Below the pieces are notes generated by a model that worked only from the letters and a program-made list of their open reading frames with translations, had not been told where the DNA came from and did not search any database. Positions 1 to 58,118 of a DNA stretch of 58,118 bases are shown piece after piece. How positions within the stretch are numbered: position 1 is the stretch's first letter; every line of letters starts with the position of its first letter. A program made the position numbers and the translations under genes. Source of the stretch: a virus (Duplodnaviria; Caudoviricetes); IMG/VR virus record IMGVR_UViG_3300023272_000003, positions 1 to 58,118 of that record. One strand, 5' to 3'.

Positions 1-31
1 TTTGCTGACTATCCTGCTCATCGGCTCTCCT
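1..31. repeat. 31-bp terminal overlap identical to 58088-58118 (circular assembly)
   Basis: TTTGCTGACTATCCTGCTCATCGGCTCTCCT at both ends; stop of ORF 18..230 overlaps start of ORF 57788..58108 across the join. Confidence 0.95.
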
Positions 32-230
32 CCCGGTCGTCGATCAGGTCCGCGACGGTGCATACAGGAACCCCTTCGAGTGAAAAAACACAGCATGTGG
101 GCCTATCTGCTTGGGAGAAGTACGCTTTGCCTGCTGCCGTAGCCTTTCTCGTTGCACCATGCTGAGATAGGTGGGCGTAAGCATCGAAGAACACCTCACT
201 CCGCTTCGGAAACTGCTGCTCTGCCATCAC
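18..230 (-). CDS. hypothetical protein, paralog of 48009..48206
   Basis: Coupled to neighbours; shares PKRSEVFF and CTVADLIDDR with 48009..48206. Confidence 0.75.
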   Translation of the reverse strand: MMAEQQFPKRSEVFFDAYAHLSQHGATRKATAAGKAYFSQADRPTCCVFSLEGVPVCTVADLIDDREESR

Positions 231-904
231 GCCGCCACCAGCCTCTCTGCCGCCTCTACGCCGGCCACTATCCCCATGCGGAACATCTGAGACCGAAGCG
301 CCGCCATCTCCTGCAGGTACTTCCAGTCCAGGTCATTCAACTCTTGGGCCTCGATCCGCAGGCACTCCGCGTCTTGGCAGGTGAGGCCACCGCGCCGGAT
401 CTGCGCCACGATGCGCCCCTGCTCCTCCACCGCCCGACGCCGCACCGCAAGGGTCTCCTCCAGTTGCAGAAGGCACAAACCCCGCAGTTCCGTCAGGTGG
501 CAGCAGTAGCGCCAGTTGCGGAAGCCCGTACACTCACAGGTGTTACGGAGGCAGTTGACGTAGTAGGAACCACCCTCGCCCCGGTAGACCCGGAAGCCCT
601 CGGCCTCTGCTCCGATGCGGTAGCCCGCCGCCCACAAGTCTTCTGCTGTTCTGGTTTTGGTTGCCTTTTTGGTTGGCACGTTCGCCCGAACTTCTTTCGT
701 CAAGTCTCCCCAGGTCAAGCGGCTTCCATCAACATTCAGAACAGGCTCACCGCTTTCGGTCTGGTAAATCGTGCTGTCGCTATAGGTGCCATGAGCAAAG
801 TAAGCAAGACCGGATTCCTGTGCGTCCCACCGCGCATTGCGGTAAGGGGCTGTCTCGGTTTGAACATCGCTCCGTTTGATCTGCTGCTCTGTTTTGGTTG
901 CCAT
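227..904 (-). CDS. SWIM zinc-finger domain protein
   Basis: YYVN...CECTGF...YCCHL matches SWIM CxC-xn-CxH; ATG at 904 with GGGGAA RBS downstream of promoter 940-969. Confidence 0.7.
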   Translation of the reverse strand: MATKTEQQIKRSDVQTETAPYRNARWDAQESGLAYFAHGTYSDSTIYQTESGEPVLNVDGSRLTWGDLTKEVRANVPTKKATKTRTAEDLWAAGYRIGAEAEGFRVYRGEGGSYYVNCLRNTCECTGFRNWRYCCHLTELRGLCLLQLEETLAVRRRAVEEQGRIVAQIRRGGLTCQDAECLRIEAQELNDLDWKYLQEMAALRSQMFRMGIVAGVEAAERLVAA

Positions 905-939
905 CTGCGAATTCCCCGCTTGTTCGTAAGTGATACTGT

Positions 940-969
940 ATTGTATCAAATTTGATACATAGTTGTCAA
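940..969 (-). promoter_or_regulatory. early leftward promoter with repressor operator
   Basis: TTGACA-18-TACAAT on minus strand; perfect palindrome TGTATCAAATTTGATACA at 942-959 overlaps spacer and -10. Confidence 0.8.
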
Positions 970-992
970 GTATTTGACACGCATAAGGGAAA

Positions 993-1253
993 TTAATTTT
1001 GCGGGTTGTTGTCTTTAGCGATGGCGACACCGTATTTCCGGCGGCCTTCTTCGTTGAGAGCTTCTGCGAGGGACTTGCCAAAATAGGCGGCAATCGAGGC
1101 AATCACGTCCAGGCTGACGGGCGTGTCATCTTCTTCTGTGCGAGAAATCGTGGGGCGAGAACGGGAGACATGGTGGGCGAGTTCTGTTTGCGAAAGACCA
1201 GCACCCTCACGCCAAGACTTTATTATCTCAGGATTATGGTGTATCGTAGGCAT
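993..1253 (-). CDS. Cro-like XRE helix-turn-helix regulator
   Basis: IKSWREGAGLSQTELAHHVSRSRPTISRTE is an HTH_3 signature; divergent from second XRE gene. Confidence 0.85.
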   Translation of the reverse strand: MPTIHHNPEIIKSWREGAGLSQTELAHHVSRSRPTISRTEEDDTPVSLDVIASIAAYFGKSLAEALNEEGRRKYGVAIAKDNNPQN

Positions 1254-1259
1254 GATATT

Positions 1260-1288
1260 ATTGTATCATATTTGTACAAGAGTGTCAA
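1260..1288 (-). promoter_or_regulatory. promoter for cro-like gene with operator
   Basis: TTGACA-17-TACAAT; operator variant TGTATCATATTTGTACA at 1262-1278. Confidence 0.75.
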
Positions 1289-1322
1289 CCCTTGTACACC
1301 TTTCGCTGGATTTACTAGAAAG

Positions 1323-1338
1323 TGTGAATTGTTTCACA
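1323..1338. promoter_or_regulatory. CRP-family binding box
   Basis: TGTGA-ATTGTT-TCACA, exact TGTGA-N6-TCACA consensus between the two switch promoters. Confidence 0.6.
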
Positions 1339-1358
1339 GGTTATCCTCCTCTGCTTAC

Positions 1359-1388
1359 TTGCATGTCATGTATCAAATATGATACAAT
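1359..1388 (+). promoter_or_regulatory. promoter for CI-like gene with operator
   Basis: TTGCAT-18-TACAAT; operator TGTATCAAATATGATACA at 1369-1386. Confidence 0.7.
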
Positions 1389-1477
1389 TCACGTGTGATT
1401 AGGGATGTGCCCTTGTTCACCGACTGATCGCGGTAGGCCTTGCTGTCGTGACCGCTTATTATGGGGAGAAACGTACT

Positions 1478-1858
1478 ATGTCTACCAACCGGGTTACACC
1501 AGCCAACGAGGGTAAAGAGTTCGCACGCTGGTTTACTTCCCTGCGCGAAGATATTGGCTCTCAGGATGAGGCCGCAGAGAAAATAGGCGTATCGCGTATA
1601 ACTCTGGCGCGGTGGGAAGGCGGTAAATACCTCCCTTCCGCAAAGCATATTCCGCTTATAGCAAAGGTATTTGCAGTTTCGGATGAGGAGGTGGCACGAC
1701 GCGCTGGGGTTATTTTGGAGTCCAAAGTATCCGAAAGGTCTCTGTCGTTGGCACGTCTCATAGAGAGCAGGCTGCCGGATCTTCCGGAAGATCGGTGGCA
1801 GGCTGCCATGAGAGGAATCGATTCCTTTCTGATGGCTCTCAGTCCGCCACAGCCCTGA
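1478..1858 (+). CDS. CI-like XRE repressor (no S24 peptidase domain)
   Basis: SQDEAAEKIGVSRITLARWEGGKYLPS HTH_3 motif; GGGGAG RBS before ATG 1478. Confidence 0.85.
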   Translation: MSTNRVTPANEGKEFARWFTSLREDIGSQDEAAEKIGVSRITLARWEGGKYLPSAKHIPLIAKVFAVSDEEVARRAGVILESKVSERSLSLARLIESRLPDLPEDRWQAAMRGIDSFLMALSPPQP

Positions 1859-2017
1859 AAACCACCGGATAACCCGGACGAACCGTAATAGCCCAACGGA
1901 TCGGCCAAGGAGCATAACCAGGGCCATGATTGCCCGCGCCGCAGTGTCGGCGCGCCTGTAAGAAGCGTAAAACGCATTTCCCGATTCGCTATCCTCGTTA
2001 GATGGGATTCCCCAGCC

Positions 2018-2659
2018 ATGAAGCAATACACCCTCAAGGAAATCTCCGAACGCACCGGCATCTCGACATCTACCCTCCGTGACTATCTGGACACCGACGA
2101 AAAGAAACGGTTTTGGGGTGTACACGGGAATCCTCCTCTATACCCTGAAAGTGCTTTGGCCTTGTTTGACAGCCTCAAAGAGCTACGCGAACAGAAGATC
2201 ATCAAGCCTCAAAACTTCCTCGAACTCAGGCACTTGATAACCGAGCACTCAGGTGAAATCGGAAAACGCGATTCGCGCTCCGGTGCGCTGGTGGTGCCCG
2301 ATTCGGAAAACGCGATTCTCGACATGACGGCAGAACGCCTTGCGGATGTGATCGCCAATGCCGTGCGGTACGCCGTATCGGAGGCACTCCAGGCCGACCG
2401 CCTACAACACGCTCCCGCGCCGCCTGATGAGATCCTGACGGCACAAGAGGTCGCGGACATCGTGAAGTGCCACCCCGGCAATATCCGGCGCTCTACGGGC
2501 CTCCTGCCGGTCAAGAGAGGTCGATACCGCGCCTCCGACGTTTACCGCTACATTCAGGCTCTGGAGCCCCAGCAGCCCCGCGTTCGCCGCCGTCCGGCCC
2601 CCGCGCTCCCACCCGCTCCAGAGCCCCCGTTACCTGCCCGTAACCAGCCGGAATCTTGA
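2018..2659 (+). CDS. MerR-like winged-HTH protein with second excisionase-like HTH
   Basis: YTLKEISERTGISTSTLRDY N-terminal HTH; ILTAQEVADIVKCHP...YRASDV C-terminal HTH_17-like segment. Confidence 0.65.
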   Translation: MKQYTLKEISERTGISTSTLRDYLDTDEKKRFWGVHGNPPLYPESALALFDSLKELREQKIIKPQNFLELRHLITEHSGEIGKRDSRSGALVVPDSENAILDMTAERLADVIANAVRYAVSEALQADRLQHAPAPPDEILTAQEVADIVKCHPGNIRRSTGLLPVKRGRYRASDVYRYIQALEPQQPRVRRRPAPALPPAPEPPLPARNQPES

Positions 2660-2726
2660 CGTAACGGGAGGTATTACGCCCTACGTCCCCCCTATATCTA
2701 AAGTTAGCGAAAATACATTATTAATG

Positions 2727-2742
2727 TGTGATATATGTCACA
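2727..2742. promoter_or_regulatory. CRP-family binding box in AT-rich intergenic patch
   Basis: TGTGA-TATATG-TCACA within TGTGTGA-N6-TCACACA. Confidence 0.55.
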
Positions 2743-2852
2743 CAGTAGTATATATCTGTGCAGGTAAAAAGCTGGTCTGGTTGGGCTGTTTTCTGCTGCG
2801 GTTGTCCGCTTGTGGGGAGCGAAATGGGGTCAAAATAGTTCGGTCGTGAGGG

Positions 2853-2885
2853 GCAAAAAGGACGGCAAACCACCGTCCTTTTTGC
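2853..2885. terminator. bidirectional intrinsic terminator
   Basis: GCAAAAAGGACGG-7nt-CCGTCCTTTTTGC. Confidence 0.85.
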
Positions 2886-2942
2886 TTGCCTGAAGCAGGC
2901 GGACTATTTTCAAAAATAATTTCATGGATTGCCAATTAACCC

Positions 2943-2976
2943 TTGACAACCTTATTGCATGGTGGTACAATAAGGT
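2943..2976 (+). promoter_or_regulatory. consensus sigma70 promoter A with inverted-repeat operator
   Basis: TTGACA-17-TACAAT; ACCTTATTG (2949-2957) and CAATAAGGT (2968-2976) inverted repeat. Confidence 0.85.
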
Positions 2977-3001
2977 ATCACAAATACGGAGGCATTGACC
3001 A

Positions 3002-3283
3002 ATGACTACTCTTCACCCGTTTGCAATCAACACCCGCGTTGTCCGCACTACTTCCGGCGATTCCTGCGGATACATCGGCATCGTCATCGACCAGGACGGT
3101 GACAGGGTTCGCGTCCAGTGGGACGCTACACACTGCCACCCGAAGGGCGTCAAGACCTGGGTGAAGTTCACGGAGGTTGACTTCGAGACAGAGGTCCTGG
3201 TCGCGGACTGTAACACCCGCAGGGCTGAGTTTCTCCAGAGGCGGGCAGCGAAGTGGTCGAAGCCTCGTTTCAGTTATCGCTGA
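3002..3283 (+). CDS. hypothetical protein (possible SH3-like beta barrel)
   Basis: GGAGG RBS after promoter A; RVV..G.V....RVRVQWD pattern. Confidence 0.7.
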   Translation: MTTLHPFAINTRVVRTTSGDSCGYIGIVIDQDGDRVRVQWDATHCHPKGVKTWVKFTEVDFETEVLVADCNTRRAEFLQRRAAKWSKPRFSYR

Positions 3284-3332
3284 GGTACCGCAGGCCAGCC
3301 GGGGGCCAACGCCCGGCAGAGAGGATAAAACT

Positions 3333-3488
3333 ATGTTCGAGGTTTATGAAGTGATCTGGCTTGCAACCGGTGGCGCAAAGTATCGGCATGTGGCGTTCCG
3401 TGACAGCATCGAAGAGGCGTGGAGTTTTGCCGACGATCTGAACAACCAACACCACAATAGCCAGTTTGAGGCGAGGCCAAAGCCATGA
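3333..3488 (+). CDS. hypothetical protein
   Basis: GAGAGGA RBS then ATG 3333. Confidence 0.6.
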   Translation: MFEVYEVIWLATGGAKYRHVAFRDSIEEAWSFADDLNNQHHNSQFEARPKP

Positions 3489-3677
3489 GCGGCACGCAGG
3501 GAGCCCGCACGCTAACTTGTCCAGTGTGCGGGCTCCGGTATCGACGAACAAACTGGATGAACCGAACAGGAAACAGGGCTGTCAAAACACCGGGAGGGCG
3601 ATGGCTTGACGACTCACATCAGATAGCGTGCTATTATGGCCGCAAGACACAGACTACAGAGGAGCAGGAGGAACCGA

Positions 3678-3890
3678 TTGCCAAGACGACCCATCCCCCC
3701 AGAGGAGCGGAAGCGCGCTCCCGGCGGAGGACGAAAGAAGACCCTGCCCGACACGACCGACCTCCATGTAAATATGCCGACTGCCGACGTAGAGGAGATG
3801 GATCGGCTGCGGGGCGACCTCACCCGTAGCGAGTTTATCCGGGCGGCGGTGCGGGAGAAGTTGGGGCGTGAGCAACAGGCGGAGGAGTAA
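3678..3890 (+). CDS. ribbon-helix-helix (CopG-like) regulator with basic GGGRKK hook
   Basis: LHVNMPTADVEEMDRLRGDLTRSEFIRAAVREKL; TTG start after AGGAGG. Confidence 0.75.
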   Translation: MPRRPIPPEERKRAPGGGRKKTLPDTTDLHVNMPTADVEEMDRLRGDLTRSEFIRAAVREKLGREQQAEE

Positions 3891-3980
3891 GAGGCTGTGA
3901 CGGCGTTGGGCTTTGGAGAGGCTATCAGTTCTCTCCAGGCACAGCACCAAGACGCGCGCTACTAATAGAACGGAGGATGA

Positions 3981-4205
3981 ATGACTGTGTTAAAGATAAT
4001 CACTCCCGGCACAGACAGCCGGTATACCCTCACCAAGAGCGGGAAGTTTCTACGCTGCCGGTTGTGCGGGCGGCTGTTTTCTAACGAAACATTCAGCCCC
4101 AAGCACCTGCACTATACGATATACTGCTCTGTAACGGGCATAGGGAGTGGGAAGCCTATTGAGGCTATGCGCTCCGTTGGTGGGGCGAAGGAGAAGAGAT
4201 TATGA
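3981..4205 (+). CDS. hypothetical protein with CxxC
   Basis: GGAGG RBS; ATGA coupling to next ORF. Confidence 0.55.
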   Translation: MTVLKIITPGTDSRYTLTKSGKFLRCRLCGRLFSNETFSPKHLHYTIYCSVTGIGSGKPIEAMRSVGGAKEKRL

Positions 4206-4483
4206 CGATTGAACAACAGCAGCAGGAACGAGCAGAGCAGAAGGCAGCGGCGATCCAGGGGTTGCGACTTTTGTTGGCCGCACTGGAGACAGATGAGAAG
4301 AGTTACGCTGTGATGACCTGCCATGGAGCCGAAAAGGACGATTACGGCATAGAGTGGGCAAAGTGGGAACTTGGCGTCGTGTGGGGCAGCGCTGCGGCTC
4401 TGTATAAGGCAGAAGACGACGACCAGCCCGGCCACGACAAGGGCGGCAGCGGCGCATGGGGCGACCCGTTCAACCAGCGATAG
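4202..4483 (+). CDS. hypothetical protein
   Basis: Coupled ORF with AAGGAG RBS. Confidence 0.6.
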   Translation: MTIEQQQQERAEQKAAAIQGLRLLLAALETDEKSYAVMTCHGAEKDDYGIEWAKWELGVVWGSAAALYKAEDDDQPGHDKGGSGAWGDPFNQR

Positions 4484-4491
4484 GAGGGGCA

Positions 4492-4713
4492 ATGACCAAC
4501 GCATCGATCCCGTGGGCGAAAGTCCTCAATCCGACGCAAGTTCTGGCGATCACCACAGCCTACGAATCGGGATACGGGCACGGCCACCAGCGCCGGCATT
4601 TAGGCAACCCCTACGAGGAGGGAACGCCAGAGCATGAGGCGTACCGGATCGGCGTCAAGGAGGGGGAGGAGCATAGCCCCATACGGCCAACAGAGGAGGC
4701 GGGGAGTGAGTAG
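4492..4713 (+). CDS. Rmf/CrpP-fold-like small protein
   Basis: AYESGYGHG...NPYEEGTPEHEAYRIGVKEG resembles Rmf-like motif; AGGAGG RBS. Confidence 0.5.
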   Translation: MTNASIPWAKVLNPTQVLAITTAYESGYGHGHQRRHLGNPYEEGTPEHEAYRIGVKEGEEHSPIRPTEEAGSE

Positions 4714-4978
4714 CGAGACGAAACGGCGTGTGGCCGTTGCTGATCCGACCATGCGGCATACGTTCAAGTCGATTTTTGCGCCGAAACATCTGATGGGCAG
4801 ACTCTGGGAATGGACGCTACCTTGCGGATGTACCGCTTATAGGCGGGTACGGTACACGAAATCCCCAGGGGGCACGGCAGGAAATGCCTCCTCTTTTCGC
4901 CGTGCAAAATCCGACGCCCTGCCTGCTCCTCGGTATATCTGGCACGCCTGCAACAGCATTAAGGAGGATGGGCCTTGA
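4706..4978 (+). CDS. hypothetical protein
   Basis: GTG start overlapping previous stop; GAGG upstream. Confidence 0.45.
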   Translation: MSSETKRRVAVADPTMRHTFKSIFAPKHLMGRLWEWTLPCGCTAYRRVRYTKSPGGTAGNASSFRRAKSDALPAPRYIWHACNSIKEDGP

Positions 4979-4996
4979 GCGCCGCCCCACCGAGGC

Positions 4997-5026
4997 TTGA
5001 CTTCCTGGCCGACTGTGCGGTAGAAT
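4997..5026 (+). promoter_or_regulatory. sigma70 promoter for structured RNA and three-gene operon
   Basis: TTGACT-18-TAGAAT about 6 nt before the RNA closing stem. Confidence 0.7.
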
Positions 5027-5031
5027 GGTGG

Positions 5032-5150
5032 CGTCAAAGTCCCTTGTGCGAAATCCATCACGGCAGAACAAAATTTCAGATTGTGGCCTGAGTCTCGCAA
5101 GGATTCCGGCTACCAACACGACGCATCCTGATGGATTGGGGACTTTGACG
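5032..5150 (+). ncRNA. C4/CI-like structured antisense RNA
   Basis: CGTCAAAGTCCC/GGGACTTTGACG and AATCCATCA/TGATGGATT stems, inner hairpin, two unpaired segments complementary to downstream leaders. Confidence 0.7.
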
Positions 5151-5208
5151 ATTTCCTAATTGCTGACGGGATGCGTCGTGTTTTATTTTGTCAGGAGGAG
5201 TTCGCGAA

Positions 5209-5463
5209 ATGGCAAGTGATCTTATCTTAATCGAATCGCATGAAACGAACGGCGTAGAGTGGGGCATAAGCACGGATGGCCCTAACCCCACCCCGGAAAA
5301 CTACATCAAATGCCGCAATGAGGGACACGCCCGGTACATTGTGGCGCAGTACAATGCGGGGCTTATGACGCCCTTCCTGATTGCCGCCGGTGCCACGCAG
5401 GGAACGTTCGGGGACGGCATAGCCGAAGCGAGATGGATCAAAGCGAACGGTTACTCTGTCTGA
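5209..5463 (+). CDS. hypothetical protein
   Basis: AGGAGG RBS inside repeat 1. Confidence 0.7.
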   Translation: MASDLILIESHETNGVEWGISTDGPNPTPENYIKCRNEGHARYIVAQYNAGLMTPFLIAAGATQGTFGDGIAEARWIKANGYSV

Positions 5464-5497
5464 CGCTCCGTGCGTCGTGTTTTTGTCAGGAGGTGAA

Positions 5498-5764
5498 ATG
5501 ATAATTTCAGACGAAGAGGCGCAGAGGATCAGAGAACACTGCCGTATGAAGGTCGGCCTCTCACTGGTGGAAATCAGACATAAGTCAACCGATCTGTGGT
5601 TTATGTCTCAGACCGATGTGTTAGAATTTTCCAGAGATCACCTCGCCTGCATGCAGGAATTTGTGCAGGGCATGCAGGCGGAACTCGACTCAATTCAGCG
5701 ATCCATGAACGATGCAGCCGCGCTCAAAAAGCAGTGTAAAAAGGCTTTCGGCCCGGACGCTTGA
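5498..5764 (+). CDS. hypothetical protein
   Basis: AGGAGGTG RBS inside repeat 2. Confidence 0.7.
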   Translation: MIISDEEAQRIREHCRMKVGLSLVEIRHKSTDLWFMSQTDVLEFSRDHLACMQEFVQGMQAELDSIQRSMNDAAALKKQCKKAFGPDA

Positions 5765-5812
5765 CACTTGCGGATGGGTGCGTCGTGCTTTTGTTTGGGA
5801 GGAGGTTGGGAG

Positions 5813-6082
5813 ATGGGCTACTGTGTCACGATACCAGAAGAGAGCGTCGTCGGTTTTGAAGTCCGGGCGGAGTCCGTCAGGATCTCGCGAATGTGGCTTC
5901 GAGATGAGCAAGGCGAAGAGGCCAGGGAGGCTGATCCGATCATCTTTACTTCTAAAGGGTCGGCAAACTCCGTAGAGATTGAAAAGGAGTTTCTTGCGCG
6001 TGTGCTGGCGTTCTTCGACAATCCAGAGAATCGGCGGCTCTGCGATTTGGAAGTGCCCGCGCCGTTGCCGACAGGAGAATAG
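5813..6082 (+). CDS. hypothetical protein
   Basis: GGAGGAGG RBS inside repeat 3. Confidence 0.7.
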   Translation: MGYCVTIPEESVVGFEVRAESVRISRMWLRDEQGEEAREADPIIFTSKGSANSVEIEKEFLARVLAFFDNPENRRLCDLEVPAPLPTGE

Positions 6083-6093
6083 ATTCACTGCTC

Positions 6094-6122
6094 TTGACTC
6101 TGCCCGTCAAATCTGGTAGAGT
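6094..6122 (+). promoter_or_regulatory. promoter for replication-initiator-like gene
   Basis: TTGACT-17-TAGAGT followed by leader hairpins at 6151-6178 and about 6190-6212. Confidence 0.55.
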
Positions 6123-6217
6123 CGCAACCAGACAACCACAAATGGCGAACGCGCCAGGGAATTACCAGTTCCCGGCGCGCTCTATTCCACCACCTTTGGA
6201 CAAGAAAGGCGGCAAGA

Positions 6218-7369
6218 TTGAATACATCTTACCACAGCAATACTGTTACGTCAACAGTAGACGTTTCCCTAGTTTGTCGGCCCCTGCGCCGCACCCTCTC
6301 GTTTATCGCCTCCCTGACGCGCCGTCGCGGCTACTGCTATGCCGGATGGGACTTTCTCGCGTCGAAGCTCGAATGCTCCACCAAGACCGTACGCCGTCAT
6401 GTGGCGCGCCTGATCGCCTCCGGTATCCTGCGTGTCGAGCAGATCCGCAACCTGCAGCCCCGGTTTTTTATTTGCCCTGAAAGTGTCTGGAATGTGGGCA
6501 CTGTTTGTCCCGATTCTGTCCCTGCTCTTCCTATAGAGGGAGAAGTGAAGCAGAAAAGCAACAAACAGCCAGGGCGCAAGCGCACCCCTGCGCCGATCAC
6601 CGCCCAGGCCGAAGCATCTCCTGTTGTTTGTTCTTCGGCAAAGCCTCTTGAGACGGAGAAACCCCAAGCGGTTGAGACGGTCTCTGTCGTTGAGACGGAA
6701 ACCCAAATTGGCATCACGCACCTATCTGCCATTTCTGCCCAAGAGGAGACTGCCGAGGACGTGGCGGCACTCCTGCGGGCATCGTTGGACGCCGCAGGAG
6801 AGGAGATGCAGGCTTTGGAGAGTGGTGAGAGCCTGGAAGAGAGTGCGGCCGTTTACTGCAATAAAGAGAATTCAGAGGCAATTATAACGGCCGCAACTCA
6901 CAATATAGCCCCGGCCGCTGTCGAAAACATGACGGCCGCTGTACCGGCGCTGCAAGTACGGCCGTATTCTGACACTCCTCCAAAGCCCCAACCCCAGCCG
7001 CTCACGCCGGAACAGACCGCCATCATGCAGGCGCTGGTGCAGGCCGGGGTAGCGCCAGGACAGGCCCGCCAGATGGTTCAGCGTGACGCCACGAAGGCGC
7101 AGGAGGTGATGAAAGCCTATCGGGCCGAGGTACAGCGGGGGCGGGAGATCGAGAGCGCTGGTGGCTGGATCTGGAGCCTATGGAACCGGGAGGGGTTTCG
7201 GTACGTGGAGCGGGGGCAGAAGGCCGCGCCGTCCCACCTCGCGAAAGACCAGGGGTTGCGGATCGTGCCGACGGGCACGGGAGACCGCGGGGCAGCGCCG
7301 CCCGCCAGCGGGGCAGAGGTCTTGGCGGCCCTGCGGCGACGGGGCTTTGGCACGAGCGCCAGGGCGTGA
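6218..7369 (+). CDS. replication initiator-like protein (N-terminal winged HTH)
   Basis: GYCYAGWDFLASKLECSTKTVRRHVARLIASGILRVE is HTH_36-like; low-complexity linker; C-terminal helical domain with IESAGGWI. Confidence 0.65.
   Translation: MNTSYHSNTVTSTVDVSLVCRPLRRTLSFIASLTRRRGYCYAGWDFLASKLECSTKTVRRHVARLIASGILRVEQIRNLQPRFFICPESVWNVGTVCPDSVPALPIEGEVKQKSNKQPGRKRTPAPITAQAEASPVVCSSAKPLETEKPQAVETVSVVETETQIGITHLSAISAQEETAEDVAALLRASLDAAGEEMQALESGESLEESAAVYCNKENSEAIITAATHNIAPAAVENMTAAVPALQVRPYSDTPPKPQPQPLTPEQTAIMQALVQAGVAPGQARQMVQRDATKAQEVMKAYRAEVQRGREIESAGGWIWSLWNREGFRYVERGQKAAPSHLAKDQGLRIVPTGTGDRGAAPPASGAEVLAALRRRGFGTSARA
6226..6254 (-). promoter_or_regulatory. antisense promoter inside start of rep-like gene
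   Basis: TTGACG-17-TAAGAT with TGn extension; palindrome TACTGTT-5-AACAGTA over the -35. Confidence 0.65.
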
Positions 7370-7395
7370 AAAAAGATTGAAAATAAGTGCCGTGC

Positions 7396-7428
7396 GCTAT
7401 TGACAATAGCTATCCGGTTTGGTATAAT
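7396..7428 (+). promoter_or_regulatory. consensus sigma70 promoter B with palindromic operator
   Basis: TTGACA-17-TATAAT; GCTATTG-A-CAATAGC centred on -35. Confidence 0.85.
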
Positions 7429-7458
7429 AGATATATCAAACAACGGAGGCATTGACCA

Positions 7459-7821
7459 ATGAGACAAGAGAGATGGTTCAGTAATTCGGTGTATAAAGCT
7501 ACCGAACTCTGCGCGTTATACGGAGTGACAAATGCGCTTGAAGAAGCCATAGCAAAAAAGGCACTTGGCGCCTGCTGTTTTTGGCAGAAAGTCATTGATA
7601 CACTGGAGACTATCCGCGACGGTGCAATCGAGATTCTGGATGCCGATGGGCACGAGGCACAGATATATGCAAGTTCCCTAAAAACTCGCCTTATAGACTA
7701 CCGGGGCGCCCTCATGATATACACAGTCACACAGGCAGAGTTCTGGAAATACTTCCAAAAACATATTGAGCAGTTCATGGCTTCAGCACATACCGAAGTG
7801 TCCGGGGAAATCAATAAGTAG
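7459..7821 (+). CDS. hypothetical protein
   Basis: Leader ACGGAGGCATTGACCAATG identical to that of ORF 3002. Confidence 0.7.
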   Translation: MRQERWFSNSVYKATELCALYGVTNALEEAIAKKALGACCFWQKVIDTLETIRDGAIEILDADGHEAQIYASSLKTRLIDYRGALMIYTVTQAEFWKYFQKHIEQFMASAHTEVSGEINK

Positions 7822-7881
7822 ATTAACAGCGGTTGCCAGATCCGCAAAAACTGGCATTCCTTCTATAGAAAGGCAAACCTC

Positions 7882-8148
7882 TTGACGGACGACACCCGAC
7901 CCGACCGATTCACCGAGCACCAGCGCAAAGCCGGGAGCGCCAAGACAACACGCAAGGCGGCCTCTTCCCGGCAGAACCTGCCCAACGGAGGCGGCAGGCC
8001 CACCGGGGCACTGAACAAGAGCGTCAAGCCCTGCCTGGGGCCGGATCACTGTCCTGGCGGCGTACACCGGCAGCCTTGCCCGGTCTACCGCCGGGAAGCA
8101 GCGGCCCGCAGTCGGGAGGCGAAGCGCAAGGCAGCAGAGCAGCAGTGA
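7882..8148 (+). CDS. small basic CCHC protein, paralog 1
   Basis: GSAKTTRKAASSRQN..GGGRP; C-x5-C-x4-H-x3-C. Confidence 0.65.
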   Translation: MTDDTRPDRFTEHQRKAGSAKTTRKAASSRQNLPNGGGRPTGALNKSVKPCLGPDHCPGGVHRQPCPVYRREAAARSREAKRKAAEQQ

Positions 8149-8248
8149 GGCAGCACGGGACATCCTGGCTGCCGCGCGTCGGGCCGTGGGGAGTTGCGCA
8201 CCGGTGTAGAGAGGGGGAAAATAGTTTGCAAATTGGTATGATACGATC

Positions 8249-8277
8249 TTGACATAACCTAACAAGTAGTGTATACT
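8249..8277 (+). promoter_or_regulatory. consensus sigma70 promoter C
   Basis: TTGACA-17-TATACT with upstream GAAAATAGT. Confidence 0.8.
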
Positions 8278-8322
8278 ATGTATATCACAAACGCAGTTAC
8301 GAACTGCACAGGAGATAGGCAA

Positions 8323-8571
8323 ATGACGACCACAATGACCGAGCAGGAATTTGAGACGAAGCGCAAAGCAATCTGCAAAGAGTACGACGATCTGTTTGAG
8401 GCGACCAAGAAAGCTACATGGGACGCGAACTGGCCTGCTGGATGGCAAGAGACCGAGGACGCAATACTTGTACCCGCACAGGAAAAGCGCAAGGCGGCGC
8501 TTCGTGCGCTGGAAGAAGAATTTTACGGAACTGAGGACATCGTCGGTCTATTGTTCCCGGTAACTGAATAG
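8323..8571 (+). CDS. hypothetical protein
   Basis: AGGAG RBS after promoter C. Confidence 0.7.
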   Translation: MTTTMTEQEFETKRKAICKEYDDLFEATKKATWDANWPAGWQETEDAILVPAQEKRKAALRALEEEFYGTEDIVGLLFPVTE

Positions 8572-8632
8572 GCCGCCTAACCCTCGTCCCATTGCCCCAC
8601 CGGAGGCTTCGTATCCGGTACAGGAGAATCCT

Positions 8633-8893
8633 TTGAAGCCATTCGACGAGATCACCAAAGCCATACTGCTTGATGACAACGACGAACCCATTTCGGCAGA
8701 GGAGAACAACCAGCAGGCTGTGAACGAACTAATGCGGGACACAGTTACCGAGTGGGAATACCGTATTGCTCGCCTTAAGGATGATCTGACGGAGGAGTGG
8801 CAGCCAGGACAACGAGAGCGCATAGAGGCCCTGCACGAAGCCTACAGGCTTGCGTGGGAGCATCTGAGGCAAAGCGGGGCAGCAGACCAATAA
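8633..8893 (+). CDS. hypothetical protein
   Basis: AGGAG RBS then TTG start. Confidence 0.65.
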   Translation: MKPFDEITKAILLDDNDEPISAEENNQQAVNELMRDTVTEWEYRIARLKDDLTEEWQPGQRERIEALHEAYRLAWEHLRQSGAADQ

Positions 8894-8941
8894 TCATTTA
8901 ATCGAAAGGAGCCGGGACAGATCGCTGCCCCGGCATTAAAC

Positions 8942-9214
8942 ATGATGGAGCAAACAGAAGAGACACCAGAACAGAAGCGGCAGCGGATCAGCGCCGCCAG
9001 GGCAGCCGCAGGTAGTGTACGTAGCGAGCGCAAGGCTGCTGCGGTACGCCAAAACGGACAAAAAGGCGGCAGGCCAGTCGGCACGCAAAAGCCGTTGGAG
9101 GAGATCGCCTGCACGTGCAAGCAAGACCCGCACCATTGGTCATGCCGCCGGGAGCAGACCAGGGCGAAGAGGCAGAGCAGAGCGCGCCTGAAAAAAAGTT
9201 CGGCGGAAATCTGA
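8942..9214 (+). CDS. small basic CCHC protein, paralog 2
   Basis: GSVRSERKAAAVRQNGQKGGRP; CTC-x4-HH-x2-C. Confidence 0.75.
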   Translation: MMEQTEETPEQKRQRISAARAAAGSVRSERKAAAVRQNGQKGGRPVGTQKPLEEIACTCKQDPHHWSCRREQTRAKRQSRARLKKSSAEI

Positions 9215-9388
9215 AAATAGTCTAACGATCCCCCACCGCAAGGCCCCTTTCGTTTTGTTTCGGGAGGGGCCGGAAGCGTAGACGCCTGATGCAGATTCCT
9301 TTCGTTTTGCCCCGAATGCTCCCCAAAGCGATAACCGCACAACAACCGTCGTGTAAGTGCCCGTAAAATGGCGTTTTTGGCTCTGTTT

Positions 9389-9416
9389 CGCCAACATATG
9401 ACCAGTTATCGGACGT
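9389..9416 (-). other. dif-like 28-bp Xer recombination site
   Basis: ACGTCCGATAA-CTGGTC-ATATGTTGGCG: 11-6-11 layout in an intergenic gap between convergent genes. Confidence 0.5.
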
Positions 9417-9460
9417 TTGGCAATCAGGAGGCGGAACCTGCCTCCTGATTGGACAGAACC

Positions 9461-9688
9461 TCACCGTTTGCCGTCTGCGCGTCGTTGGCGCTGGTAGAGC
9501 GTGCGAGAGATCCGACAAGAAGCCTTGTGAGGCGGCACTCCGTTCCCACAGGTGCAGGGGATCTCTTCGACCGGCTTGACGCCACCAGTACCCTTCCATC
9601 CACCGAGCTTGCCATTTTCCCGCGATGCCGCCGCCTTCTTGTCTGTTTTTATGCTGCCCAGAGCGGCCCCTAATTCCTTCGGTGTCAA
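9461..9688 (-). CDS. small basic CCHC protein, paralog 3
   Basis: GSIKTDKKAAASRENGKLGG; CTC-x6-H-x3-C; TTG start after GGAGGAG. Confidence 0.75.
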   Translation of the reverse strand: MTPKELGAALGSIKTDKKAAASRENGKLGGWKGTGGVKPVEEIPCTCGNGVPPHKASCRISRTLYQRQRRADGKR

Positions 9689-9715
9689 ATGCTCCTCCTG
9701 CTTGTTCTTCAAATG

Positions 9716-9778
9716 ATTGTACTGCCTAACGATAGGGCACGTCAACAGTAGACACGGCCTAACGATAGGGGGTATAAT
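9716..9778. promoter_or_regulatory. divergent promoter pair with duplicated operator
   Basis: Minus TTGACG-18-TACAAT, plus TAGACA-18-TATAAT; GCCTAACGATAGGG in both spacers (9724-9737, 9757-9770). Confidence 0.8.
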
Positions 9779-9806
9779 ATGGTAACACATTGATAAGGAG
9801 CCGCCG

Positions 9807-10604
9807 GTGGAAGATCAACCTATTAAGCCTTACCAGAAATCATTCCCATGTCATAAAAATCGCTATGGTGCTATATGCCCATCCTGTTCCTATTCGATGT
9901 ACCTGCCGAAATTTTATCAAGGTGGATATATTTGTGGTAGTTGCTACAGCACGATAAAGAAGACAGAGAGGCAGCAAAAACACCAGGAGCGCAAACAAGA
10001 GCGTGAGGCTGAGCGCCGTCGTATTGAGGCAAGTCGGCAATCTGCATTACAACGCAAGATGGAGAAGGAACAGGAATCTGCTCGTTATCGGGAGGAGAGG
10101 GAAAACAGGCGGGAAGCAAATCGAATAGCACGACAGAGGTATAGAGAAATGTCTGCCACTGAGAGGCTGCGCGTAAGCGAGATTACCGCCGCTAAAAAGT
10201 TAGAAGAATTGCAATCAAAGCCAATCAACCAGCCAAAGCCCGAACCCACTTTGCTTGAAACATGGGCGCGTAAATGGGCTGTCCAAAGCAAGATAAAACG
10301 GCGGAATGAAAAGACTCCTATTCCATCAGGCTCGAAGCCGATAACCCCGGAATACCTGATGGAACTATGGGAGAAGCAAAAAGGTACATGTGCCCTTTCG
10401 GGTCGTCCTATGTCTCTTGTGAGGCCAGAAGGTGAAGGGACTTTTCAATCTTCTTTGGTCTCCGTAGACAGAATAGATAGCATGGTGGGCTACTGCCAAG
10501 AGAATATTCAACTGGTATGTTTAGCCGCCAACGTAATGAAAGCCAATACAGGCCTAACCGACTTCAAAGAGTGGTGCCGAAGCATAGCAAAGAGCGGGGA
10601 ATAA
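9807..10604 (+). CDS. HNH-like (His-Me finger) endonuclease with N-terminal Cys cluster
   Basis: LWEKQKGTCALSG...SVDRIDSMVGYCQENIQLVCLAANVMK; CxxC pairs at N-terminus. Confidence 0.75.
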   Translation: MEDQPIKPYQKSFPCHKNRYGAICPSCSYSMYLPKFYQGGYICGSCYSTIKKTERQQKHQERKQEREAERRRIEASRQSALQRKMEKEQESARYREERENRREANRIARQRYREMSATERLRVSEITAAKKLEELQSKPINQPKPEPTLLETWARKWAVQSKIKRRNEKTPIPSGSKPITPEYLMELWEKQKGTCALSGRPMSLVRPEGEGTFQSSLVSVDRIDSMVGYCQENIQLVCLAANVMKANTGLTDFKEWCRSIAKSGE

Positions 10605-10711
10605 ATTTTGCCCGGTGGCCGGAAGGCTGAAAAATGTTGGAGGTAAAGTAAATATTTTACGTTGCGATGTGGTATACTATAGAGGAGAGAACAAAAACAG
10701 GAGGGGCAAAA

Positions 10712-11299
10712 ATGGAACAGTTAAGCGAGTTGCCGAAAGGCGTTTGGGGCTGTGCTATGTGCGATATGGTATGCGCCGGGGAACTTGCGGTGGAAGCGTT
10801 CGGGGAAGTCGCGCGCGCAAAGGATTCAGGACTACCGCTGTTTACTTATATGTACCGGCGATTCGGGCCACCGTGGAGCGGTTCAGACGATCATAAAGAG
10901 GTTGCGTCTTACAAACTCACTACCTCCGACCCTCGCATATTTCTGGATGTTTCCATTAAGGGCTATGCGTTGGATTTCTGTTTCCGCTTCCTTATTACGA
11001 AGGAACTCCAAGACGAGTATTCTGCCTACATGGATCACAGGATATCCCAGGTCGGCCACAGGGAAGGCAGAGAGCCTAGAGCATGGCGCGAAGGCTCCCC
11101 GATTCGACAGCACGTCAACGAAGTGCTCATAGAGGCTATGAAAGAGCTTCTAAGGCCCGTGTGGGTTCGTGACATCCCTATGAACATCTTAGGACTTGTG
11201 GAAGAGGAGGACGCAGAGGACTCCGTCGAACCGTCCATCTATGCAGGCTACGGAGTACCCAAAGAGGCTATGGACGCACGCATTAAGGAGTTTGCCTGA
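10712..11299 (+). CDS. hypothetical protein
   Basis: GGAGG RBS; extended -10 TGGTATACT at 10670-10678. Confidence 0.7.
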   Translation: MEQLSELPKGVWGCAMCDMVCAGELAVEAFGEVARAKDSGLPLFTYMYRRFGPPWSGSDDHKEVASYKLTTSDPRIFLDVSIKGYALDFCFRFLITKELQDEYSAYMDHRISQVGHREGREPRAWREGSPIRQHVNEVLIEAMKELLRPVWVRDIPMNILGLVEEEDAEDSVEPSIYAGYGVPKEAMDARIKEFA

Positions 11300-11586
11300 T
11301 GTCTCCCAGTAAGGCGCAGGTAGGGCCGGAAATCAAATGCCGGTGCTGTGGCGGCACCGGCAAGATTCGCCTCCCTGTTGGGCAGTGGCGGGTCTACTCA
11401 CTGGTACAGCAGGGCTACCAGACCGCAAGCGAGATTTTCCAGCAGATCGAAGGACAGGAAGACATAGAGCAGAAGGCCGTCAGCATGAGGCTCAAGGCTC
11501 TGTTCGATGCAGGCCTGCTGATCCGCCACGACCAAAAGCGGGGCCGCCAATGGGTCTACGGGCTGGCGGCGAAGGAGGGGGAGTAA
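11299..11586 (+). CDS. CxxCxGxG zinc finger plus winged-HTH protein
   Basis: CRCCGGTG then TASEI...AVSMRLKALFDAGLLIR....WVY. Confidence 0.65.
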   Translation: MSPSKAQVGPEIKCRCCGGTGKIRLPVGQWRVYSLVQQGYQTASEIFQQIEGQEDIEQKAVSMRLKALFDAGLLIRHDQKRGRQWVYGLAAKEGE

Positions 11587-11587
11587 G

Positions 11588-11851
11588 ATGACAACCAGGA
11601 CAGATTTACCGCGGTTCGAGTGCTCGTTGGTGGGGCAGGACGACACGCTGTGCCCAATCTTTGCAGTAGATGAGCAACAGGCGGCAGAGGATTTTGTTTG
11701 CAATTGGGAGTGGCGCGCGTGCGAATTCACTGTTGCGTCAGGACAGAGGACCGTTCGGGTGCGGGTGAATGGCCGTGTGTTCGAGGTTAGCGGGGAAGCG
11801 GTTCCGAGTTACCGGGCGCGGCCTCTGTCGGCGCAAGAGCAGGAGGCTTAG
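11588..11851 (+). CDS. hypothetical protein
   Basis: GGGGAG RBS, tight packing. Confidence 0.65.
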   Translation: MTTRTDLPRFECSLVGQDDTLCPIFAVDEQQAAEDFVCNWEWRACEFTVASGQRTVRVRVNGRVFEVSGEAVPSYRARPLSAQEQEA

Positions 11852-11853
11852 AG

Positions 11854-11997
11854 ATGGCAAGCGAAACCGAGTGTCAGTGGCTGGAGCGCCGCGCAGCTGA
11901 GATTGAGGCCGAGGCCGCGTGGGTGGCCCGGATGCAGGAGCAGGAATTCCTGGCGGGGCTGTGGTCGGAGGTGTTTCCAGAGGCGGAGGAGGGGTAG
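11854..11997 (+). CDS. small hypothetical protein
   Basis: AGGAGG RBS; 47-aa ORF fills the gap exactly. Confidence 0.45.
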   Translation: MASETECQWLERRAAEIEAEAAWVARMQEQEFLAGLWSEVFPEAEEG

Positions 11998-11998
11998 G

Positions 11999-12718
11999 AT
12001 GAGTATTGAGACGACAGAGCGCAAACCCCGGTTGCAGTGGGGTGATGGGCAGTATTCAGTCTACCAAGCCTCTGAGGTGCCTGCATACGAAATGACGGTC
12101 TTCTACCGGGCAGGCGAATGGCGGTTGGAGATCAGAGGAGCCGACAAGGGCAACTATCCTGATCGCACGTCGGCCCAGATCGCGGCAGAGTCCTGGCTGC
12201 GGGAGGAGATCCGGCGCGTGGGGGCGCTTTTGGGCGAAGGAGAGGAGGGTGAGAAGCCTCAGGCGTTCAAGGATGCTTTTAAGTTCAACATCCTTGTCAG
12301 AGGTGAGGCGCAGGCCTGCTTCCGTGCCTACAATGCCGAGGAGGATGAAGACGGGCAGAAAGTTTCCGGCGAAGAACTTCACGGCATCAGTGCAGATGAT
12401 CCTGACGACGAATTCAGCCAGTATTTCGATTGTGCGATGGAAGGGCTAGGTGTCTACCAAGGCTGGATGCGCTTCGAGTTTGCAGGCGAAAAACTCTGGA
12501 CTATCACAGAATATCAGGCGATGTCGGCACTCTCGGAGGAGGAATTGAAGGCTCTTGCACTCTTTACGCAGGGACAATGGTCGGACGGTATCGGCGAGGG
12601 ATTCGAGCAAAAGCGATGCCTCAACTTCAGCGGCGGCAGCTTCTCTGTTTCCCCTTATGCGGACAGGCAGAACCTTACCATTAGTCAGTGCGGAGTAACA
12701 TGGGAGATCACGCCATGA
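11999..12718 (+). CDS. hypothetical protein
   Basis: GGAGG RBS; C-terminal GQWSDGIGEGFEQ segment. Confidence 0.65.
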   Translation: MSIETTERKPRLQWGDGQYSVYQASEVPAYEMTVFYRAGEWRLEIRGADKGNYPDRTSAQIAAESWLREEIRRVGALLGEGEEGEKPQAFKDAFKFNILVRGEAQACFRAYNAEEDEDGQKVSGEELHGISADDPDDEFSQYFDCAMEGLGVYQGWMRFEFAGEKLWTITEYQAMSALSEEELKALALFTQGQWSDGIGEGFEQKRCLNFSGGSFSVSPYADRQNLTISQCGVTWEITP

Positions 12719-13068
12719 GCAACGAGACGACGGCCCCCACGCGGCCCACCGACCAGGAGATCAACGCCCTCTGCGCCACGCTGTGCGGCTACCAAGTATT
12801 TGCTGACGACGCGCCCATTATGTTACAGGCGATGTCCTGCATACGGCAGAGCGAATGCCCTGACTTCTGCGGCAGTCGGCAACCATCGGCTGAGTGGCTT
12901 CTGCCGATGGTTGCCGAAGACGACAGGGCAGAATTTGTGCGGTATTTGTGGCGATCAGTGGACGTGCGGGACGTGTGGGCCTGCATGACATCCACGCCGC
13001 GCCAGCAAGTAGAGGCAGTGCTGCGGACATTGGGCAAGTGGCCTGCGGAGTGGGAGGAGAGCAGATGA
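12715..13068 (+). CDS. hypothetical protein
   Basis: ATGA coupling on both sides. Confidence 0.65.
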   Translation: MSNETTAPTRPTDQEINALCATLCGYQVFADDAPIMLQAMSCIRQSECPDFCGSRQPSAEWLLPMVAEDDRAEFVRYLWRSVDVRDVWACMTSTPRQQVEAVLRTLGKWPAEWEESR

Positions 13069-13664
13069 GTGAGGAGAGAGCGCCGTACGGGGAGCAGGAG
13101 GCACGCAAGCATCAGGTCTTTATGATTTCAGGTGATGCATATTACGGGCGGGAGATTGAGTGTGCCTGCGGTCAAGATTTCAACGATGAAGGCAGATTCA
13201 ACACCCACCAGCAAGAAGAGATAGACGCCTTGATTCAGCAAGCCGAGCAGCGCGGGCGGGAGGCACTGCTTTCAGAGATGGTTGAGGCGCATTTGCAGAA
13301 GTCCGTCGATGTACCAGACGATGAAAGGGATTGGGTACAGCAGGTTATGCGCCTGCTGTACGTCAACTTTGACGGTTTTATTACTGCTGCCGTCAAAGGG
13401 CAAAAGGCGTCTTTTGAGCGCGGACGGGAGGCGGGGTTGCGGGAGGCGCTGGAGTCTGTACGGCAGTTAGGGATTGAGATGGAGGATCTCAGGAAGGTTT
13501 CCCCTTTCACCTCCGACGCATGGTATGAGTATAACGCCAAGGTGAACACTGCTAAGGGAGCATATCAGCGCATCACCGCCCTGCTGCCCGCCACACTGCC
13601 CGGTGCGGAGACGGAGGAGAGACGAAGTCTACGAAAAAATAGAGCAACTGAAGAAACTCATTGA
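13065..13664 (+). CDS. hypothetical protein
   Basis: ATGA coupling; GGAG RBS. Confidence 0.6.
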   Translation: MSEERAPYGEQEARKHQVFMISGDAYYGREIECACGQDFNDEGRFNTHQQEEIDALIQQAEQRGREALLSEMVEAHLQKSVDVPDDERDWVQQVMRLLYVNFDGFITAAVKGQKASFERGREAGLREALESVRQLGIEMEDLRKVSPFTSDAWYEYNAKVNTAKGAYQRITALLPATLPGAETEERRSLRKNRATEETH

Positions 13665-13878
13665 AAGCCTGAGCGGGAAGCCTTGGGCCGAAATCGAATT
13701 CCTGTACGTGAATCACTACATGGACGATCCGCGCTGGTCTTCGACGAGCATTTACCCGCCCGGCAAGATCCACACGGGTACGACGATCACGATAGAATGC
13801 ACGACCACCTACGCGGAAGGCGAGTTGCCTCCAATGCGAGATGACACTGCCCCTCACGGCACCGCAGGCAGCTCGTAG
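13603..13878 (+). CDS. hypothetical protein (start uncertain)
   Basis: Overlaps previous ORF and converges on endolysin. Confidence 0.4.
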   Translation: MRRRRRDEVYEKIEQLKKLIESLSGKPWAEIEFLYVNHYMDDPRWSSTSIYPPGKIHTGTTITIECTTTYAEGELPPMRDDTAPHGTAGSS

Positions 13879-14291
13879 CAGTCCGTGATGATGTTGCGAC
13901 GGTTCTGCCAGGGCTGAGAGTTGACGCCCTTGCCTGAGCTGCACTCGTAGGTGCGGCCCATGTAGACCAGGACCACATGCCCGATGCCGCCCTGTGGCCG
14001 CTTGAAGCCGATAAAGAGCCGGTGTGGATCGTGGGCGGCAAATTCCACATCGGAGAACTTCGCGAGTTTATGGAAGCCCTGCTGCGCGCACCATTCGTTC
14101 TGGGTGGCGCTCCCGTCCGGCAGGCGCAACCCGGCCCGATCGAGGCACCACCGGACCCAGCCAGAACAGTCTGCTGTCGTGAAAGTGCTGCTGTCCGCGC
14201 CGAGGGTGGGCTTGGAACCGTAGAGGTACCGCACCCGCCCGGCGGTGTGGTCGTAGCACGTTTTGAACATCGAGATAGACGCTTTAGACAT
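13854..14291 (-). CDS. endolysin, NlpC/P60-like cysteine peptidase
   Basis: Y.YG...DCSGWV catalytic Cys and GHV His; AAGGAG RBS before ATG 14291. Confidence 0.8.
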   Translation of the reverse strand: MSKASISMFKTCYDHTAGRVRYLYGSKPTLGADSSTFTTADCSGWVRWCLDRAGLRLPDGSATQNEWCAQQGFHKLAKFSDVEFAAHDPHRLFIGFKRPQGGIGHVVLVYMGRTYECSSGKGVNSQPWQNRRNIITDCYELPAVP

Positions 14292-14306
14292 CCGAGGAGG
14301 CTCCTT

Positions 14307-14477
14307 ATGCTTATACCAATTCCCCCAAAGGAAGAATGGCCGGAACATATTCGAGAGATCAATGAGCGGTGGGATCGTTGGATCGCCGCCGCCGATGCCC
14401 GCAAGGCGAGAGAGGCAGAAGAGGCAGCAAAAGCAGAAAGCGCTCCTACCCCTGCTCCGTCGGCGGATCGGGAATAG
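14307..14477 (+). CDS. small hypothetical protein interleaved in lysis region
   Basis: GAGGAGG RBS then ATG 14307. Confidence 0.55.
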   Translation: MLIPIPPKEEWPEHIREINERWDRWIAAADARKAREAEEAAKAESAPTPAPSADRE

Positions 14478-14718
14478 CCTGCTGTGCCGCCCTGCGCCGC
14501 GTGTCCTGCCGCTGCTGGTTCATCGTGTCGAGGTCAGGCGCAATGCGGCTCTGGAGGGCCTTGAGGCCAACGGACACGCCGGTAATCAGGGCGGCGTTCC
14601 GGCTGTGGGACTCGCTGTAGGCGGCAAACCCACCCAGAAGGCCGGAGATCAGGACATCCAGCGCGATGCGGAAGACGGCCTGCCGGCTGATGGGCGGGTC
14701 GGGTAGGCGTGAGTTCAA
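14446..14718 (-). CDS. putative holin
   Basis: Two hydrophobic segments, charged C-terminus, upstream of endolysin. Confidence 0.5.
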   Translation of the reverse strand: MNSRLPDPPISRQAVFRIALDVLISGLLGGFAAYSESHSRNAALITGVSVGLKALQSRIAPDLDTMNQQRQDTRRRAAQQAIPDPPTEQG

Positions 14719-14745
14719 GGGGCGAGGCTCCTAGAGAGGGTTGAT

Positions 14746-15144
14746 ATGATGTGTCAGACGATAGAACAGGCGACGCGCCGTCTTGCAGAGTGCGAAGAGT
14801 TGGAGCGCATTGCGGCACTGAACTTTGCAGAGACGCAACGCAGAACACAACAAGCGAGAGAGAATCTGCGCTTATTGCAGGCGAAGCATAAACTCGAACA
14901 GGCCAAGTCTGCCGGGCAGAGCGATCTACCTATTTGCCGTCAGTGCTTTCAGCATGCACTTATCAGCATCATAGTAGTCGAAATGGATAGACAAGGGCGC
15001 ATTGACCAAATGACCAAAGAACAGATGCTCAACGGTGAATGGTACTGCGCCGCTTGCAGATGGCGCGGACGGCCTCACCCGCGCTTGACCGAAGAGGCAG
15101 AGACACTTACGGCCCCACCGGAGGCGTCAGACTCGCCGCGCTGA
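14746..15144 (+). CDS. coiled-coil plus zinc-ribbon protein interleaved in lysis region
   Basis: CRQC...CAAC; GAGAGG RBS. Confidence 0.6.
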   Translation: MMCQTIEQATRRLAECEELERIAALNFAETQRRTQQARENLRLLQAKHKLEQAKSAGQSDLPICRQCFQHALISIIVVEMDRQGRIDQMTKEQMLNGEWYCAACRWRGRPHPRLTEEAETLTAPPEASDSPR

Positions 15145-15502
15145 TAATGATCGGCTCTGCGATGGCGCAGTTGACCTCCCGCGCTCCGGTGGCGGTTCCG
15201 GTCGGCTGAGACAGCAGGGCAGAGTTCAGGGCAGTATTGAGCGTGGAGAGCGCCGCCGCGAGGGTCGCGTTCGTGGCCGCCTCTGACTGCACGGCTGTGT
15301 TCGACAGCACCGCATCCAGCGCCAGACACATAGGCCGGAACTGTGCCGAGCCGCTTGGGCTGTCGTTCAGAATGTCGATTATGTTCGTGGGGGCGGTGTC
15401 GCGGCGGGAACGTTTCGACGCCGCAGCGGGGCGCAGGAGGGCAAGGAAGCCCACCAGGGAAGCGAACAGGGCAGAACGGCGTGTAAGGGTGTTGCGTGAC
15501 AA
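15107..15502 (-). CDS. putative Tat-exported protein
   Basis: LTRRSALF twin arginine, hydrophobic h-region, AAA cleavage site; AGGAG RBS. Confidence 0.5.
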   Translation of the reverse strand: MSRNTLTRRSALFASLVGFLALLRPAAASKRSRRDTAPTNIIDILNDSPSGSAQFRPMCLALDAVLSNTAVQSEAATNATLAAALSTLNTALNSALLSQPTGTATGAREVNCAIAEPIIISAASLTPPVGP

Positions 15503-15532
15503 TGCGTGTTTCTCCTATCGAAAGGGGTTGTG

Positions 15533-15805
15533 ATGAACTGGAAAAGGTTTAGCGACGAGATGCCGCCGCCGTGCGAAGTAAACGAAGTGCAGTGGCTGGT
15601 GACATACTCCGAAGAGTCGGGCTATCGGCTGTCGAAGCGCAAGGGCGATACCGTCAAGATTGGTGAGTATGACTACTTCCTCGATGACGAAGAGGATATT
15701 GCAGGCGTCTGGTGGTGCCTCCTGACCAATCCCGAAACAGGACAGCCCGCAATGGGAGGAGGCCGCCGAATCGATTGGCAAGTGCCAGAAGGAACCACCC
15801 CATGA
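15533..15805 (+). CDS. DUF551-like hypothetical protein
   Basis: MNWKRFSDEMP...WW..L..P pattern. Confidence 0.55.
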   Translation: MNWKRFSDEMPPPCEVNEVQWLVTYSEESGYRLSKRKGDTVKIGEYDYFLDDEEDIAGVWWCLLTNPETGQPAMGGGRRIDWQVPEGTTP

Positions 15806-16110
15806 GCAAAATGACGCCGGAAGAGCGGGCGCGCCGAATCGAGTTTGACTATGGCGTTTCGGAGGAAGACTTTGCGCGAGTCGCCGCCGCGATCCGTGAG
15901 GCCGTAGCGGAGGCGTATGAGACATGCGCTAATATTGCCCGGAAAGAAAGATGGGACTTTTGCGCCCAAAACATGACAACACGGGAAGGATCGATGTTCG
16001 AGCAGGCATGGGCAGAAGCCGCAAAATCTATAGAAGAGGATATTTGCGCCCTTCAAGACGCCCTCACCGCCGCCCCGTTACCTCCCGCACAGGACCGCCC
16101 AGAAGGCTGA
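15802..16110 (+). CDS. hypothetical protein
   Basis: ATGA coupling; AAGGA RBS. Confidence 0.6.
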   Translation: MSKMTPEERARRIEFDYGVSEEDFARVAAAIREAVAEAYETCANIARKERWDFCAQNMTTREGSMFEQAWAEAAKSIEEDICALQDALTAAPLPPAQDRPEG

Positions 16111-16246
16111 TAACGAGGTCTAGACGGTCATACAGGCCCCGGAGGACAAGCCCGCAGAGGATCGCCCCCAGGACAATACCCAACACCATGCGGGTTATCT
16201 CCAGGCTGAGTCGCTCCTGCTCCTCCGGTGGGGCAGGGGCGCTCAA
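16064..16246 (-). CDS. small membrane protein
   Basis: One TM segment; coupled to 16243..16737. Confidence 0.5.
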   Translation of the reverse strand: MSAPAPPEEQERLSLEITRMVLGIVLGAILCGLVLRGLYDRLDLVISLLGGPVREVTGRR

Positions 16247-16737
16247 TGGCCGACCTGCCGCGAGAACGCCAGCAGGACGCTCACCACGACGCCCAGGACC
16301 GCGAAGGCACTGACGGCGATACCCCAGAGGGAGGAGGCCCCCACGCCCCTTCCCTCTGTTTTGTCCATGCGGGACGAATGGGTCTGGAGAGTGTCCTTGA
16401 CGGCATCAAACTCTGATTTCGTGGCAAAGTTCTTCTCCCGGTCGTACATGGCAGCACGCCACTCGTTGTTCGCCTCCCGCCAACGCTCGATTTCTACAGC
16501 GCTCTTGTCAATGGCTTTCTCGCTCGACTTCAGGGCCGCCTCTACGGCCTTCTCTGCCGCCTGGAGCTGCGAGTGGTGCAGTACTGCCATGTCGGCAATC
16601 CGCTGCTCAAACAGGCGCTCAAGGGCCTCTATGCGGAGGATAAACTGTTTCTCAAGTTCCGCCACGACACGGCGGGTATAGACGTGTTCCGTCTGGGGAG
16701 TCCACCCCGCGAGGTGTTCCGGCAATTCATCTGGCAT
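16243..16737 (-). CDS. coiled-coil protein with C-terminal TM (lysis-cassette type)
   Basis: Long heptad region then LWGIAVSAFAVLGVVVSVLL. Confidence 0.7.
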   Translation of the reverse strand: MPDELPEHLAGWTPQTEHVYTRRVVAELEKQFILRIEALERLFEQRIADMAVLHHSQLQAAEKAVEAALKSSEKAIDKSAVEIERWREANNEWRAAMYDREKNFATKSEFDAVKDTLQTHSSRMDKTEGRGVGASSLWGIAVSAFAVLGVVVSVLLAFSRQVGH

Positions 16738-16900
16738 GGTGTTCCCCTACGTAAACAAACTGTTGAGGTCTGAGGTGCAACTCCAGATGGTCCCGTACGT
16801 TGAGCGTCTTTCCAAACCATGTGGCTGCCATCATCAGGCACAGAAGACATAGGAGAAAAAGGGCCAAGAAAAGACCATTGTAACTCTCTTTAGCGTTCAT
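16727..16900 (-). CDS. small membrane protein
   Basis: GLFLALFLLCLLCLMMAA; AGGAG RBS. Confidence 0.5.
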   Translation of the reverse strand: MNAKESYNGLFLALFLLCLLCLMMAATWFGKTLNVRDHLELHLRPQQFVYVGEHHAR

Positions 16901-17408
16901 CAGGTCTCCTATTACGCCGGAACTCATCCACGGCATTTTCCAGACGATCAGCGGTCTTGCTGAGACTATCGGCAGCGACTTTCTGCCTCGCGATTTCGAT
17001 CTGTGACTGTTCCACCGTCTGACCGAGCTCCTTGTTGCTCGTTATGGCGGCATCGACCTTTTTATCAATCCCATGCACGTACTGCGTGAGGTGGTCGATG
17101 CGGGCGTTCATCAGCGCCTGATAAGCGATGTTCTGCTCGTGCCACTGGGTACGCTCTGTCCGCTGGTCCCACTCGAATTTCGCGAAGGGGATCACCAACA
17201 CGGACAGAATCAGGGTAGCAACCTGCCACGTGTTGCCGCGAAACCACTTCTCGATAGAGCGATTGGCCTGCTGCAATGCCGTGAGGGGCCGACGCCTGCC
17301 GTGTGGGTGATCCTCTGGCTCTTCTTCTTCAGGCTCTTGCGGCTCTTCGTCATCCCGCTCCTCATCCGGTTCCGTCGGCTCCTCTTCGGCACGATGATGG
17401 TTGGTCAT
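16890..17408 (-). CDS. TM plus coiled-coil protein (holin/spanin-like)
   Basis: Acidic N-terminus, single TM, coiled coil. Confidence 0.65.
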   Translation of the reverse strand: MTNHHRAEEEPTEPDEERDDEEPQEPEEEEPEDHPHGRRRPLTALQQANRSIEKWFRGNTWQVATLILSVLVIPFAKFEWDQRTERTQWHEQNIAYQALMNARIDHLTQYVHGIDKKVDAAITSNKELGQTVEQSQIEIARQKVAADSLSKTADRLENAVDEFRRNRRPDER

Positions 17409-17647
17409 TTCGGCACCTGTCCTTTCTCGTCGCGGAGTAAGGGAATCAATGTCTCTAACTTGGCTTCAATGCGCCCTGATGCAATCAAGGTCGCCTGCTG
17501 GCTGCTCTGGATGTCCTTGCACATCTTTTCGGTGCGGTCGTTCTGGAGGCTGTTATTCAGGCACCAGAGGCAGAAAAACAACACAATGAGGATAACCTGC
17601 GAACGCGTGACAGGTTGCTTTCCCCAACTGGCGGAACCCTGTGTCAA
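17405..17647 (-). CDS. TM plus short coiled-coil protein
   Basis: VILIVLFFCLW; GGGAG RBS. Confidence 0.55.
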   Translation of the reverse strand: MTQGSASWGKQPVTRSQVILIVLFFCLWCLNNSLQNDRTEKMCKDIQSSQQATLIASGRIEAKLETLIPLLRDEKGQVPK

Positions 17648-17781
17648 AATACTTCTCCCGCCGTCGGGAGGAATCCGGGCTATCTGCCGCGAACACCCTG
17701 CCCGGACAGCTCGCTACTAACGATAGCTGGCCTGTCTGCCGGGGAAGGCGCTTTGATCGCTAACCCCGGCACTGAATCACC

Positions 17782-17810
17782 AGGGGCCGGGACAGATTGT
17801 CCCGGCCCCT
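17782..17810. terminator. 13-bp GC-rich hairpin
   Basis: AGGGGCCGGGACA-GAT-TGTCCCGGCCCCT. Confidence 0.6.
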
Positions 17811-17866
17811 CCCTTTGCGTCACGAAACTATTTTCAAAATTCCCTCCTGTTTGGCCTCATCTACTG

Positions 17867-17895
17867 TTGACATTATAGCGGCTATAGTGTACAAT
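17867..17895 (+). promoter_or_regulatory. consensus sigma70 promoter E with palindromic operator
   Basis: TTGACA-17-TACAAT; TATAGC-G-GCTATA in spacer. Confidence 0.85.
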
Positions 17896-17953
17896 AAGGG
17901 TGTAAGATCCAATAAGGAACTTACTCATCTACCCGACAGGAGAAGAGACGAAA

Positions 17954-18241
17954 ATGATTATCACCATCTGCGAATTCAAGGGCAACTTTCTCGGCAACAG
18001 CGACGGCGAGGGTATTGATCTGGAGAAGTCCATTGCGAACTATCAGACACAGGTAGAGGCCCGGATTGAGCGCATAGAACCGGGGACGTCTGTAGCGTGG
18101 GACTTCCGCAACGGTGAGGGCGATCCTGACCGATATTTTTCCGCCGAGGGTTTTGACGACGAAGACAGCATTCAGGGCGACGTCAACCATATCCGGGAGC
18201 AGGTTTTTGCGGAGGGCACCTTCTGGGCGTTCACGAACTAG
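17954..18241 (+). CDS. acidic hypothetical protein (moron cargo)
   Basis: AGGAG RBS after promoter E; opposite to late genes. Confidence 0.75.
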   Translation: MIITICEFKGNFLGNSDGEGIDLEKSIANYQTQVEARIERIEPGTSVAWDFRNGEGDPDRYFSAEGFDDEDSIQGDVNHIREQVFAEGTFWAFTN

Positions 18242-18244
18242 CCC

Positions 18245-18286
18245 AAAAGAAACAGGGCGCAGAGTGGTCGAATCACTCTGCGCCCT
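18245..18286 (-). terminator. intrinsic terminator
   Basis: AGGGCGCAGAGTG-7nt-CACTCTGCGCCCT with minus-strand GTTTCTTTT tail. Confidence 0.7.
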
Positions 18287-18367
18287 CCCCGACAGGGGTA
18301 AAGCATTGTACCACCACAGGCTTACCGGATGCCCGTTCCCGGCACATTTTTACCAGAGAGGCAAGGC

Positions 18368-18589
18368 ATGACGAACCCACAGACCCTAAGCGACGTTATG
18401 CGCGAACTCGCGCAACGCTCTACGCCCGAAACTCGCGCGGCCCGAAGTCAGAATGCCGCCACGGCACGTGCCGCCCGGAAGCCACCGAAGCCATGCACGT
18501 GCGGACAATCGCCCCACGTCAGCAGATGTCCTGTCTATTGGCGAGAGCGGCAGGCAGAGCGGCGGCGGAAGTCGGCTAAACCTTCCTAA
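18368..18589 (+). CDS. small basic CCHC protein, paralog 4
   Basis: RAARSQN...KPCTCGQSPHVSRCPVYWRE; GAGAGG RBS. Confidence 0.7.
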   Translation: MTNPQTLSDVMRELAQRSTPETRAARSQNAATARAARKPPKPCTCGQSPHVSRCPVYWRERQAERRRKSAKPS

Positions 18590-19001
18590 CGCGGATTTTC
18601 CGAAGGGGCGGAACCTTCCTGATCGGGATAGTACGCGTCCCCGGAGAACTCCCGGCACCCCACGCGCCGCCCTCCACGACCGCCACGGCAATGCCTGTAA
18701 CGCACTCCGTCAGGGTCGGGTCATAGTAGACATCCAGATGGATAGAGGCATCGATGTAGGCCTCATTTGCCGCCAGGGTGCTACTGAGGTCGTCCATGTA
18801 GGCAGCATCGAAAGTCCACTCTGCTCCCGTGCCGCCCATGTCGGGAGGCGCTTCGACGCTGAACGCTATCTCCATGCAGGCCGATCCGCCTCCACCGCCA
18901 TCCATTTCCGCACCCCACTCTGCTGGTTTGCTCACCGTCAATACCTCCGTCGGGTCGCCGAGTACGAATGTCTCCGCCCGTAGTGTGTCGTGGCCCCGCA
19001 T
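18576..19001 (-). CDS. hypothetical protein
   Basis: AAGGAG RBS. Confidence 0.55.
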   Translation of the reverse strand: MRGHDTLRAETFVLGDPTEVLTVSKPAEWGAEMDGGGGGSACMEIAFSVEAPPDMGGTGAEWTFDAAYMDDLSSTLAANEAYIDASIHLDVYYDPTLTECVTGIAVAVVEGGAWGAGSSPGTRTIPIRKVPPLRKIRVRKV

Positions 19002-19013
19002 GGCGCTCCTTCG

Positions 19014-19031
19014 TGTGCACCATGGTGCACA
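19014..19031. promoter_or_regulatory. perfect 18-bp palindrome
   Basis: TGTGCACCATGGTGCACA, intergenic; related to 51865-51888. Confidence 0.5.
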
Positions 19032-19083
19032 AATTACCTCTTGCCGCTACGCCACCGTACCACGAGAGCGCGCCTGGTGGCTG

Positions 19084-19698
19084 TTAGGAATTGCACAGCA
19101 CCAGCATTGTGCCGGTCGCGATGTCGCCATTTGCGTAGGAGAGCGTCAGTTCGATCAGGTAAGAGCCCCTGGCGGCGAAGGTGTACCCGTTCGTGGCTAC
19201 CACCTGCTGCACCGATGCTCCTATGCTGCTGGTGTCAAGGTTGAGAGACGCCGTGCTCATGTCAGGCAACTGAATGGAGAGACGTGCCCCCGTCGGCTGT
19301 GGGATCGTCAGACCGTCCTGCGCCGTGATGTAGAACAGGATTGGGCCGGTCGATCCAGGCGAAACGATGGTCGGCCCCTCGTAGGCCACCACGTAGACGC
19401 GAGGCGCTGTGCCGCTGGTGCCCGCCGCCGGTAGGCTGATGTCGTCAATAACCCCGTCAGATGCCACAAACGGCCCGTCGTCGCCATTTCCTTCCAGGTA
19501 GAGGAACGCCTCTGTGGTGCTGACGATGACCTGTTCTGTGATTTCGGCGGTGCTACTGCCCACTAGAGAGAAGGGCTGCCCGCTCCATGCGGTGTTCTGG
19601 CCGACGAGGCGATAGACCGGGTAGGTGCCGTAGACCGTGACGGTTTCGGTGGGTGGAGGCCCGCCCCCTGGCTGATTAAATAAAAGAGCGAGAGACAA
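19084..19698 (-). CDS. putative virion/tail-associated protein
   Basis: Beta-rich; end of tail module; GGAGG RBS. Confidence 0.6.
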   Translation of the reverse strand: MSLALLFNQPGGGPPPTETVTVYGTYPVYRLVGQNTAWSGQPFSLVGSSTAEITEQVIVSTTEAFLYLEGNGDDGPFVASDGVIDDISLPAAGTSGTAPRVYVVAYEGPTIVSPGSTGPILFYITAQDGLTIPQPTGARLSIQLPDMSTASLNLDTSSIGASVQQVVATNGYTFAARGSYLIELTLSYANGDIATGTMLVLCNS

Positions 19699-19710
19699 TT
19701 TGCGCCTCCC

Positions 19711-20586
19711 TTACTTGTAGAACAGATTCACGACAACGTCATTGGCAGAAGGCGCAGTGCTATCGGTGTCGCCTACGCCGCCGGTCGCGCAGATGGCAAT
19801 GCCTGTAGCGAAAACCAGACCGATCGGTAGAGTCAGGTTTGCCGCCGCGCCTGCCGGGAGGGGGAGCGTCAGCACGGGGGTATCGGATGCCACCACCGGA
19901 GCCGAAGCCTTATCGTAGAACTTGACATACCGGGCAGACGCTGCGTTGTTCTCCAGGTAGTAGCCGTACAGTTGACCTGCCGACGCCTTGACGGACGCTC
20001 CGGCAACCAACAGGGAGAGATTGCGGTACGGCGAAAGCCCGCCACTTGTAACAGGAGCGAGGCTGACGCTCCCGCTGACGGGCTGCGTGGCTTGCCAGAA
20101 GGTGCCACTCACCGGGAGAGCCGTGCCGCTGCCGTCCACCTTGAGGCCCCCACCCGCACCGAGCGCCGCTGGGAACTTCGCTATGAGGCTGGTAAGGCTC
20201 TGGCAGAGGCGCTTGAGGAACGCCAGGGCAGAGAACGTGCCGGTGTCCGTGCTGGCTACCGCATCCGCTGGTGCGCCTATGCCGGTCGCCGTTGCTGCCG
20301 CGCTGGTATTGCCTGCCCCCACGGAGGTGTTCAACGTCGCTAGAGCGGTGTTGGTCGCCCCGATGCTGGTATTGATCGTGGACAGGCTGCTGTCCTGTGC
20401 CACCCCAGAGAGAGATACCGGCACCGTGCCGTTCACGTTTACCGTCGCTCGTCCGTTGGAATCTACCGCAAGGGTCTGCGTGGGCGTCGTGCCGTCCGAT
20501 ATCAGCATCTTCTGATATTCGATACCACCGATGTCTTTTGATGCGATGTTCACGCCAGTGCCGGGAAGAGTTACATTGTCTGCCAT
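19711..20586 (-). CDS. putative tail fibre/structural protein
   Basis: Gly/Ala/Thr rich; LKVDGSG..PVSG motif. Confidence 0.65.
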   Translation of the reverse strand: MADNVTLPGTGVNIASKDIGGIEYQKMLISDGTTPTQTLAVDSNGRATVNVNGTVPVSLSGVAQDSSLSTINTSIGATNTALATLNTSVGAGNTSAAATATGIGAPADAVASTDTGTFSALAFLKRLCQSLTSLIAKFPAALGAGGGLKVDGSGTALPVSGTFWQATQPVSGSVSLAPVTSGGLSPYRNLSLLVAGASVKASAGQLYGYYLENNAASARYVKFYDKASAPVVASDTPVLTLPLPAGAAANLTLPIGLVFATGIAICATGGVGDTDSTAPSANDVVVNLFYK

Positions 20587-20614
20587 GTGTTGAGAATCCT
20601 ATCCTTTCGCCGGA

Positions 20615-22036
20615 CTATCCGACACCGAGAAGTGAAAGAGAAAAGTGAGTTGTAGGCACGAGCAAGGCTATCAGGTTCGCCCCGATTTTGGTACAGCCTG
20701 CGCTGCTGGGGTGGATACCGTCCGTCGTGTCCCCGGCGGCAGTATAGGTGCCTCCCGGTCCGGTCGAAATGTCGAACAGGTCCACGTTGGCCGGATTGGT
20801 GCAGGCCGCAATCGCCGCAGGGAGTACAGCATTGTAGTTGGGGCGCAGTGTAGAGTTCCCGCCGGTAAAGGGAAGGATCTGGCAAACCCCGATTCGCGTA
20901 GTGGGATAGGCCGCTATCAGGGCGTTTAAGCAGCTTGTATAATTGGCTTGGTAGGTCGCTGTAGAGACGCTTGTCGCGATGTCGTTCACGCCGATCATCA
21001 CAATCAGGCGCTTGAAATAGCTGGTTCCAAGGCCCATGTTGTGCGGAGGCGTCGGAGGCGAATTGGTGAGGTCGTACAGCAGGTTAGCGGTGGTCCAGCT
21101 GTTGTGGCCTGCGTTGACTACCCCGACGTTGTTGGTCTGACCGAACTTGGCAACAAATCCCTGTCGGCTGTCGCCTCCGGTTCCAATATCGCCCTGCGTG
21201 ATGGAATCGCCCCAAAACCCATATTGATCGCGCGCCGCATAGGTGGTCGTGGAGAGCGTGCCGCCCACAAGCATCAGATCCGTGAGCGTAAGCAGGTGCC
21301 CTCCTGCTGTGCCGTTTATGATATGGATTTCGTAATCATGTGTTCCTGATAGCCCCGTTCCGAACGCAAACAGGGATGTTCTGCCGTCGCTTGGAAAAGT
21401 CAAGGTGCTTCCTATGACGGTGGTCCCATCTTGGACCAAAACGCAGCTACCTGCCCCTCCATAAATCCACCCGTAAATAGCAGTCGCATTCGTGGTGAAC
21501 CGCAGCGACATATCTATATTGGTGCCGTCGTAGAATGTGTAGCCGATTCCACTGAACGGAACGAAGCCTCCCTCTCGCCTGGAGTATGTGGGGAATGTGC
21601 CTGAGTTGACGTTATAGATCGTCCCGAAATTGTCAGGTGCGCTCAATACCGGAGTGGTGCCGTCCGTAATCTGTAGCCCATAATCAGTGTCGAGGTAGAA
21701 GGTAGCTCCGGTTACTCCTTGGAGGGTGACATTTGTCCCAACTGGAATATTGGTGGCAATCGTTGTGACCAGCCATGCCCCTGCGCTGGAGAGCGTTGGG
21801 CGCGTCTGCAACACACCATTGAAAAGCACATCAATGGGTTGCGTGCCGGTATTCGAGTAGATTGTTACCTGAAGGGTGTTGGTGCCACTCCCGGCTGTGA
21901 CTTTCGTGTCGATGCGGCTTTTATCACCCTGCAAGAGCGCATAATTATGCACGCCTATGTTGCCCCATGCCCACTTGCCCAAGTATCGAATGGTGGCTCC
22001 CGTTACGTCTGATGTAGGCAATGGGAATGTGGTCAT
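20615..22036 (-). CDS. SGNH/GDSL hydrolase domain protein
   Basis: GDSITQG, IGVND and DGIHPS blocks. Confidence 0.85.
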   Translation of the reverse strand: MTTFPLPTSDVTGATIRYLGKWAWGNIGVHNYALLQGDKSRIDTKVTAGSGTNTLQVTIYSNTGTQPIDVLFNGVLQTRPTLSSAGAWLVTTIATNIPVGTNVTLQGVTGATFYLDTDYGLQITDGTTPVLSAPDNFGTIYNVNSGTFPTYSRREGGFVPFSGIGYTFYDGTNIDMSLRFTTNATAIYGWIYGGAGSCVLVQDGTTVIGSTLTFPSDGRTSLFAFGTGLSGTHDYEIHIINGTAGGHLLTLTDLMLVGGTLSTTTYAARDQYGFWGDSITQGDIGTGGDSRQGFVAKFGQTNNVGVVNAGHNSWTTANLLYDLTNSPPTPPHNMGLGTSYFKRLIVMIGVNDIATSVSTATYQANYTSCLNALIAAYPTTRIGVCQILPFTGGNSTLRPNYNAVLPAAIAACTNPANVDLFDISTGPGGTYTAAGDTTDGIHPSSAGCTKIGANLIALLVPTTHFSLSLLGVG

Positions 22037-22064
22037 TGAAAACCCTTTCGTTATCTGCTAGAAT
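22036..22064 (+). promoter_or_regulatory. promoter of antisense mini-moron
   Basis: TTGAAA-17-TAGAAT with TGn extension. Confidence 0.55.
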
Positions 22065-22095
22065 CTCCACACCAAAACGCATGGAGGCACGCACG

Positions 22096-22275
22096 ATGTT
22101 TGTAAACTTGCTTCGCTGTTTCGCCCGCTGGATGATCCGCAGTAGAATTGCTTCTGCTCTGTTCCGCGAATATCGCTATTGGGACGCTGACCCCTCGCTG
22201 TCGCGTGAAGAGATCCGCCAGGAAGCCGTCCGCCACGAAGAGGCGCTGTTCCGCTCCACATTCGGTCAAACGTGA
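22096..22275 (+). CDS. small hypothetical protein (moron)
   Basis: GGAGG RBS, own promoter, terminator hairpin after stop. Confidence 0.5.
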   Translation: MFVNLLRCFARWMIRSRIASALFREYRYWDADPSLSREEIRQEAVRHEEALFRSTFGQT

Positions 22276-22276
22276 G

Positions 22277-22299
22277 AAAAACCCGCAAGTTGCGGGTTT
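22277..22299. terminator. intrinsic terminator
   Basis: AAAAACCCGCAAGTTGCGGGTTT. Confidence 0.65.
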
Positions 22300-22339
22300 G
22301 GTGAGCGCGGTGTTAGATTTTGGTAGCGAGGCGCGTTGT

Positions 22340-24340
22340 CTACTTAACCTGCAGTTCCATCGTGCCAAACGGTAAAGACGTGGAACCGTTGCCGCCATAG
22401 GCTACAAACCTGAGTAGTACATCCGCCTTCGCGCCTCCCGTAAGCGTCACCCAACTGCCGACTGTAGAGCCTGCCCCATAGAGTACTGCCGCGCCGCTTG
22501 CGCTCCCAACCGTACCATCGAGGTAATTCCATGTCGTGCCGCCGTTGGTGCTGTACTGAGCATCCACCGCCGGGGTAAAACCGATAGGCAGCGCCGCGCC
22601 AGGGAAAGGCCACATGATGACAAGGCGCGCCTGCGTGGCGTTGGTAAGGTCGTGCTGAGACCGGAGTAGGATGGAGGCATTAAACTCCGATGGGCTGGCC
22701 GCCGTGGAGGTCGGGATAGCCCACGACAGCGACCCGCCTCCAGGGGAGACGACCATCGCTTTATTCATCGTGTAGCCGGAGCCACCGCCGCCCGTTGCCG
22801 CTATGGTGATAGTAGTGCCGACAGGCGTCAGGCTGATGCCGGTACCTGCCGCGATGGTCAAGGCCCCTTTGAGGCTGTTGACGGAACTCACCCCGTCGTG
22901 CTGGTGGTCGGCGCGCGCGTACAGGACAGAGGTTCCGACCACCGCCGTAGATCCGACCGGCGTAACGCTGCTGGCTGGGGTGCCGGTGCCGCCAAAATTG
23001 AACGTATTGCCGCTTTGGGAGACGCTACCGGTGAAGGTAAGCGGACCCAAGACCGTACCGCCCGGCCCCGTGATATTGAACACTCCGGGGTGCTGGTGGT
23101 CTTCACGGGCATAGGTCAGGGCTGTTCCGACAGAGCCGGTCATGCCTATATTCGTGACAGTCGTTGCAGGTGCTGGCGGAATGGCAAAGGTGAGCGTGTT
23201 GCCGCTCTGAGAAACGCCTCCCGCCAGCGTCACATCGCCAAAAATGGTTGAAGCAGGCCCGACTATAGAAGACACGGCCCGGTGGGTATGATCTTCGCGG
23301 GCATAGTTGGTAGAACTTCCGACCGCGCCGGTGTCATCGGTCGGAAGAACCGTCGTTGCAGGCGTCCCTGCCCCAGAAACGATCGTCAGCGTGTTACCGA
23401 TCTGGGTAACAGCGCCTCCAATCGTCATATCGCCGAAAATATCACCAGAGGGGCCGATAACCTTGTGGACGCCCTTGTGAGCATGGTCTTCCCGCGCGAA
23501 GTTCGTCGATGTGCCGACCGCGCCCGCGTTGCTGATCTCCGTCACCGTAGAGGCCGGGACACCGCTTCCACCTCCCACGCTCGAAGGGAAGGGCACCGCC
23601 GCGCCACCGCTCCAGACGTAGTTGGTAAGGCTGTCCGAGCGAAACCACTGCAGGCCCTCGAAAGTCGAAGTCGGATCAGCGGTAACGGAAGGATGGTCAA
23701 TCTGTCGATAAGCCGCGCCATCCCACAAGAAGCGCCCAAACGGGGTCTTGTGGATGAGGATAAGATTTGACGGCGGTGAGTCGGTAGGGACGCCAGGATC
23801 TGCCGATGACCGCACCAGACAGCCACCCTCCAGGTAGACCACGCCAGAAGTGTCGATGTTGGTGACGACACCGCCCGATACCATGACCGAACCGAGCAGA
23901 ACGGACAGCGTAGCGGGAGGCGTCGTGCTGGTGAGCGCCAGGAGCGCGCCGTTCTGCTGCAGCCACACCCAGTTACGGAAACCATTCGTCAGTGAGCGAA
24001 CCGTATCGGCTTCCAGCATCACAATGCCGCCAATGATCGCATCGCCCTTCTTGACAAGGACACTCGCGCCGGTACCCGCAACCATCGTCAACTCATTGCC
24101 CAGATTACTCCCGGCCACAATCGCGCAGGCGTTTGCTCCACCGCTACGCGAAATCTTGTCCAGCCGGAGCGCGTGAGGCTGAATAGTCAGTTCACGGAAA
24201 TTCTGCTGCCCCCACGGATCGCTTGAAATCATCTGCTCTGAGACAGGTGCGACAGGCGCAGACTTCGACGCGAGGAGCGACAAAAAACCCGTCGGCTGAG
24301 TAACCGGCGGGCAGGCGGATGCGTTAAGGTTTATGGTCAT
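22340..24340 (-). CDS. tail fibre protein with four AR(E/A)DHxH repeats
   Basis: About 64-aa repeats of G.VG.S..(Y/F)AR.DH.H; Gly/Thr rich. Confidence 0.8.
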   Translation of the reverse strand: MTINLNASACPPVTQPTGFLSLLASKSAPVAPVSEQMISSDPWGQQNFRELTIQPHALRLDKISRSGGANACAIVAGSNLGNELTMVAGTGASVLVKKGDAIIGGIVMLEADTVRSLTNGFRNWVWLQQNGALLALTSTTPPATLSVLLGSVMVSGGVVTNIDTSGVVYLEGGCLVRSSADPGVPTDSPPSNLILIHKTPFGRFLWDGAAYRQIDHPSVTADPTSTFEGLQWFRSDSLTNYVWSGGAAVPFPSSVGGGSGVPASTVTEISNAGAVGTSTNFAREDHAHKGVHKVIGPSGDIFGDMTIGGAVTQIGNTLTIVSGAGTPATTVLPTDDTGAVGSSTNYAREDHTHRAVSSIVGPASTIFGDVTLAGGVSQSGNTLTFAIPPAPATTVTNIGMTGSVGTALTYAREDHQHPGVFNITGPGGTVLGPLTFTGSVSQSGNTFNFGGTGTPASSVTPVGSTAVVGTSVLYARADHQHDGVSSVNSLKGALTIAAGTGISLTPVGTTITIAATGGGGSGYTMNKAMVVSPGGGSLSWAIPTSTAASPSEFNASILLRSQHDLTNATQARLVIMWPFPGAALPIGFTPAVDAQYSTNGGTTWNYLDGTVGSASGAAVLYGAGSTVGSWVTLTGGAKADVLLRFVAYGGNGSTSLPFGTMELQVK

Positions 24341-24345
24341 AGTGT

Positions 24346-24642
24346 TTAGGCTTCTGCGGCCCTACCAGAAGATAGATCCGCGCAGACGCGAAGAAACTTT
24401 AGGGGCGTGTCTACATCGTAGTCTATGCCGCCGTACCTGAGAACAAGGAAACCGTGCTTATTGGACAGTGAGACACCCATAAGCATCACAGACATCAGGG
24501 CATTCCATAAGTCTGCTTTCTGGTAATCATCCAATTCCTCGAAAGAAACAGGCTTAGAGAAATCAGAGGAGATAAAGATACGATTGCCTTCTTGACGCAC
24601 ATTCAGACCTTCCCCTGCGGTAAAAGTCATATCGCCTTGCAT
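24346..24642 (-). CDS. hypothetical tail-module protein
   Basis: AAGGAG RBS; N-terminus resembles fibre repeat. Confidence 0.55.
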   Translation of the reverse strand: MQGDMTFTAGEGLNVRQEGNRIFISSDFSKPVSFEELDDYQKADLWNALMSVMLMGVSLSNKHGFLVLRYGGIDYDVDTPLKFLRVCADLSSGRAAEA

Positions 24643-24651
24643 ATCTTCTCC

Positions 24652-26112
24652 TTAAGGTGCTGTCAGTGGAACGCGTGTCCACGTCTCCGCATTCGGGTCA
24701 GAACTATACCAGACGGAGGGCGATGTCTCTCCTGCCGCCATGAAAACGAGCATCCAGAGCGCAGAACCGTTCTGGGGCATGATGAGATGGAACGAATCGT
24801 CTTTCGGCGTCAGGTCTTGGCCTGCATCGTTCTTGAACGTGTAGGCGGTGGAGAACTCTTGCTCTCCCGGTCCCTTCGAGACGGCTTTCAGTTGTGCTGG
24901 TGGTAGGGGTGCGCCCACGGAAGGCGCAGGCCCCTGGTAAAAGCAGGCGATAACAAGCGTGTGATCTATTGCCTGCCCCGGCGTCGGATGCGTGCCGCCG
25001 TCAAGGTCACTCAGCGCCATAGCGTTTTTGCCCCATGTGTTGCCGTCGTCATCGCTCTGATCTATCCATATCGAAGAGCCTCTCTCCCAGACAACCAGCG
25101 TCCTGCGATAGATAGGGTCATACACGCCTCTGGGCCGCTTGTCTGTGCCGCCCGTGGTGACTTTTGAACCTGCCTCAAAGCCGTAGAAAGGCCCGTTGTT
25201 GTCGGCCCGGCGGAAGAAGATGCAGCCCTCATCGGTGCCGCCGCTCCCCCGCTCGACCTGCATGTAAAAGCCCCACTGCTCCGCGAAATTCCAGGGAGAG
25301 TCGGACATCGCCGGGAACTCGTTCTGATTGCCCCCGCCCGCTGGTGGCTCTGGGGGAACGCCGCCTGCTGCCAGTTGCTTGATCGTGAACGTCGCAAGCG
25401 GTGGCGTAGAGGGTGGCTTGACCCCGTCGTACCAATCTCGGCTATATAGCCCATCGTAGACCCGCACGTGCCCGGTGCGCGGATAAGCATTCGGGTTCGC
25501 CGTCACCTCGAAATTCGAGAGGTAAGGGCTATGGACGTAGTAGATAAAACCCGGTATCGACGGGTGCGACGATGTGTCGTAGAGCGCACTCTCGTTCGCA
25601 ACCGTCGCAGAGCCTGGAATGACGTTGATCCAGTTGTCAGGAGTGTAGAAAAACCACCGCGCAGGCCCCCGGTTGTCATCGATCACCAGTTTATAGGAGG
25701 CTGGCTGTGCTGCCGCGCTCACCGTAACCTCATCCGGATCGAATGTATAGGTGGCAAACGAGTCCTGAACGATCTTGTAAAGCCCCCCGGATTCGCTGCC
25801 GCGAACAGCCAAGTTGGGTGGCCCCAGAAACTTCAATTCGATGTAGCCAGTACGCTGTGAACCTGTCGTATTCGAGGAAACGGTATAGAAAAATCCCTCA
25901 AATACCGTAGAAGGCAATTGAGGGTAGGCAGGATTACCACCGACGTTCTTCTTATCTCGACTGACGATTGTGATCCATGAGTCGAGCGAGGTCACTTCCC
26001 ACGGCGGAACATAGGAGGTATCGGAGGAGTATATCTCCACCTGGAAATACTCATTGACATGCGCCAGAGGATTGAATATCCTGTGAGCGTCTGGCGGGTA
26101 CGGGGTGGGCAT
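24652..26112 (-). CDS. tail protein with BACON-like domains and Asp-box
   Basis: SWITI..TV..N.TG..RTG.I twice; SDDDGNTW. Confidence 0.7.
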   Translation of the reverse strand: MPTPYPPDAHRIFNPLAHVNEYFQVEIYSSDTSYVPPWEVTSLDSWITIVSRDKKNVGGNPAYPQLPSTVFEGFFYTVSSNTTGSQRTGYIELKFLGPPNLAVRGSESGGLYKIVQDSFATYTFDPDEVTVSAAAQPASYKLVIDDNRGPARWFFYTPDNWINVIPGSATVANESALYDTSSHPSIPGFIYYVHSPYLSNFEVTANPNAYPRTGHVRVYDGLYSRDWYDGVKPPSTPPLATFTIKQLAAGGVPPEPPAGGGNQNEFPAMSDSPWNFAEQWGFYMQVERGSGGTDEGCIFFRRADNNGPFYGFEAGSKVTTGGTDKRPRGVYDPIYRRTLVVWERGSSIWIDQSDDDGNTWGKNAMALSDLDGGTHPTPGQAIDHTLVIACFYQGPAPSVGAPLPPAQLKAVSKGPGEQEFSTAYTFKNDAGQDLTPKDDSFHLIMPQNGSALWMLVFMAAGETSPSVWYSSDPNAETWTRVPLTAP

Positions 26113-26123
26113 AGGTCTCTGGT

Positions 26124-26420
26124 CTACCGCATGATACGGCGCGGATCGCCCGGAATATCGATACCGGGCAGGAAGTAGAGTTCACCGAGTGTCGGGCTTC
26201 CGGGCGTAATATCCTGAAGCGGATGCCACTCGGTGCCGTCCACCGGCAGGGCGAATATATCCGTATGGTTGCCGCCGCCCAGCAGGTGCATGTCGGCGGC
26301 AGTGGTATTCGGCTGGTCTATGCGTAGACCGACGGCACGTGCTGAGTTGCGCCGCGCTGCCTGCCGGTATTTCTCAACTGCTTCGGCCATCGGGTTTACC
26401 GTCCTGATCCTCGCGCGCAA
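26124..26420 (-). CDS. hypothetical tail-module protein
   Basis: Position and strand. Confidence 0.5.
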   Translation of the reverse strand: MRARIRTVNPMAEAVEKYRQAARRNSARAVGLRIDQPNTTAADMHLLGGGNHTDIFALPVDGTEWHPLQDITPGSPTLGELYFLPGIDIPGDPRRIMR

Positions 26421-26559
26421 ATGTTCGCCACGTCGGGTTCCATTTGACAGAGCCGATTTTGCTCTTGCCCTCCGTGGTAGTGATGGTGCCTTCCATCAGA
26501 ACTATGCGTTTTGACGGATCGGACTTGTCATACTCTGCTTCAATGCGTACCTGTATCAT
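26374..26559 (-). CDS. hypothetical protein
   Basis: GAGGGGG RBS. Confidence 0.45.
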   Translation of the reverse strand: MIQVRIEAEYDKSDPSKRIVLMEGTITTTEGKSKIGSVKWNPTWRTFAREDQDGKPDGRSS

Positions 26560-26568
26560 CTATCCCCC

Positions 26569-29244
26569 TCAGTTCTCAAACGGGAGTTGTAATTCGTAGT
26601 ACGCCATCTGCTTCCCATCCTTCTTGTAGGTTGGGTTGCAGTTGCGCACAAGCCACGTCGTCTCCTCGCCCTCATCGATCAGCGTCACGGTATCGTAATA
26701 CCGAAGCGGGCGCGGCGCGCTCTGCAGAGGATCGTTTTCGTCCCATATCAGCGCAAGAGGAGCTTCAAAGGGCAGGATGATCGAACCGTGGCAACTCACG
26801 TCGTAAATGCGTCTGCAAACGAGGTCTACAGTATGCTGATCGCCTAGTCCGAGATTAACCACGATGATTGGCGCGAAGAAGCCCATATAGTCCATGCTAT
26901 TAGGGTTACTGGTGATGATCGGGCTGCCATCCGGGTTGGCAAAGAAATCATAGCTCTTTGGGTTGCAGATCCAATTGGTCCGAACGAACTGCCCATTCTC
27001 CGGCAGATACTCACCTGTTCCGGTAACGCAGACCGCATTCCCCTCCGGGTAGATAGGGTAAGGCTCCATCGTGCCGCCCGCTATGTAGATGGTAGGATTT
27101 ATCCCCACCCACGCCCTGCCGTCCGTATCGCCGTTGTAGCTCTCAGAGGCGGTGGCCAGTTTGCCAGGGGCTTGCGGGTCCAGGGTAAACGTCGCCACCG
27201 GCGAAAACGGCCCACGGTTCGGCACTGGAGGCCTAAGCCGCCACATGCCGCCCTGCGTACCCGCATTGCCGTCCCAGATGAGATACCACCCCAGATAACG
27301 CTTTGCGAACGTCGTCACAGCCTCTGCCACATTCGACAGAGGGTCGATCATCAGCGTTTGGGCGTTCTCTGCCCCGGAGGGAAAGAACCGGATCGGGCTG
27401 TCAGGAACATCGATCTGCCCCGGCGTAAAGCCCGCATAACTGAGGAGAGCGCGGCAGATGTCCGTAACCTTGAAAGGCGGCGCGACTCCCGTCTCTGGAT
27501 CGATCTCGGCGTTCGGATCCGGCGTTTGGAGATCAAGGCGAAACATCGTCAGGCTCTTATGCAACCGCGCCCACATGCCGACAAACGAGATTTGAAAGTC
27601 TCGCCAGTCCTTCGAGGGGTACGCCTTGGGATTGGCACCGCTTGCGCCTCTGCCGCCCTTGTTGCCTTTCTGTCGGCCTGCCGCCTTCTCTATGTAGCCA
27701 TCGAACAGGACACTACGGAGGTCGGTGTCGGCAGGATCGTACTCCGTTTCGATCCTGGTACGGATCAGGGCGCGCCGCCGCACTCTCGATAGAGAACCCG
27801 TGAAATCCTTTATCAGGACCGATGCGGTTTCGTGGGAAGGGTCGGCCTCTGCGCCAGAGATGCTGACATTGCTCGAAACTGCCCCGAACTCGCCCGGCTC
27901 ACTGCTGCCAATCCAGGCATCCCGCTGAACGCGATACTCGTAAAGCACAGGGGTTCGCTTCTGCTCGGTGTCGCTGAAGAAGTCAAATGATGCGTAATAG
28001 AAGGGCTGGCCAGGATTGATATAGTATTCTTTCCAGCCTGTGCCGCCGCGTCCTGTAGCTGTCATTTCTACGCCGGTGGTCGCATCCCGCAAACGCGCCA
28101 CAAACGCGCACCCTGCCGGCACATCGGCCGTCCAGTAGAAGACGACCGGCACCCGCCCGGTAATGTGCCAGGGGAGCCAGAGTGGCAAATCGGTTACGTA
28201 GCCGTCCGGGTAGTAGCGCCAGACGCTGACCTGCCAGGGCGTTCGGAGTTCTCTCGCTACCTCGATCCTAACCGGCCCCTGCCCGGTGACTTGTGTGCGC
28301 GCAGGCAGACCCGGTGGAGGCGCAGACGGTGATTTCGGGGTTGTATCGACCTTAAAAAGATGCTGTGTAATGGTCTGGGGGGCGGCATGGATTTGCATGT
28401 AGAATTGGCCGCTATTGCTGTTACCGACGTTCGCCTGCACCTCTCCCTCGAACTGGATAAACAGTTTGCCCGTTACCGGAGACCGGTAGGGGTGAATGTG
28501 GACCGTTGCGATTTCGCCCCGGTGATCGCCTGCAATCCACTGCCACACATCGACCTGTACCCAGGGATTACCCGTTGCGGCCTTGGCCTGCTCGCTGTAC
28601 TCCGCGAGGTACATGTAGTTCCGAAGCACCACGACCGAATACTGCCCGTTGCCGTTCGAGTTTACCGGGCCGCCGAAATGCTTGCAAATTTGCGATGTGG
28701 TGTAATCGTGCCCGGAAGGGATGCGAAACCGCCACGTAAACGACTGGTTAGGGTCGAACTGCTCATTCGATACCGCGTGACGATCCATGACGGTGGTGAC
28801 GATGGGATAGTTCGGTTGTGGCACGACCATAACGTCCGCGGCCAGGGTCTGCGCCCAACTCTCACCGGCCTTGACGGTCTTTTCGTTCATGGGCAGCCCA
28901 CTCGAAACCGTGGAGGCATCGAGCGTCACACCCTTGAGATATTCCGGCCCTCGGTAGTGGTTGCGCTCCACATAGCCCGGAATGGTCGTGAAGGAGCCTA
29001 ACTGTAGAATCGACAGGCCCTGGTCCTGCTTCTCAGTCTGATTACTGAGGGTCTTCTGATAAGGCGCGAGGGCAATCGCGCCTGTTGCCAAACGGTGAAC
29101 GTTGGCGCTATTGTTCTTATCCAGGCCGCCGCGCGCCATCTCTCCACCAGCACGCCGATGTGCCTGCGGCGGTTCGGACGTGGTGGCCTCCGCGAGATCG
29201 AACCGAACATGTGTCCTGCGATTTGGGGTTATGGTTGAACTCAT
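26569..29244 (-). CDS. large tail tip/hub protein
   Basis: 891 aa after tape measure; C-terminal half resembles tail hub/Tal layout. Confidence 0.7.
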   Translation of the reverse strand: MSSTITPNRRTHVRFDLAEATTSEPPQAHRRAGGEMARGGLDKNNSANVHRLATGAIALAPYQKTLSNQTEKQDQGLSILQLGSFTTIPGYVERNHYRGPEYLKGVTLDASTVSSGLPMNEKTVKAGESWAQTLAADVMVVPQPNYPIVTTVMDRHAVSNEQFDPNQSFTWRFRIPSGHDYTTSQICKHFGGPVNSNGNGQYSVVVLRNYMYLAEYSEQAKAATGNPWVQVDVWQWIAGDHRGEIATVHIHPYRSPVTGKLFIQFEGEVQANVGNSNSGQFYMQIHAAPQTITQHLFKVDTTPKSPSAPPPGLPARTQVTGQGPVRIEVARELRTPWQVSVWRYYPDGYVTDLPLWLPWHITGRVPVVFYWTADVPAGCAFVARLRDATTGVEMTATGRGGTGWKEYYINPGQPFYYASFDFFSDTEQKRTPVLYEYRVQRDAWIGSSEPGEFGAVSSNVSISGAEADPSHETASVLIKDFTGSLSRVRRRALIRTRIETEYDPADTDLRSVLFDGYIEKAAGRQKGNKGGRGASGANPKAYPSKDWRDFQISFVGMWARLHKSLTMFRLDLQTPDPNAEIDPETGVAPPFKVTDICRALLSYAGFTPGQIDVPDSPIRFFPSGAENAQTLMIDPLSNVAEAVTTFAKRYLGWYLIWDGNAGTQGGMWRLRPPVPNRGPFSPVATFTLDPQAPGKLATASESYNGDTDGRAWVGINPTIYIAGGTMEPYPIYPEGNAVCVTGTGEYLPENGQFVRTNWICNPKSYDFFANPDGSPIITSNPNSMDYMGFFAPIIVVNLGLGDQHTVDLVCRRIYDVSCHGSIILPFEAPLALIWDENDPLQSAPRPLRYYDTVTLIDEGEETTWLVRNCNPTYKKDGKQMAYYELQLPFEN

Positions 29245-29322
29245 GGGTTCCTGATCTCAAAAGAGGGATTCGGCTCTGCGCTCTCGAAAATGCCGGGTAT
29301 TCCGCCGCAAGGAGGCTCTTTC

Positions 29323-29805
29323 GTGACTCAGCCCTACAAAATATGCCCACAGTGCCAGGAACCTGCCGCCGTTGCCGCCACGCAGTGCGCCCGATGTGGC
29401 CGCATCTATCGCTCCACGTCACCACAGCAAACACAGGTTTTCGCTAACCCACCAGCACAAGCGCCCGCACCAGCACCCAGAGGCCTGTATTTCGGCGTAG
29501 GTGTCGGCGCGGGCTGCTTATTGGCAATCGGCCTGCTCTGCTTCTTTGTGTGGATGATTTTCTCTGGTGCGCGCTCTCAGGGCGGAACCCAAACCGCGCA
29601 ACTGGCGGCGAAGATGCAGGTTTATATCCCCTGTCGCCCCTATGAGTTTGAAGGCAAGTTCGGCAGGCCGGACAGCATGTCAAATACCAATCGGGACGGC
29701 ATAGAGTTTTACTTTTGGAACTATCGCTGCAAGGACGGCACGGTCACCGTTACGTTCAACAGCACCACCCAATACATAGAGCGAGTCAGCACCGAAGGGC
29801 CATGA
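29323..29805 (+). CDS. zinc-ribbon, single-TM membrane protein (moron)
   Basis: CPQC..CARC, TM, FG.PD...W.Y..V.F exported domain; AAGGAGG RBS; antisense to tail genes. Confidence 0.75.
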   Translation: MTQPYKICPQCQEPAAVAATQCARCGRIYRSTSPQQTQVFANPPAQAPAPAPRGLYFGVGVGAGCLLAIGLLCFFVWMIFSGARSQGGTQTAQLAAKMQVYIPCRPYEFEGKFGRPDSMSNTNRDGIEFYFWNYRCKDGTVTVTFNSTTQYIERVSTEGP

Positions 29806-29807
29806 GT

Positions 29808-31124
29808 CTACATGGCCCCTAGGGCATGCGTTTCCTGGTTCCAGTTGCGCGAATTGGCACCACCCCATGAGGAGGGCACTGCGCCGCGTGCGCGCTCCCC
29901 GCCGCCATAGGTGCCGTTCCGAAGAGCCGCAGCAGTATTGCTATTAAGTGCGTCTGTGTTACGTTCTACAGCATCCCGATGATCCTGTGTGTTTTTACTA
30001 CCTGAGTCAAAAATATCTAAAAATTGCTTAAATAGACCAGACACAGAAAGCTTCTCGCTAAGATCGATAAGTGCAATAATAGGTTTTGTTAGCCAACCTA
30101 ATACCTCTCCAAGCGTTAGCAGTTCATCTATTACGCTTGTCGCGAAGTGAATAAGGGCTGGTCCAGCCTCTACCGCCAATGTATCGAGTTTTAACTGTAG
30201 AATCCCCATTTCGGCATTTAAGTCCGCTGCTGCGTTAGCAGCACCTGAAGTATGAGCAAGTTGGTTTTCCATAGCTGCAATCTTTATGCGCTGTTTCATC
30301 GTATCAGACACATCACGGTAGATCAGTAATTCCTCTACGTGCAACGCACGGGCTATTCGTATAGCTTCTTCATCTGTTGTCTTGTTCTTATCTCCTATAA
30401 AATCCATAAGTTTCAGAAGATTAGTTGCCTTATCTACAGGCCCTGATAAATTGCCACCATAATCACGAATGCCAGCTCTTTGGCCTGCGGCAGCTCCTTC
30501 GCTGGTTTTAAGTGCGTCGGATAATGTTCGTGATAGTCCAGCCGTATCTTGTACTCCCGTAGCGGCACCCAATGCTTTTAATCTTCCTGTTTCAGATGCC
30601 GTGCCACCACTTGTATACATTGCCTGTCTAAAACTTATAAGGCTTTCTGCCGCCGCTTGAGCAGCTTCCCATAAAAGCTTTACTCCTGCTGCTGCTACAG
30701 CAATTTCCGGGCCTAACAGCCCTAGTGCCTTACCTGCGAGCGGCATCAATCCACCACCCCCACCGACGCGGGATGTCATTATTACATCCTTGATCTTATC
30801 AACAAAGGAAGGCGACTGCGGATTCATGCTGCCTTGTGCGCGCTTATAGGCCTTTTGCGCCTGCATAGCGCGATATTGCGCATCGAAAACGGCGGCGGGG
30901 TTTCCGCTTCCCTGCGCGACACGCAACTCCGTTAGAGCCTTTGCGAGACGCTGCGCGGGGCCGAGGGCTGTCTGGAGATTTCGGCTCATGCGCTGCGTTT
31001 TATCCGCTGCTGCGTTGAGGGGTGGTTGAATGGACCTGGTAGCCTGCGCCAATGCCTTCATCTGCTGAATGGCCTGCATGTCCCCTATGACGTTGATATC
31101 AAGGATTAACGGTTCATCGTCCAT
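29808..31124 (-). CDS. tape measure protein (short)
   Basis: Ala-rich helical, follows chaperone frameshift pair. Confidence 0.7.
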   Translation of the reverse strand: MDDEPLILDINVIGDMQAIQQMKALAQATRSIQPPLNAAADKTQRMSRNLQTALGPAQRLAKALTELRVAQGSGNPAAVFDAQYRAMQAQKAYKRAQGSMNPQSPSFVDKIKDVIMTSRVGGGGGLMPLAGKALGLLGPEIAVAAAGVKLLWEAAQAAAESLISFRQAMYTSGGTASETGRLKALGAATGVQDTAGLSRTLSDALKTSEGAAAGQRAGIRDYGGNLSGPVDKATNLLKLMDFIGDKNKTTDEEAIRIARALHVEELLIYRDVSDTMKQRIKIAAMENQLAHTSGAANAAADLNAEMGILQLKLDTLAVEAGPALIHFATSVIDELLTLGEVLGWLTKPIIALIDLSEKLSVSGLFKQFLDIFDSGSKNTQDHRDAVERNTDALNSNTAAALRNGTYGGGERARGAVPSSWGGANSRNWNQETHALGAM

Positions 31125-31407
31125 CAGTAGTCTTCCTCTGGTTCAGGTGGGGTAAATCCACCGTTGCGCTTTGCTTCCCTGGCGATCATCCGATCACGCC
31201 GCACCAATCCCGCAATATCGTCAATCCACTCTGTCGTTGGTTCCTCAAAGTCCCGCCCCTTGTTGCCCCCCAGGCGTTCATTGATCGACCATAGGAGAGC
31301 AATCACCCATACCCACACGGCAGGATGCTGTCTTGTCTTCTCCAAACACAGCCGGATTACTCCGTCGTATCGGGCTTGTCGGGCGTCGGGTTTATTGGTT
31401 TTTTTTT
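31124..31407 (-). CDS. tail assembly chaperone, -1 frameshift extension
   Basis: Open in -1 frame from A9 run at 31399-31407 to tape measure start. Confidence 0.7.
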
Positions 31408-31824
31408 CTTCTTCTGGCACTCAGAGAGGAATGTCATCACGGCGGCACGAGTAGAAGAGGCCCAGCGGAGACGCATGGCTATGAAGTCATCTTCGCTGTA
31501 TTTGTCCGCACAGTTCGGCGGCTGACTCCAGAACATCGCTGCTGCATTCGCGCAGGTAGTGGCCGTCACCTTTTCGGTCACTCCGCCAACAGGAGGGAAG
31601 TCCATCTCTTTCTCGATACCGTTGTCAGGATCTCCCACGTACCGAAGGGTAAGAATCTGTCCCAACTCATAGGCGCGGGTGTCTTCGTTTTCTGTCCTGC
31701 GCCAGAATGTGAGGGTGAAAGGTTCGCCAACAGGATCACCCGTATCTTCGTCGATGTCCTGAAACTCTTTAGTTTGTGCCGTCCGCGTTTTCGGTGCGAC
31801 GGTCCACGGGTTGTATTTTGCCAA
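31357..31824 (-). CDS. tail assembly chaperone
   Basis: Between tail tube and tape measure; ends in slippery AAG AAA AAA AAA C. Confidence 0.75.
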   Translation of the reverse strand: MAKYNPWTVAPKTRTAQTKEFQDIDEDTGDPVGEPFTLTFWRRTENEDTRAYELGQILTLRYVGDPDNGIEKEMDFPPVGGVTEKVTATTCANAAAMFWSQPPNCADKYSEDDFIAMRLRWASSTRAAVMTFLSECQKKKKKPINPTPDKPDTTE

Positions 31825-31839
31825 TTCGTAAAGCTCCCT

Positions 31840-32298
31840 TTAGCTCTGAACCGGGTTCGGGCCGCCGATGTCTACCATCAGAAGGTTGCACTCAAACTTG
31901 AGAGCGTTTTTGCCTTCCATGATAGGCCGATAGTTCTGGATAAGGCCAACATAAGTGTTTATGATGCCCGACTGACCATGCACCACCTGTGCATAATCAA
32001 AGTTCTGTACAATGGCGTTCACCCAGTTGGTAGGAGTAGAAACAGAACCGTTCTTCAGGATGAAACCAGTAATCGAGTAGTTGACGGCAGATTCTAATTT
32101 GACATTATTGCCGAATCCACTCGGAGTAATAGAAGCCTCTTCTGTTCTGTTCTCGTAGACAGGATTGATGCTCTCCAGAACAGTCAGCAGGGTATGGGTA
32201 GTGCCGACAGTCAAAGTGCCATCGATAGCCCGCGTTACTCCTGCAATGGTGGCCGACCCGATGTTGGCACCGAGATCGAGGTTTTGCGCTAGATTCAT
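31840..32298 (-). CDS. major tail tube protein
   Basis: About 150 aa, beta-rich, canonical position. Confidence 0.65.
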   Translation of the reverse strand: MNLAQNLDLGANIGSATIAGVTRAIDGTLTVGTTHTLLTVLESINPVYENRTEEASITPSGFGNNVKLESAVNYSITGFILKNGSVSTPTNWVNAIVQNFDYAQVVHGQSGIINTYVGLIQNYRPIMEGKNALKFECNLLMVDIGGPNPVQS

Positions 32299-32461
32299 TC
32301 CGTCACCTTCTGTTCGTCCTGCCAATCGTGCACAGGGGTTTCGTCAGCAACCGTTTCGGCACCCATCGGCAGAGGCTCACCGTCCGGCAGTTCCATCACT
32401 TTGACCTGTTGGCGTTTGCCCTTGAATCCCCCGTCTTCAGGTCTGGTCATTTTTATCTTGG

Positions 32462-32869
32462 TCATGCCTTCATGCTCCTCTTGATTGCTGCTCTGATTTC
32501 GCGCCGTTTGATAGGCTGCAGGTCGCGCTCGATTGCGCCCAGAATATCACGGGCTACCATTGTGGGCGTACCCTCTTGCAGTCGGCTGCCGTGCGGGTTC
32601 ACCAGCGCCTTGCGCGCCGCGTCGTAGTACCAACCCGAAAAGAAAGTTCCGCCCTGTCGATTAACCAGAGCGGAACCTGTATACTGCCCGTGTCGCGTCG
32701 CGTAGGGATGATCGTCTGCCCTGAGTTGCACCAACGACCTTCCGCCACTGCTCCAGAACTGCCCGATCTTCACCGCCTCTGCACCGATTTGCTCTTGCGC
32801 TTGTTCAAGATCGGGAGACATCCGAGCCGCGATGCGGTCCATCTTGTCCGCCAGTTCTGCGGGCGTCAT
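32462..32869 (-). CDS. tail completion protein (HK97 gp10-like)
   Basis: LQEGTPTMVAR motif and position. Confidence 0.6.
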   Translation of the reverse strand: MTPAELADKMDRIAARMSPDLEQAQEQIGAEAVKIGQFWSSGGRSLVQLRADDHPYATRHGQYTGSALVNRQGGTFFSGWYYDAARKALVNPHGSRLQEGTPTMVARDILGAIERDLQPIKRREIRAAIKRSMKA

Positions 32870-33153
32870 GCTGCTTCTTGCTCAACTTCACTATGCTTTA
32901 AACCCCATGACCTGCGGAAGAACTCAACTTTACCTTTGAGTTCTTGCAAGACAGGGCGACGCGTTTCAGGATCTATCTTGAATAGCCTGTGCTTGCTTGG
33001 ACTATCAGGATCTTGGAGCACATAAGCTATAACAGTACCAGTTTCGTCGTCGGCCTCTAGGCAAATATGGCCGACGTCCTTGCCATCAAGAAAGACATCA
33101 TAGAAAAAACCGTGCTTTCGGCATTCCCTCTGAATGGTTCTATTCAGGAACAT
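32866..33153 (-). CDS. hypothetical protein
   Basis: GAGAGG RBS; coupled. Confidence 0.6.
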   Translation of the reverse strand: MFLNRTIQRECRKHGFFYDVFLDGKDVGHICLEADDETGTVIAYVLQDPDSPSKHRLFKIDPETRRPVLQELKGKVEFFRRSWGLKHSEVEQEAA

Positions 33154-33165
33154 TTGTTTGCCTCT

Positions 33166-33612
33166 CTATAGCGGCCCATCTCCGAACAGCAGACGCGCCG
33201 ACACGCTTCCGCCACGCTGGCTATAGCCTTTTTGAATAAACATGCGGTTCGCGCCGGCTGTTTCGGATTGGTCCAGTTCCGGCACACTCAGCACCTGCGC
33301 CAAGTCGAAACCTACCTGATCCATCCAGTCCCTAAGCCTCTCCATGTAGGGCCGGGTTACGTCGGGATTGTTGTTCGCATCGGCCACAATCGTTACAGTG
33401 AGGTCGGTGTTGTAGTACCGGCATGCCGTCGGGCTGTTCTCTGCGCGAGTGGCTCTGCTGAACTGGTAAACCGCGAAGGGCATCTGCCCAGCCACATCGG
33501 CAAAGTTGATAATCTCCATCTGTTCCAATTCGACGGTAAACTGTATCTCTGGTATGGCCGCCACGATCCCCGCCGCAATATCCGCCGACACGTCTGAGAG
33601 GTAGATGCTCAT
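33166..33612 (-). CDS. putative tail terminator
   Basis: MPFAVY motif, size and position. Confidence 0.55.
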   Translation of the reverse strand: MSIYLSDVSADIAAGIVAAIPEIQFTVELEQMEIINFADVAGQMPFAVYQFSRATRAENSPTACRYYNTDLTVTIVADANNNPDVTRPYMERLRDWMDQVGFDLAQVLSVPELDQSETAGANRMFIQKGYSQRGGSVSARLLFGDGPL

Positions 33613-34040
33613 TCGGGTATTCCTGGCGGGCGCTTGTCGATCGATTGCACGGTGGCGCTGATCTCGTTTGCCGGCCGATTGCCGCGCGTTGGATTCGGCT
33701 TCGGATCGCCTGCCACTCGATAGCAGTTGCCATACGAGGGCGCACGCTTGCCATTCGACATAGACCGGCATACCACCAGCCACCCGGCCCGCACATCGTC
33801 CATTGTCTGCTCGTACTTGATCGTGTCGGTACTGTCGTGCGTCGGAGGATTGAGGCCGCCCGCCGCCGTCGGTTCGTTGATATTGGGCGTGTAGACATAC
33901 TGCACAGGCGCGAGCTCGTATCGGAGCGTATAGGTCTCTTCGCCTAGCCTCTTCCCTGGCCCGATGCCGATACTGCGCCCGACGCTGTAAAAGTCGAACA
34001 GATCCTGGTAGGCTGCTTTTTGTCGGGGCGTAAGGGTCAT
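33609..34040 (-). CDS. putative head closure protein
   Basis: Position; DVRAGWLV...YRV pattern. Confidence 0.55.
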   Translation of the reverse strand: MTLTPRQKAAYQDLFDFYSVGRSIGIGPGKRLGEETYTLRYELAPVQYVYTPNINEPTAAGGLNPPTHDSTDTIKYEQTMDDVRAGWLVVCRSMSNGKRAPSYGNCYRVAGDPKPNPTRGNRPANEISATVQSIDKRPPGIPE

Positions 34041-34762
34041 AGTGTATATTTGGGTCTGTGAAACTTCTGCTGGTGGTAGGCGGCTTCATCTTCTGCTAGG
34101 GAAGAGGTGGCATAAAGTTCCGACCACTCACACAAGTGGCAAGAGGCTATAAAGCCTTTACTGCTTACCTTCACTATGCTCTTGAATTCGTCGTCAATGC
34201 GCTTCCGGTCAGCGGCCTCCATGTCGGCAATGCGTCGCTTGAGTTTGGTGTTCTCTCTGCGGAGATCCGTCGCGGCCTGCATCACGCGCCCATTCAGTTG
34301 CGCCTCTCGCTCGTAGCGCTCTTTCCATTTCTCTGGATCGTCTTTTGCTGCCAACTCGAACCGCAACCGCCGGTTCTCTTCCTGCAACTCCCCCATCAGG
34401 GCAGGCTTGGTGTCGTCGGGGAGGTCGGCCAACATGGAGCCTTCGCCAGTGACGCGGTGTCGTTCGGCATCGGTCAGCGGTTGGACGCCAACAGCCCGAT
34501 AGTCGCCAGAAGGCACAACCCGATGAGCGTGATCGTCTTTCGCTGACAGTTGGATTTCCTGGGCCGATATGCCGATGTTCCCACCGAGCGCACGTATCGC
34601 CCGTTTGATTTGAACCTTTTCGCTCTCAAGAGCCTCCACGCGCCGCAGGAGATCCGCAAGTTCGGGAAATATCACTTCGACCTGACCCGGATCCAGCGCG
34701 CTTAACCCGGTTTTTCTCTCAATTGAGGCTACTACCCGAATATCGCCTGTAATTTCTGGCAT
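34037..34762 (-). CDS. coiled-coil protein with C-terminal C2H2-like motif
   Basis: AAGGAGG RBS; CHLC...H...H. Confidence 0.6.
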   Translation of the reverse strand: MPEITGDIRVVASIERKTGLSALDPGQVEVIFPELADLLRRVEALESEKVQIKRAIRALGGNIGISAQEIQLSAKDDHAHRVVPSGDYRAVGVQPLTDAERHRVTGEGSMLADLPDDTKPALMGELQEENRRLRFELAAKDDPEKWKERYEREAQLNGRVMQAATDLRRENTKLKRRIADMEAADRKRIDDEFKSIVKVSSKGFIASCHLCEWSELYATSSLAEDEAAYHQQKFHRPKYTL

Positions 34763-34793
34763 TGTTTCCGGCCTCCTTAGCCGATCCTATAGA

Positions 34794-34845
34794 GAGCAGG
34801 GCAACCGCTAGGAAAACGGCGTTCGGATGCCTCCTATCCCTGCTC
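34794..34845 (-). ncRNA. candidate cis-regulatory structured RNA
   Basis: GAGCAGGG/CCCTGCTC closing stem, two inner hairpins, TAGG/CCTA alternative pairing. Confidence 0.35.
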
Positions 34846-34900
34846 ATCGTCACAGCGCACAATCGAAGAGCCTCCCGGTTTCCCGAAAGGCTCCTCTGTT

Positions 34901-35317
34901 CTACGCTGCTCTCTTCTGTGCAATAAGGCCAGATGCTATCAGATCTATGGCTTGTTCATGGGCTCTATCTATGTAATCCTCATCCGAAGCGAATGCCGCG
35001 AAGTGAAGGTGGAGAAGCTCATGCACGAGAGTTTTCTCCATATCCTGTGCGTGGATATGACCAGGAGGAAAGTCAATCGCATCCAGGATCGAAATGCAGG
35101 CTTCTTTTTTAGAGATTATCCATGCACATTCCCCTTGACGACTATCACCCATGTCTCGCGCCCTGCAAACAGACAGGGCGATAATCCACTCTTGCAAGCG
35201 CAGTGTCTCCTGCCACTGCCAGCAGAGCACCGTAAGTTCCTCTTTGGTGAGAATCACCTCTTTTGGTTCGTATCGTGGTATGGCAGTCTCCCTATCCAAA
35301 CTCAGACCCACCGCCAC
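34901..35317 (-). CDS. HExxH zinc metallopeptidase-like protein
   Basis: TLVHELLHLH and downstream E. Confidence 0.7.
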   Translation of the reverse strand: MAVGLSLDRETAIPRYEPKEVILTKEELTVLCWQWQETLRLQEWIIALSVCRARDMGDSRQGECAWIISKKEACISILDAIDFPPGHIHAQDMEKTLVHELLHLHFAAFASDEDYIDRAHEQAIDLIASGLIAQKRAA

Positions 35318-35690
35318 GGCGTAGCGGGCTGCTGGTTACACTCACAACGCCGATACCCCTCGCGTGACGGGCCAACTGCTCCAAGCGGTCTATCTCGGTC
35401 TGCGTGGCGTCCTTGAGGGCATCCAGCGCGGCAAAAGAGCCGGTGTTGTCTTCCGACACATCCGCCGATGTCCACTTGAGAATGCCTTCATACCGCCCGG
35501 AGAGAATACCGTTCTGGCACTCCCGCCGGGCATACTGATACGTCACCGCGATTCCCCCGAATGTCGTCAGGGCTTCCGCGATGCGCCAAATTATCGGCAT
35601 CATATCTATGCTCTGCTCCGCAGGTTGAGGGAACTCATTGCGGAGCAGAGTCAGATAATCAGTCTTGTCGGCTATCTGGGTATTTGCCAT
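35292..35690 (-). CDS. putative head-tail adaptor
   Basis: Helical, downstream of capsid. Confidence 0.5.
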   Translation of the reverse strand: MANTQIADKTDYLTLLRNEFPQPAEQSIDMMPIIWRIAEALTTFGGIAVTYQYARRECQNGILSGRYEGILKWTSADVSEDNTGSFAALDALKDATQTEIDRLEQLARHARGIGVVSVTSSPLRRGGGSEFG

Positions 35691-35824
35691 CGGTCAGCCT
35701 CACTTCTTCGGCGTCTTCGGGACAGAAACCCGTCCCGAAGGGATCGGGTTCGGCTTTACGCCCTGTACCGGCTTGGGATAGAGCGGCATGGGCTTGTCAC
35801 CTGTTGAGTTCGTGCCATATGCCA

Positions 35825-36145
35825 TTAGATCAACTGCCGCATGGCATCCTGCGGATTTACGAGCGTTCCATCGTTGTTGATCGCATGACCCCACGCGTTA
35901 CACAGCACGCCGTCAATCAGGATTCGCCCACCCGGCTTCGTTTCGTCGCGCGGATTGGCTTCGAGTTCCGCACTGATTTGCGCCTGCTCGATCTTGACCG
36001 CATTTGACAGCGCGGCGGGGCTGGTAGTGTCGAGCACACGAGGTACAGACTGTACAAGCGAGGCTTGGTCTGTCTCTTCCATTTCGTCTTCTGGCTCATT
36101 CTCAGCAGTAGACGCAGATTCTCGGTTGGTTGTGCCTCTTGGCAT
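35825..36145 (-). CDS. hypothetical protein after capsid gene
   Basis: AAAGGT RBS; DETKPGGR. Confidence 0.6.
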   Translation of the reverse strand: MPRGTTNRESASTAENEPEDEMEETDQASLVQSVPRVLDTTSPAALSNAVKIEQAQISAELEANPRDETKPGGRILIDGVLCNAWGHAINNDGTLVNPQDAMRQLI

Positions 36146-36203
36146 ATTCGTACCTTTCTGAGCAGAGCAGGGAAGAGTTGTTGCTCTCCCCTGCTTCTCG
36201 CCC

Positions 36204-37274
36204 TTAGTTGATGGTCGGACTCACGTAGGCACCAGCGGCCCCGGTGTCGATATAGAGCACTGCGCCGTTCGTGCGGTTCCATACCGATGCGCCGAACTCG
36301 GCTTCTAGGGTCTGCGCCCGCAGAGGGTAGTTCTCATCCTCTGCTGCGATCTGCAGCCCGGAAGAACCCTGGTCCCGCTCCCGCATTACCAACGGCACAG
36401 GCGCGCCTTCTACGTAGGCAAACAGATAGCCAGGGATAACCCACGGCTTAACCCACACCTCCGCATAGTTCGTACCGTAGTAGCCGATCATGCGGTTATT
36501 GATGTTCATGCGGTCGTACTCGCCATAGGTCGCGACAACGCTGGTAGGCTGCACGAACTGTACCGGTGTGATCGGGATGAAGCCAGACAACGCCCGCACC
36601 GCCGCCTCTTGGGCAGCGGCAATCTCTAACCGCACCTTGCCCTGCGCGTAGTGCTCGGTGACGGTCAAAATCAACGCCACCACATCGGCATTGGCTACCG
36701 AAGTCGAGGCCGTGTAGAGATAGTGCGTATGGGTACTGCCGTTGAAGGTCTCACCGTTCGGCCCGACAGGCACCTGCGAACCATCGGCGTTCAGAAATGC
36801 CTTGAGAGGCAAGGAGACGCTGTCAACAAGACGATCGATGAACGTGGCGTTCGTTCCGGTGAAGATGGCGCGCTTGATCTCGCGCTGCATCCGCATCAGG
36901 TAGGCGCGGCGTGCGTCAGTAAACTGCGCCTGCAACTGGTCCACTGTCGTGTTTTGCATGAACTTGCGCGTCCACTGAACGGAGATTTGGAACAGCCGAA
37001 GCGGAATGCCGATAGTGCTGCCGTTCGGAGTCTTCTGAGCGTCTGCCCGGTCAAACTCCGTTACCTCATCCATCACCATGCCGCCGCCCGCTCCGTACCG
37101 CCGCTGCCGGTCGGTCGTGATCTCCACGAAAGAACTGAGCAGATCGCGGGTGATGAGGTTGTTGGCCTGCCGGTCTACCTCCACATCCGCAAATGCCCGA
37201 TCCTCGCCGTACTGCGCAATGGTCTGCTGACTGGAGCGCAGGGTATCCGCAGAGCTAAGAGTTCCGTATGCCAT
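36204..37274 (-). CDS. major capsid protein
   Basis: 356 aa after scaffold and decoration genes; AAGGAG RBS; hairpin downstream. Confidence 0.8.
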   Translation of the reverse strand: MAYGTLSSADTLRSSQQTIAQYGEDRAFADVEVDRQANNLITRDLLSSFVEITTDRQRRYGAGGGMVMDEVTEFDRADAQKTPNGSTIGIPLRLFQISVQWTRKFMQNTTVDQLQAQFTDARRAYLMRMQREIKRAIFTGTNATFIDRLVDSVSLPLKAFLNADGSQVPVGPNGETFNGSTHTHYLYTASTSVANADVVALILTVTEHYAQGKVRLEIAAAQEAAVRALSGFIPITPVQFVQPTSVVATYGEYDRMNINNRMIGYYGTNYAEVWVKPWVIPGYLFAYVEGAPVPLVMRERDQGSSGLQIAAEDENYPLRAQTLEAEFGASVWNRTNGAVLYIDTGAAGAYVSPTIN

Positions 37275-37286
37275 TTCGTTAGCTCC

Positions 37287-37685
37287 TTATTCCCTGGTCG
37301 CCCAGACATGAATGCGGGTAGCGTCCACCGCGTATGCAACCGGCGTCAGGCCACCCGTCGAAGCCGCATCCGCCAATCCACCCGCCACTGTCCCCGAAAG
37401 ATAGTAGCGTGCTCCAGGCGTCAACGCGGCCCCATAGTTGAAATTCATGTCGAAGTAGCAACCGCACGCCTCATTGACAGAAGCCGCTTGGGGCGCGAAG
37501 CCGACGACTTTTGCCGCCGCATTGTTGGCCGCTCCGGTCGCCTTCCACAGTTTGCCATCCGATTTGATATAGAGGGCATCGCCTGCCGCGATAGCCTCAC
37601 CCGCCTTCAGACCGGGCAGGCGACAGTTAGGCGGAGGCTCAACCGAACACGGCGAAGGTGTTCCGCTCTTAGACAATTCAGCCAT
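37287..37685 (-). CDS. capsid decoration/cement protein
   Basis: AGEAIAAGDALYIKSDGK..LTPGARYYLS. Confidence 0.7.
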   Translation of the reverse strand: MAELSKSGTPSPCSVEPPPNCRLPGLKAGEAIAAGDALYIKSDGKLWKATGAANNAAAKVVGFAPQAASVNEACGCYFDMNFNYGAALTPGARYYLSGTVAGGLADAASTGGLTPVAYAVDATRIHVWATRE

Positions 37686-37715
37686 AAGTTAAACTCCTGT
37701 GAGTTAATATTCGTG

Positions 37716-38246
37716 TCAGAGTGCAGTGTATTCGCCACTCTTACGCAGTTCATCCACACGTTTGGCGATGGACTGCTTGGTATTGAGTCGGGGATGCTCA
37801 CCACCCTCCGCATTGGGAGCAGCAGGCGGTTTGAGATCCTTTGCGACTTCTGCGGCATCGGCATCAAGCTCTGCGGCAGTGGTTCCTTTTAGGCGATCAA
37901 TCCAACTTGCGGGCAGTTTGTGCTTATTGACCGCCTCGGCGCGCAGGAGGCGCATGTCACGCTCTGCCAACTGCTTCTCTGCCTCTTCTGCGCGGGTCTT
38001 AAATTCGGCCAACTGAGCGTCTTTCCGCTCCTGGTCGGTCATTTTCTCTTGTTCCAGAGCGCGAGTTTTCGCTTGCTCTTCGCGCAACTTCGTCCGGGCT
38101 TCTGCCGCCTCTTGACGCAACTGCTTGACGTGCTCCTCTGGGAACATCTTGGGCGGTTCTGCCGCAGGGGTCGGGGGCGTGGTGCCCGCCTGGGGCGTAG
38201 TTCCGGGTTCGGTCGCCGGGACCGTCGCAGGAGTGGTATCAGACAT
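37716..38246 (-). CDS. capsid scaffolding protein
   Basis: Pro/Thr N-terminus, LRQEAA coiled coil, LKG.T..EL.ADA. Confidence 0.8.
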   Translation of the reverse strand: MSDTTPATVPATEPGTTPQAGTTPPTPAAEPPKMFPEEHVKQLRQEAAEARTKLREEQAKTRALEQEKMTDQERKDAQLAEFKTRAEEAEKQLAERDMRLLRAEAVNKHKLPASWIDRLKGTTAAELDADAAEVAKDLKPPAAPNAEGGEHPRLNTKQSIAKRVDELRKSGEYTAL

Positions 38247-38282
38247 TGGGTAATGATCCTCTGCGGGCATCAGCCACGCAAC

Positions 38283-38308
38283 AAAAAAAGCGGCCCCTCG
38301 GAGGTCGC
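38283..38308 (-). terminator. intrinsic terminator-like hairpin
   Basis: GCGACC..GGCCGC followed by T7 on minus strand. Confidence 0.6.
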
Positions 38309-38362
38309 TAGGTGGTGGAATGAAAGGTTATTCGTAATACTGTGCAGAATCCGCCTTTATGC

Positions 38363-38830
38363 TTATTCCGGCATTTCGTTCAGAACGACCTGCTGTTTCA
38401 AAAGCGAGACCGTATTTTGGAATGCCTTCTCCAGCAGTTCAGGTGGCAGGTTAAGTGGATACACACTCCCGCTACGCGCCATCCCTGCCATAACGCAATC
38501 GGCTATGAAGTCCAGCACGTCAATGAGGTTCACGTTCTGTGGAATGCCGTCTTCTTGCAGTAGATGGTGCCGGTTCAACTTACGGTGGCGATCCCACCAG
38601 CCAGTTTGCACGAATCCAGTTACAAAGTCAGCATGGAACCCATCAATGTCTGTAATCTTGTCTGTGTCATGGTTCTGCGCAGACTTACCTACCTGAGCCA
38701 TAAAGAAGTCGAGTGCTTGGCGCACGTCGGAAATATGTTGCACGGAACTCGCCTGAAGCGTCTCCTTGCTGACGTTGGCGAAATCGCAGGTTCGCGTGTC
38801 TGCCGTTTCGCTCTTCCTTATGTAAATCAA
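38363..38830 (-). CDS. HD-like protein (DUF5662-type)
   Basis: H...HD.DK...H...NRHH...D.L..IAD pattern. Confidence 0.55.
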   Translation of the reverse strand: MIYIRKSETADTRTCDFANVSKETLQASSVQHISDVRQALDFFMAQVGKSAQNHDTDKITDIDGFHADFVTGFVQTGWWDRHRKLNRHHLLQEDGIPQNVNLIDVLDFIADCVMAGMARSGSVYPLNLPPELLEKAFQNTVSLLKQQVVLNEMPE

Positions 38831-38919
38831 TGTACCAGCCGCCTTTCTGTACTTAGCCCTGGTTTATTAGTTCAACACGGTATTACGAACAGCCGAATGA
38901 AATTGGGTGTTTTTGGCGA

Positions 38920-40407
38920 CTAGGCAGCCTGCTGGGTAGACTTGGTGCCCTGCTGGTTATCAGCACTACCCTGCACAACTACGGGCCGCTTCGCAGACTC
39001 TAAGCGCAATTGTCGCGCTTCCTGCTCGGCGTCTTCTTGGGCTTTGCGCTCCATGTACTCGCTGACCTCGTCTTCTTCCCAACCTTCGCGCTTTAGATAG
39101 AGATCAATGGGGCAGCCTGCTGTTACCGCCGCCTGTGCCGCCTGCCAGAACGCAAGGTTATCTTTGGCAATCTGCGCTTTGTCTGGTCGGCGTGGATCTC
39201 CGAATATCGCCGCTATGTTGGCGTCTTCGTTCAGATTCGCTTTCTGGTAGACGTTCGCGATCTCGGTTGCCCGATGCGCTACCGTCTGCCATGCGGCAGT
39301 AAACTTCTTGATCTGTCGCTGACACTTGCCTACCAGGGGCATCTCAGCGCGACCCAGGGCTTCACCAGAGGGCCAATCGCCTCCCGTGATGCTGTGAAGG
39401 GGTGTGCGGGTCATGCGTGAAACCGCCCGCATCTTCTCATTGTAAACCGCAATGAGTTGCGACATATCACCAGAAGGGAGGACGCCGAACCGCGCTTCAT
39501 TTGTCTCGCTACGGAGTATCTTTCCCGGCCCTATTTCTAATAGTGTCGGGTTGCCATCTTCGTCTCGAACATCACCCATGCCGGTCGCCGTCAGCATCTG
39601 GAATGCCGTCAGACGTGCCGCCGCGCTGATGTCGTACTGCAGGTCATTGATCTGGTCTTGAAAACCAATCACACCGCCTGCAAGCTCCGACACGCCATAA
39701 TTGGCTGGGCCGCGCCCACTGTTGGCAAAATGAATGATAGGGATATGAAGGGGCGAACCGTCTGCTTTCTCCCACGGCTGTATATAGTGCGATTCGCCTG
39801 GAAGAGGATACGGCGAGAACGTCAGGCCGCCCAATGCACCACCACCGCCCTCCGACACATACCGCTCTAGGCGATCCTCGTACCAGACAATACGCCGTGT
39901 CATCACCATGCCATCGATCAGGGCCTGCCAGTCCTTTACGGCATACAGAGGCTCCCCCTGCGCATCGTAGGCGATGAAGACACCGCTTTGCCCGTTCCAC
40001 CAGGGTTCCCGGTGGATACAGACGCGCTCATACTCTTCCGAGTAGGAAAGCGAGACAGCGTAGTTCCCATCACGAAGCGCCGCATAGTGCGTCTCGCCGC
40101 TCTCATCGTCCAGGTTGACCCGCGTCCACCAGTCGTCGAGCCATTCCTGAACGGCAGTGTCTTCGACTTGGAACCGGAGCAACTCCAGCCGGTCTGCGTC
40201 TTCGGCTATGATCTGGTGGCACACGTTGTCGGCAAAGTCGTTGCCCAAGAGCGCCTCAAGCAGCAACTCCTGCTCTGGCGTGAGGGTTCGCAACTGCGCG
40301 CCCAACGCGTACTCCCGATAGGTCTGGATCTTTTTCGCCTGCGTGCGCTCAAAGAACGTGCTACGGTCTATCTCTATCGCTTCGTGATCTGTTTCGATTT
40401 TCGCCAT
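38920..40407 (-). CDS. portal protein (SPP1 gp6-like)
   Basis: 495 aa after terminase; PIIHFAN, GVSEL, SGEAL motifs. Confidence 0.85.
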   Translation of the reverse strand: MAKIETDHEAIEIDRSTFFERTQAKKIQTYREYALGAQLRTLTPEQELLLEALLGNDFADNVCHQIIAEDADRLELLRFQVEDTAVQEWLDDWWTRVNLDDESGETHYAALRDGNYAVSLSYSEEYERVCIHREPWWNGQSGVFIAYDAQGEPLYAVKDWQALIDGMVMTRRIVWYEDRLERYVSEGGGGALGGLTFSPYPLPGESHYIQPWEKADGSPLHIPIIHFANSGRGPANYGVSELAGGVIGFQDQINDLQYDISAAARLTAFQMLTATGMGDVRDEDGNPTLLEIGPGKILRSETNEARFGVLPSGDMSQLIAVYNEKMRAVSRMTRTPLHSITGGDWPSGEALGRAEMPLVGKCQRQIKKFTAAWQTVAHRATEIANVYQKANLNEDANIAAIFGDPRRPDKAQIAKDNLAFWQAAQAAVTAGCPIDLYLKREGWEEDEVSEYMERKAQEDAEQEARQLRLESAKRPVVVQGSADNQQGTKSTQQAA

Positions 40408-40412
40408 AGAGA

Positions 40413-41783
40413 TTAGTATTCCGACTGCCGCCGCTGCTGCTTCGCCTTTGCGCTTCCGTAGGTGCTGACCGTGACTGTCTTGCTGCCACTCAGTTTATCG
40501 ACATAGGCCACTGCGTACCGCATCGTATCCATGCCGTGGTCGTACTCTTTTACCGGCTCTTCCTTGTTGGGTTTACCGTCAGCACCCTTTGCCCAGAGGT
40601 AGACCTCGAACTCCTGCTCGGTACAGGTTGGCTTCTTCTTATCAAGCAGTTCCTGATCGGGTTCGACCAATGCTCCCTCAAGCAAAAAAATACGGGCTTT
40701 ATTGTCGCCGGCAACCTTGAGCCTCTGTTGTACGGCCTGTATTCCGGGTGAAACTGACTTCCATGCCGCCACGGTCTGGATACCTGCGGCTTTCATCGTC
40801 GCGCGGTCCTCTGCATCATGGTCGGCTATCGTGGCTTCATAGTGCTCATTCCCAGACAGAGCGATAATCTGCTTGGTGAGGTCCGCAACGAGCCGCTGTG
40901 TCTGGTATATCTCCCTGTAGAGATACATCCGGCCATCGGGATCAATAGCCCACCACTGACAGCAGAAAGGGTTCGTGTACCCGAAGTCAATAGACCGGAT
41001 GCGCCGCCACTCTCGCGGTATCTCGAATGGCCGTCGCTTGATATGCAGTGCACGGTCAAACGCTTCGTAAACAGCGCCTTCCGCCTGTACCCACTTGCCG
41101 AGCCGCAAACGCTGATAACGTGAACCGGTCAGGCTGTCCAGAATGGCAAGCGACCGCACTCCCTGCGGGGTGATGTTCCCGGCCTCATCGAACAGCGTAG
41201 GATTGTCTTCGTGCCTGCTCTCCAGCAAGCGCAAGCCTTGCCGCGTCTTGATCCAGTGTGACGGCGGCCCAGGGTTGGCATCTCCAAACATACGCGTGTA
41301 GGGCATCACCGCGCCGCGCCCTGTACAGCGCGTCGTCAGCGTCTCCCAGTCCTCAAGAGTGAATTCCTCTGCCTGATTGACATAGAAGAAATCGCGCTCA
41401 GAAGACAACGCCTTGCCGGGATTGTCCAGGCCGATCACCCAGAGGCGCGAACCGTTCGGGTACTGGAACCACTCCGGCTTTTCGCCCCCATAGGCTTTAA
41501 TTGGGCTGTCGGGGCCGATCACACGAATAAAGGTTTTTATCGCACTTCCGACAAGGGAGGAATAGGTCTTGCGGGCCATAACTCCCTGTGCGCCAGGATA
41601 CTTCCACAACAGAGCGTCGATGTAGTTACAACAGCCCCAGGTCTTGCCGGTTTCGGCTGGGCCTGACACAATGGCTTCAAAGTCGCGAGTCTGCCACAAC
41701 TCCTTAACAGCACCGCGAGGGCAAAAACCTCCGGTCTCTCCCTCGCGCAGTTCTGCTATCTGGTATCGTGCTGTCTGAACCAT
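40413..41783 (-). CDS. terL: terminase large subunit
   Basis: GPAETGKT Walker A, ANPG, IDFGYTNP and DHGMDTMRY nuclease motifs. Confidence 0.93.
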   Translation of the reverse strand: MVQTARYQIAELREGETGGFCPRGAVKELWQTRDFEAIVSGPAETGKTWGCCNYIDALLWKYPGAQGVMARKTYSSLVGSAIKTFIRVIGPDSPIKAYGGEKPEWFQYPNGSRLWVIGLDNPGKALSSERDFFYVNQAEEFTLEDWETLTTRCTGRGAVMPYTRMFGDANPGPPSHWIKTRQGLRLLESRHEDNPTLFDEAGNITPQGVRSLAILDSLTGSRYQRLRLGKWVQAEGAVYEAFDRALHIKRRPFEIPREWRRIRSIDFGYTNPFCCQWWAIDPDGRMYLYREIYQTQRLVADLTKQIIALSGNEHYEATIADHDAEDRATMKAAGIQTVAAWKSVSPGIQAVQQRLKVAGDNKARIFLLEGALVEPDQELLDKKKPTCTEQEFEVYLWAKGADGKPNKEEPVKEYDHGMDTMRYAVAYVDKLSGSKTVTVSTYGSAKAKQQRRQSEY

Positions 41784-42278
41784 CTACAAGTCTTCCATCT
41801 TGACCCCGCTGATAATCTTCACAAACAAAGGCTTGTCGGGGTTGCCCGTGATTTCTTGGCTATCTCCCCAATCAGTCTTGCGTCGGCGTTTTAGCCATGA
41901 TTCTGCGGCGCGCCAATCGAACTCTTCAGCAGTATATTCAGTTTCCGTTACTTCTTCTAAAGCCACCGGCTCTTCGACCGTCGTGCCGTCGGGGTGTTTG
42001 ATCTTGCGAGTCTTAAAAATCGTTTTGACTGTTCGGCTTTTGTGGCCCGACTGAAAGCCGCCCGCAGCTTTTTTCATTACTTCGGAATACTCAGCCTCAC
42101 ACTGAGCTTCTGCCTGCGTAACAGCATTGCAAAACTCTGCAAAACTCTTCAACCAACGAGTGAAAGTAGAATAATCAATGCCAACACATTCAGCCGAAGC
42201 AGCACGCGAAACGCCTTGACTCAAAGCCCTTACGATAGCCGCAGCCTTTTCATCGCTATATTTAGTAGGTCTTGGCAT
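41784..42278 (-). CDS. terS: terminase small subunit
   Basis: RPTKY, HTH, DWRAAESWLKRR; directly upstream of terL. Confidence 0.8.
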   Translation of the reverse strand: MPRPTKYSDEKAAAIVRALSQGVSRAASAECVGIDYSTFTRWLKSFAEFCNAVTQAEAQCEAEYSEVMKKAAGGFQSGHKSRTVKTIFKTRKIKHPDGTTVEEPVALEEVTETEYTAEEFDWRAAESWLKRRRKTDWGDSQEITGNPDKPLFVKIISGVKMEDL

Positions 42279-42382
42279 ATTTGCACTCACAAATCAGAAG
42301 CCCGCAGGGAGCGGGGCGAGTACGCTCAACCTGCGGGCGCGTGCTGACGTGGAGGGGTCGGCACAGGGTGGGTAAGTTGTTC

Positions 42383-42518
42383 TGTGCGGGTCAGATTTGC
42401 ACTGACCGGGTGGTACCTTCCCACCGAGGTTTTCCCTCGGCATACCCCCGTAGGACGCCAACGCTGATGTACCTACCACCGTCGAAGCCGCTGTGTATCG
42501 CGAACACACCGCCGCACA
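42383..42518 (-). ncRNA. tRNA-like RNA 1
   Basis: TGTGCGG/CCGCACA 7-bp stem, D-like arm, GTCAG-TGCAAAT-CTGAC T-arm, large insert replacing anticodon arm. Confidence 0.55.
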
Positions 42519-42531
42519 AGGTTAAAAGTTG

Positions 42532-42668
42532 TCAGTAGTCCAGAATCACCGAATGGCTACGGCCCGCACTGGATGCTCCGCCAGAGTAGAGCGGGGTCGT
42601 CAACCTATGGCAGACGACTGGCGGATCGTAAGGTGATCCCCTGCGTGTCCTATCCACGCCGCTACTGA
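42532..42668 (-). ncRNA. tRNA-like RNA 2
   Basis: TCAGTAG/CTACTGA 7-bp stem, GCGTG-GATAGGA-CACGC D-like arm, TCCAG/CTGGA stem abutting acceptor. Confidence 0.5.
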
Positions 42669-42670
42669 TC

Positions 42671-42707
42671 GAAAGCAAAAGCCCCCAGCGGTTAGGCGGA
42701 GGGCTTC
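42671..42707 (-). terminator. intrinsic terminator in late leader
   Basis: AAGCCC...GGGCTTTTGCTTTC. Confidence 0.6.
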
Positions 42708-42719
42708 ACAGAAAGGGAA

Positions 42720-42800
42720 GGGGACTTAGTTCGTCTCTCACGACTACAGGAATTTCGCCTGCATGTAGCCGGTCTCAGTTAAGCCCGGCATTCCGTCCCC
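42720..42800 (-). ncRNA. multi-stem leader RNA
   Basis: GGGGAC/GTCCCC closing stem with three internal hairpins. Confidence 0.45.
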
Positions 42801-42838
42801 ACATTTTCAGCAGAGGACACGTAGTCCTCTCACCAGTA

Positions 42839-42867
42839 AGTATAGCCGGTTTTCTCATGGGATGCAA
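42839..42867 (-). promoter_or_regulatory. late promoter
   Basis: TTGCAT-17-TATACT. Confidence 0.7.
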
Positions 42868-42913
42868 TAGGTTTTATAAGCGCAATTAATTATTTTTCAG
42901 AGATTTATCAGAT

Positions 42914-43408
42914 TCAGGCCGCCTCTCGCTCCTCAATCTCCCGCAATTTGCCTTCCACCCTGCGGGAGAGGATGCGCCCCAGTTTGTTCAACTCGCGCCC
43001 TAGAGCCTGCTGGGCAGTAACATCTTCCTTTGCCATCGCGGTATCACCCCGCTCTGCAATGTAGGTGAACCGCTCTTCGATCAGGTGCGAGGGGGTGAAG
43101 TCCAGAGTCACGACCGGAGTCGCGTTCGCAATGATCTGGGCTTCTGCCGCGTCGTAAGCGTCATTCAGTCGCTTTAGGATCGATTTGCACTGTGACGCTT
43201 TGACCTGCGGCGAGATCCTGGCGCAAAGTTGCTCTACCGTGTAGGGCGGCTCATCTCCCTGCCCCCAATGGGATAGAACGAACATCTGATAATCACGCCC
43301 GGTGAACAACTTCCGCGCCAATTCCCGGCTCTGGAGTTCACAGAGGGTCGGCTTGCGCTTGCGTGGCCTCCCACCGGTTCGTAGTCGCATATTCTCATTG
43401 TCTGCCAT
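42914..43408 (-). CDS. putative late transcriptional regulator (sigma region 4-like)
   Basis: LFTGRDYQMFVLSHWG..PYTVEQL; GGRPRK hook; last early gene before late promoter. Confidence 0.5.
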   Translation of the reverse strand: MADNENMRLRTGGRPRKRKPTLCELQSRELARKLFTGRDYQMFVLSHWGQGDEPPYTVEQLCARISPQVKASQCKSILKRLNDAYDAAEAQIIANATPVVTLDFTPSHLIEERFTYIAERGDTAMAKEDVTAQQALGRELNKLGRILSRRVEGKLREIEEREAA

Positions 43409-43433
43409 CTTGCGCTATCCTTTCGTGTTCGCC

Positions 43434-43736
43434 CTATTTGATCATCTGAGAGAAAAAGCCATGTTGACGTAGATGATCCTCGCCTGACTGCTGGTCTGGC
43501 ATCCAGTGTCCACAGAGGCAAGTAACACCGCTGTAGGGGTCCATTTCGTCCCAGTTGAACCCATGCGCCTTGTATTCCAACGTCGGGAGCATTTCAGTCA
43601 GATTGATCAAAAGAGCATCTTGATCCGCCTGTGAAAGTTGCCCACACCAATGGTAGAATCCGGGGTATCTTCGGAAAACATTAAGCACCTTTTGCGCTTC
43701 ATGCTCGGCCATGCTCATATCACACTTTTCCATCAC
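43434..43736 (-). CDS. hypothetical protein
   Basis: AAGGAGG RBS. Confidence 0.55.
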   Translation of the reverse strand: MMEKCDMSMAEHEAQKVLNVFRRYPGFYHWCGQLSQADQDALLINLTEMLPTLEYKAHGFNWDEMDPYSGVTCLCGHWMPDQQSGEDHLRQHGFFSQMIK

Positions 43737-43757
43737 GCTGCCTCCTTCACCTTCGCC

Positions 43758-44120
43758 CTATGCCTCTTCGGTGTCGCCCGTATCTGCCTCATCCGTCTGG
43801 AAGAGGATCTGCGTAACCCCATCATCTCCGCCCATAGTCCAATGTAGCACGCTCGAACGCTCACAAAGCGCCGCTGCTTCGAGGAACCTTTGCCGAAACG
43901 CGTCTCCCCGGTCGCTCTCTTCCCACCCCTCTTTGCTCCCATCCGGGCCTAAGAGCCACGTCTGGCATTGACCGTTGACCATCAGGAGCGAAGGGCCGGA
44001 AATGGTCTTACCGAAAACCGGATCTTGCTGCAGTGCTTCCATCGCCTGAATCGCTTCCCGAAACCCCTTCCCCCATTCAGGCAGATGCGCGACGACGAAC
44101 TGATTGAAAATGTATCCCAC
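43758..44120 (-). CDS. hypothetical protein
   Basis: GGGAGG RBS. Confidence 0.65.
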   Translation of the reverse strand: MGYIFNQFVVAHLPEWGKGFREAIQAMEALQQDPVFGKTISGPSLLMVNGQCQTWLLGPDGSKEGWEESDRGDAFRQRFLEAAALCERSSVLHWTMGGDDGVTQILFQTDEADTGDTEEA

Positions 44121-44131
44121 ACCGCGCCTCC

Positions 44132-44419
44132 CTATTTGATCGGCTTCAGAGTAGCCTCATAAGCCTCCACACGTTTACGCCATTCCTCTTTTAACAGCGT
44201 AAGCGTTCCAAGAGCCACGGCAGTATATTCTGGGTCATCGCCAGGATTAACTACCATTGCCTCCATAAACATCTCCATAAACTTCAAGGCTTCCTTATGC
44301 CCGAATAGGCGCGCATGTTCGTACACAGTCAAGTCAGGTTTGTCCACCGTCGCACCTCCTATCTCCACTCCGCGCACCCATTTTGATGAGGACCAGCGTG
44401 CCCCTTTTGAAGCCTGCAA
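44132..44419 (-). CDS. hypothetical protein (start uncertain)
   Basis: In run of small leftward ORFs. Confidence 0.5.
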   Translation of the reverse strand: MQASKGARWSSSKWVRGVEIGGATVDKPDLTVYEHARLFGHKEALKFMEMFMEAMVVNPGDDPEYTAVALGTLTLLKEEWRKRVEAYEATLKPIK

Positions 44420-44595
44420 GACTTCGCGGGCAAATACCGAGAGGGAAGGATCGTGTCACCACATACCTCTGTGATGGCTGAACCGTCTGGATTCCGATCA
44501 GGAGCCGTACAGCCTCCCTTTGCCTCTGGAGAGCCCAATTTGACGCCACAAGCAGAGCAGACGCCGTTATCCCAATACCACTGATGTTCTTTCAT
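44359..44595 (-). CDS. Cys-rich hypothetical protein
   Basis: AGGAGG RBS; C...GH.GPH. Confidence 0.55.
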   Translation of the reverse strand: MKEHQWYWDNGVCSACGVKLGSPEAKGGCTAPDRNPDGSAITEVCGDTILPSRYLPAKSCRLQKGHAGPHQNGCAEWR

Positions 44596-44606
44596 CGGTT
44601 CGCCTC

Positions 44607-44849
44607 CTATGGCCTGTAAGGCTTCTGTGTCGCCCTGAAAGCCGCGTACTCCGCATTGATCGGCGCTTGCTCCTCAGGGCTTCGGTAGCACCGCTTATCA
44701 GGCCCGTACGACACTCTGCCGCAGGTCTTGCATCGGAACATCTGCTTTCCAGACCCGGAGGCTTCTTCCGGCCAGGGGAGCGCCTCCCACTCACCGCTAT
44801 GGTGTGGTTCCTGTGCGGCTAACTCCATCAGGAATTCACGAATTGGCAT
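44607..44849 (-). CDS. hypothetical protein
   Basis: GGGAG RBS; CKTC. Confidence 0.5.
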   Translation of the reverse strand: MPIREFLMELAAQEPHHSGEWEALPWPEEASGSGKQMFRCKTCGRVSYGPDKRCYRSPEEQAPINAEYAAFRATQKPYRP

Positions 44850-45222
44850 CGTTCTCCCCTTCCCGCTCCCGCACAACCCGATACAGCGCCCGGAGCGCCT
44901 CGTCGGGAGTTGAGCCGTATCCCTTGCAGTGTGTCCGCACACATTTGGCAACGAACTCTCCAGGCTCCTCATTGAACGCGATACAAAGCCACTTCATGAA
45001 ATCATTGTTCAGTCTGTGGAAGCACCGCGTCATCTCCTCCACCGTCGGCGCGTCAGGCGGCAGCTCTTCCTTCGCCCGTTGGTAGCCGCGCTCCTCTGCC
45101 TGCCGGATAGCAATAGCGGCTGTCTCTACATTCTGCCGCCACGACCTGCCCAAGTTTCCACGCAGGACGCCTTCCGCGATCTCCTCCGGTGTCAACTGCT
45201 CATCACTCATGGCCTGCCTCAC
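44836..45222 (-). CDS. hypothetical protein
   Basis: Overlap-coupled; G.G.TP.EAL C-terminus. Confidence 0.6.
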   Translation of the reverse strand: MRQAMSDEQLTPEEIAEGVLRGNLGRSWRQNVETAAIAIRQAEERGYQRAKEELPPDAPTVEEMTRCFHRLNNDFMKWLCIAFNEEPGEFVAKCVRTHCKGYGSTPDEALRALYRVVREREGENDANS

Positions 45223-45424
45223 TGTTCTGTGTATCCCGTATCATGCGGCGCAGATAGTACTCAAACTGCTCCTTGTCTTCCCGGTACTTTTGCTCTGCCT
45301 CAGCCCGATCATGCTCCTCCTGAATGCGCCGCATCTCCCCCACACGAAATACCTTATCGATGCTAATACACACCATAATGCCGAACGTGACGCCGCCGAA
45401 GAACACGGCAAGATAGGTCATCAT
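45203..45424 (-). CDS. small membrane protein
   Basis: N-terminal TM; ATGA coupling. Confidence 0.55.
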   Translation of the reverse strand: MMTYLAVFFGGVTFGIMVCISIDKVFRVGEMRRIQEEHDRAEAEQKYREDKEQFEYYLRRMIRDTQNSEAGHE

Positions 45425-45624
45425 CTTTGGCGCTCCTGTTCTTTCTTCCGCCGGTATTCCCTCAGAGCCTGCAACGCATCCGCGCTCATGTTCCAAGCCG
45501 CATCTTCCCCGCTCTTTACCCAGAAGTCCAAAGCATTCGCCATCTGGTCAACGAGCGCGCGGGGCAAGGTCTCCATCGGAGTATGATCCTGACGGACGTA
45601 GGTAGGTGTTTTACTCAGATCCAT
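45421..45624 (-). CDS. hypothetical protein
   Basis: Coupled ORF. Confidence 0.55.
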   Translation of the reverse strand: MDLSKTPTYVRQDHTPMETLPRALVDQMANALDFWVKSGEDAAWNMSADALQALREYRRKKEQERQR

Positions 45625-46022
45625 CAGGTTGCTTCCTCACCTGACAGCGCGTTCCAATGTGCCACAGCGTCGTAAGTGCCTGCAAGAGAAATGTGCTCAT
45701 CGAAATCCTCTGTGAAGTACACTTTCCCCTGTTTAATCTTCTCGTCCATAGTTTCGCTCTCCTCTTCCGCGCCTTCCTCAAAAGTCGGCACCCTCAGCCC
45801 CTCGGCGCGCAACAGTGCCTCCACCAGCGCCACCTGCCCGCAGTCCTCCCCGTTGCAGACCCCGATTGCCTCCCGCGCCACTTCCTCCCAGGGCGTCTCA
45901 GGATCAGCACAGGTCTGTTCGTATGCCCAACGCTTCCCGGCCTCGATCAGCACCGCGTGCTCCCGCTCCAGAGCCTCACAGCGCAACTCCCAGTACTCCT
46001 GGTCGGATACGGCTCTGCTCAT
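45624..46022 (-). CDS. hypothetical protein
   Basis: AAGGAG RBS; coupled. Confidence 0.6.
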   Translation of the reverse strand: MSRAVSDQEYWELRCEALEREHAVLIEAGKRWAYEQTCADPETPWEEVAREAIGVCNGEDCGQVALVEALLRAEGLRVPTFEEGAEEESETMDEKIKQGKVYFTEDFDEHISLAGTYDAVAHWNALSGEEAT

Positions 46023-46387
46023 GCGCCACGCTCCTTTTCTGCCAGCAGGGAGAGGGCGGCGCGGGCCTTTGCTCCAGGTGCAGGCTCTCCCTCAGCCAGC
46101 GTCACCTCATCGTCGGTATCATCCCATATCGGCTTCAGAGGCTCGCACAATGCGCGCACGTAGCTCTGAGGCGCACCGTAGAACTCCAGCGCCTCCCGCA
46201 TGGCCTGGAACGTCGCGACGGGGAGGGTGACGGTCTGCATTGTGTCTCTGATGGGCGCAGCAACGAACGGAAGCGGCTTGCCCCCACAAATACACTCCCC
46301 CGGAACGTTCCCCCGCTTCTGGAGCGCATCAGACACCAATGCAGGGCAAAATATCGAATGGGTTATGTTCTCTGTCTCTCCGCTCAT
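46019..46387 (-). CDS. hypothetical protein
   Basis: GAGGA RBS; ATGA coupling. Confidence 0.55.
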   Translation of the reverse strand: MSGETENITHSIFCPALVSDALQKRGNVPGECICGGKPLPFVAAPIRDTMQTVTLPVATFQAMREALEFYGAPQSYVRALCEPLKPIWDDTDDEVTLAEGEPAPGAKARAALSLLAEKERGA

Positions 46388-46710
46388 CGCTGATCCTCGT
46401 ACTGCTTCGGCGCAGAGAACTCCCAATAGATGCCACTGGAGTCGCGTGGATCTTGGCCGCCCTGCCATCTGTCGGCCTCAGTGACGTTCCAAGCCTGCCG
46501 GAAGTGCCTCAGAACGATTCCGTAAACGGCGCTCCTTTCCGGTTCGAGTATGCCAATTCGCTTTTTAGATCCAAACGCCAGATTCTTCAGTTGGCTGTTG
46601 ATAGTCTCCACTAGCCTGCCTGCCCTGGCTTGCTCACTCATGTCCAACTTGTAAGCCTGCTCCGGTTTCACCACCGGCGGCAACTGAATGTCAAACGCTT
46701 CCGTCTTCAT
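46384..46710 (-). CDS. hypothetical protein
   Basis: AAGGTG RBS. Confidence 0.6.
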   Translation of the reverse strand: MKTEAFDIQLPPVVKPEQAYKLDMSEQARAGRLVETINSQLKNLAFGSKKRIGILEPERSAVYGIVLRHFRQAWNVTEADRWQGGQDPRDSSGIYWEFSAPKQYEDQR

Positions 46711-46726
46711 GCTCTCACCTTCCTAT

Positions 46727-47011
46727 CTAAGCGGGAACTGGGTTAAACCCAAACTTCGGCAAATCCCTCATAAGGGCTAGTTTCTCATGTGTCGCGTAGG
46801 GGTAAAAGGTAGCAACAGCCTTTTCATCCTCCCACTCGGAAAGGCTGAAAAGATAGGTTCTATCGCCGTCCCAATCCTCTGCCTTCAACAGCAGAGGATT
46901 GGGGAATGCCGTTGCATACCGCTTCTCCCAAATCTGGATTTCGGGTTCTGTCTCAGCCCCTCGAAAAAGGTGTATCTCAATTCGGAAAGTAATCTCTCTG
47001 TGTGCGCTCAT
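46727..47011 (-). CDS. hypothetical protein
   Basis: GGAGGTG RBS. Confidence 0.55.
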   Translation of the reverse strand: MSAHREITFRIEIHLFRGAETEPEIQIWEKRYATAFPNPLLLKAEDWDGDRTYLFSLSEWEDEKAVATFYPYATHEKLALMRDLPKFGFNPVPA

Positions 47012-47120
47012 GCTCTCACCTCCCTGCTCTGTCTTGGAGTGGATGCGGCTTTGGAAAGAAGGGGTTTCAAGGCAGGAGCATCCACACTCCTCCAAAGCCT
47101 GCATTTCCTACCTTGTGCCC

Positions 47121-47591
47121 TTATGCCGCTTTCGGCTCTTTACGCGCTTCCTGATACTGACTGAGTACCTTCGCGCAAGCCTCTTCCAAAGTCTGCCCAT
47201 TGGCGCTGTAGACCTGTTCAGGATGCTCGGAAGAGAAGTTGCCTGCCGGAATGCGGAACTCCACAAAGAACCGATGCTCCCATGTCTCAGTAGACCTTCC
47301 TGACCAGCCTTCGAAGGCTCCCTGCATGGTGATCTTTAGAAGGTCTTGCTTGCCGGAATACATTCCCTGCCGGAACGCTATCTGCATCAGTTCCTTCATG
47401 GCATCGAACGCATAGGGCTGATACCCTCCACGCTTTGCCTTGTAGCCATCCAGTAACAGCCGGATCGCGCCCCGCTGCTCTTCCGTCAAGGCAGCCATAT
47501 TGGCGAGTGCCCATGCAAGATATTCTTTCGGAACGTTGGTGATCGCCTGCCCTTTGTACTTCCCGAACGGAAACTTCAGTATGTCCGACAT
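47121..47591 (-). CDS. DUF3820-like (FGKYKG) domain protein
   Basis: FPFGKYKGQAITNVPKEYLAW; AGGAGG RBS. Confidence 0.7.
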   Translation of the reverse strand: MSDILKFPFGKYKGQAITNVPKEYLAWALANMAALTEEQRGAIRLLLDGYKAKRGGYQPYAFDAMKELMQIAFRQGMYSGKQDLLKITMQGAFEGWSGRSTETWEHRFFVEFRIPAGNFSSEHPEQVYSANGQTLEEACAKVLSQYQEARKEPKAA

Positions 47592-47905
47592 CAGATTACC
47601 TCCTAACTTAACACTGTTAATTGTCTTTACACCACTCAGAGAATAAATACCTAATGGGTCTAATGAGGACTTCTGCTTTTTTCTGCATTCCCTAGGGTGG
47701 GCAGCAGAGAGGCAGTGCGTCACGACAGGCCAGACGGTACCAAAACTCCCGTTTTCACGAGTTAACAGCTTGCCCTATGTGGGTTTGCCGTGCAGTTGGA
47801 GAAAGCTCCCGCCCGACGTGGTTCCCGTTACCACGCCCGAAGTCCTCAGAAGGCTCCTGTCGATTATCGGCCATTGCGCCCAGGCCGACCCGGTACGTAT
47901 TGAAA

Positions 47906-47977
47906 TGCCGTGGGCGGGACTCGAACCCGCGTTGCTCAGTAAACTACCGAGTGTCCTGACCACTAGACGACCACAGT
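47906..47977 (-). tRNA. degenerate tRNA (Glu/Asp-type body, GTT at anticodon position)
   Basis: 72-nt cloverleaf with GTCTAGTGGTCAGGAC D-arm and GGGTTCGAGTCCC T-arm; A33/T37, A1-C72 mismatch, no encoded CCA. Confidence 0.65.
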
Positions 47978-48008
47978 GCCAGTCTCTCCCGGCTGTCTCT
48001 CTCAAAGC

Positions 48009-48206
48009 CTAAGCCTTGCGGTCGTCGATGAGATCCGCAACGGTGCAGATCATCCTGCCCTGTTCCAAGTCCAAGACCTCCATGCTCGGATAGTCTATCG
48101 CCGCCATATATCTACCGGGCTGGGTAGAACCACCATCAGAAGGCGCGCCTTCAACCTCCATAGAAAAGAACACCTCAGACCTTTTAGGAATATCTAGCCA
48201 AGCCAT
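48009..48206 (-). CDS. hypothetical protein, paralog of 18..230
   Basis: Shared terminal motifs. Confidence 0.7.
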   Translation of the reverse strand: MAWLDIPKRSEVFFSMEVEGAPSDGGSTQPGRYMAAIDYPSMEVLDLEQGRMICTVADLIDDRKA

Positions 48207-48211
48207 CTCTC

Positions 48212-48556
48212 TTATCTCTCCTCCCGCGAGCCCTGCGCGGCCTCTGGTTCAGCTTTGGCGATAGCGGCGCGGCAGAGAGTACATCTCTCGCAGTTGCAGT
48301 CATCACAGCCATTCAGTGCGACCTTCAGAGCGTACAGTAGATCAGGGGCGGCCACCATCAGCAGAGCGTTCGCCTTTATTTCCTCATCGGTACGACCCCG
48401 GACACCGCCATCATCGCATCCTGAATTTGCCTCTGCTCGTGAACCGAACATTACGATTGACACGCTATCAGACCCATCGGGACCACCGTCTATTCCGGGC
48501 AGGTCGTCGCTATCAAAACTGACTAGTCTCCACGGCCCCGGCGTATGTTTACTCAT
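48212..48556 (-). CDS. phage HTPGPW-family hypothetical protein
   Basis: MSKHTPGPW...ANALLMVAAPDLLYAL. Confidence 0.75.
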   Translation of the reverse strand: MSKHTPGPWRLVSFDSDDLPGIDGGPDGSDSVSIVMFGSRAEANSGCDDGGVRGRTDEEIKANALLMVAAPDLLYALKVALNGCDDCNCERCTLCRAAIAKAEPEAAQGSREER

Positions 48557-48585
48557 TCGCGTTTCCCCCTATTTCAGATACTATC

Positions 48586-48615
48586 AGTATACCACGTTTG
48601 ACTACTTTTGACTAC
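48586..48615 (-). promoter_or_regulatory. internal early promoter with direct-repeat operator
   Basis: TGG-TATACT extended -10; TTTGACTAC twice (48597, 48607). Confidence 0.6.
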
Positions 48616-48691
48616 ATAGTGAAATATTCAACACTGCGTCAAAGCGTGTCAGAAGTGGTCAAGAAGAACGGTTTGCGTGTATAATTACCGC

Positions 48692-48889
48692 ATGACTACA
48701 CCCAACGACAACCGAATCCGCGTCACCGTCCGGGTCTTGCCCGAAACGTACGAACTCCTGAAGCAGATCGCTGCAGAGCAGTCCCGCACGGTCAATTTCC
48801 AGGTCGAACACTACATCAAGCAGGGCGTCAAGGCCGACACTGAGAAGGCTCAACCACAGGAGCAACGCCGCCGTCCTCAGCAGCAGTAG
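48692..48889 (+). CDS. Arc-like ribbon-helix-helix regulator
   Basis: RVTVRVLPETYELLKQIAAEQSRTVNFQV; TATAAT 6 nt upstream. Confidence 0.8.
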   Translation: MTTPNDNRIRVTVRVLPETYELLKQIAAEQSRTVNFQVEHYIKQGVKADTEKAQPQEQRRRPQQQ

Positions 48890-49043
48890 CCTCACGCCCC
48901 AACGCCTCCAGTTCGGCCAGGCGCTCCCGCTTCGCCACCAGCCGGGCCTCGGCCTCTGCGGTCAGGTGGGCCAGTTCCGCCAGCCGCGCCTCCCCGATCC
49001 TGACGGCAATGCGGGCATCTCGCAGGCGGGCGGTGAGGGTCAT
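48828..49043 (-). CDS. small coiled-coil protein
   Basis: ATGA coupled to helicase. Confidence 0.45.
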   Translation of the reverse strand: MTLTARLRDARIAVRIGEARLAELAHLTAEAEARLVAKRERLAELEALGREATAAEDGGVAPVVEPSQCRP

Positions 49044-50926
49044 GCGGCCTCCTGCTGTTGGTAAGATTTCGCCTCACGCTCTGCCTTCATGCGCTCCGCT
49101 CGATAGGCGATCCTGAGCGATGTCAGCTTGCCTTTCGCCTCCGCAAGCGTCATGCGCCGGATCTGCTCATTGCTCACGCCGCCCTGGTTAAGAATCCACC
49201 TGTCGAGAGGCTTCAAAGCGTGGAACGTGGCCGCTCGGTCTGCCGCGTCGGAGTGTTCCGCGATACGCCGGTTCGTCAGCACCGCGATCCGCTCCAGAAA
49301 GGGCGTTAAGGCTTCGTGTTTGTCCTTATCGAACCGGTACGCCTTATTGAACACATCGCTGCCGTCCGGCCCGGTGACGTAGACCGACCACCAGCCTCCC
49401 TCCAACTCCTGCAAATTGTTCGCGTAACCGGGTGTCCCTTTGGAGAGTGCATAACCGGTTTCAGTCGCCTTCCATACCTGCGCTGCTCTCTCTTGGGTGC
49501 GGATCTCTGACGTAGGCTCTCCCAGAGTAACGGTCGCCTTTCCAAAGCCCACCACCAGAGGAGCGATCACCTGCTCACGCTTCTTCCGCTCTACCTCTTC
49601 CGCTTCGCGCTGCTTCTCTTTCTCCTCCGCAAGCAACCGGCGCGCCTCCGTCAAATCCACGTCTTCAGCGGCTATATGGGCCGGCAGATCCAGCAGGTCA
49701 GGCAACTGCATCGGGTTGTGCTTGCCGCTGATGTCCTGGCACTCCAGCACCGTACAGAAAGGCTTATCGCTTGTCTCTATTGCCCAGCGCCGCTCCTCGG
49801 CGGTCTCCAGTCCGTCCACCAGCCCGGAAAGCGGCCTGCCGCCTCTCCCGATGCACTGGGTATAGAGCGACCATATATTCGTAGGCCGCGCCATGATGAT
49901 ACAGGAGCAGGCCGGAACGTCTACGCCCTCCGTCAGCGTCCCATAGTTCACCACCACCGGGAAGCGGCGCGCATTGAACTCTGCCAGGACGCGGAACCGC
50001 TCGCTGCTCTCTGTCGTCACCAGCGCCTTATGCGCAGGATCTTCAGGCTCTTTCGAGACGATGCACTCTGCATGGATTCCCGCCTGCCGCCACAACTCGG
50101 TTGAGTGTACGGCGTGTTCGACAGAGGCGCAGAACATAACCGTTTGCTGCCCCGGCGTCTCCTGCATCCATGCGTTGATAAGCAGGTTGGTGCGCTCTGC
50201 GTTGTCGATCTGATTGGCGAGATCCTTTTCCGCGAGGTCGCCGCGCTTGTCCAATTTCACCCGGCTGATGTCCGTATTCGTCTGCACCGGCTGCCACCGG
50301 AACGGCACGATCCAGCCGTCCCGCTGTGCCTGCTTCAGGCCGTAGGCGAAAACGTGTTTCTCAAAGATTGCCTCTGCCACATCCGCCGCCGTTGGTACGC
50401 CGTTGCGCTCGATCAGAGCAGGCGAACCGTCTACGTTGAACGCGTGAAGCGCCTGCCGGTCGCCGCGTTTGGGAGTGGCCGTCACTCCGATGTGGAACGC
50501 CTCCGGATAAACCGATTTGATTCCCTTGTGCGTATCGCTTCCACACCTGTGCGCCTCATCGTAGATCACCACGTCAGGCCGGAACCAGTAAAGACGAGAC
50601 GGGTTCTTGATCGTCATCAGTGAGCCGACCACCACGCGGCAGGAGTGCGGTGCCACAGCGACATTGATCTCTGGCGCAATGTCGAACTCATCCAGCCCAC
50701 AATGGCGCTGGAGGCTCCTGAGCGCCTGTCCTATGAGTTCCTGCGTGTGCGCCACAAACAGCACGCGTTTGCCGTGTAAGAGCGCATAGCGGGTCAACTC
50801 TGCAGCTACCGTGGTTTTCCCGGTCCCGGTCGCTTGCGTCACCAGTACGGATTTCCATCCCTGCGCCTGTGCCTCCACGACGGAGCAGAACGCCTGCTCC
50901 TGGTAGTACCGAAGCGTCTGCGTCAT
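49040..50926 (-). CDS. superfamily 2 DEAH helicase
   Basis: ATGTGKT, DEAH, TATP, LTEGVDVP, QCIGRGGR. Confidence 0.92.
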   Translation of the reverse strand: MTQTLRYYQEQAFCSVVEAQAQGWKSVLVTQATGTGKTTVAAELTRYALLHGKRVLFVAHTQELIGQALRSLQRHCGLDEFDIAPEINVAVAPHSCRVVVGSLMTIKNPSRLYWFRPDVVIYDEAHRCGSDTHKGIKSVYPEAFHIGVTATPKRGDRQALHAFNVDGSPALIERNGVPTAADVAEAIFEKHVFAYGLKQAQRDGWIVPFRWQPVQTNTDISRVKLDKRGDLAEKDLANQIDNAERTNLLINAWMQETPGQQTVMFCASVEHAVHSTELWRQAGIHAECIVSKEPEDPAHKALVTTESSERFRVLAEFNARRFPVVVNYGTLTEGVDVPACSCIIMARPTNIWSLYTQCIGRGGRPLSGLVDGLETAEERRWAIETSDKPFCTVLECQDISGKHNPMQLPDLLDLPAHIAAEDVDLTEARRLLAEEKEKQREAEEVERKKREQVIAPLVVGFGKATVTLGEPTSEIRTQERAAQVWKATETGYALSKGTPGYANNLQELEGGWWSVYVTGPDGSDVFNKAYRFDKDKHEALTPFLERIAVLTNRRIAEHSDAADRAATFHALKPLDRWILNQGGVSNEQIRRMTLAEAKGKLTSLRIAYRAERMKAEREAKSYQQQEAA

Positions 50927-51570
50927 GCCACCACCTCCGCGAAGAGATCCTGCTGAGGCATAAAGCAGTCGAGGAGCAACTGCGGCTTCAGCACCACAGG
51001 CACAGGCTCACCGTCTGCGACTTTGCAGATCGACTCCGACAAGTCCAACCCGTCCAACTCATTTCCGAGCGATACCCAGTTCTCCCGATAACGGCGCGCA
51101 AACAACTCGATATAGGGGCCGTCGTAGAGTTCCGCGAAGGTGTAAACGTCATCCGGCTTCGCGCTATGTGCGCCCTGTTTGGCGAGGATGATACCGGGTT
51201 GCCTCTCGAATGGTTCCGGCGCGCGAGGGTTGCCCTTTGTGCCGATCATGATGTACTCAGAGCAGGCGCGGGCATGGTAGCCGCAACCGATACGCGGAAG
51301 GCTGTCCTTTGATAGTTTCAGCCAGGGAACACCGGTTTTATACTCGAAGCCCCAAGCCTCCATTAAGGCAAGTCCTTCTGCCATTTTCGGCCACGTACAC
51401 CACATCAGCAGAACGCAGTCGTTAGCCGCAACGCACGCGACAGGTAGAATCTCCATCGATGCCGCCTCTGTGCAATCGTAGTGCGCATCAGGCGAACGCT
51501 TCCGTCCCATCGCGCCATACGTCCAGTACATCCAAGCCGGATCTGCAAGGATAACGCCGAATTTACTCAT
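50923..51570 (-). CDS. MT-A70 family adenine methyltransferase
   Basis: VILADPAW, HSAKP, IELFAR. Confidence 0.9.
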   Translation of the reverse strand: MSKFGVILADPAWMYWTYGAMGRKRSPDAHYDCTEAASMEILPVACVAANDCVLLMWCTWPKMAEGLALMEAWGFEYKTGVPWLKLSKDSLPRIGCGYHARACSEYIMIGTKGNPRAPEPFERQPGIILAKQGAHSAKPDDVYTFAELYDGPYIELFARRYRENWVSLGNELDGLDLSESICKVADGEPVPVVLKPQLLLDCFMPQQDLFAEVVA

Positions 51571-52442
51571 CGCTTCACCCCGAAAACCTGCGTTTCTCCT
51601 TCACATCTTGCGGCTTCGATGCGTTCAAAAGGCACGAAAACATTCAAGTCCCAGCCCTGCGCGTCTATCGTGGAAATCACATACCCGCCGCGTTGTTCGT
51701 CACGAATCGCCCATGTAGCTTCATATTCTGGTATTGCGTCAGAATCCTCCGTTTCAACCTCAACAGCAGAATTGGCCTGTTCCTGGCTCTCAGGAGGCGC
51801 TACGAAGCGCGAAGGCTCATAACGCGGCAGAACAGCGGGGGGAGGACTATTCGACTCGTTATTCTTTTGTGCCACATGTGGCACAAAATCAACAGGCACG
51901 GCGGCAGGGAGTTCAGGAACAACAGGGGGAACGTAAATCGCAGTCGGCTTCGGCAGGAACTGCTTGACGATGTTCTGCACCTGGTCAAACTTGACTTTGC
52001 CCTTCGATGTCAGGGAGTGGTGGAGTATTGCCTCATAACGCTCTGCGACGACCCGCTGCGTCTCAGCTGAAAGAGGCCGCAGTTCCGCTGCTACGCGGTG
52101 GGAAGGAATCTGCAGCGTGATGGCGTTCCTGTCCACCTGCTCTACCAGTGTCTCCCCACTGATGCAGGCGAGGTTGAGCGCCACAGCGACTTGCTCGAAC
52201 CAGTTGTACGCCGTTCTGCGCGGCACGCTCCGGTATTCGCAATACTCCTCGATGGACATATCGAGCGCCTTGTGCCCGCGAAGTCCGATGAACACGGTAA
52301 AGAGAATCGCGCTCAGGCTGTGCGTATTGGCGAACATCGCGTCAGCGACTTCGGCCTGCTCACGGTTCAGAAAGTACAGATCGTCGGTAAATACCTGATA
52401 GGGAATCAGTTCCTCGTTTGTGGTTTCGGTCGTCAATGTCAT
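51567..52442 (-). CDS. putative HTH DNA-binding protein
   Basis: SIEEYCEYRSVPRRTAYNW HTH-like; contains 24-bp DNA palindrome. Confidence 0.55.
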   Translation of the reverse strand: MTLTTETTNEELIPYQVFTDDLYFLNREQAEVADAMFANTHSLSAILFTVFIGLRGHKALDMSIEEYCEYRSVPRRTAYNWFEQVAVALNLACISGETLVEQVDRNAITLQIPSHRVAAELRPLSAETQRVVAERYEAILHHSLTSKGKVKFDQVQNIVKQFLPKPTAIYVPPVVPELPAAVPVDFVPHVAQKNNESNSPPPAVLPRYEPSRFVAPPESQEQANSAVEVETEDSDAIPEYEATWAIRDEQRGGYVISTIDAQGWDLNVFVPFERIEAARCEGETQVFGVKR

Positions 52443-52446
52443 TCTC

Positions 52447-52728
52447 CTAAAGTCGCTTGCTCTCTACCAGTGCGCAGAAGTGCCTCTGCACGTAGCGCTT
52501 GACACTCTCTGCGTCGGTAAACATCTTCGCGGCCTCTACCGCCGCGTCTACGTTCTCTTTGCGCCTCTGCGCCTCTACAGCGCGCTTTGCCTGCTCCATG
52601 CGGATGTTTTGCATGTGAAGGGCATAGACGCCCTGCCAGTGCTCTTCCCACGACGGCAACTCTTCCAGGGGGCCGACAAAGGCGTCACGCTCTTGGATCT
52701 GCTGCAACGCCTCCTCGAAGGTAATCAC
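52447..52728 (-). CDS. hypothetical protein
   Basis: AGGAGGTG RBS. Confidence 0.6.
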   Translation of the reverse strand: MITFEEALQQIQERDAFVGPLEELPSWEEHWQGVYALHMQNIRMEQAKRAVEAQRRKENVDAAVEAAKMFTDAESVKRYVQRHFCALVESKRL

Positions 52729-52738
52729 AGCCCACCTC

Positions 52739-53890
52739 CTAGCGGGTCATGGCGGCCACGGTGCTGCCACCAGCGGTGATGATCGGGCGCGGGCTATCGC
52801 TGTTGAGCAGTGTCAGGTTCGGCGCGCCAAATTCCGTATAATCGTCTTCTTCCCAGGGATTAGGCTCTTGGGGCGGTGGGGCGCTGGCTTCCATCGCTGC
52901 ATGGTGCGCCTCGATAGCAGCCGCCTCTTGTTCTATCTCTGGAGAAACAGGCTGTTCAACAGGAGGCGCAAGGGAAGCGATTGCAAGCCGCCAGAGTTCC
53001 GGGGGGCGGCGCGCCGCTGTCATATAGGTTTCTGCAGTCCATTTCGCCAGAGGTACATCGGAGACAAGCAGGGGGCGAATAGCGGAGAGCTTGCCCTGGT
53101 AGAGATATTCCCCGGCAACGGTTTTGAGTATGCCGACGGCCTCTTCTATGGTGGGAAGTGGTTCCGGGTCTTGCTCTGATTGCGCAGTGGTCGGAACAAA
53201 CTCGGCTTCGATGGTGGTGAGGTCTTCGATGTCCTGGGTATAGAACTCAGAGGCGTTTACGGCTACCAGCGTGGTTCCGATTAGCGCGCGCTTCTGTGCC
53301 ATTTTCTGAAACGTGTTCACCCCTTCGGCGGCATCAGGGTTCGCCATTTTGCCGACTTCCTGGTTTGTGATCTCAGGGTCATGTTTGGAAAACTTCGCCC
53401 CGCAACCGCCTTTTTTGTTGGCACAGTAGAAGCCCCCACCATATTCCTCTTTGCTCTTGGAGATAGCCGCCGCATCGCATCTAGGACAGCGGCGCTCGGT
53501 GTTGCGGTATCGGTATTTCGGTTCCCAGGAGTTGCAGGAGGCTTCTGTTTTTGCCATCAGTACGCCATCGCGGAAGAGAGAACAGGAGTAGACATAGTAG
53601 AAGAACGCTTCACCGCCGTGCGCTTCGCCTGTCCAGTCCTCCACGCATCTAACGAGGTCAAACACAGGCTGCAAGCCGAAGATCGTGCAGAGCTTTTCGG
53701 CCCCCGGCTTGTAGAGCGTGTTTTTGTTCGTGCCGGGAATCATGCCGTAGTCGAAGTCTTTCTGCATCAGTTCCGCGTTCTGGGAGACCTGCACCAGAAT
53801 CGCACGGCGGGCAATCATGTTTGCAATAGACATAGCGGGCATAAACAGATCCGCCGCCCCCGCTCTTATGGTCAATGCTTCTGCGCTCAT
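52739..53890 (-). CDS. putative single-strand annealing/recombination protein
   Basis: DYG.IPGT.K.TLYKPGAEKL and NT..KMAQKRA..FYTQDIED. Confidence 0.6.
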   Translation of the reverse strand: MSAEALTIRAGAADLFMPAMSIANMIARRAILVQVSQNAELMQKDFDYGMIPGTNKNTLYKPGAEKLCTIFGLQPVFDLVRCVEDWTGEAHGGEAFFYYVYSCSLFRDGVLMAKTEASCNSWEPKYRYRNTERRCPRCDAAAISKSKEEYGGGFYCANKKGGCGAKFSKHDPEITNQEVGKMANPDAAEGVNTFQKMAQKRALIGTTLVAVNASEFYTQDIEDLTTIEAEFVPTTAQSEQDPEPLPTIEEAVGILKTVAGEYLYQGKLSAIRPLLVSDVPLAKWTAETYMTAARRPPELWRLAIASLAPPVEQPVSPEIEQEAAAIEAHHAAMEASAPPPQEPNPWEEDDYTEFGAPNLTLLNSDSPRPIITAGGSTVAAMTR

Positions 53891-54474
53891 ATCGTCTCTC
53901 CTGGTGAATTTAATCGCTTATCGGTCTCCACGACCGCCGCCCAAACCTCTTCCCACGTCCAGCATATATAACTGCCGCCCCGGTCGCAGAGGCGTTGCTG
54001 ATCGTCACTGATCGGCGTCCCGCTGCCCTTCATTTCTACATCCAACCACACCCCCACCGGCCACGCCGCGCCCCTTATCTGCAGGTCGGGCGTCCCTGGT
54101 GTATTGCCCTGCCAGCCTGTCGCGACCGTGAATGTTCCGCACTGGCTGCACTTGACCCCGGCCCGGCTCTTGCCGACTTCCAGCACTTCATAACCGCGCC
54201 CTTGGAGCGCTGCCACGACCTGCGCCTGTAGATCCTTTTCTGCGACCTTCACCGTCACAACCTGCCGCCCTGGATCAAGCCCCGGCAGTTTCGGCTGCAC
54301 GACGCGGTACTTCGCCACCGCCCGGACTGTCCCGTAGCTGCATCCCTCTGCCGGGCAGTACAGGACATCGGCGTACCGGCTGTCGGCCAGGAGTTCGGTA
54401 TCACATTTTTTGCAGACCGGAACAGTCGGCACGCTTACCTCGAAATCTGTAAAAAGTCCCCGGCTGATGCGCAC
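53887..54474 (-). CDS. VRR-NUC (PD-(D/E)xK) nuclease with zinc ribbon
   Basis: EKDLQ..GTPDL..VEMK..S.DQ. Confidence 0.8.
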   Translation of the reverse strand: MRISRGLFTDFEVSVPTVPVCKKCDTELLADSRYADVLYCPAEGCSYGTVRAVAKYRVVQPKLPGLDPGRQVVTVKVAEKDLQAQVVAALQGRGYEVLEVGKSRAGVKCSQCGTFTVATGWQGNTPGTPDLQIRGAAWPVGVWLDVEMKGSGTPISDDQQRLCDRGGSYICWTWEEVWAAVVETDKRLNSPGETI

Positions 54475-54585
54475 CGCCGGGGCAGTATTCTCTCGCTGGA
54501 GGCGTCGGCTCTTACTACCGCCCTCCTCACAAGGCTCAGGAAGCCCTCTGAGGAGGGGCAGGGCGCACCACAGCCCTGCGTGCCT

Positions 54586-54837
54586 TCAACAACGCGGCGT
54601 CATCCCGTTCACCGTCGGGCCGCCAATCTTGATGAACTCTTCGTCAGTAGCGTCGATCTTTCCATCATGGACCGCCTGCAATTTCGTAGGATCGCCTGGA
54701 ACGGTCGGGTCAATGTCGTGAATGAAAACGAGGTTCAGGTGGTTGCGAACCATCTTCACTTGATCGGCATCAAGCCGTGTATGCCCGCTCAACTCGAAAA
54801 ATCCCTGAAGCCAAAACGCGAAGTCTCTTGCTGTCAT
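54586..54837 (-). CDS. hypothetical protein
   Basis: DFAFWLQGFFE..NHLNLVF; GGAGAGG RBS. Confidence 0.7.
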   Translation of the reverse strand: MTARDFAFWLQGFFELSGHTRLDADQVKMVRNHLNLVFIHDIDPTVPGDPTKLQAVHDGKIDATDEEFIKIGGPTVNGMTPRC

Positions 54838-54929
54838 CGCCTCTCCCCTTTCAGAGCGGCTGGGCGCGGTTTGACGATCTGAACTGACGACGGCGGCAGG
54901 GTGAATTCCGCGCCCATGCGCCGCACCTC

Positions 54930-55499
54930 TTAGGCAGGCGTTTCGTCAGTCGCCGGAACCGAAGAACCATCGCCGGAATCGACGGGCGGCACGCTGGTGC
55001 CATCGGTAGGAGGGGCCGGGGTCGGGTCGGGCGTCGGGGTCTCCGGTTGCGGGTTCGCCTTCGCCAACTCCGCGAGGTTGAGGTTGTTGTCACCAGCCAC
55101 CTTGTCCAACGCGGTGTTGAACTCCGCCAGAACGTTCGCGGCGGTGAGATCGGAGGCATCGACCTTCGCCTGCAACTCCGCGATTTTGGCCTCTCCTGCC
55201 GCGATGGCAGCCTCATCCTGCTCGTCGTCGCTCTTCGCCGCTGTGAGCTGCGCCTGTGTCTCTGCAAGCAGTGCATCCTTCGCCGCCAGTTGGTCAGTGA
55301 ATGCCTTCGTGACCGCCGCGTAACTTACTGCCAGAGCCTGAATGCCGGCCAGTTCCTGCGCATCCTGTGCCGCGATGGCGTCGAGCTTTGCCTGTGTGGT
55401 TGCGTCCATCTGTTTTCCTTGTTCGAGTATTTCGTCGAGCTTCTGGAGCGTCCTGATAGCGCGCCCCTTCCGGCTCAACAATGCGTAATCTTCAACCAT
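54930..55499 (-). CDS. acidic coiled-coil protein with Pro-rich tail
   Basis: Heptad-rich; start uncertain. Confidence 0.65.
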   Translation of the reverse strand: MVEDYALLSRKGRAIRTLQKLDEILEQGKQMDATTQAKLDAIAAQDAQELAGIQALAVSYAAVTKAFTDQLAAKDALLAETQAQLTAAKSDDEQDEAAIAAGEAKIAELQAKVDASDLTAANVLAEFNTALDKVAGDNNLNLAELAKANPQPETPTPDPTPAPPTDGTSVPPVDSGDGSSVPATDETPA

Positions 55500-55764
55500 A
55501 GGGGAGTTCCCTTTACTATGCGTTTCGCGGTCTATCTCTCTTCTGTTTTGGGCGCGGTTCTGTCTTCCGCGCCCTGTACGGTTCTGCTGATTTACCCGAT
55601 CGGGCTTTTACTTTTTGGTCAAATCCGCGCTCCTTTCGAGTGTGGTAGGGAATGCAGTCCCCTCCTCCGAACCGACCACCTTGCAGAGTTGATGTTGAAG
55701 CACAAAACGCATCTGGTCGGCTCGGAGCAAGGTCGGCAGTGGTGCCGCCGTCCCCGCTGGTGCG

Positions 55765-56013
55765 TCAGTATTCTTTCGATCCTAAAAAGCACGGTTCACC
55801 CTTCTCCGCGCACCACTCAGAGGCTAACTGCTCCTTAAGGAGTTCCCCGTCATCTCCATCGAAGAGCCTTAGAAGCCTGTCGTCAGGCAACTCCTTAAAC
55901 TCATCAATCTCGTCGGCAGGCAGTTCGTAATGCTTCGCGTTCGCCTCAAGTGCCGCCTCTGCGCTCACATCGATCATCCAGTCCGTACCGTTCGAGTAAA
56001 CATGCAGTGCCAT
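55765..56013 (-). CDS. hypothetical protein
   Basis: AAGGAG RBS. Confidence 0.65.
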   Translation of the reverse strand: MALHVYSNGTDWMIDVSAEAALEANAKHYELPADEIDEFKELPDDRLLRLFDGDDGELLKEQLASEWCAEKGEPCFLGSKEY

Positions 56014-56151
56014 CTATTCCGCTCCTTTCCGGCGCACTATCCGCGCCTTCCCCTCCGTGATGCCGACCGCTGTGTTGCGTCCGTTAAGATTCCGTCCGCT
56101 CGCCTGTTCAGGAGAAAGAGCACATTGTAGATCGGCATCACGCAGGGGAGA

Positions 56152-56478
56152 TTAGGGCCGCGCCTCCCTCACCGCCACCGAAGCCCCCGTGTTGCCGCCC
56201 TGTGGGCGCTGGTGATGGCCATACCACCACGCTGCGAAAGCGATATAGGCGAAGGTGCTCCCGACGATCAGGAGCGCCAGTACAACGCTGTTCGTCAGCC
56301 TGTAGGCCCATCGCGACCGCGCGCCGCTCTGGATTAGGTCATGCAGGCCACGGGGCGGCAGGGCAGATCCAGCAGGCTTGGCCTCCTTGCCACGGCGCGA
56401 CCACGAAAGCGGCAGTTCCGGCAGGGGGATGGGGGCGTCCTGGGTGTCGCTCTCCTGCCATGCGGGTTGGTTGCTCAT
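56152..56478 (-). CDS. single-TM membrane protein
   Basis: VVLALLIVGSTFAYIAFAAWW. Confidence 0.6.
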   Translation of the reverse strand: MSNQPAWQESDTQDAPIPLPELPLSWSRRGKEAKPAGSALPPRGLHDLIQSGARSRWAYRLTNSVVLALLIVGSTFAYIAFAAWWYGHHQRPQGGNTGASVAVREARP

Positions 56479-56777
56479 TGGTCGAATTCTCCCTTCGCTT
56501 TAGGTACACATCGCCCGGTATGCTTGCCTGTCTCGGCCTTGCCTTTTCGGCCCCATTCGGCCCGCTCTGCTTTTCGCCCTGGCATATTGTCCACAGGAGC
56601 GTAACTGGCTGTCATGCCGTGATGCTCACGCATCCGCTGCACCGCCGCAGGGCCGACGACGCTGAATCTCTTGAGTGTCGTCTCCGCTTCTTCGAGCAGG
56701 CAGGCCAGGCAGAGGGATCGTCCTTCCGACGCGTGGATAGTGCGCCGCCCACATTTACAGCAAGAGAAAGTCTTCAT
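56475..56777 (-). CDS. zinc-finger hypothetical protein
   Basis: CCKC..CLAC; AGGAGG RBS. Confidence 0.55.
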   Translation of the reverse strand: MKTFSCCKCGRRTIHASEGRSLCLACLLEEAETTLKRFSVVGPAAVQRMREHHGMTASYAPVDNMPGRKAERAEWGRKGKAETGKHTGRCVPKAKGEFDQ

Positions 56778-57232
56778 AGCGCCTCCTGTTCTTGCCGAAC
56801 CACATCCCATAGCGCTCTTATGTCCGACTGAACTAGAGAGCCTTCCAAGTGTTGCTCTGTCAGTTGCACAGCGTCACAGTTATCCTGTCCACTGACACCG
56901 GCCCATAAAGCGATTAGTAAATCATGCCGGGAAGCACAGCCCATAGAAATTACCGTCTCCCGCGCGTTGTGCTTGCAGGATGCAGATCCGTTCCAGCGTG
57001 CCCCATTCGGGCTGTCACCCTCTACTATGTATTTATTGCGCTCCAACGCGAACAACAGCAGGGATTCGTGTTGTGTCAAAGGTTTTGGGCTTCCGAGATC
57101 ATGCGCCAATTTGCGCGAACCAATAAACTTTCGGTGCAGACGGTTTGTTTCAGCCTGCATAAGTTCCAGCGCCTCTTGCGTTCGCTTCTGCACAATTTCC
57201 CCAGCAAGGCGAATAACTTCATCGTCCGTCAC
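56774..57232 (-). CDS. hypothetical protein (possible LuxR-like HTH)
   Basis: LTQHESLLL...MGCASRHDL. Confidence 0.55.
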   Translation of the reverse strand: MTDDEVIRLAGEIVQKRTQEALELMQAETNRLHRKFIGSRKLAHDLGSPKPLTQHESLLLFALERNKYIVEGDSPNGARWNGSASCKHNARETVISMGCASRHDLLIALWAGVSGQDNCDAVQLTEQHLEGSLVQSDIRALWDVVRQEQEAL

Positions 57233-57552
57233 AGCGTCTCCCCCTCCTCTCCGAACATGGCCACGCCAGGATTTCGGCTCATCTCTGAGAGCATGGTATC
57301 CACAAGGCGCTCGGCATCAAGGCGCTTGTAAATCAGATCTCCCGCCTCTGCGAAGGTCTCCCATGTGGGCTTCCTGAAGGCTTGCTGTGCGGCCCGCATC
57401 TCCCGTACAGCCTCCCGAAACGTCACCGCGTTATCCGCCGCCGCGAACAGCCGGGCGTCTGCCTCCACCATGCCCCGCGCCGCCTGCCGATCACCTTCCC
57501 ACACCGACCAGCCGAATGTGGAGCCGTCGTTCTGCGATCTGAATCTGCTCAT
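57229..57552 (-). CDS. hypothetical protein
   Basis: GGAGGTG RBS; V.EMR.AQ..F. Confidence 0.6.
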   Translation of the reverse strand: MSRFRSQNDGSTFGWSVWEGDRQAARGMVEADARLFAAADNAVTFREAVREMRAAQQAFRKPTWETFAEAGDLIYKRLDAERLVDTMLSEMSRNPGVAMFGEEGETL

Positions 57553-57791
57553 GCCGCCACCTCCTCAGCCTTAACGCGAAGATCCTTGCCGCAGAACGGG
57601 CAGAAACTTGCAAATAGGCTCGGCGTTTTTCGATTCCACTTGGTGTTGATTTTGTGAGTCGGAATCGCCATGACAGTGAAGAACTCGCCCTGCATCGTCA
57701 TAGCCCTCGACAACGACAACTGCGCGTTATGCGGCTCAAGTTGAGTACCAATCGCCTCCCAGCACTCACAGGGAATTGTCTTGCTTGTCAT
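57549..57791 (-). CDS. Cys-rich hypothetical protein
   Basis: CEC...FCPFCG. Confidence 0.65.
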   Translation of the reverse strand: MTSKTIPCECWEAIGTQLEPHNAQLSLSRAMTMQGEFFTVMAIPTHKINTKWNRKTPSLFASFCPFCGKDLRVKAEEVAA

Positions 57792-58108
57792 GCCGCCACC
57801 GCCATTTCTTCCACCACACGCCCCACGGCCTCATAGCGCAGCGTAAACGTAATGGGCTCAGGATCGTCGCGGTCGTCCAGCGCCTGCTCTGCCTCAGCCT
57901 GCCGCAACCACGCCACCAACTCCGGGGGCGTCTCGCACATCGCCGTGCTGCCATCACCCCAGAACATCGAAACATTCAGGTCACTCACCGATACCTTGGC
58001 GAATTCACCCATCGTGCAGGCAATGACCGCCTCCACGACCGTTCGCACCGCGTACTGCCCCAGAAGCGACGCCGGGACGTGGAACGTTTTGCTGACTATC
58101 CTGCTCAT
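57788..58108 (-). CDS. hypothetical protein
   Basis: GGAGGAG RBS across the circular join. Confidence 0.65.
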   Translation of the reverse strand: MSRIVSKTFHVPASLLGQYAVRTVVEAVIACTMGEFAKVSVSDLNVSMFWGDGSTAMCETPPELVAWLRQAEAEQALDDRDDPEPITFTLRYEAVGRVVEEMAVAA

Positions 58109-58118
58109 CGGCTCTCCT

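Follow-up and report, generated by a model that had tools for sequence, protein, structure and literature searches.

A structured leader RNA with two exposed loops complementary to tags before three small phage genes: a putative c4/CI-like antisense regulator

Why do three consecutive and unrelated small genes of a phage carry the same bipartite tag in front of their ribosome-binding sites, and why does the complement of that tag occur in the structured leader that precedes them? The window, by which we mean the whole stretch of DNA that was analysed (58,118 nucleotides), corresponds to an entire phage genome of 58 kb and carries terminal repeats. The original prediction for this locus was a C4/CI-like antisense RNA, encoded right behind a promoter, that silences the three genes by pairing with their tags. 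The features concerned are the following, in the order of their positions.

3636–3890, upstream of the module: ribbon-helix-helix (RHH) protein, recognised by family and PHROG searches
4997–5026, plus strand: sigma-70-like promoter, composed of TTGACT (4997–5002), an 18-nt spacer and TAGAAT (5021–5026), with 10 of 12 consensus positions matched
5032–5150, plus strand: structured leader RNA of about 120 nt, with stems P1 and P2 and a central hairpin, P3
5067–5074, plus strand: recognition segment a′ (AACAAAAT), located mostly in a hairpin loop that a weak 3-bp stem closes within the multiloop
5115–5128, plus strand: recognition segment b′ (AACACGACGCATCC), the single-stranded junction from P3 to the 3′ strand of P2
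5153–5168, plus strand: single-stranded linker (ATTTCCTAATTGCTGA), rich in A and U, that joins the RNA body to tag 1
5169–5191, plus strand: tag 1, with b site 5169–5182 and a site ATTTTGT 5185–5191; SD GGAGG at 5194–5198
5209–5463, plus strand: small gene 1, an orphan of 84 aa
5471–5486, plus strand: tag 2, with b site 5471–5481 and a site TTTTGT 5481–5486; SD at 5489–5493
5498–5764, plus strand: small gene 2, an orphan of 88 aa, predicted to be all-helical
5776–5795, plus strand: tag 3, with b site 5776–5787 and a site TTTTGTT 5789–5795; SD GGGAGGAGG at 5797–5805
5813–6082, plus strand: small gene 3, an orphan of 89 aa
6094–7369, plus strand: downstream neighbour outside the module; its replication-initiator-like gene (6218–7369), preceded by a second promoter (6094–6122) and a conserved leader, matches HTH_36 (6.4e-07) and also PHROG replication initiation families

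The predicted transcription start lies at about 5032–5034, which is the foot of stem P1, and because the two coincide, 5′ processing of the RNA may not be needed. P1 (5032–5044 with 5138–5150) is made of 13 pairs, 12 of which are Watson-Crick (inverted repeat I10), and is followed inward by the 9 pairs of P2 (5052–5060 with 5129–5137) and by the inner hairpin P3 (5083–5113), in agreement with the 12-bp and 9-bp closing stems and the inner hairpin that had been described behind the promoter. The MFE of the segment 5031–5152 is −48.2 kcal/mol (z −3.67), and none of 200 shuffles folds as well. A single-sequence model of the leader, R1, scores 166.8 bits at 5032–5150 and finds no second copy on the plus strand. 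In the fold of 5031–5152, the mean unpaired probability is 0.81 for a′ and 0.77 for b′, so the earlier description of both loops as unpaired holds for the leader by itself; however, when the transcript is extended to 5230, the MFE (−73.4 kcal/mol) pairs a′ and b′ in cis with tag 1 and opens P1 and P2, which means that a free trans-acting RNA is not the thermodynamic default. At the 3′ end of the leader RNA, no terminator or known processing signal was found, and the linker at 5153–5168 might be the site where this end is processed.

Each tag is composed of TGCGTCGTG, 0–5 nt and TTTTGT, with a strong SD 1–2 nt further downstream, and thus the loop complements stand in antiparallel order immediately before the SD of three consecutive orphan genes, as the original prediction had it. 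Segment a′ is complementary to (A)TTTTGT(T) in all three tags. The predicted claim of a 14/14 match of b′ at the first tag is borne out (5115–5128 with 5169–5182; I6), and it is accompanied by an 11/11 match at tag 2 (5115–5125 with 5471–5481; I16) and by a match of 12 nt at 92% at tag 3 (5117–5128 with 5776–5787; I17), in which the sole exception is a G-U pair. The predicted duplexes are collinear and antiparallel, comprise 9–14 plus 6–7 bp, are interrupted by P3 on the RNA side, and stop 1–2 nt before the SD, which they leave uncovered. The three copies of the 30-nt tag form a direct-repeat family (D1) with 63–80% identity over 30 nt, and their likeness is restricted to the pairing nucleotides and the SD, while the flanks differ. 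The further idea that each tag sits in a mini-hairpin fares less well at tag 3, which can hardly be called one, because its GACGC..GCGTC pair encloses a 21-nt loop. Near tag 2, a 6-bp hairpin (5461–5477) begins at the stop codon of gene 1.

How specific is this arrangement within the genome? The exact TGCGTCGTG occurs in the 58 kb three times on the plus strand and once on the minus strand, and nowhere else. The pattern TTTTGT-N0-6-GGAGG-N3-14-RTG has three occurrences genome-wide, which are exactly the three genes, and TGCGTCGTG-N0-3-TTTTGT gives 2 matches, compared to 0 in 100 shuffles. A copy of TGCGTCGTG with one mismatch at 4373–4381 was read as a chance occurrence; it is located inside the coding region 4202–4483 and is followed by neither TTTTGT nor an SD. 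Approximate, accessibility-corrected interaction energies with the leader amount to −17.0 kcal/mol for tag 2, −14.9 kcal/mol for tag 1 and −12.4 kcal/mol for tag 3, which places them first, second and third among 99 sites with an SD and a start codon, the next-best site reaching −9.5 kcal/mol and the median of the 99 being −0.2. Furthermore, a layout scan for 8-mers that are found at most 35 nt upstream of at least two SD sites and whose reverse complement is at most 1.5 kb upstream returned four overlapping k-mers from the window, all of them from the module on the plus strand, and 0 on the minus strand. The same scan gave 0 in eight of nine related phage records, and in the ninth only an artefact of the palindromic GGAGCTCC.

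Other scans were less discriminating. A cruder sliding duplex scan, which in its wide form is noisy in this G+C-rich genome, put tag 1 first among non-self windows, but tag 3 was level with chance windows (near −30), and tag 2 did not reach the top 25. RNAcofold, whose model cannot keep the closing stems closed while the loops pair with a target, arrived at −6.8 kcal/mol for tag 1 only, and solely by opening P1 and P2. A loose k-mer test (at least two direct copies and one inverted copy within 2.5 kb) produced 75 matches in the window, mostly by chance, and it is unspecific, since at least four 9-mers with three direct copies are present among the 60 of these 75 matches that were listed.

The three small genes look like coding regions, the codon score of each being highest in its own frame when six frames are compared. 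No Pfam or PHROG family was found for any of the three proteins, and no relative of them among viral contigs. In large protein databases, the products of genes 1 and 3 each retrieved only themselves, and that of gene 2 retrieved itself and three weak matches to long repeat proteins only. Look-alikes of the small proteins in the ESM Atlas score below 0.9, with none credible for gene 3. AlphaFold yields a poor model for gene 1 (pLDDT 43) and three helices for gene 2 (pLDDT 73.9), and the latter model has no fold match in Foldseek at E ≤ 0.001.

The closest known system is c4 of phage P1, in which RNase P cuts a longer transcript to give an RNA of about 77 nt. In both cases the RNA heads the operon that it controls or would control, and its recognition elements can pair in a collinear, antiparallel manner with a bipartite site before the first small gene. 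The fold of the leader has the C4-like architecture, namely an end-to-end closing stem, inner hairpins and two exposed recognition elements, and a bipartite complementary site is found in its own transcript upstream of the first gene, here even three times. In P1 as annotated, c4 has 77 nt, a2 starts 4 nt after c4, and b2 is located 10 nt before icd. The gap from the end of the RNA to the start codon is similar (51 nt in P1 versus 59 nt here, with tag 1 located 19 nt after the stem), whereas the RNA itself is longer (about 120 nt versus 77 nt) and its 5′ end is predicted to arise from initiation instead of RNase P cleavage. The order of the elements also differs, being a′, hairpin, b′ in the phage studied here, and hairpin, b′ hairpin loop, a′ junction in P1 c4. 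The recognition elements measure 9–14 and 6–7 nt here versus 8 and 7 in P1, and the target halves are 0–5 nt apart versus 22 nt in P1. Moreover, there are three separately tagged genes, whereas P1 has a single tagged gene to which a downstream gene is coupled. An excerpt of PMC5320573 describes the c4 loops a′ and b′ as binding the mRNA, with b′ partly occluding the ribosome-binding site. In P1, b2 lies over this region, whereas in the predicted duplexes here the pairing adjoins the SD.

The likeness does not amount to family membership. The Rfam C4 model (RF01695; gathering score 45 bits), which had been proposed as a check, has 0 matches in the whole genome at E ≤ 10, while P1 scored 68.8 bits as a positive control, therefore the leader is not a member of Rfam C4. 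Similarly, all 4227 Rfam families compared with 4900–6300 at E ≤ 10 gave four weak, unrelated matches, none of them C4 and none at threshold, and in a complete Rfam scan of the window at gathering thresholds a tRNA was the sole match. The genetic context differs as well, as c4 controls icd/ant in a temperate immunity region. Here, P1 Icd does not align with any of the three small proteins at E ≤ 100, and no integrase, partition protein, repressor or recombinase was recognised among the ORFs scanned, an absence that is weak because the ORF calls are crude. The original suggestion of a second immunity or antitoxin-like role finds no support in this gene content.

Two further types of system deserve comparison. 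In P4 and N15, small stable RNAs derived from the leader act on complementary sites of the same transcript, with which the present layout is compatible, and in P4 more than one target site is present per transcript. The P4 CI and N15 RNAs come from temperate elements and regulate, upstream of replication or antirepressor genes, whether transcription terminates, whereas the sites described here are at ribosome-binding regions and nothing indicates lysogeny. The module also resembles type I toxin-antitoxin systems, in that a small RNA is predicted to block adjoining genes for small proteins. However, the RNA and its targets are here on the same strand, with one promoter and one transcript and no overlapping antisense gene, and the proteins are 84–89 aa long and belong to no recognised toxin family.

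Because its two exposed loops match a tag before each ribosome site, the leader probably works like P1 c4. With moderate confidence, we thus read the module as an antisense RNA in leader position that is c4/CI-like by convergence, silences an array of three tagged genes and is unrelated to P1/P7 c4 or P4 CI; the original C4/CI-like reading is retained with respect to the layout, which parallels c4-a2-b2-icd of P1 in silico, and given up with respect to Rfam C4 membership. According to this proposal, transcription from the promoter at 4997–5026 would start at the foot of a very stable fold of about 120 nt, which would keep a′ and b′ single-stranded while the transcript runs on into the three small genes. 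Each tag would then pair with b′ and a′ to form a three-way junction abutting the SD, which would block 30S binding and invite cleavage, so that the three genes may be silenced jointly. Tag 1 would be blocked first, in cis, and action in trans would follow as the stable leader, after its release in the A/U-rich linker 5153–5168, accumulates. The promoter match, the fold, the accessible loops, the specific complementarity and the coding-like nature of the three ORFs are shown by the analysis, whereas production and release of the RNA, pairing in vivo and repression as its outcome are what we infer.

The same pairing might instead have a transcriptional output, an alternative that we consider unlikely. 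In that case an intrinsic terminator would be assembled from two RNA segments, its stem consisting of b′ and a nascent tag; for tag 1 this would occur in cis, for tags 2 and 3 in trans, and the dose of the RNA would set the read-through into the array and toward rep, as in P4 immunity; RNA-controlled transcription termination is reportedly the subject of the papers on P4. The b sites run straight into the U-rich tracts GUGUUUUAUUUUGU, GUGUUUUUGU and GUGCUUUUGUUUG, which would suit P4-type termination, the 5031–5230 fold contains a 16-bp helix of b′ and tag 1 directly before the U run, and tags 1 and 2 are picked out by a terminator scan because of weak hairpins of their own. There is also a precedent, as P4 uses an RNA-based system with structurally similar ones in P1, P7 and N15, according to an excerpt of PMC3632133. 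Nevertheless, terminator-like sites are not enriched in 4000–8000 (8 versus 4.6 ± 2.7 in shuffles), and locally none of the three tag regions folds more stably than shuffles (z 0.14, −0.38 and −0.73). In addition, a′ is complementary to the U tract too, and pairing with a completed mRNA accounts for this better than pairing with RNA that is still in the RNA:DNA hybrid. Every tag is also located 1–2 nt before an SD, a position that translational control predicts and termination does not need. A bolder model, which we regard as unlikely, would combine both outputs: one leader RNA would act in trans at every junction of the array, providing both the upstream half that a terminator lacks there and a clamp next to the ribosome-binding site, and its concentration would gate, step by step, the transcription and translation of the three cargo genes and the read-through toward the replication initiator. 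Such a modular "address tag" system would have evolved independently, and a gene of any kind would come under its control once it gained a tag of about 20 nt.

It is also conceivable that the leader acts in cis only and is never released, in which case it would gate gene 1 alone, perhaps in response to a signal, and tags 2 and 3 would be copies of a favoured initiation region that have no RNA partner in vivo. The cis structure is indeed about 12 kcal/mol more stable (−73.4 versus −48.2 plus −12.7 kcal/mol for the separate folds), the longest match is found at tag 1 (14–16 bp), and the lack of a recognisable 3′-end signal for a free RNA points in the same direction. We nonetheless judge this to be quite improbable: if the SD is set aside, what tags 2 and 3 have preserved is precisely the set of nucleotides that pair with b′ and a′, and their flanks differ, the single change inside the extended b site of tag 3, A to G, retains a G-U pair, and no riboswitch or leader family of Rfam matches the leader.

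Beyond this genome, the module stands by itself. A blastn search of 4900–6300 against phages and plasmids gave no match, the DNA of 4990–6100 found nothing real in five TerL-related records, the Rep-like protein has no relative among viral and metagenome contigs, and model R1 has 0 matches in 24 TerL-related records, a search of limited reach in which most records are fragments. The closest complete relative (G001; 60.7 kb, terminal repeats, TerL 77% identical) is collinear with the window, does not contain the module, and has different small genes in the interval from RHH to Rep. The exact tag pattern was found elsewhere in 1 viral, 28 metagenome and 12 genome matches, all of them single, and none of the metagenome and genome matches is accompanied within 2 kb by another tag or by the reverse complement; the lone viral match sits inside an apparent coding region and was read as chance, and the match numbers outside the window are estimated to be within the range expected by chance. 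No relative of any part was found, and the fold and the pairing are predictions from a single sequence. Among the sequencing runs listed for this sequence there is no RNA run, and the only one is a DNA run that may be the source of the record.

Two further explanations do not involve an antisense RNA. The four copies of TGCGTCGTG could be DNA sites, either operators for a phage DNA-binding protein such as the RHH or the Rep-like one or, in line with the original idea of a recombination point, the junctions of recombination cassettes, to which the RNA fold would be incidental. The region is flanked by the RHH protein and by the HTH replication-initiator-like protein, and it contains three unrelated orphan genes, as is often the case for gene cassettes. 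This seems very improbable, however, as 40 nt separate the halves of the inverted copy, which coincide exactly with the two long stretches left unpaired in a fold more stable than 200 of 200 shuffles; sites that are about 300 bp apart and always at the same place before the SD are unlike iterons or operators, among the ORFs scanned no recombinase was recognised, and no other contig combines the tag with a partner. Least probable of all is that the module has no function and that the tags are remnants of a local duplication of one initiation region, with the complementarity of the leader as a by-product, since, even though the entire module is unique to one metagenomic genome, it combines a 9-mer present at four places only, two halves that are complementary in the right order and two accessible loops, and the similarity among the tags is limited to the pairing nucleotides and the SD.

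To conclude, if the antisense reading is true, the c4/CI design would have arisen more than once, and beyond the proteobacterial phage family that is tracked by Rfam. It would also be a scalable design, in which the same tag of about 20 nt is placed before several unrelated genes, and one that is simple to test and could be reused as a compact multi-gene RNA switch. It hints, moreover, at a class of phage regulators to which covariance-model searches are blind and which a layout-based scan can detect.

The virus record, 58,118 bp long and bounded by direct terminal repeats, has genes recognisable as large and small terminase, portal, helicase and DNA methyltransferase as well as a GDSL lipase domain, and most of the phage's ORFs belong to no family. 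The module described here lies inside a block of small genes transcribed rightward, and comprises or neighbours the following features, the tRNA gene being the only distant one:

3636-3890, ribbon-helix-helix gene flanking the block (RHH_1, 3.6e-05)
4997-5026, sigma-70-like promoter TTGACT-18-TAGAAT, a sequence match
5032-5150, + strand, predicted leader RNA
5169-5191, 5471-5486 and 5776-5795, tags 1, 2 and 3
5209-5463, small gene 1, strong SD, best codon score in its own frame
5498-5764, small gene 2, strong SD, best codon score in its own frame
5813-6082, small gene 3, strong SD, best codon score in its own frame
6218-7369, replication-initiator-like (Rep-like) gene flanking the block (HTH_36, 6.4e-07; several PHROG replication-initiation families)
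47906-47977, - strand, tRNA gene (43.2 bits), the sole Rfam match in the window at gathering thresholds

From the end of the preceding gene at 4713 to the promoter (4714-4996, about 280 nt), the codon model finds no coding signal in any frame and the fold is not unusual (z +1.0); a 114-aa ORF at 4634-4978 looks spurious. Beyond the block, TTGACA-17-TATAAT at 7400-7428, a promoter that fits the consensus perfectly and has a TG upstream, stands ahead of a gene at 7459-7821. Judged by their sequences, the promoters at 4997, 6094 and 7400-7428 together suggest a host with canonical sigma-70.

The RNA predicted to start at about 5032 is closed by a 13-bp stem P1 (5032-5044/5138-5150), which a repeat finder recovered independently as inverted repeat I10 (12/12), followed by a 9-bp stem P2 (5052-5060/5129-5137) and a central hairpin P3 (5083-5113). 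At an MFE of -48.2 kcal/mol (z -3.67), this fold was equalled by none of 200 shuffles. Two segments, a' (AACAAAAT, 5067-5074) and b' (AACACGACGCATCC, 5115-5128), have mean unpaired probabilities of 0.81 and 0.77 in the partition function, and the promoter match, fold statistics and these probabilities bear out the original prediction of a promoter followed by a folded RNA with two unpaired loops.

The accompanying claim, that the loop complements recur in antiparallel order before the SD of three genes, also held. The repeat finder shows b' to be complementary to tag 1 at 5169-5182 (14/14), to tag 2 at 5471-5481 (11/11) and to tag 3 at 5776-5787 (12 nt at 92%), and groups the 30-nt tag as a three-copy family with spacings of 295 and 312 nt. 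Read 5' to 3', every tag has a b site, a gap of 0-5 nt, an a site, a further 1-2 nt and then the SD, and the order in the RNA is a', P3, b', so tag and RNA could pair collinearly and antiparallel as a single duplex from which P3 protrudes on the RNA side. Counted from the start codons of genes 1 to 3, the predicted duplexes occupy -40 to -18, -27 to -12 and -37 to -18, adjoining the SD without covering it in all three. CTGAC...GTCAG arms surround tags 1 and 2, each of which has a small hairpin with a U run after it; tag 3 lacks this arrangement.

Across the whole genome the 9-mer TGCGTCGTG has only four exact copies, three on the + strand and one on the - strand. With one mismatch allowed, 17 copies are found against 18.2 in shuffles, thus only the exact copies are special. 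The pattern TGCGTCGTG-N0-3-TTTTGT, outside which tag 1 falls with its 5-nt gap, matches twice (0 in 100 shuffles). TTTTGT has 22 genome occurrences, and TTTTGT-N0-6-GGAGG-N3-14-RTG just three, namely small genes 1-3. When approximate interaction energies (duplex energies of both loops plus opening energies of RNA and target) were ranked over 99 SD-plus-start sites on both strands, the three tagged initiation regions took ranks 1, 2 and 3 (-17.0, -14.9 and -12.4 kcal/mol; next site -9.5, median -0.2, sd 5.0). A layout scan for 8-mers that lie no more than 35 nt ahead of two or more SD sites and have a reverse complement at most 1.5 kb upstream returned this module alone in the window; among nine related phage records it returned nothing in eight, and only a palindromic GGAGCTCC artefact in the ninth. 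Cruder chance tests gave less clean results than these exact-motif, energy and layout tests. What was noticed in the sequence is thus real and far from random.

The codon scores of the small genes come from a model that was trained on those phage genes that are recognisable and that compared six frames per ORF. They match no Pfam or PHROG family; genes 1 and 3 find only themselves among 5.8 billion proteins, and gene 2, compared with 1.84 billion representatives, finds nothing beyond itself and three long proteins that match weakly. Atlas look-alikes and structure models added nothing on function.

The module DNA has no match among phages and plasmids, the three small proteins have no relative in viral contigs, and the Rep-like protein has none in viral or metagenome contigs. 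A single-sequence covariance model of the leader RNA (166.8 bits on its own genome as control) found no match in 24 TerL-related records. The exact tag pattern gave single chance-level matches in three collections, none with a partner. Around such a chance match, six metagenome or MAG contigs (L032, L038, L039, L042, L057 and L068, one labelled Streptosporangiaceae) carry a near-identical element of about 50 nt, GGGGTGGCTCCACTTT...GGAGGGATCACGCG, which is conserved and unrelated to the module.

The closest complete relative, G001, whose TerL is 77% identical, runs collinear with the window, but other small genes occupy the module position. What it does share is the 5' leader of the Rep-like gene (window 6123-6226), present in two copies (L031, G001 DNA, 16578-16682 and 15882-15985, both -) before two tandem Rep-like genes. 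This leader contains a GAACGCGCC...GGCGCGYTC hairpin, and a CCACCUU/AAAGGCGG helix would sequester an SD-like run of purines preceding a TTG or GTG start; the three sequences include one compensatory pair. The first Rep-like gene of G001 (L031 15991-16584, -, 197 aa) ends in CxxC...HH...CxxC...H, which looks like an HNH nuclease motif as read from the translation. In L029, also G001 DNA, GGGACAGGT / ACCTGTCCC repeats of either orientation are densely clustered at 10923-11255 and look like iterons or an origin.

No Rfam family matched at the module. Membership in the C4 family, raised by the original comparison with C4 RNAs, fell away: at E<=10, RF01695 had no match anywhere in the genome, against 68.8 bits for the phage P1 control, so by that family's own test the leader RNA is not a member. 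The annotated phage P1 region nevertheless appears strikingly parallel to the module in function. There, promoters precede c4 (77 nt), a2 lies 4 nt after c4, and b2 lies 10 nt before icd, a 73-aa gene. The P1 c4 RNA folds into a long closing stem with two inner hairpins; from the sequence, a2 (TTGACAG) matches the c4 3' junction CUGUCAA and b2 (TGTTAGTG) the hairpin loop CACUAAC, so that this pairing is also collinear. The published c4 description agrees with it (PMC5320573), and P4, P1, P7 and N15 are stated to use RNA systems of similar structure (PMC3632133). Both arrangements place an RNA after a promoter and a bipartite target before a small gene, with collinear complementarity. In contrast to c4, the leader RNA differs in size and order of elements, its b' segment is longer, its 5' end is probably set by initiation, the half-sites of its tags are adjacent, and its duplex does not directly cover the SD.

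In the MFE structure of the extended transcript 5031-5230 (-73.4 kcal/mol), b' forms 16 bp with tag 1, GGCAGAA pairs with UUUUGUC, P3 is kept, stems P1 and P2 come apart, and part of the SD is paired, indicating that the leader can engage tag 1 on its own transcript. The b'-tag 1 helix followed by a U tract resembles an intrinsic terminator, which together with the cis pairing keeps termination and cis-only mechanisms as rivals. Termination is next after the main reading, albeit unlikely; a leader acting only in cis, for which the opened P1/P2 structure speaks, shares the remaining probability with DNA-level sites and no function. The most likely reading, to which we give about even credence from sequence analysis of a single genome, is that a convergent c4/CI-like leader antisense RNA would silence an array of three separately tagged genes, where phage P1 has one tagged gene and a translationally coupled neighbour.

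Follow-up and report, generated by a model that had tools for sequence, protein, structure and literature searches.

Lysis-region genes interleaved with opposite-strand genes in an uncultured leaf-litter phage: candidate interdigitated noncontiguous operons

Results

Organization of the interleaved region

At positions 13854-16246 of a 58-kb uncultured phage (58% G+C), found in one leaf-litter metagenome only, the best-supported genes follow each other in the strand order -,+,-,+,-,+,+,-. The window, by which we mean the whole 58,118-nucleotide stretch that was analyzed, is read here as a complete phage genome with two divergently started transcription arms that meet at 13.85-16.25 kb, and we give this reading an even chance. 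A sequence-only reading of the region had claimed that the strands alternate, that divergent starts lie 15, 27 and 30 bp apart with two opposed ribosome-binding sites in each gap, and that the 3' ends overlap. The gene map bears this out: the eight ORFs between 13854 and 16246 alternate as listed, the three head-to-head gaps have these lengths, Shine-Dalgarno (SD) sites for both starts were found in all three, and the four tail-to-tail junctions all overlap, by 25, 32, 38 and 47 nt. The 15-bp spacer (14292-14306) reads CCGAGGAGGCTCCTT, in which GAGGAGG serves the plus start (SD binding -11.8 kcal/mol) and AAGGAG the minus start (-8.5 kcal/mol); the spacers of 27 bp (14719-14745) and 30 bp (15503-15532) are built in the same way. 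The 25-nt overlap is between the 3' end of the lysin gene and the plus-strand ORF ending at 13878.

This 2.4-kb region, hereafter called the zipper, holds seven of the 18 strand switches of the whole genome. In the remainder of the genome 11 of 89 junctions are switches, and at that rate seven switches out of eight in a row would have, by our own arithmetic, a probability of about 3e-6 per position. Same-strand neighbours in this genome lie a median of 13 nt apart, and other lone reversed genes are present at 9461-9790 and 29290-29805. Inversion by site-specific recombination was considered as an origin of the layout and rejected, there being no inverted or direct repeats flanking the islands. 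A 58117-nt contig from a second assembler spans 12000-19000 with no differences and without joints; being made from the same sample it is not independent data. A search of sequencing runs for the phage matched one DNA run and no RNA run. The sole Rfam/ARAGORN find in the genome was a tRNA-Asn (47906-47977), with nothing inside the zipper.

Minus-strand genes

The gene at 13854-14291 (minus strand, 145 aa, ATG at 14291, without signal peptide) encodes an NlpC/P60 peptidoglycan endopeptidase and, as judged from its sequence and structure model, is the predicted endolysin and the last gene of the minus (late) arm. It matches Pfam NLPC_P60 (PF00877) at 24.3 bits against a cut-off of 23, with the model partly covered, and a profile built from six lysin homologues gave weak matches to CwlO, Tn916-type hydrolases and MepS (E 0.03-0.5). 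Cys42 (within DCSGWVRW), His105 and Glu116 are invariant in all six sequences, and from the known triad of the NlpC/P60 family we take them to be the catalytic residues. The AF2 model (pLDDT 91.2, pTM 0.87) has a papain-like NlpC/P60 fold, and Foldseek returned 66 PDB matches at E <= 0.001, the best matches listed being the NlpC/P60-type hydrolases RipB, Acd24020 and the phage endolysin Lys2972. The lysin is the only zipper protein identified by homology.

The nearest minus-strand gene upstream of the lysin, 14446-14718 (90 aa, TTG start), is called by external pipelines and encodes a membrane protein with one clear transmembrane (TM) segment (residues 14-32) and a C-terminal tail that is charged, with many R, D, E and Q residues. 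It had been labelled holin-like, and the small size, the TM segment and the charged tail of a protein encoded beside the lysin fit that label; the label has no holin-family homology behind it. The protein has no Pfam, PHROG or NCBIfam match and is unlike the 76-aa protein of the relatives, and its nearest Atlas neighbours are without exception viral. Holin families come no higher than 0.83 there, which is below the Atlas reliability line, and we regard this Atlas result as a lead, no more.

Signals for the Tat pathway consist of an S/T-R-R-x-F-L-K-like motif, a hydrophobic core and an AxA cleavage site. The product of 15107-15502 (minus strand, 131 aa, TTG start) has TRRSALF at its N-terminus, then a hydrophobic stretch and then A-A-A followed by S across the putative cleavage point. 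TAT-signal models in Pfam (E <= 0.1) and NCBIfam (E <= 1) gave no match, and this ORFan, called by external pipelines, retrieved only itself in a homology search. "Tat protein" is a putative label describing twin-arginine-like sequence features. The weakest call of the region is 16064-16246 (minus strand, 60 aa, or 41 aa from the ATG at 16189), which has a single central TM segment (hydropathy 2.36), overlaps 15802-16110 by 47 nt at its 3' end and was missing from public collections with any of the four starts tried. Upstream, the same cassette continues on the minus strand with three small membrane or coiled-coil proteins (16243-16737, 16890-17408 and 17405-17647). All minus-strand ORFs from 13.85 to 17.65 kb, the lysin excepted, carry a TM or signal segment, and the starts of 14446, 15107 and 16064 have TAGGAG or TGGAG in common at a spacing of 9 nt.

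Plus-strand ORFs and coding evidence

The contiguous plus arm ends with 13603-13878 (0.226 per codon in the codon model described below). This ORF has a GTG start without SD and is probably a continuation of 13062-13664 in the +1 frame, with the junction at the A6 run 13634-13639. The four plus-strand ORFs of the zipper that follow are all soluble and mostly acidic. The first, 14307-14477 (56 aa, acidic, 0.175 per codon), is the least certain of them, with no family in Pfam, PHROG or NCBIfam, and has the strongest SD of the set. The next, 14746-15144 (132 aa, or 131 from the ATG at 14749; codon score 18.8), is an ORFan with two CxxC pairs and is present in a library of 1.84 billion proteins as a 131-aa entry (P0009); its sole non-self match there, an FG-GAP-type repeat protein (P0010) with five matches over 30 residues, was rejected as spurious. 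The acidic ORFan 15533-15805 (90 aa, 0.213 per codon) found only itself, and its single-sequence AF2 model (pLDDT 56) was too low for a fold search. The last plus-strand gene of the zipper, 15802-16110 (acidic, helical, 102 aa, 0.194 per codon), overlaps the preceding stop with its start (ATGA) and likewise retrieved only itself.

Coding potential was scored with a codon model trained outside the region, and 125 wrong-frame (shadow) ORFs served as the null. All eight zipper ORFs outscored all 125 shadow ORFs, with the plus-strand ORFs at 0.14-0.21 per codon and the three lowest scores on the minus strand, at 14446 (0.110), 15107 (0.066) and 16064, which at 0.036 per codon is barely above the null maximum of 0.03. 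Anti-SD binding was -5.7 kcal/mol or better at all eight starts; 15% of random start triplets reach -6 or better. Exactly three of the four minus-strand and three of the four plus-strand proteins were present among external gene calls, and 14307 and 16064 had no counterpart among the called proteins of public collections. GC3 is 0.47-0.65 in the plus-strand genes and 0.77-0.85, the highest of the genome, in the adjoining minus-strand genes. GC skew was discarded as a mark of dominant plus-strand transcription: the coding strands of the three minus-strand genes are C-rich, but so are those of two tail genes.

Promoters and terminators

The plus arm opens with an HTH_3 (Cro-like) gene and has near-consensus sigma-70 promoters at 2943, 7400, 8249 and 9749, and the minus arm carries the terminase, portal, capsid and tail genes and is without such promoters. 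The assignment of rightward transcription as early and leftward transcription as late, which had been proposed beforehand, fits these two gene sets. The earlier statement that neither promoter nor terminator is seen in the zipper also held, since the scan of 13854-16246 was empty and a relaxed matrix gave weak sites only; of the sigma-70-like sites ending within 150 nt upstream of the three plus-island starts, none reached the 99.5th percentile. Elsewhere the genome does have clear embedded promoters, as with the TATAAT inside the 5' end of 9461-9790 which serves 9807. These scans assume sigma-70, and the promoter types of the host and of the phage itself may differ. The weak sigma-70-like sites on the minus strand inside the zipper (14994-14968, score 10.4; 15605-15577, 8.7; 16056-16027, 8.1) could give rise to short separate transcripts.

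The four convergent overlaps fold like their shuffles (z 0.84, 0.12, -0.46 and 1.19) and contain no hairpin. Past the last plus-strand gene, 94-255 nt after its stop, lie the two strongest plus-strand hairpins, 16204-16247 and 16325-16358 (element 16204-16364). The segment 16198-16256 folds at -34.5 kcal/mol (z -3.8) as plus-strand RNA and at -26.1 kcal/mol (z -1.5) as minus-strand RNA. The hairpin 16325-16358 is followed by UUUUGU, and 16316-16372 folds at -26.5 kcal/mol (z -4.4), with none of 200 shuffles as good. On this evidence, 16204-16364 is a candidate 3' end of the plus-strand transcription unit. Another plus-strand terminator-like element, 13335-13374 (z -4.3), is located before the zipper, where it could halt a large share of early read-through.

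Upstream of the cassette, a control region at 17655-18286 contains signals of both strands: on the minus strand the terminator ending the tail operon (18286-18254) and a weak promoter-like site (17985-17957), on the plus strand a near-consensus promoter (17867-17895) that serves the acidic ORF 17954-18241, and in addition a GC hairpin (17783-17809) and a terminator-like hairpin (17670-17655) that immediately precedes the first cassette gene. As 17954-18241 has a strong promoter of its own, autonomous islands do exist in this genome.

Relatives

Seven of the eight zipper ORFs are without a family match in Pfam, PHROG and NCBIfam, and the four of these that were homology-searched gave no relatives. 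Searches of viral contigs with 14746-15144, 16243-16737, 16890-17408 and 13062-13664 found no relatives, and a nucleotide comparison with 50,697 phage records found no match. In 80 loci sharing a tail-fibre domain, and in 4+6+2 loci sharing the lysin, no other protein of the region was present. Relatives of the lysin lie in Armatimonadota-type genomes. In loci L002, L086 and L092 the lysin is the last gene of prophage late operons with small TM genes before it, and the cassettes inspected run in one direction throughout. What separates the holin-like gene from the lysin varies among them, with an HNH-like gene in L002 and L092 and none in L086. For the 76-aa plus-strand ORF of these relatives and the ORF antisense to it in L002 and L092 the codon-position test cannot separate the two strands, as their third positions coincide; we prefer the plus reading, since in L092 and L086 the antisense ORF is interrupted. 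Among portal relatives, the one at 78% is a 4.4-kb fragment and those at 42% are without this lysin; one of the latter, the distant portal relative L098, has an ordinary convergent junction with a gap of 68 bp.

Discussion

The gaps between divergent starts are too short for promoters and the 3' ends overlap without a hairpin, which means that the transcripts of each strand would run antisense into the genes of the other. The overlap of opposite-strand mRNAs as antisense pairs is thus almost certain and close to forced by the anatomy. As to its organization, we judge the chances to be about equal for and against two interdigitated noncontiguous operons located at the meeting point of the two arms, which would interdigitate rather than stop at a shared terminator. 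The minus-strand genes would close the late arm as a lysis module in which the NlpC/P60 endolysin is preceded by small membrane or exported proteins, and the four plus-strand genes would be small soluble ORFans prolonging the early arm with its many sigma-70 promoters. From the observed anatomy, coding statistics, ribosome-binding sites, lysin identity and distribution of promoters and hairpins we infer the extents of the transcripts, the interference between them and any effect on lysis timing. The plus-strand unit would most likely arise by read-through from the final early promoters, located at 9.75 kb or earlier, and end at the hairpins at 16.2-16.36 kb, and the minus-strand unit would most likely start upstream of 17.65 kb and run beyond 13.85 kb. 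Interference would then be expected to be reciprocal, through polymerase collision and through duplex RNA covering both sets of ribosome-binding sites, so that the lysis genes would be disfavoured when the early arm is active and the plus-strand genes would be shut off when late transcription is dominant. The sequence-only reading had proposed that early and late transcripts overlap over some 2.3 kb and that the early mRNA could prevent premature lysis; control could equally act from late on early genes, or reciprocally as in phage 80alpha. A purely architectural lysis clock, in which an early mRNA coding for four small proteins is obligatorily antisense to the lysis genes, appears rather unlikely to us. 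Over 2.4-3 kb, the antisense RNA of such a clock would cover the genes of the endolysin, the holin candidate and the exported protein, start regions as well as bodies, and the lysis genes would stay silent until early transcription had faded or been overrun by late transcription.

The plus-strand genes may on the other hand be autonomous, moron-like islands with weak or non-sigma-70 promoters of their own buried in the neighbouring genes, the tiny gaps and 3' overlaps being by-products of compaction at an insertion hot spot and the antisense RNA being short and without a role in lysis timing. We consider this improbable on balance and the most credible of the alternatives: relatives differ in what they have between the holin-like gene and the lysin, 17954-18241 carries its own near-consensus promoter, the reversed genes at 9461-9790 and 29290-29805 also stand alone, the four plus-strand ORFs are all ORFans, as is often the case with morons, and the GC3 values of the two strands suggest different origins. 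Against it, all three plus islands are without a promoter-like site, no terminator follows any but the last, and buried promoters would still give 5' leaders overlapping the start of the neighbouring gene because the gaps measure only 15-30 bp. It is also unlikely, to a slightly greater degree, that the layout mainly silences the plus-strand genes once the late operon fires and does not restrain lysis. In 80alpha, the antisense gene and its surrounding operon are mutually exclusive and the stronger promoter wins (PMC11087260), and here the minus-strand cassette follows the whole late operon, with a long leader whose terminator-like hairpins would fit strong antiterminated transcription; no reason has emerged for the plus-strand ORFs to need silencing. 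Silencing of this kind and interdigitated operons are compatible and do not exclude one another.

Two further explanations would do away with the zipper as such. If some or all plus-strand ORFs are not genes, the minus-strand cassette simply has untranslated spacers of 154, 388 and 561 nt. These ORFs have no homologues, spurious ORFs are common at 58% G+C and the 14307 ORF is absent from public protein collections, but their codon scores exceed those of every shadow ORF, there is an SD at all four starts, independent pipelines called three of the four, next to the 13-nt median gap spacers of 388 and 561 nt would be unusual, and by our own arithmetic an open frame of 132 codons arises by chance in about 1% of cases per frame; we hold this explanation to be quite improbable. 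Least credible, and to our mind very improbable indeed, is that only the lysin is reversed, the minus-strand ORFs 14446, 15107 and 16064 being spurious and the plus arm running to 16.1 kb. These three do have the lowest codon scores and are without homologues, yet their hydrophobic segments are typically placed (N-terminal TM, twin-arginine-like signal with AxA, central TM), they share their SD motif and its spacing, and two of the three are called by external pipelines; moreover, a lysin without signal peptide needs a membrane partner, and the relatives have small TM genes before the lysin.

The closest known arrangement is the noncontiguous operon, described in S. aureus for menE-menC-MW1733-ytkD-MW1731, where a gene in the opposite direction interrupts co-directional genes (PMC7154746), and in phage 80alpha for the cI operon with the antisense gene ith-1, where it is used for life-cycle switching (PMC11087260). 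Both RNAs are protein-coding and antisense there, with reciprocal control via polymerase collision and RNase III, and in this staphylococcal phage the layout has been shown to work. The zipper resembles it in that three plus islands are nested among minus-strand genes and vice versa, and co-transcription across the nested genes is compatible with the sequence, with no terminator or promoter in between. In the published cases a single gene or island is reversed and has a promoter to itself; the zipper has three islands that alternate with minus-strand genes one by one within 2.4 kb, none with a sigma-70-like promoter upstream of 14307, 14746 or 15533, both strands are interrupted, there is overlap at every 3' end, and it is the lysis module that is interrupted. 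The excludon of Listeria monocytogenes (Sesto et al., 2013, as summarised in PMC7154746) shares the dual role of coding and antisense RNA, as a long mRNA overlaps and represses its opposite neighbour; the classical case has one long 5' or 3' UTR over one neighbour and is defined from transcript maps, unlike the multi-gene zipper, which is known from its gene layout. In Pseudomonas phage PAK_P3 early antisense RNA over late genes is proposed to keep these off early in infection (PMC4933390), and those RNAs are non-coding, intragenic, directed at structural genes and based on RNA-seq, in contrast to the coding RNAs predicted here from the layout of a lysis module.

With an ordinary holin-endolysin cassette the region has in common that the lysin comes last in the late arm after small membrane proteins, as in L002, L086, L092 and L098. 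The ordinary cassettes inspected meet the other arm or host genes cleanly (68-bp convergent gap in L098), whereas here each cassette gene from 16.2 kb to the lysin is separated from the next by opposite-strand genes. Morons are autonomous accessory genes with their own promoter and terminator; the small ORFans between conserved phage genes are moron-like, and the island 17954-18241 with its promoter and downstream hairpin fits, but the plus-strand ORFs of the zipper have neither promoter nor terminator of their own. Among the papers of the library searched, none turned up on a lysis cassette whose genes alternate one by one with genes of the opposite strand.

The value of the finding is for now limited by its source in one leaf-litter metagenome and by seven of the eight genes being without relatives. 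Should the overlap prove functional, the order of genes would by itself tie early expression to lysis-gene expression in opposite senses, without any dedicated regulator. The noncontiguous-operon principle, demonstrated so far with immunity and lysogeny genes in staphylococcal phages, would then reach both the lysis module and a multi-gene zipper, and the arrangement would provide a compact natural design for mutually exclusive gene sets.

Strand alternation and coding potential

The two arms of this genome converge exactly on a stretch (13854-16246) in which eight ORFs alternate between strands, and all of the gene coordinates proposed for it by the sequence-only reading were recovered from the sequence and the ORF lists. 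The lysin gene (13854-14291, -) is followed by a plus ORF (14307-14477), a minus ORF for a 90-aa protein with a transmembrane (TM) segment (14446-14718), a plus ORF (14746-15144), a minus ORF for a 131-aa protein (15107-15502), two plus ORFs (15533-15805 and 15802-16110) and a last minus ORF (16064-16246). The head-to-head gaps are 15, 27 and 30 bp, in agreement with that reading, and the 3' overlaps it described are present at all four tail-to-tail junctions, by 25 (the lysin against the plus ORF ending at 13878), 32, 38 and 47 nt; none of the five convergent junctions elsewhere in the genome overlaps. These 2.4 kb contain seven of the 18 strand switches in the genome. With 11 switches in 89 junctions outside the region, seven switches in eight consecutive junctions have a p of about 3e-6 per position. 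A 58117-nt contig from a second assembler is identical across 12000-19000, with 0 differences and no joint; it probably derives from the same sample, and so it counters misassembly yet is not independent data. The alternation is real and statistically striking, and very probably holds for six or more of the eight ORFs.

Coding potential was scored with a codon model trained on 33 genes, all outside 13.5-16.3 kb, against a null of 125 wrong-frame ORFs. All eight ORFs scored best in their own frame and exceeded the null maximum of 0.03 per codon (0.036-0.213 per codon), the ORF at 16064 barely so. Anti-Shine-Dalgarno binding was found at all eight starts (-5.7 to -11.8 kcal/mol), for comparison with a median of -6.3 in 59 confident genes and with 764 random start triplets, of which 15% have values of -6 or lower. 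The motif shared by the minus starts is (T/A)AGGAG or TGGAG, with a 9-nt spacing. Exact look-ups showed that other pipelines had called the 145-aa lysin, the 90- and 131-aa minus proteins and the 131-, 90- and 102-aa plus proteins. Third-position G+C is the highest of the genome in the lysin (0.82) and the 90-aa TM gene (0.85), the mean being 0.64 (sd 0.08), whereas the interleaved plus genes lie at 0.47-0.65 beside the minus genes at 13854-14291, 14446-14718 and 15107-15502, a contrast which suggests different origins for the genes of the two strands. Just upstream in the plus arm, ORF 13603-13878 has strong coding statistics and no Shine-Dalgarno sequence at its GTG start; it lies in the +1 frame of 13062-13664, the frames joining at a run of six A (13634-13639). 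The interval 13062-13878 could be a single gene that relies on a frameshift or on slippage during transcription, or could contain an assembly indel; the second assembler gave an identical sequence at this junction.

The 145-aa product is identified as an NlpC/P60 peptidoglycan hydrolase by its Pfam match, which exceeds the curated cut-off, by Cys42, His105 and Glu116, invariant across six homologues, and by a confident AlphaFold model (pLDDT 91) whose closest structural matches are NlpC/P60 hydrolases, one of them a phage endolysin. It has no signal peptide and therefore requires a membrane partner. Judged by its features, the 90-aa protein is a reasonable candidate for the holin, having a single TM segment, a charged tail and the gene position closest upstream; homology to holin families was not found. 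In the 131-aa minus protein a twin-arginine-like signal was seen by eye, and signal models gave no match.

The record is a complete virus genome (58118 bp, direct terminal repeats, completeness rated 100%) with no nucleotide match among 50,697 phage records, and its capsid protein is at best 27% identical to Microbacterium phages across 36% of the protein length. A self-trained codon model gives approximately 98 genes. The plus arm (1.4-13.9 kb) opens with an HTH_3 (Cro/CI-type) gene and carries more HTH and RHH genes, a replication-initiator-like gene and an HNH-type endonuclease; the minus arm, running from 58 kb down to 13.85 kb, carries helicase, MT-A70 methylase, terminase, portal, major head protein and tail genes. 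The sole tRNA gene, a tRNA-Asn (GTT), lies at 47906-47977 (-) amid early or middle genes. Single reversed genes occur in the tail module (29290-29805, +; head-to-head gap 45 bp, tail-to-tail gap 2 bp) and in the plus arm (9461-9790, -; head-to-head gap 16 bp).

Transcription signals

The absence of promoters and terminators noted for 13854-16246 was borne out by a tool scan of 11.5-18.5 kb, which found neither type there. A relaxed sigma-70 matrix, with a reporting cut-off of 11, placed near-consensus sites in the plus arm at 2943, 7400 (perfect consensus), 8249 and 9749, another plus-strand site at 17867, and minus-strand sites at 1288 and 969 at the start of the minus arm; none was reported between 9.8 and 17.8 kb. 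TTGACA-17/18-TACAAT occurs four times (940-969, 1260-1288, 2943-2971 and 17867-17895) and the perfect TTGACA-17-TATAAT once (7400-7428), each of these TTGACA-type sites coinciding with, or lying close to, the start of a unit that looks early; the coding strand of the late arm has no site of comparable score.

None of the four convergent overlaps folds better than its shuffled versions (z 0.84, 0.12, -0.46 and 1.19). Just 3' of the last plus gene a hairpin at 16204-16247 reaches -34.5 kcal/mol in the plus RNA (z -3.8) and -26.1 in the minus RNA (z -1.5), and a second, at 16325-16358, precedes UUUUGU and was matched by none of 200 shuffles (z -4.4). As a counter-signal, the last large plus gene contains, at 13335-13374, an element that resembles a plus-strand terminator (z -4.3) and could reduce plus read-through into the interleaved region. 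The coding ORF 12688-13068 also contains a perfect palindrome (12876-12917) with a 15-bp stem and no U-tract, whose folding energies on the two strands are -34.8 (z -5.5) and -33.7 kcal/mol (z -6.6). Minus transcripts that have passed the lysin might stop or be processed here, or a protein might bind the element.

Upstream of the lysis cassette, the tail operon ends at a strong minus-strand terminator (18286-18254, z -6.3), after which comes a leader of about 300 nt with hairpins, one of them terminator-like and directly before the first cassette gene. The plus-strand promoter at 17867-17895 (TTGACA-17-TACAAT) is predicted to drive an acidic 95-aa ORFan (17954-18241) and is faced by a weak minus-strand promoter-like site (17985-17957); a 13-bp GC hairpin lies at 17783-17809. 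The layout of this compact control region (17655-18300) is reminiscent of an antitermination-controlled leader and of face-to-face promoters.

Relatives of the lysin

Homologues of the lysin with 50-52% identity were found in a viral contig (L002), in metagenome contigs (L086-L088) and in a Chthonomonadaceae (Armatimonadota) genome bin (L092). Gene order was read in L002 (4996-6423), L086 (3600-4800) and L092 (5223-6420). In all three the order runs in one direction from a tail fibre through a TM and coiled-coil protein of about 92 aa and a 76-aa TM protein to the lysin, with an HNH-like gene before the lysin in L002 and L092 which is absent from L086. In L002 the codon model favoured an antisense ORF over two plus ORFs; this ORF is broken in L092 and L086, and the cassette was therefore taken as one-directional. 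The more distant loci L003, L004 and L005 are also co-directional around the lysin. In a portal relative (42% identity) the late arm closes with small TM proteins and the last late-arm gene, and meets the opposite arm across a clean 68-bp gap. Since the inspected relatives are one-directional, the interleaving is a derived peculiarity of this genome, and by these comparisons the junction before the lysin is a site of gene gain and loss. Host genes follow the lysin in L086 and L092, so these loci are taken as prophage ends; that soil metagenome contigs and a Chthonomonadaceae bin carry such relatives is a hint of an Armatimonadota-type host lineage.

Discussion

Gaps of 15-30 bp are too short for a promoter and a leader, and no terminator can lie between convergent genes whose final 25-47 nt are shared, so that in both cases the mRNA must extend into the opposite-strand neighbour. 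In the simplest reading, a plus RNA would extend out of the early arm as far as the 16.2-16.36 kb hairpins and a minus RNA would start upstream of 17.65 kb and continue beyond 13.85 kb, the two being complementary across approximately 2.4-3 kb. As the genes are head to head, an RNA duplex would cover the ribosome-binding sites of both strands; head-on encounters of polymerases would also occur, and whichever side is stronger at a given time would win. Substantial overlap of the transcripts is probable; a regulatory effect in either direction is a tentative proposition, somewhat short of even. The interpretation of the sequence-only reading is plausible and supported in part; its specific proposal, a restraint of lysis by early RNA, is unlikely.

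That the plus ORFs are autonomous islands with cryptic promoters, left by compaction, is rather doubtful. A buried promoter is visible elsewhere, the TATAAT for the gene at 9807 lying within the first codons of the reversed gene 9461-9790; the interleaved region has weak minus-strand sigma-70-like sites at 14994, 15605 and 16056, and of the 10 sites that reach the 99.5th percentile there (a uniform spread would give about 24), none is placed to serve a plus island. Control in the reverse direction is compatible with the overlapping-transcript reading and is itself unlikely. It is quite improbable that the plus ORFs are non-genic, and scarcely credible that the minus ORFs other than the lysin are spurious. 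All minus ORFs of 13.85-17.65 kb except the lysin have a membrane or signal segment and the plus ORFs are all soluble and mostly acidic, one having two CxxC pairs; such a split is not expected of noise and counts for the ORFs being genes. On the other side, the seven non-lysin ORFs have no family match, a large-collection homology search with four of them returned self-matches only, and the 56-aa ORF at 14307 and the ORF at 16064, absent from the exact look-ups with any start tried, are the least certain of the eight.

Overlapping transcripts of this kind would follow the two-transcript logic of the noncontiguous operon, which is reported as experimentally shown in S. aureus and phage 80alpha (PMC7154746; PMC11087260); in 80alpha the cI operon and a reversed gene inside it are described as mutually exclusive (PMC11087260). 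The proposed early antisense RNA over late genes would likewise resemble that reported for phage PAK_P3 (PMC4933390). By these accounts the principle itself is already known in phages. The present region differs from noncontiguous operons in the number of alternations, in the interruption of both strands, in having no visible island promoters, in the universal 3' overlaps and in that the interrupted unit is the lysis module; no description of a lysis cassette interleaved in this way was found in the literature searched. Within the minus-strand tail module of this genome there are also plus-strand sigma-70-like sites at 22036-22064 (14.9) and 26054-26082 (13.6), which, if active, would give antisense RNA across the tail genes.

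Follow-up and report, generated by a model that had tools for sequence, protein, structure and literature searches.

A discrete 301-nt cassette upstream of terS in an uncultured phage, with two predicted RNA domains built on a common scaffold

The 58,118 nt of phage DNA analysed here (the window) contain one ORF-free gap that is longer than any other in the genome, a 623-nt region at positions 42291–42913 that ends just before the small terminase gene, terS, and around which all neighbouring genes lie on the minus strand. An initial annotation of this region described two tandem RNAs with a tRNA-like plan, which raises the question of whether they are tRNA mimics at all and, more generally, of what occupies this position. 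Two sources of comparison proved informative: a related phage, G001, which has a TerL 77 % identical to that encoded here and a collinear genome, and a 500-nt contig from another sample, X2. The features of the region are as follows, in the order in which they would be transcribed.

42914..43408, minus strand: ORF-X (164 aa), directly preceding the leader, from ORF calling
42839..42900, minus strand: promoter-like AT-rich stretch with candidate pairs, read from the sequence
42713..42834, minus strand: 5′ leader domain, a hairpin and a closed three-hairpin domain predicted by RNAfold from the 545-nt leader
42671..42712, minus strand: T1, intrinsic-terminator-like, comprising a hairpin (42707..42678, −16.5 kcal/mol) and, after it, a U-rich tract
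42532..42668, minus strand: unit 2, predicted to form a 5-bp hairpin at the D position with the loop GAUAGGA, three core hairpins and an extra hairpin within the T-like loop
42519..42531, minus strand: 13-nt spacer after unit 2, which includes CAACUU, read from the sequence
42383..42518, minus strand: unit 1, with two large core hairpins and the T-like loop UGCAAAU, from RNAfold
42370..42382, minus strand: 13-nt trailer after unit 1, which includes CAACUU and is the last part of a 301-nt cassette (42370–42670)
42340..42365, minus strand: hairpin H, with a C/U-rich loop, kept in G001 with two compensatory pairs and also present in the X2 contig
42291..42338, minus strand: T2, strongly terminator-like, a hairpin (42338..42300, −26.8 kcal/mol) with a U-rich tail
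41784..42290, minus strand: terS, small terminase (PHROG 4102/309 terminase small subunit, E 3e-14)
41783..40413, minus strand: terL, assigned by its TerL relatives
40407..38920, minus strand: portal gene (SPP1_portal)

Unit 1 (42518..42383) is 136 nt in length and unit 2 (42668..42532) 137 nt, and both are read from the minus strand, which is that of terS, terL and the portal gene. The anatomy originally proposed for them is present in the sequence of this strand, with RNAfold returning the same domains, and the gap of 13 nt reported between them is found at 42531..42519. Each unit comprises a 7-bp closing helix, the dinucleotide CG, a 17-nt hairpin, the dinucleotide AG, a core of several hairpins and a 5-bp T-like hairpin, which adjoins the 3′ strand of the closing helix and has a loop beginning UGC. 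The idea of one plan carried by different sequences also holds, in that a single scaffold with differing cores appears twice, shortly before terS and on its coding strand. The closing helices are TGTGCGG/CCGCACA and TCAGTAG/CTACTGA for units 1 and 2, respectively, and the T-like loops are those first described, TGCAAAT in unit 1 and, in unit 2, TGC followed by an 18-nt hairpin and GATT. With regard to a protein-coding origin, which had been named as the alternative, four ORFs in the region (42–88 aa) match no Pfam family at E ≤ 1.

The folding energy of the units is above chance. Folded alone from the minus strand in RNAfold, unit 1 reaches −63.4 kcal/mol (z −3.76), with none of 200 shuffles as good, and unit 2 reaches −56.8 kcal/mol (z −2.62), with one of 200 as good; the plus strand is weaker in both cases (z −1.80 and −1.03, respectively). 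The domains of both units recur when the whole 545-nt leader is folded. Within this larger structure the closing helix of unit 2 has predicted pair probabilities of 0.85–0.87 for six of its seven pairs and 0.76 for the outermost, whilst that of unit 1 stands at approximately 0.59 and the T-like hairpins at 0.65–1.0.

The agreement of the scaffold between the two units is likewise above chance, with identity at 19 of 28 frame positions as compared with a mean of 7.6 (sd 2.4) for controls drawn from 2775 unrelated frame pairs. Between the two units the scaffold is conserved to a far greater degree than the cores, which are roughly random with respect to each other, and this contrast speaks for the scaffold being under selection. 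When a covariance model was built from unit 1 only, unit 2 was its top non-self match and was aligned end to end, at 12.6 bits and an E-value of 0.082 in a search of 5 kb with filters off; this is a weak match, equivalent to an E-value of about 1 over the whole window, and it is lost with default filters. Changes on both sides of a pair that still allow pairing are seen at four of seven closing, two of five T-like and one of seven D-like pairs, in an alignment of only two sequences that was fitted to the model and is biased towards it. Because the searches described below revealed no second example of the scaffold, there is no independent covariation to set beside these changes.

These properties bear on a reading of the locus at the level of DNA, according to which it would be a cos/pac or regulator-binding region and the apparent RNA folds would be a side effect of inverted repeats and binding sites. 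Recognition sites for cos or pac packaging often lie directly upstream of terS, as do the units. Furthermore, the 9-mer AGTGCAAAT occurs exactly three times in the genome, always on the minus strand, with one copy in ORF-X, one in the T-like loop of unit 1 and one at the start of terS, all within a span of 913 nt, and three of four AGTGCA[AT]AA sites in G001 are located no more than 1.4 kb upstream of its terS. Clustered 9-mers are, however, not rare here, with 12 distinct examples (24 over both strands). In addition, the difference in folding between the two strands is indicative of G-U pairs, which are meaningless in duplex DNA, the U-tracts after T1 and T2 exist on the minus strand only, and the units show covariation in their closing helices, albeit in the two-sequence, model-biased alignment mentioned above. 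We consider a DNA-level element to be very doubtful.

The limits of the locus are drawn by nature with some precision, as the outer boundaries of the units correspond near-exactly to the borders of a presence/absence difference at 42370–42670. In the X2 contig, position 42369 is joined directly to 42671, skipping 301 nt, so that T1 is placed directly against hairpin H and T2. The contig has one mismatch and 5 nt missing relative to 42288–42369, and no differences relative to 42671–42712, such that T1, which borders the cassette on its 5′ side, is identical in all 42 of its nucleotides; the 5′ leader domain (42713..42834) displays no conservation in it. As exactly 42370–42670 is skipped, the two units constitute one 301-nt cassette in the leader of the late operon, and this cassette is a real, discrete module. 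The related phage possesses the same order of elements, namely an ORF-X homologue, a promoter-like site, a structured leader (z −4.93), hairpin H, a terminator and terS, with only approximately 66 nt at the position of the cassette. Here, too, hairpin H comes after a comparable CAACUU trailer, and a hairpin equivalent to T2 is found with a U5 tract just before terS. Since both the X2 variant and G001 do without the cassette, it is dispensable for the core function of the leader.

A site that holds 0 nt in X2, approximately 66 nt in G001 and 301 nt in the phage studied might simply be hypervariable, a place between T1 and H that tolerates only self-folding inserts, neutral or selfish, with the units having been selected as structurally harmless. 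The 97–100 % identity of T1 and H/T2 in the X2 contig, the wider flanks of which do not align at an 80 % cut-off, is in keeping with such a history, as is the failure of the searches to find another copy of the scaffold. It is less readily reconciled with a scaffold that is conserved between units whose cores are roughly random, with borders (42670 and 42370) that bear neither terminal inverted repeats nor a target duplication, and with a genome that contains no further copies. Indeed, the hallmarks of IS200/IS605-type or MITE-like elements are lacking, with no inverted ends or duplication at the borders and no additional copy either elsewhere in the window or among 60 retrieved loci. An insert of this kind appears rather unlikely.

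Searches for relatives were extended well beyond this genome. Using blastn in its 'distant' setting, the intergenic region had no match amongst 50,697 phage records, and its best match within 24 TerL-related IMG/VR loci was of 66 nt at 72.7 % identity (E 0.33, locus L002), involving the trailer/H region only. As single queries against IMG/VR, terS and ORF-X each returned no confirmed loci, nor did alignments of the ORF-X family. TerL retrieved 33 metagenome-contig and two genome-contig loci, none of which, where an upstream region was present, came closer than L002. Pattern scans of IMG/VR gave no matches for a 22-mer from T1 or for the strict scaffold; the trailer/H pattern gave two, G001 itself and a chance match inside a 993-aa ORF. 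The recovery of relatives by covariance model, as proposed at the outset, was unsuccessful: a model built from both units (R2), applied to 45 sources of related phage DNA (352,548 bases), detected only the units and one partial hairpin at E 0.12, and it found nothing in 151 sampled Chloroflexota genomes. A blast analysis of 42288–42712 against 401 sampled Chloroflexota genomes produced one 27-nt match (E 4.3e-4 per genome), which was taken as chance; the choice of this phylum as host is a guess based solely on a 52 % TerL match to a Thermoflexales MAG contig. Two further candidates were dismissed, a T-like look-alike hairpin at 4287..4254, which is opposite a plus-strand coding region, and a large ORF-free stretch in loci L006 and L007, which is a periodic, coding-like repeat rather than a leader. 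In the part of the literature covered, no published report of tRNA-like RNAs upstream of terS was found.

Another interpretation of the units, in line with the initial annotation, is that they are true tRNA mimics, with an acceptor/T-arm coaxial helix and elbow, processing by RNase P and a 3′ nuclease, perhaps CCA addition, and a variable core that serves as decoy or guide. In both, the 7-bp acceptor-like helix is predicted to stack directly on the 5-bp T-like stem, generating a 12-bp coaxial helix, and after a linker of 2 nt each unit has a 17-nt hairpin at the D position and then an A. The T-like loops follow the pattern U-G-C..R-A with a G-C closing pair, such that positions 54, 56, 57 and 58 match tRNA, and the D-like loop of unit 2 contains GG. 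A different element of tRNA-like shape, this one having a canonical T arm, is present in the related phage. Set against this, position 55 is G, position 8 is C rather than U in both units, the D-like loop of unit 1 is without GG, and the closing helices are followed by GAAC and CAAC rather than by CCA. No anticodon arm, with its 7-nt loop and U33, was found in either unit, the corresponding place being taken by other hairpins over 84 nt in unit 1 and 67 nt in unit 2.

Programs that search for tRNAs give a similar impression. ARAGORN with default settings calls no genes within 42200–43000, and only a tRNA-Asn (47906–47977) in the whole window. Rfam yields four chance-level matches for 42200–42950 at E ≤ 10, none of which belongs to the tRNA clan or is a riboswitch. 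When introns are allowed and settings relaxed, ARAGORN does report unit 1 as a tRNA-Ser with a 49-nt intron; its anticodon stem is, however, mismatched at two of five pairs, and the relaxed search is unspecific, as three other overlapping calls arise in the same 801 nt. The plan itself is also at chance frequency. A strict descriptor (a 7-bp stem, 2-nt linker, a hairpin and an abutting 5-bp hairpin with a 7-nt loop) has 29 matches in the window as compared with 18–33 in 10 dinucleotide shuffles, and therefore the stacking of 7-bp and 5-bp helices with a 2-nt linker does not discriminate; the relaxed form needed to include unit 2 has 3378 matches in 222,105 bases over both strands. Thus, the membership of tRNAs or their known mimics suggested by the initial annotation is not borne out, the likeness of the units to tRNA is one of general shape only and is not established, and genuine tRNA mimicry seems unlikely.

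Comparison with individual RNA families leads in the same direction. Relative to tRNA (RF00005), and to tRNA genes that bear inserts, the units share the 7-bp terminal helix, 2-nt linker, D-position hairpin and abutting 5-bp hairpin with its G-C closing pair, a U..C-R-A loop and, in unit 1, a loop of 7 nt, but they are twice the size of tRNA and lack the anticodon arm and CCA. RNase P cleaves at the 5′ end of an acceptor-like helix, and a 3′ RCCA assists it; as compared with the minimal acceptor/T-arm substrate of this enzyme, the units are much larger. Section 5.4 of one source (PMC4919922) describes RNase P as processing phage regulatory RNAs and tRNA-like structures, with the C4 antisense RNA precursor of phages P1 and P7 and mascRNA/menRNA as examples of non-tRNA RNAs (PMC4919922, reference 206). 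On that account, the units would resemble these cases in belonging to a regulatory or leader transcript in which a tRNA-shaped module is a possible processing signal, and resemble the C4 RNA also in their phage setting (PMC4919922). They differ from them in the absence of a 3′ RCCA and of any sequence relation. Y RNAs of the YrlA type, with their partner Ro60/Rsr, are alike in idea only, as non-coding RNAs with a tRNA-like elbow that are sometimes found in tandem, and the terminal helix of YrlA does not mimic an acceptor but serves as the stem that Ro binds. No Rfam match to Y RNA or YrlA was obtained, and the earlier observation that Ro60 and SmpB are lacking was upheld, with no Ro60/TROVE, SmpB, RtcB or CCA-adding Pfam family matched in 49 ORFs (E ≤ 0.001) or, at E ≤ 0.1, in the nine neighbouring ones. 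For tmRNA, ARAGORN -m called no genes even at a relaxed threshold, and Rfam gave no match. The tRNA cluster of phage T4 encodes stable RNAs, species 1 and 2, of approximately 80–140 nt, which are of unknown function and are co-transcribed and processed like tRNAs; the units would be similar if released as stable RNAs, but those of T4 belong to another phage group and another genome position. A short-word blast search for antisense targets of the units in the genome gave matches of only 10–16 nt at E-values of at least 0.6.

The order of elements, in which two multi-helix domains, each closed by a P1 helix, are followed by a hairpin and by a terminator just before the first gene, also calls to mind a riboswitch-like tandem leader, in which two closed, aptamer-like domains would sense a ligand or protein and control T2 by alternative pairing. 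In line with this, hairpin H has a 5′ strand (CUGUGC) with complementarity to GCACAG, a stretch to which the 3′ closing strand of unit 1 and one additional base contribute. Rfam, however, matches no riboswitch, either at the gathering score or at E ≤ 10, approximately 60 nt intervene between unit 1 and T2, and both the X2 variant and the nearest relative retain H and T2 without the cassette. Control of this type is highly improbable.

What surrounds the cassette is better described as the leader of a late operon. ORF-X belongs to a small family of phage proteins, for which some 10 small relatives were found and aligned; a weak homologue (24 % identity, E 7e-8) occupies the same position in G001. 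A word-index search returned ORF-X itself only, and a PDB sequence search returned nothing significant. Its AF2 model has a mean pLDDT of 78, the best Foldseek rows are to sigma-A region 4, although only at E 0.15–2, structure matches in the ESM Atlas are to sigma70_r4 with a TM of 0.36–0.42, and Pfam Sigma70_r4_2 matches one of 12 family members. ORF-X is accordingly a candidate late-transcription regulator with a predicted helix-turn-helix resembling sigma-70 region 4. Downstream of it, two candidate promoter pairs can be read, TTGCAT-17-TATACT (42867..42839) and CTGAAA-16-TATAAA (42900..42873). Because a promoter scan at its threshold flagged no sites within 42839..42900, we infer rather than assign a promoter here; the equivalent spot in G001, with TTGACA-19-TGTTATAAT, is likewise unflagged. 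T1 was missed by the terminator scan because its stem is imperfect, whilst the inner part of T2, which ends approximately 10 nt before terS, was flagged. If efficient, T1 would bar polymerase from the cassette. In lambdoid phages the late leader consists of PR′, qut and tR′, from which a short '6S' transcript is made and which is read through with Q, and in some Stx phages tRNA genes are found within it. The layout here is similar in that a candidate regulator gene, a promoter-like site and a structured non-coding leader with terminator-like hairpins come directly before the first late gene, but ORF-X weakly resembles sigma region 4 and not Q, and the late operon starts with terS instead of lysis genes.

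The reading that we favour, tentatively and at somewhat less than an even chance, is that the units make up one lineage-specific 301-nt cassette (42670..42370, minus strand) of two related, self-closing RNA domains in this late-operon leader, lying between T1 and H with T2, downstream of the gene for a sigma-region-4-like regulator. Transcription would begin in the AT-rich stretch after ORF-X, with T1 either stopping polymerase or letting it through, such that the cassette would be present only on read-through transcripts, whether late, antiterminated or activated. Each domain would fold alone, its 7-bp helix stacked on the 3′ hairpin and thereby joining its ends; with the ends brought together, the geometry of the flanking T1-H-T2 module would be kept. 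The domains are probably cut from the leader at their closing helices, and excision would give two stable late RNAs of approximately 136 nt with a common scaffold and different cores. Transcription, control of read-through, excision and any function in trans are steps that we infer for the cassette, and its release as stable late RNAs is possible. A bolder extension, which we hold to be quite improbable, is that these are the first observed members of a class of phage RNAs in which a tRNA-shaped scaffold bears exchangeable cores. Such RNAs would enter the late-operon leader as a cassette, be freed by host enzymes that process tRNA and act in trans late in infection, for instance as decoys of RNA-binding or defence proteins of the host.

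The cassette is a feature of a single genome from an uncultured phage, and its general importance is unproven. The phage studied and the X2 variant nevertheless constitute a natural pair, with and without the cassette, for comparison. If the domains are expressed and excised, they would demonstrate how phages add modular, self-folding RNAs to a late leader whilst leaving its control hairpins undisturbed, and would provide a further case of tRNA-shaped processing signals outside of tRNA genes.

The virus record is complete, at 58,118 bp; a 31-nt terminal repeat at the ends of the window looks like an assembly overlap, and a TerL match at 52 % on a Thermoflexales MAG contig is the sole host hint. 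All genes around the cassette (301 nt, 42370-42670) are on the minus strand, and the gap between ORF-X and terS (42291-42913, 623 nt) is the longest ORF-free gap of the genome. Its order on the minus strand is an AT-rich stretch, a folded 5′ domain, a terminator-like hairpin (T1), the cassette, a further hairpin (H), a second terminator-like hairpin (T2) and terS.

ORF-X, 43408..42914, minus strand: 164-aa ORF upstream of terS
Candidate promoter pairs, AT-rich stretch, minus strand: TTGCAT-17-TATACT and CTGAAA-16-TATAAA, found by eye and below the scan tool's threshold
Folded 5′ domain, between the AT-rich stretch and T1, minus strand: predicted fold
T1, 5′ of the cassette, minus strand: GC-rich hairpin (-16.5 kcal/mol), then a U-rich tract
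Unit 2, 42668..42532, minus strand: 137 nt
Unit 1, 42518..42383, minus strand: 136 nt
T2, U-rich tail ending ~10 nt before terS, minus strand: hairpin (-26.8 kcal/mol)
terS, 42290/42278..41784, minus strand: PHROG terminase small subunit (E 3e-14)
TerL, 41783..40413, minus strand: TerL relatives
Portal, 40407..38920, minus strand: SPP1_portal match

The borders of the cassette are defined by a natural variant, and thus by evidence independent of any folding. Logan contigs of X2, a second sample from another study, were placed on the window at an 80 % cut-off, and one of 500 nt (depth 3.7) directly joins 42288-42369 (1 mismatch, and a T2 loop shorter by 5 nt) to 42671-42712 (no difference), skipping 42370-42670. 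The remaining 255 nt, a loose end, and 88 nt of this contig have no placement on the window at that cut-off. The skipped 301 nt comprise unit 2, a 13-nt spacer, unit 1, a 13-nt trailer and 2 nt at the 5′ edge, with CAACUU present in both spacer and trailer. As the variant skips the units together with spacer and trailer, the units form a single discrete cassette, and its borders agree with those predicted for the domains. The T1-H-T2 module itself (42288-42369 plus 42671-42712, ~120 nt) is 97-100 % identical in the X2 contig, and neither flank of that contig aligns at the 80 % cut-off; this island of near identity suggests strong constraint or recent exchange.

Two units of one plan had been described at 42383-42668 in the initial annotation, and both sequence and RNAfold bear this out on the minus strand; the loop quoted there, TGCAAAT, is obtained by reverse-complementing the plus strand, so that description already fits this strand. 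The units lie 13 nt apart and have one layout: after the 5′ strand of a 7-bp closing helix come CG, a hairpin of 17 nt, AG and a core of several hairpins, and the last element, a 5-bp hairpin, directly adjoins the 3′ closing strand. Their cores have no meaningful alignment. Folded alone on the minus strand, unit 1 reaches -63.4 kcal/mol (z -3.76; equalled by 0 of 200 shuffles) and unit 2 -56.8 kcal/mol (z -2.62; by 1 of 200), and RNAfold places both as independent domains within the 545-nt leader, the non-coding stretch before terS. In this context, six of the seven closing pairs of unit 2 have pair probabilities of 0.85-0.87 (outermost 0.76), those of the T-like hairpins are 0.65-1.0, and the closing helix of unit 1 reaches ~0.59. 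Folding of the plus strand is clearly weaker (z -1.80 and -1.03), as expected from G-U pairs in a minus-strand RNA, and a packaging or binding region acting at the DNA level seems improbable. Nor does a conserved protein, the alternative raised initially, appear to be encoded here instead: none of the four ORFs found in this region (42-88 aa) matches a Pfam family at E ≤ 1.

The two units have a scaffold in common at the sequence level, beyond chance. Over a frame of 28 independent positions (one strand per helix, linkers and T-like loop ends), 19 are identical, a count reached by 0.07 % of 2775 pairs of unrelated frames fitting the same descriptor (mean 7.6, sd 2.4). A covariance model from unit 1 only, run over 5 kb with filters off, returned unit 2 as the top non-self match, aligned end to end with exact borders at a weak 12.6 bits (E 0.082); under default filters over 118 kb, unit 2 was not reported. 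In a structure-fitted alignment of the units, both sides have changed and still pair at 4/7 closing, 2/5 T-like and 1/7 D-position pairs, and paired cells amount to 97 % overall versus 31-44 % with partners slid. Having just two rows, which were fitted to the structure, this alignment illustrates the scaffold and does not prove it. A covariance-model search, proposed initially for viromes, gave no second example in related phage DNA and Chloroflexota genomes: the scaffold was absent from 151 Chloroflexota genomes, 45 related sources (352,548 bases) held nothing besides units 1 and 2, and a strict scaffold pattern had no match in an IMG/VR scan. That the paired units might be a riboswitch-like tandem sensor is very improbable.

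The tRNA likeness claimed for the units goes no further than overall shape. Their T-like loops (U-G-C..R-A, G-C closed) do resemble a T-loop, except at position 55, whilst position 8 is C, CCA is absent after both closing helices and the D-position loop of unit 1 lacks GG, all as read from the sequence. The bare plan is no more than chance: a strict descriptor (7-bp stem that may include G-U, linker of 2 nt, any hairpin of 4-7 bp, then a 5-bp hairpin with a 7-nt loop abutting the 3′ strand) has 29 matches in the window, and ten dinucleotide shuffles give 18-33. The 222,105 bases of window and related loci contain 116 matches to it, and 3378 to the relaxed form needed for unit 2 (T-like loop insertion, 1-3-nt linker). 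The suggested checks, ARAGORN at its default threshold and Infernal/Rfam, gave no tRNA or tmRNA match in the cassette region. Across the whole window, default ARAGORN and Rfam gathering scores return solely an ordinary, single tRNA-Asn (GTT) in the early region (47906-47977, minus strand, 43.2 bits); Rfam at E ≤ 10 over 42200-42950 gives four chance-level matches, none tRNA-related, and ARAGORN reports no gene in the cassette region at default, with introns allowed or as tmRNA. At a lowered threshold ARAGORN reads unit 1 as tRNA-Ser interrupted by a 49-nt intron, its anticodon stem carrying mismatches at 2/5 pairs, alongside three further overlapping calls within the same 801 nt. By these tests the units belong to none of the tRNA, tmRNA and Y RNA families, and true tRNA mimicry is unlikely; at most they would act as tRNA-shaped processing modules do, for instance mascRNA or the precursor of C4 in P1/P7.

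A tRNA-shaped element of 104 nt does occur in G001, a related phage (L002:7914-8017, plus strand; ~21531-21634 of its record). It sits downstream of portal, where ORFs of 101 and 396 aa leave 147 nt between them. Its acceptor helix is 7 bp long and is accompanied by U8-G9, a D arm whose loop contains GG, and a canonical T arm (loop TTCGACT); a normal anticodon arm is missing. Default ARAGORN and RF00005 do not detect the element, relaxed ARAGORN reports it as tRNA-Met carrying 32 extra nt at position 41/42, and the window holds no counterpart.

G001, a complete 60.7-kb phage, is the nearest relative with an upstream region (TerL 77 % identical; collinear, with 63-90 % nucleotide identity over 12 segments), and it repeats the element order of the gap from an ORF-X homologue (24 % identity, E 7e-8) to terS. 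Its promoter-like TTGACA-19-TGTTATAAT is not flagged by the scan tool; its leader folds strongly (z -4.93), the trailer is of the CAACUU type, two pairs in H are compensatory, and a strong hairpin with a U5 tract precedes terS. At the cassette position there are only ~66 nt, mostly one hairpin, so that the T1-H site holds 0 (X2), ~66 (G001) or 301 nt (window) in three relatives that keep T1-H-T2. With one variant and one relative lacking it, the cassette is dispensable for the basic role of the leader. A tolerated, functionless insertion is a rather unlikely reading.

Two short sequence features also touch the leader. GCACAG, the 3′ closing strand of unit 1 plus one base (42376-42383), is complementary to CUGUGC in the 5′ strand of H (42359-42366, both minus strand), hence unit 1 closure and H formation could be mutually exclusive. 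Exactly three copies of the 9-mer AGTGCAAAT are present in the genome, all within 913 nt on the minus strand: abutting the terS ATG (42279-42287), in the unit 1 T-like loop (42395-42403) and in ORF-X (43183-43191). In G001, the 1.4 kb upstream of terS hold three of the four AGTGCA[AT]AA sites. The 9-mer may serve as a site for a regulator or for TerS, although the window has 12 distinct clustered 9-mers, which gives this cluster modest weight.

The terS proteins of the window (41784-42278, minus strand), L002:3601-4038 and the related locus L004:3474-3998 are alignable over no more than 22-49 residues at the C-terminus; their DNA-binding N-terminal portions are unrelated, whilst TerL is 68-77 % identical, which indicates exchange of the recognition domain as a module. 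In the more distant loci L006 and L007 (2100-3400), a 1.3-kb stretch upstream of terS with a ~60-nt periodic repeat looks like coding sequence for a repetitive protein, and no leader.

ORF-X has no match in Pfam or PHROG and finds only itself in a word-index search. A profile search yields 14 proteins at E ≤ 0.001; leaving out the long, repetitive P0007, P0011 and P0014, ORF-X (P0001) and ~10 small relatives of 123-157 aa, with the conserved motifs RDAEIF.WHH.G, WTY..L..HF and FRITLQFG, define an unannotated family of small phage proteins. Most top Foldseek rows for the AF2 model of ORF-X (mean pLDDT 78, pTM 0.52) liken its four N-terminal helices to sigma-A region 4 (rmsd ~2.1-2.6 Å over 61-75 residues; E 0.15-2, none at E ≤ 0.001). 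ESM Atlas structure rows agree on sigma-70 region 4 at TM 0.36-0.42, below its bar, and one of 12 family members has a Pfam Sigma70_r4_2 match (E 0.0057). A DNA-binding late regulator is therefore plausible, not proven. In the lambdoid PR'-tR' late leader the neighbouring regulator is Q; the whole leader appears similar to that arrangement, with a sigma-region-4-like neighbour here rather than Q.

Transcription from the AT-rich stretch would stop at T1 or read through, and read-through transcripts would carry the cassette, then H and T2, reaching terS only past T2 too. Because each unit closes on itself, T1 and H would be left near each other despite the cassette. The closing helix stacked on the 3′ hairpin may present a shape usable by tRNA-processing nucleases, and excision would release two stable late RNAs with one scaffold and different cores. 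Phage regulatory RNAs and tRNA-like modules processed by RNase P are described in section 5.4 of PMC4919922; this precedent in that section, together with the nuclease-usable shape, favours such excision. A leader cassette excised as two stable late RNAs is a tentative reading, and the narrower one, by which the leader contains a discrete cassette of structured minus-strand RNA, is considerably more probable. The cassette would then be a phage leader-embedded structured RNA, a known kind, of which this example is real and neatly delimited, yet a singleton.
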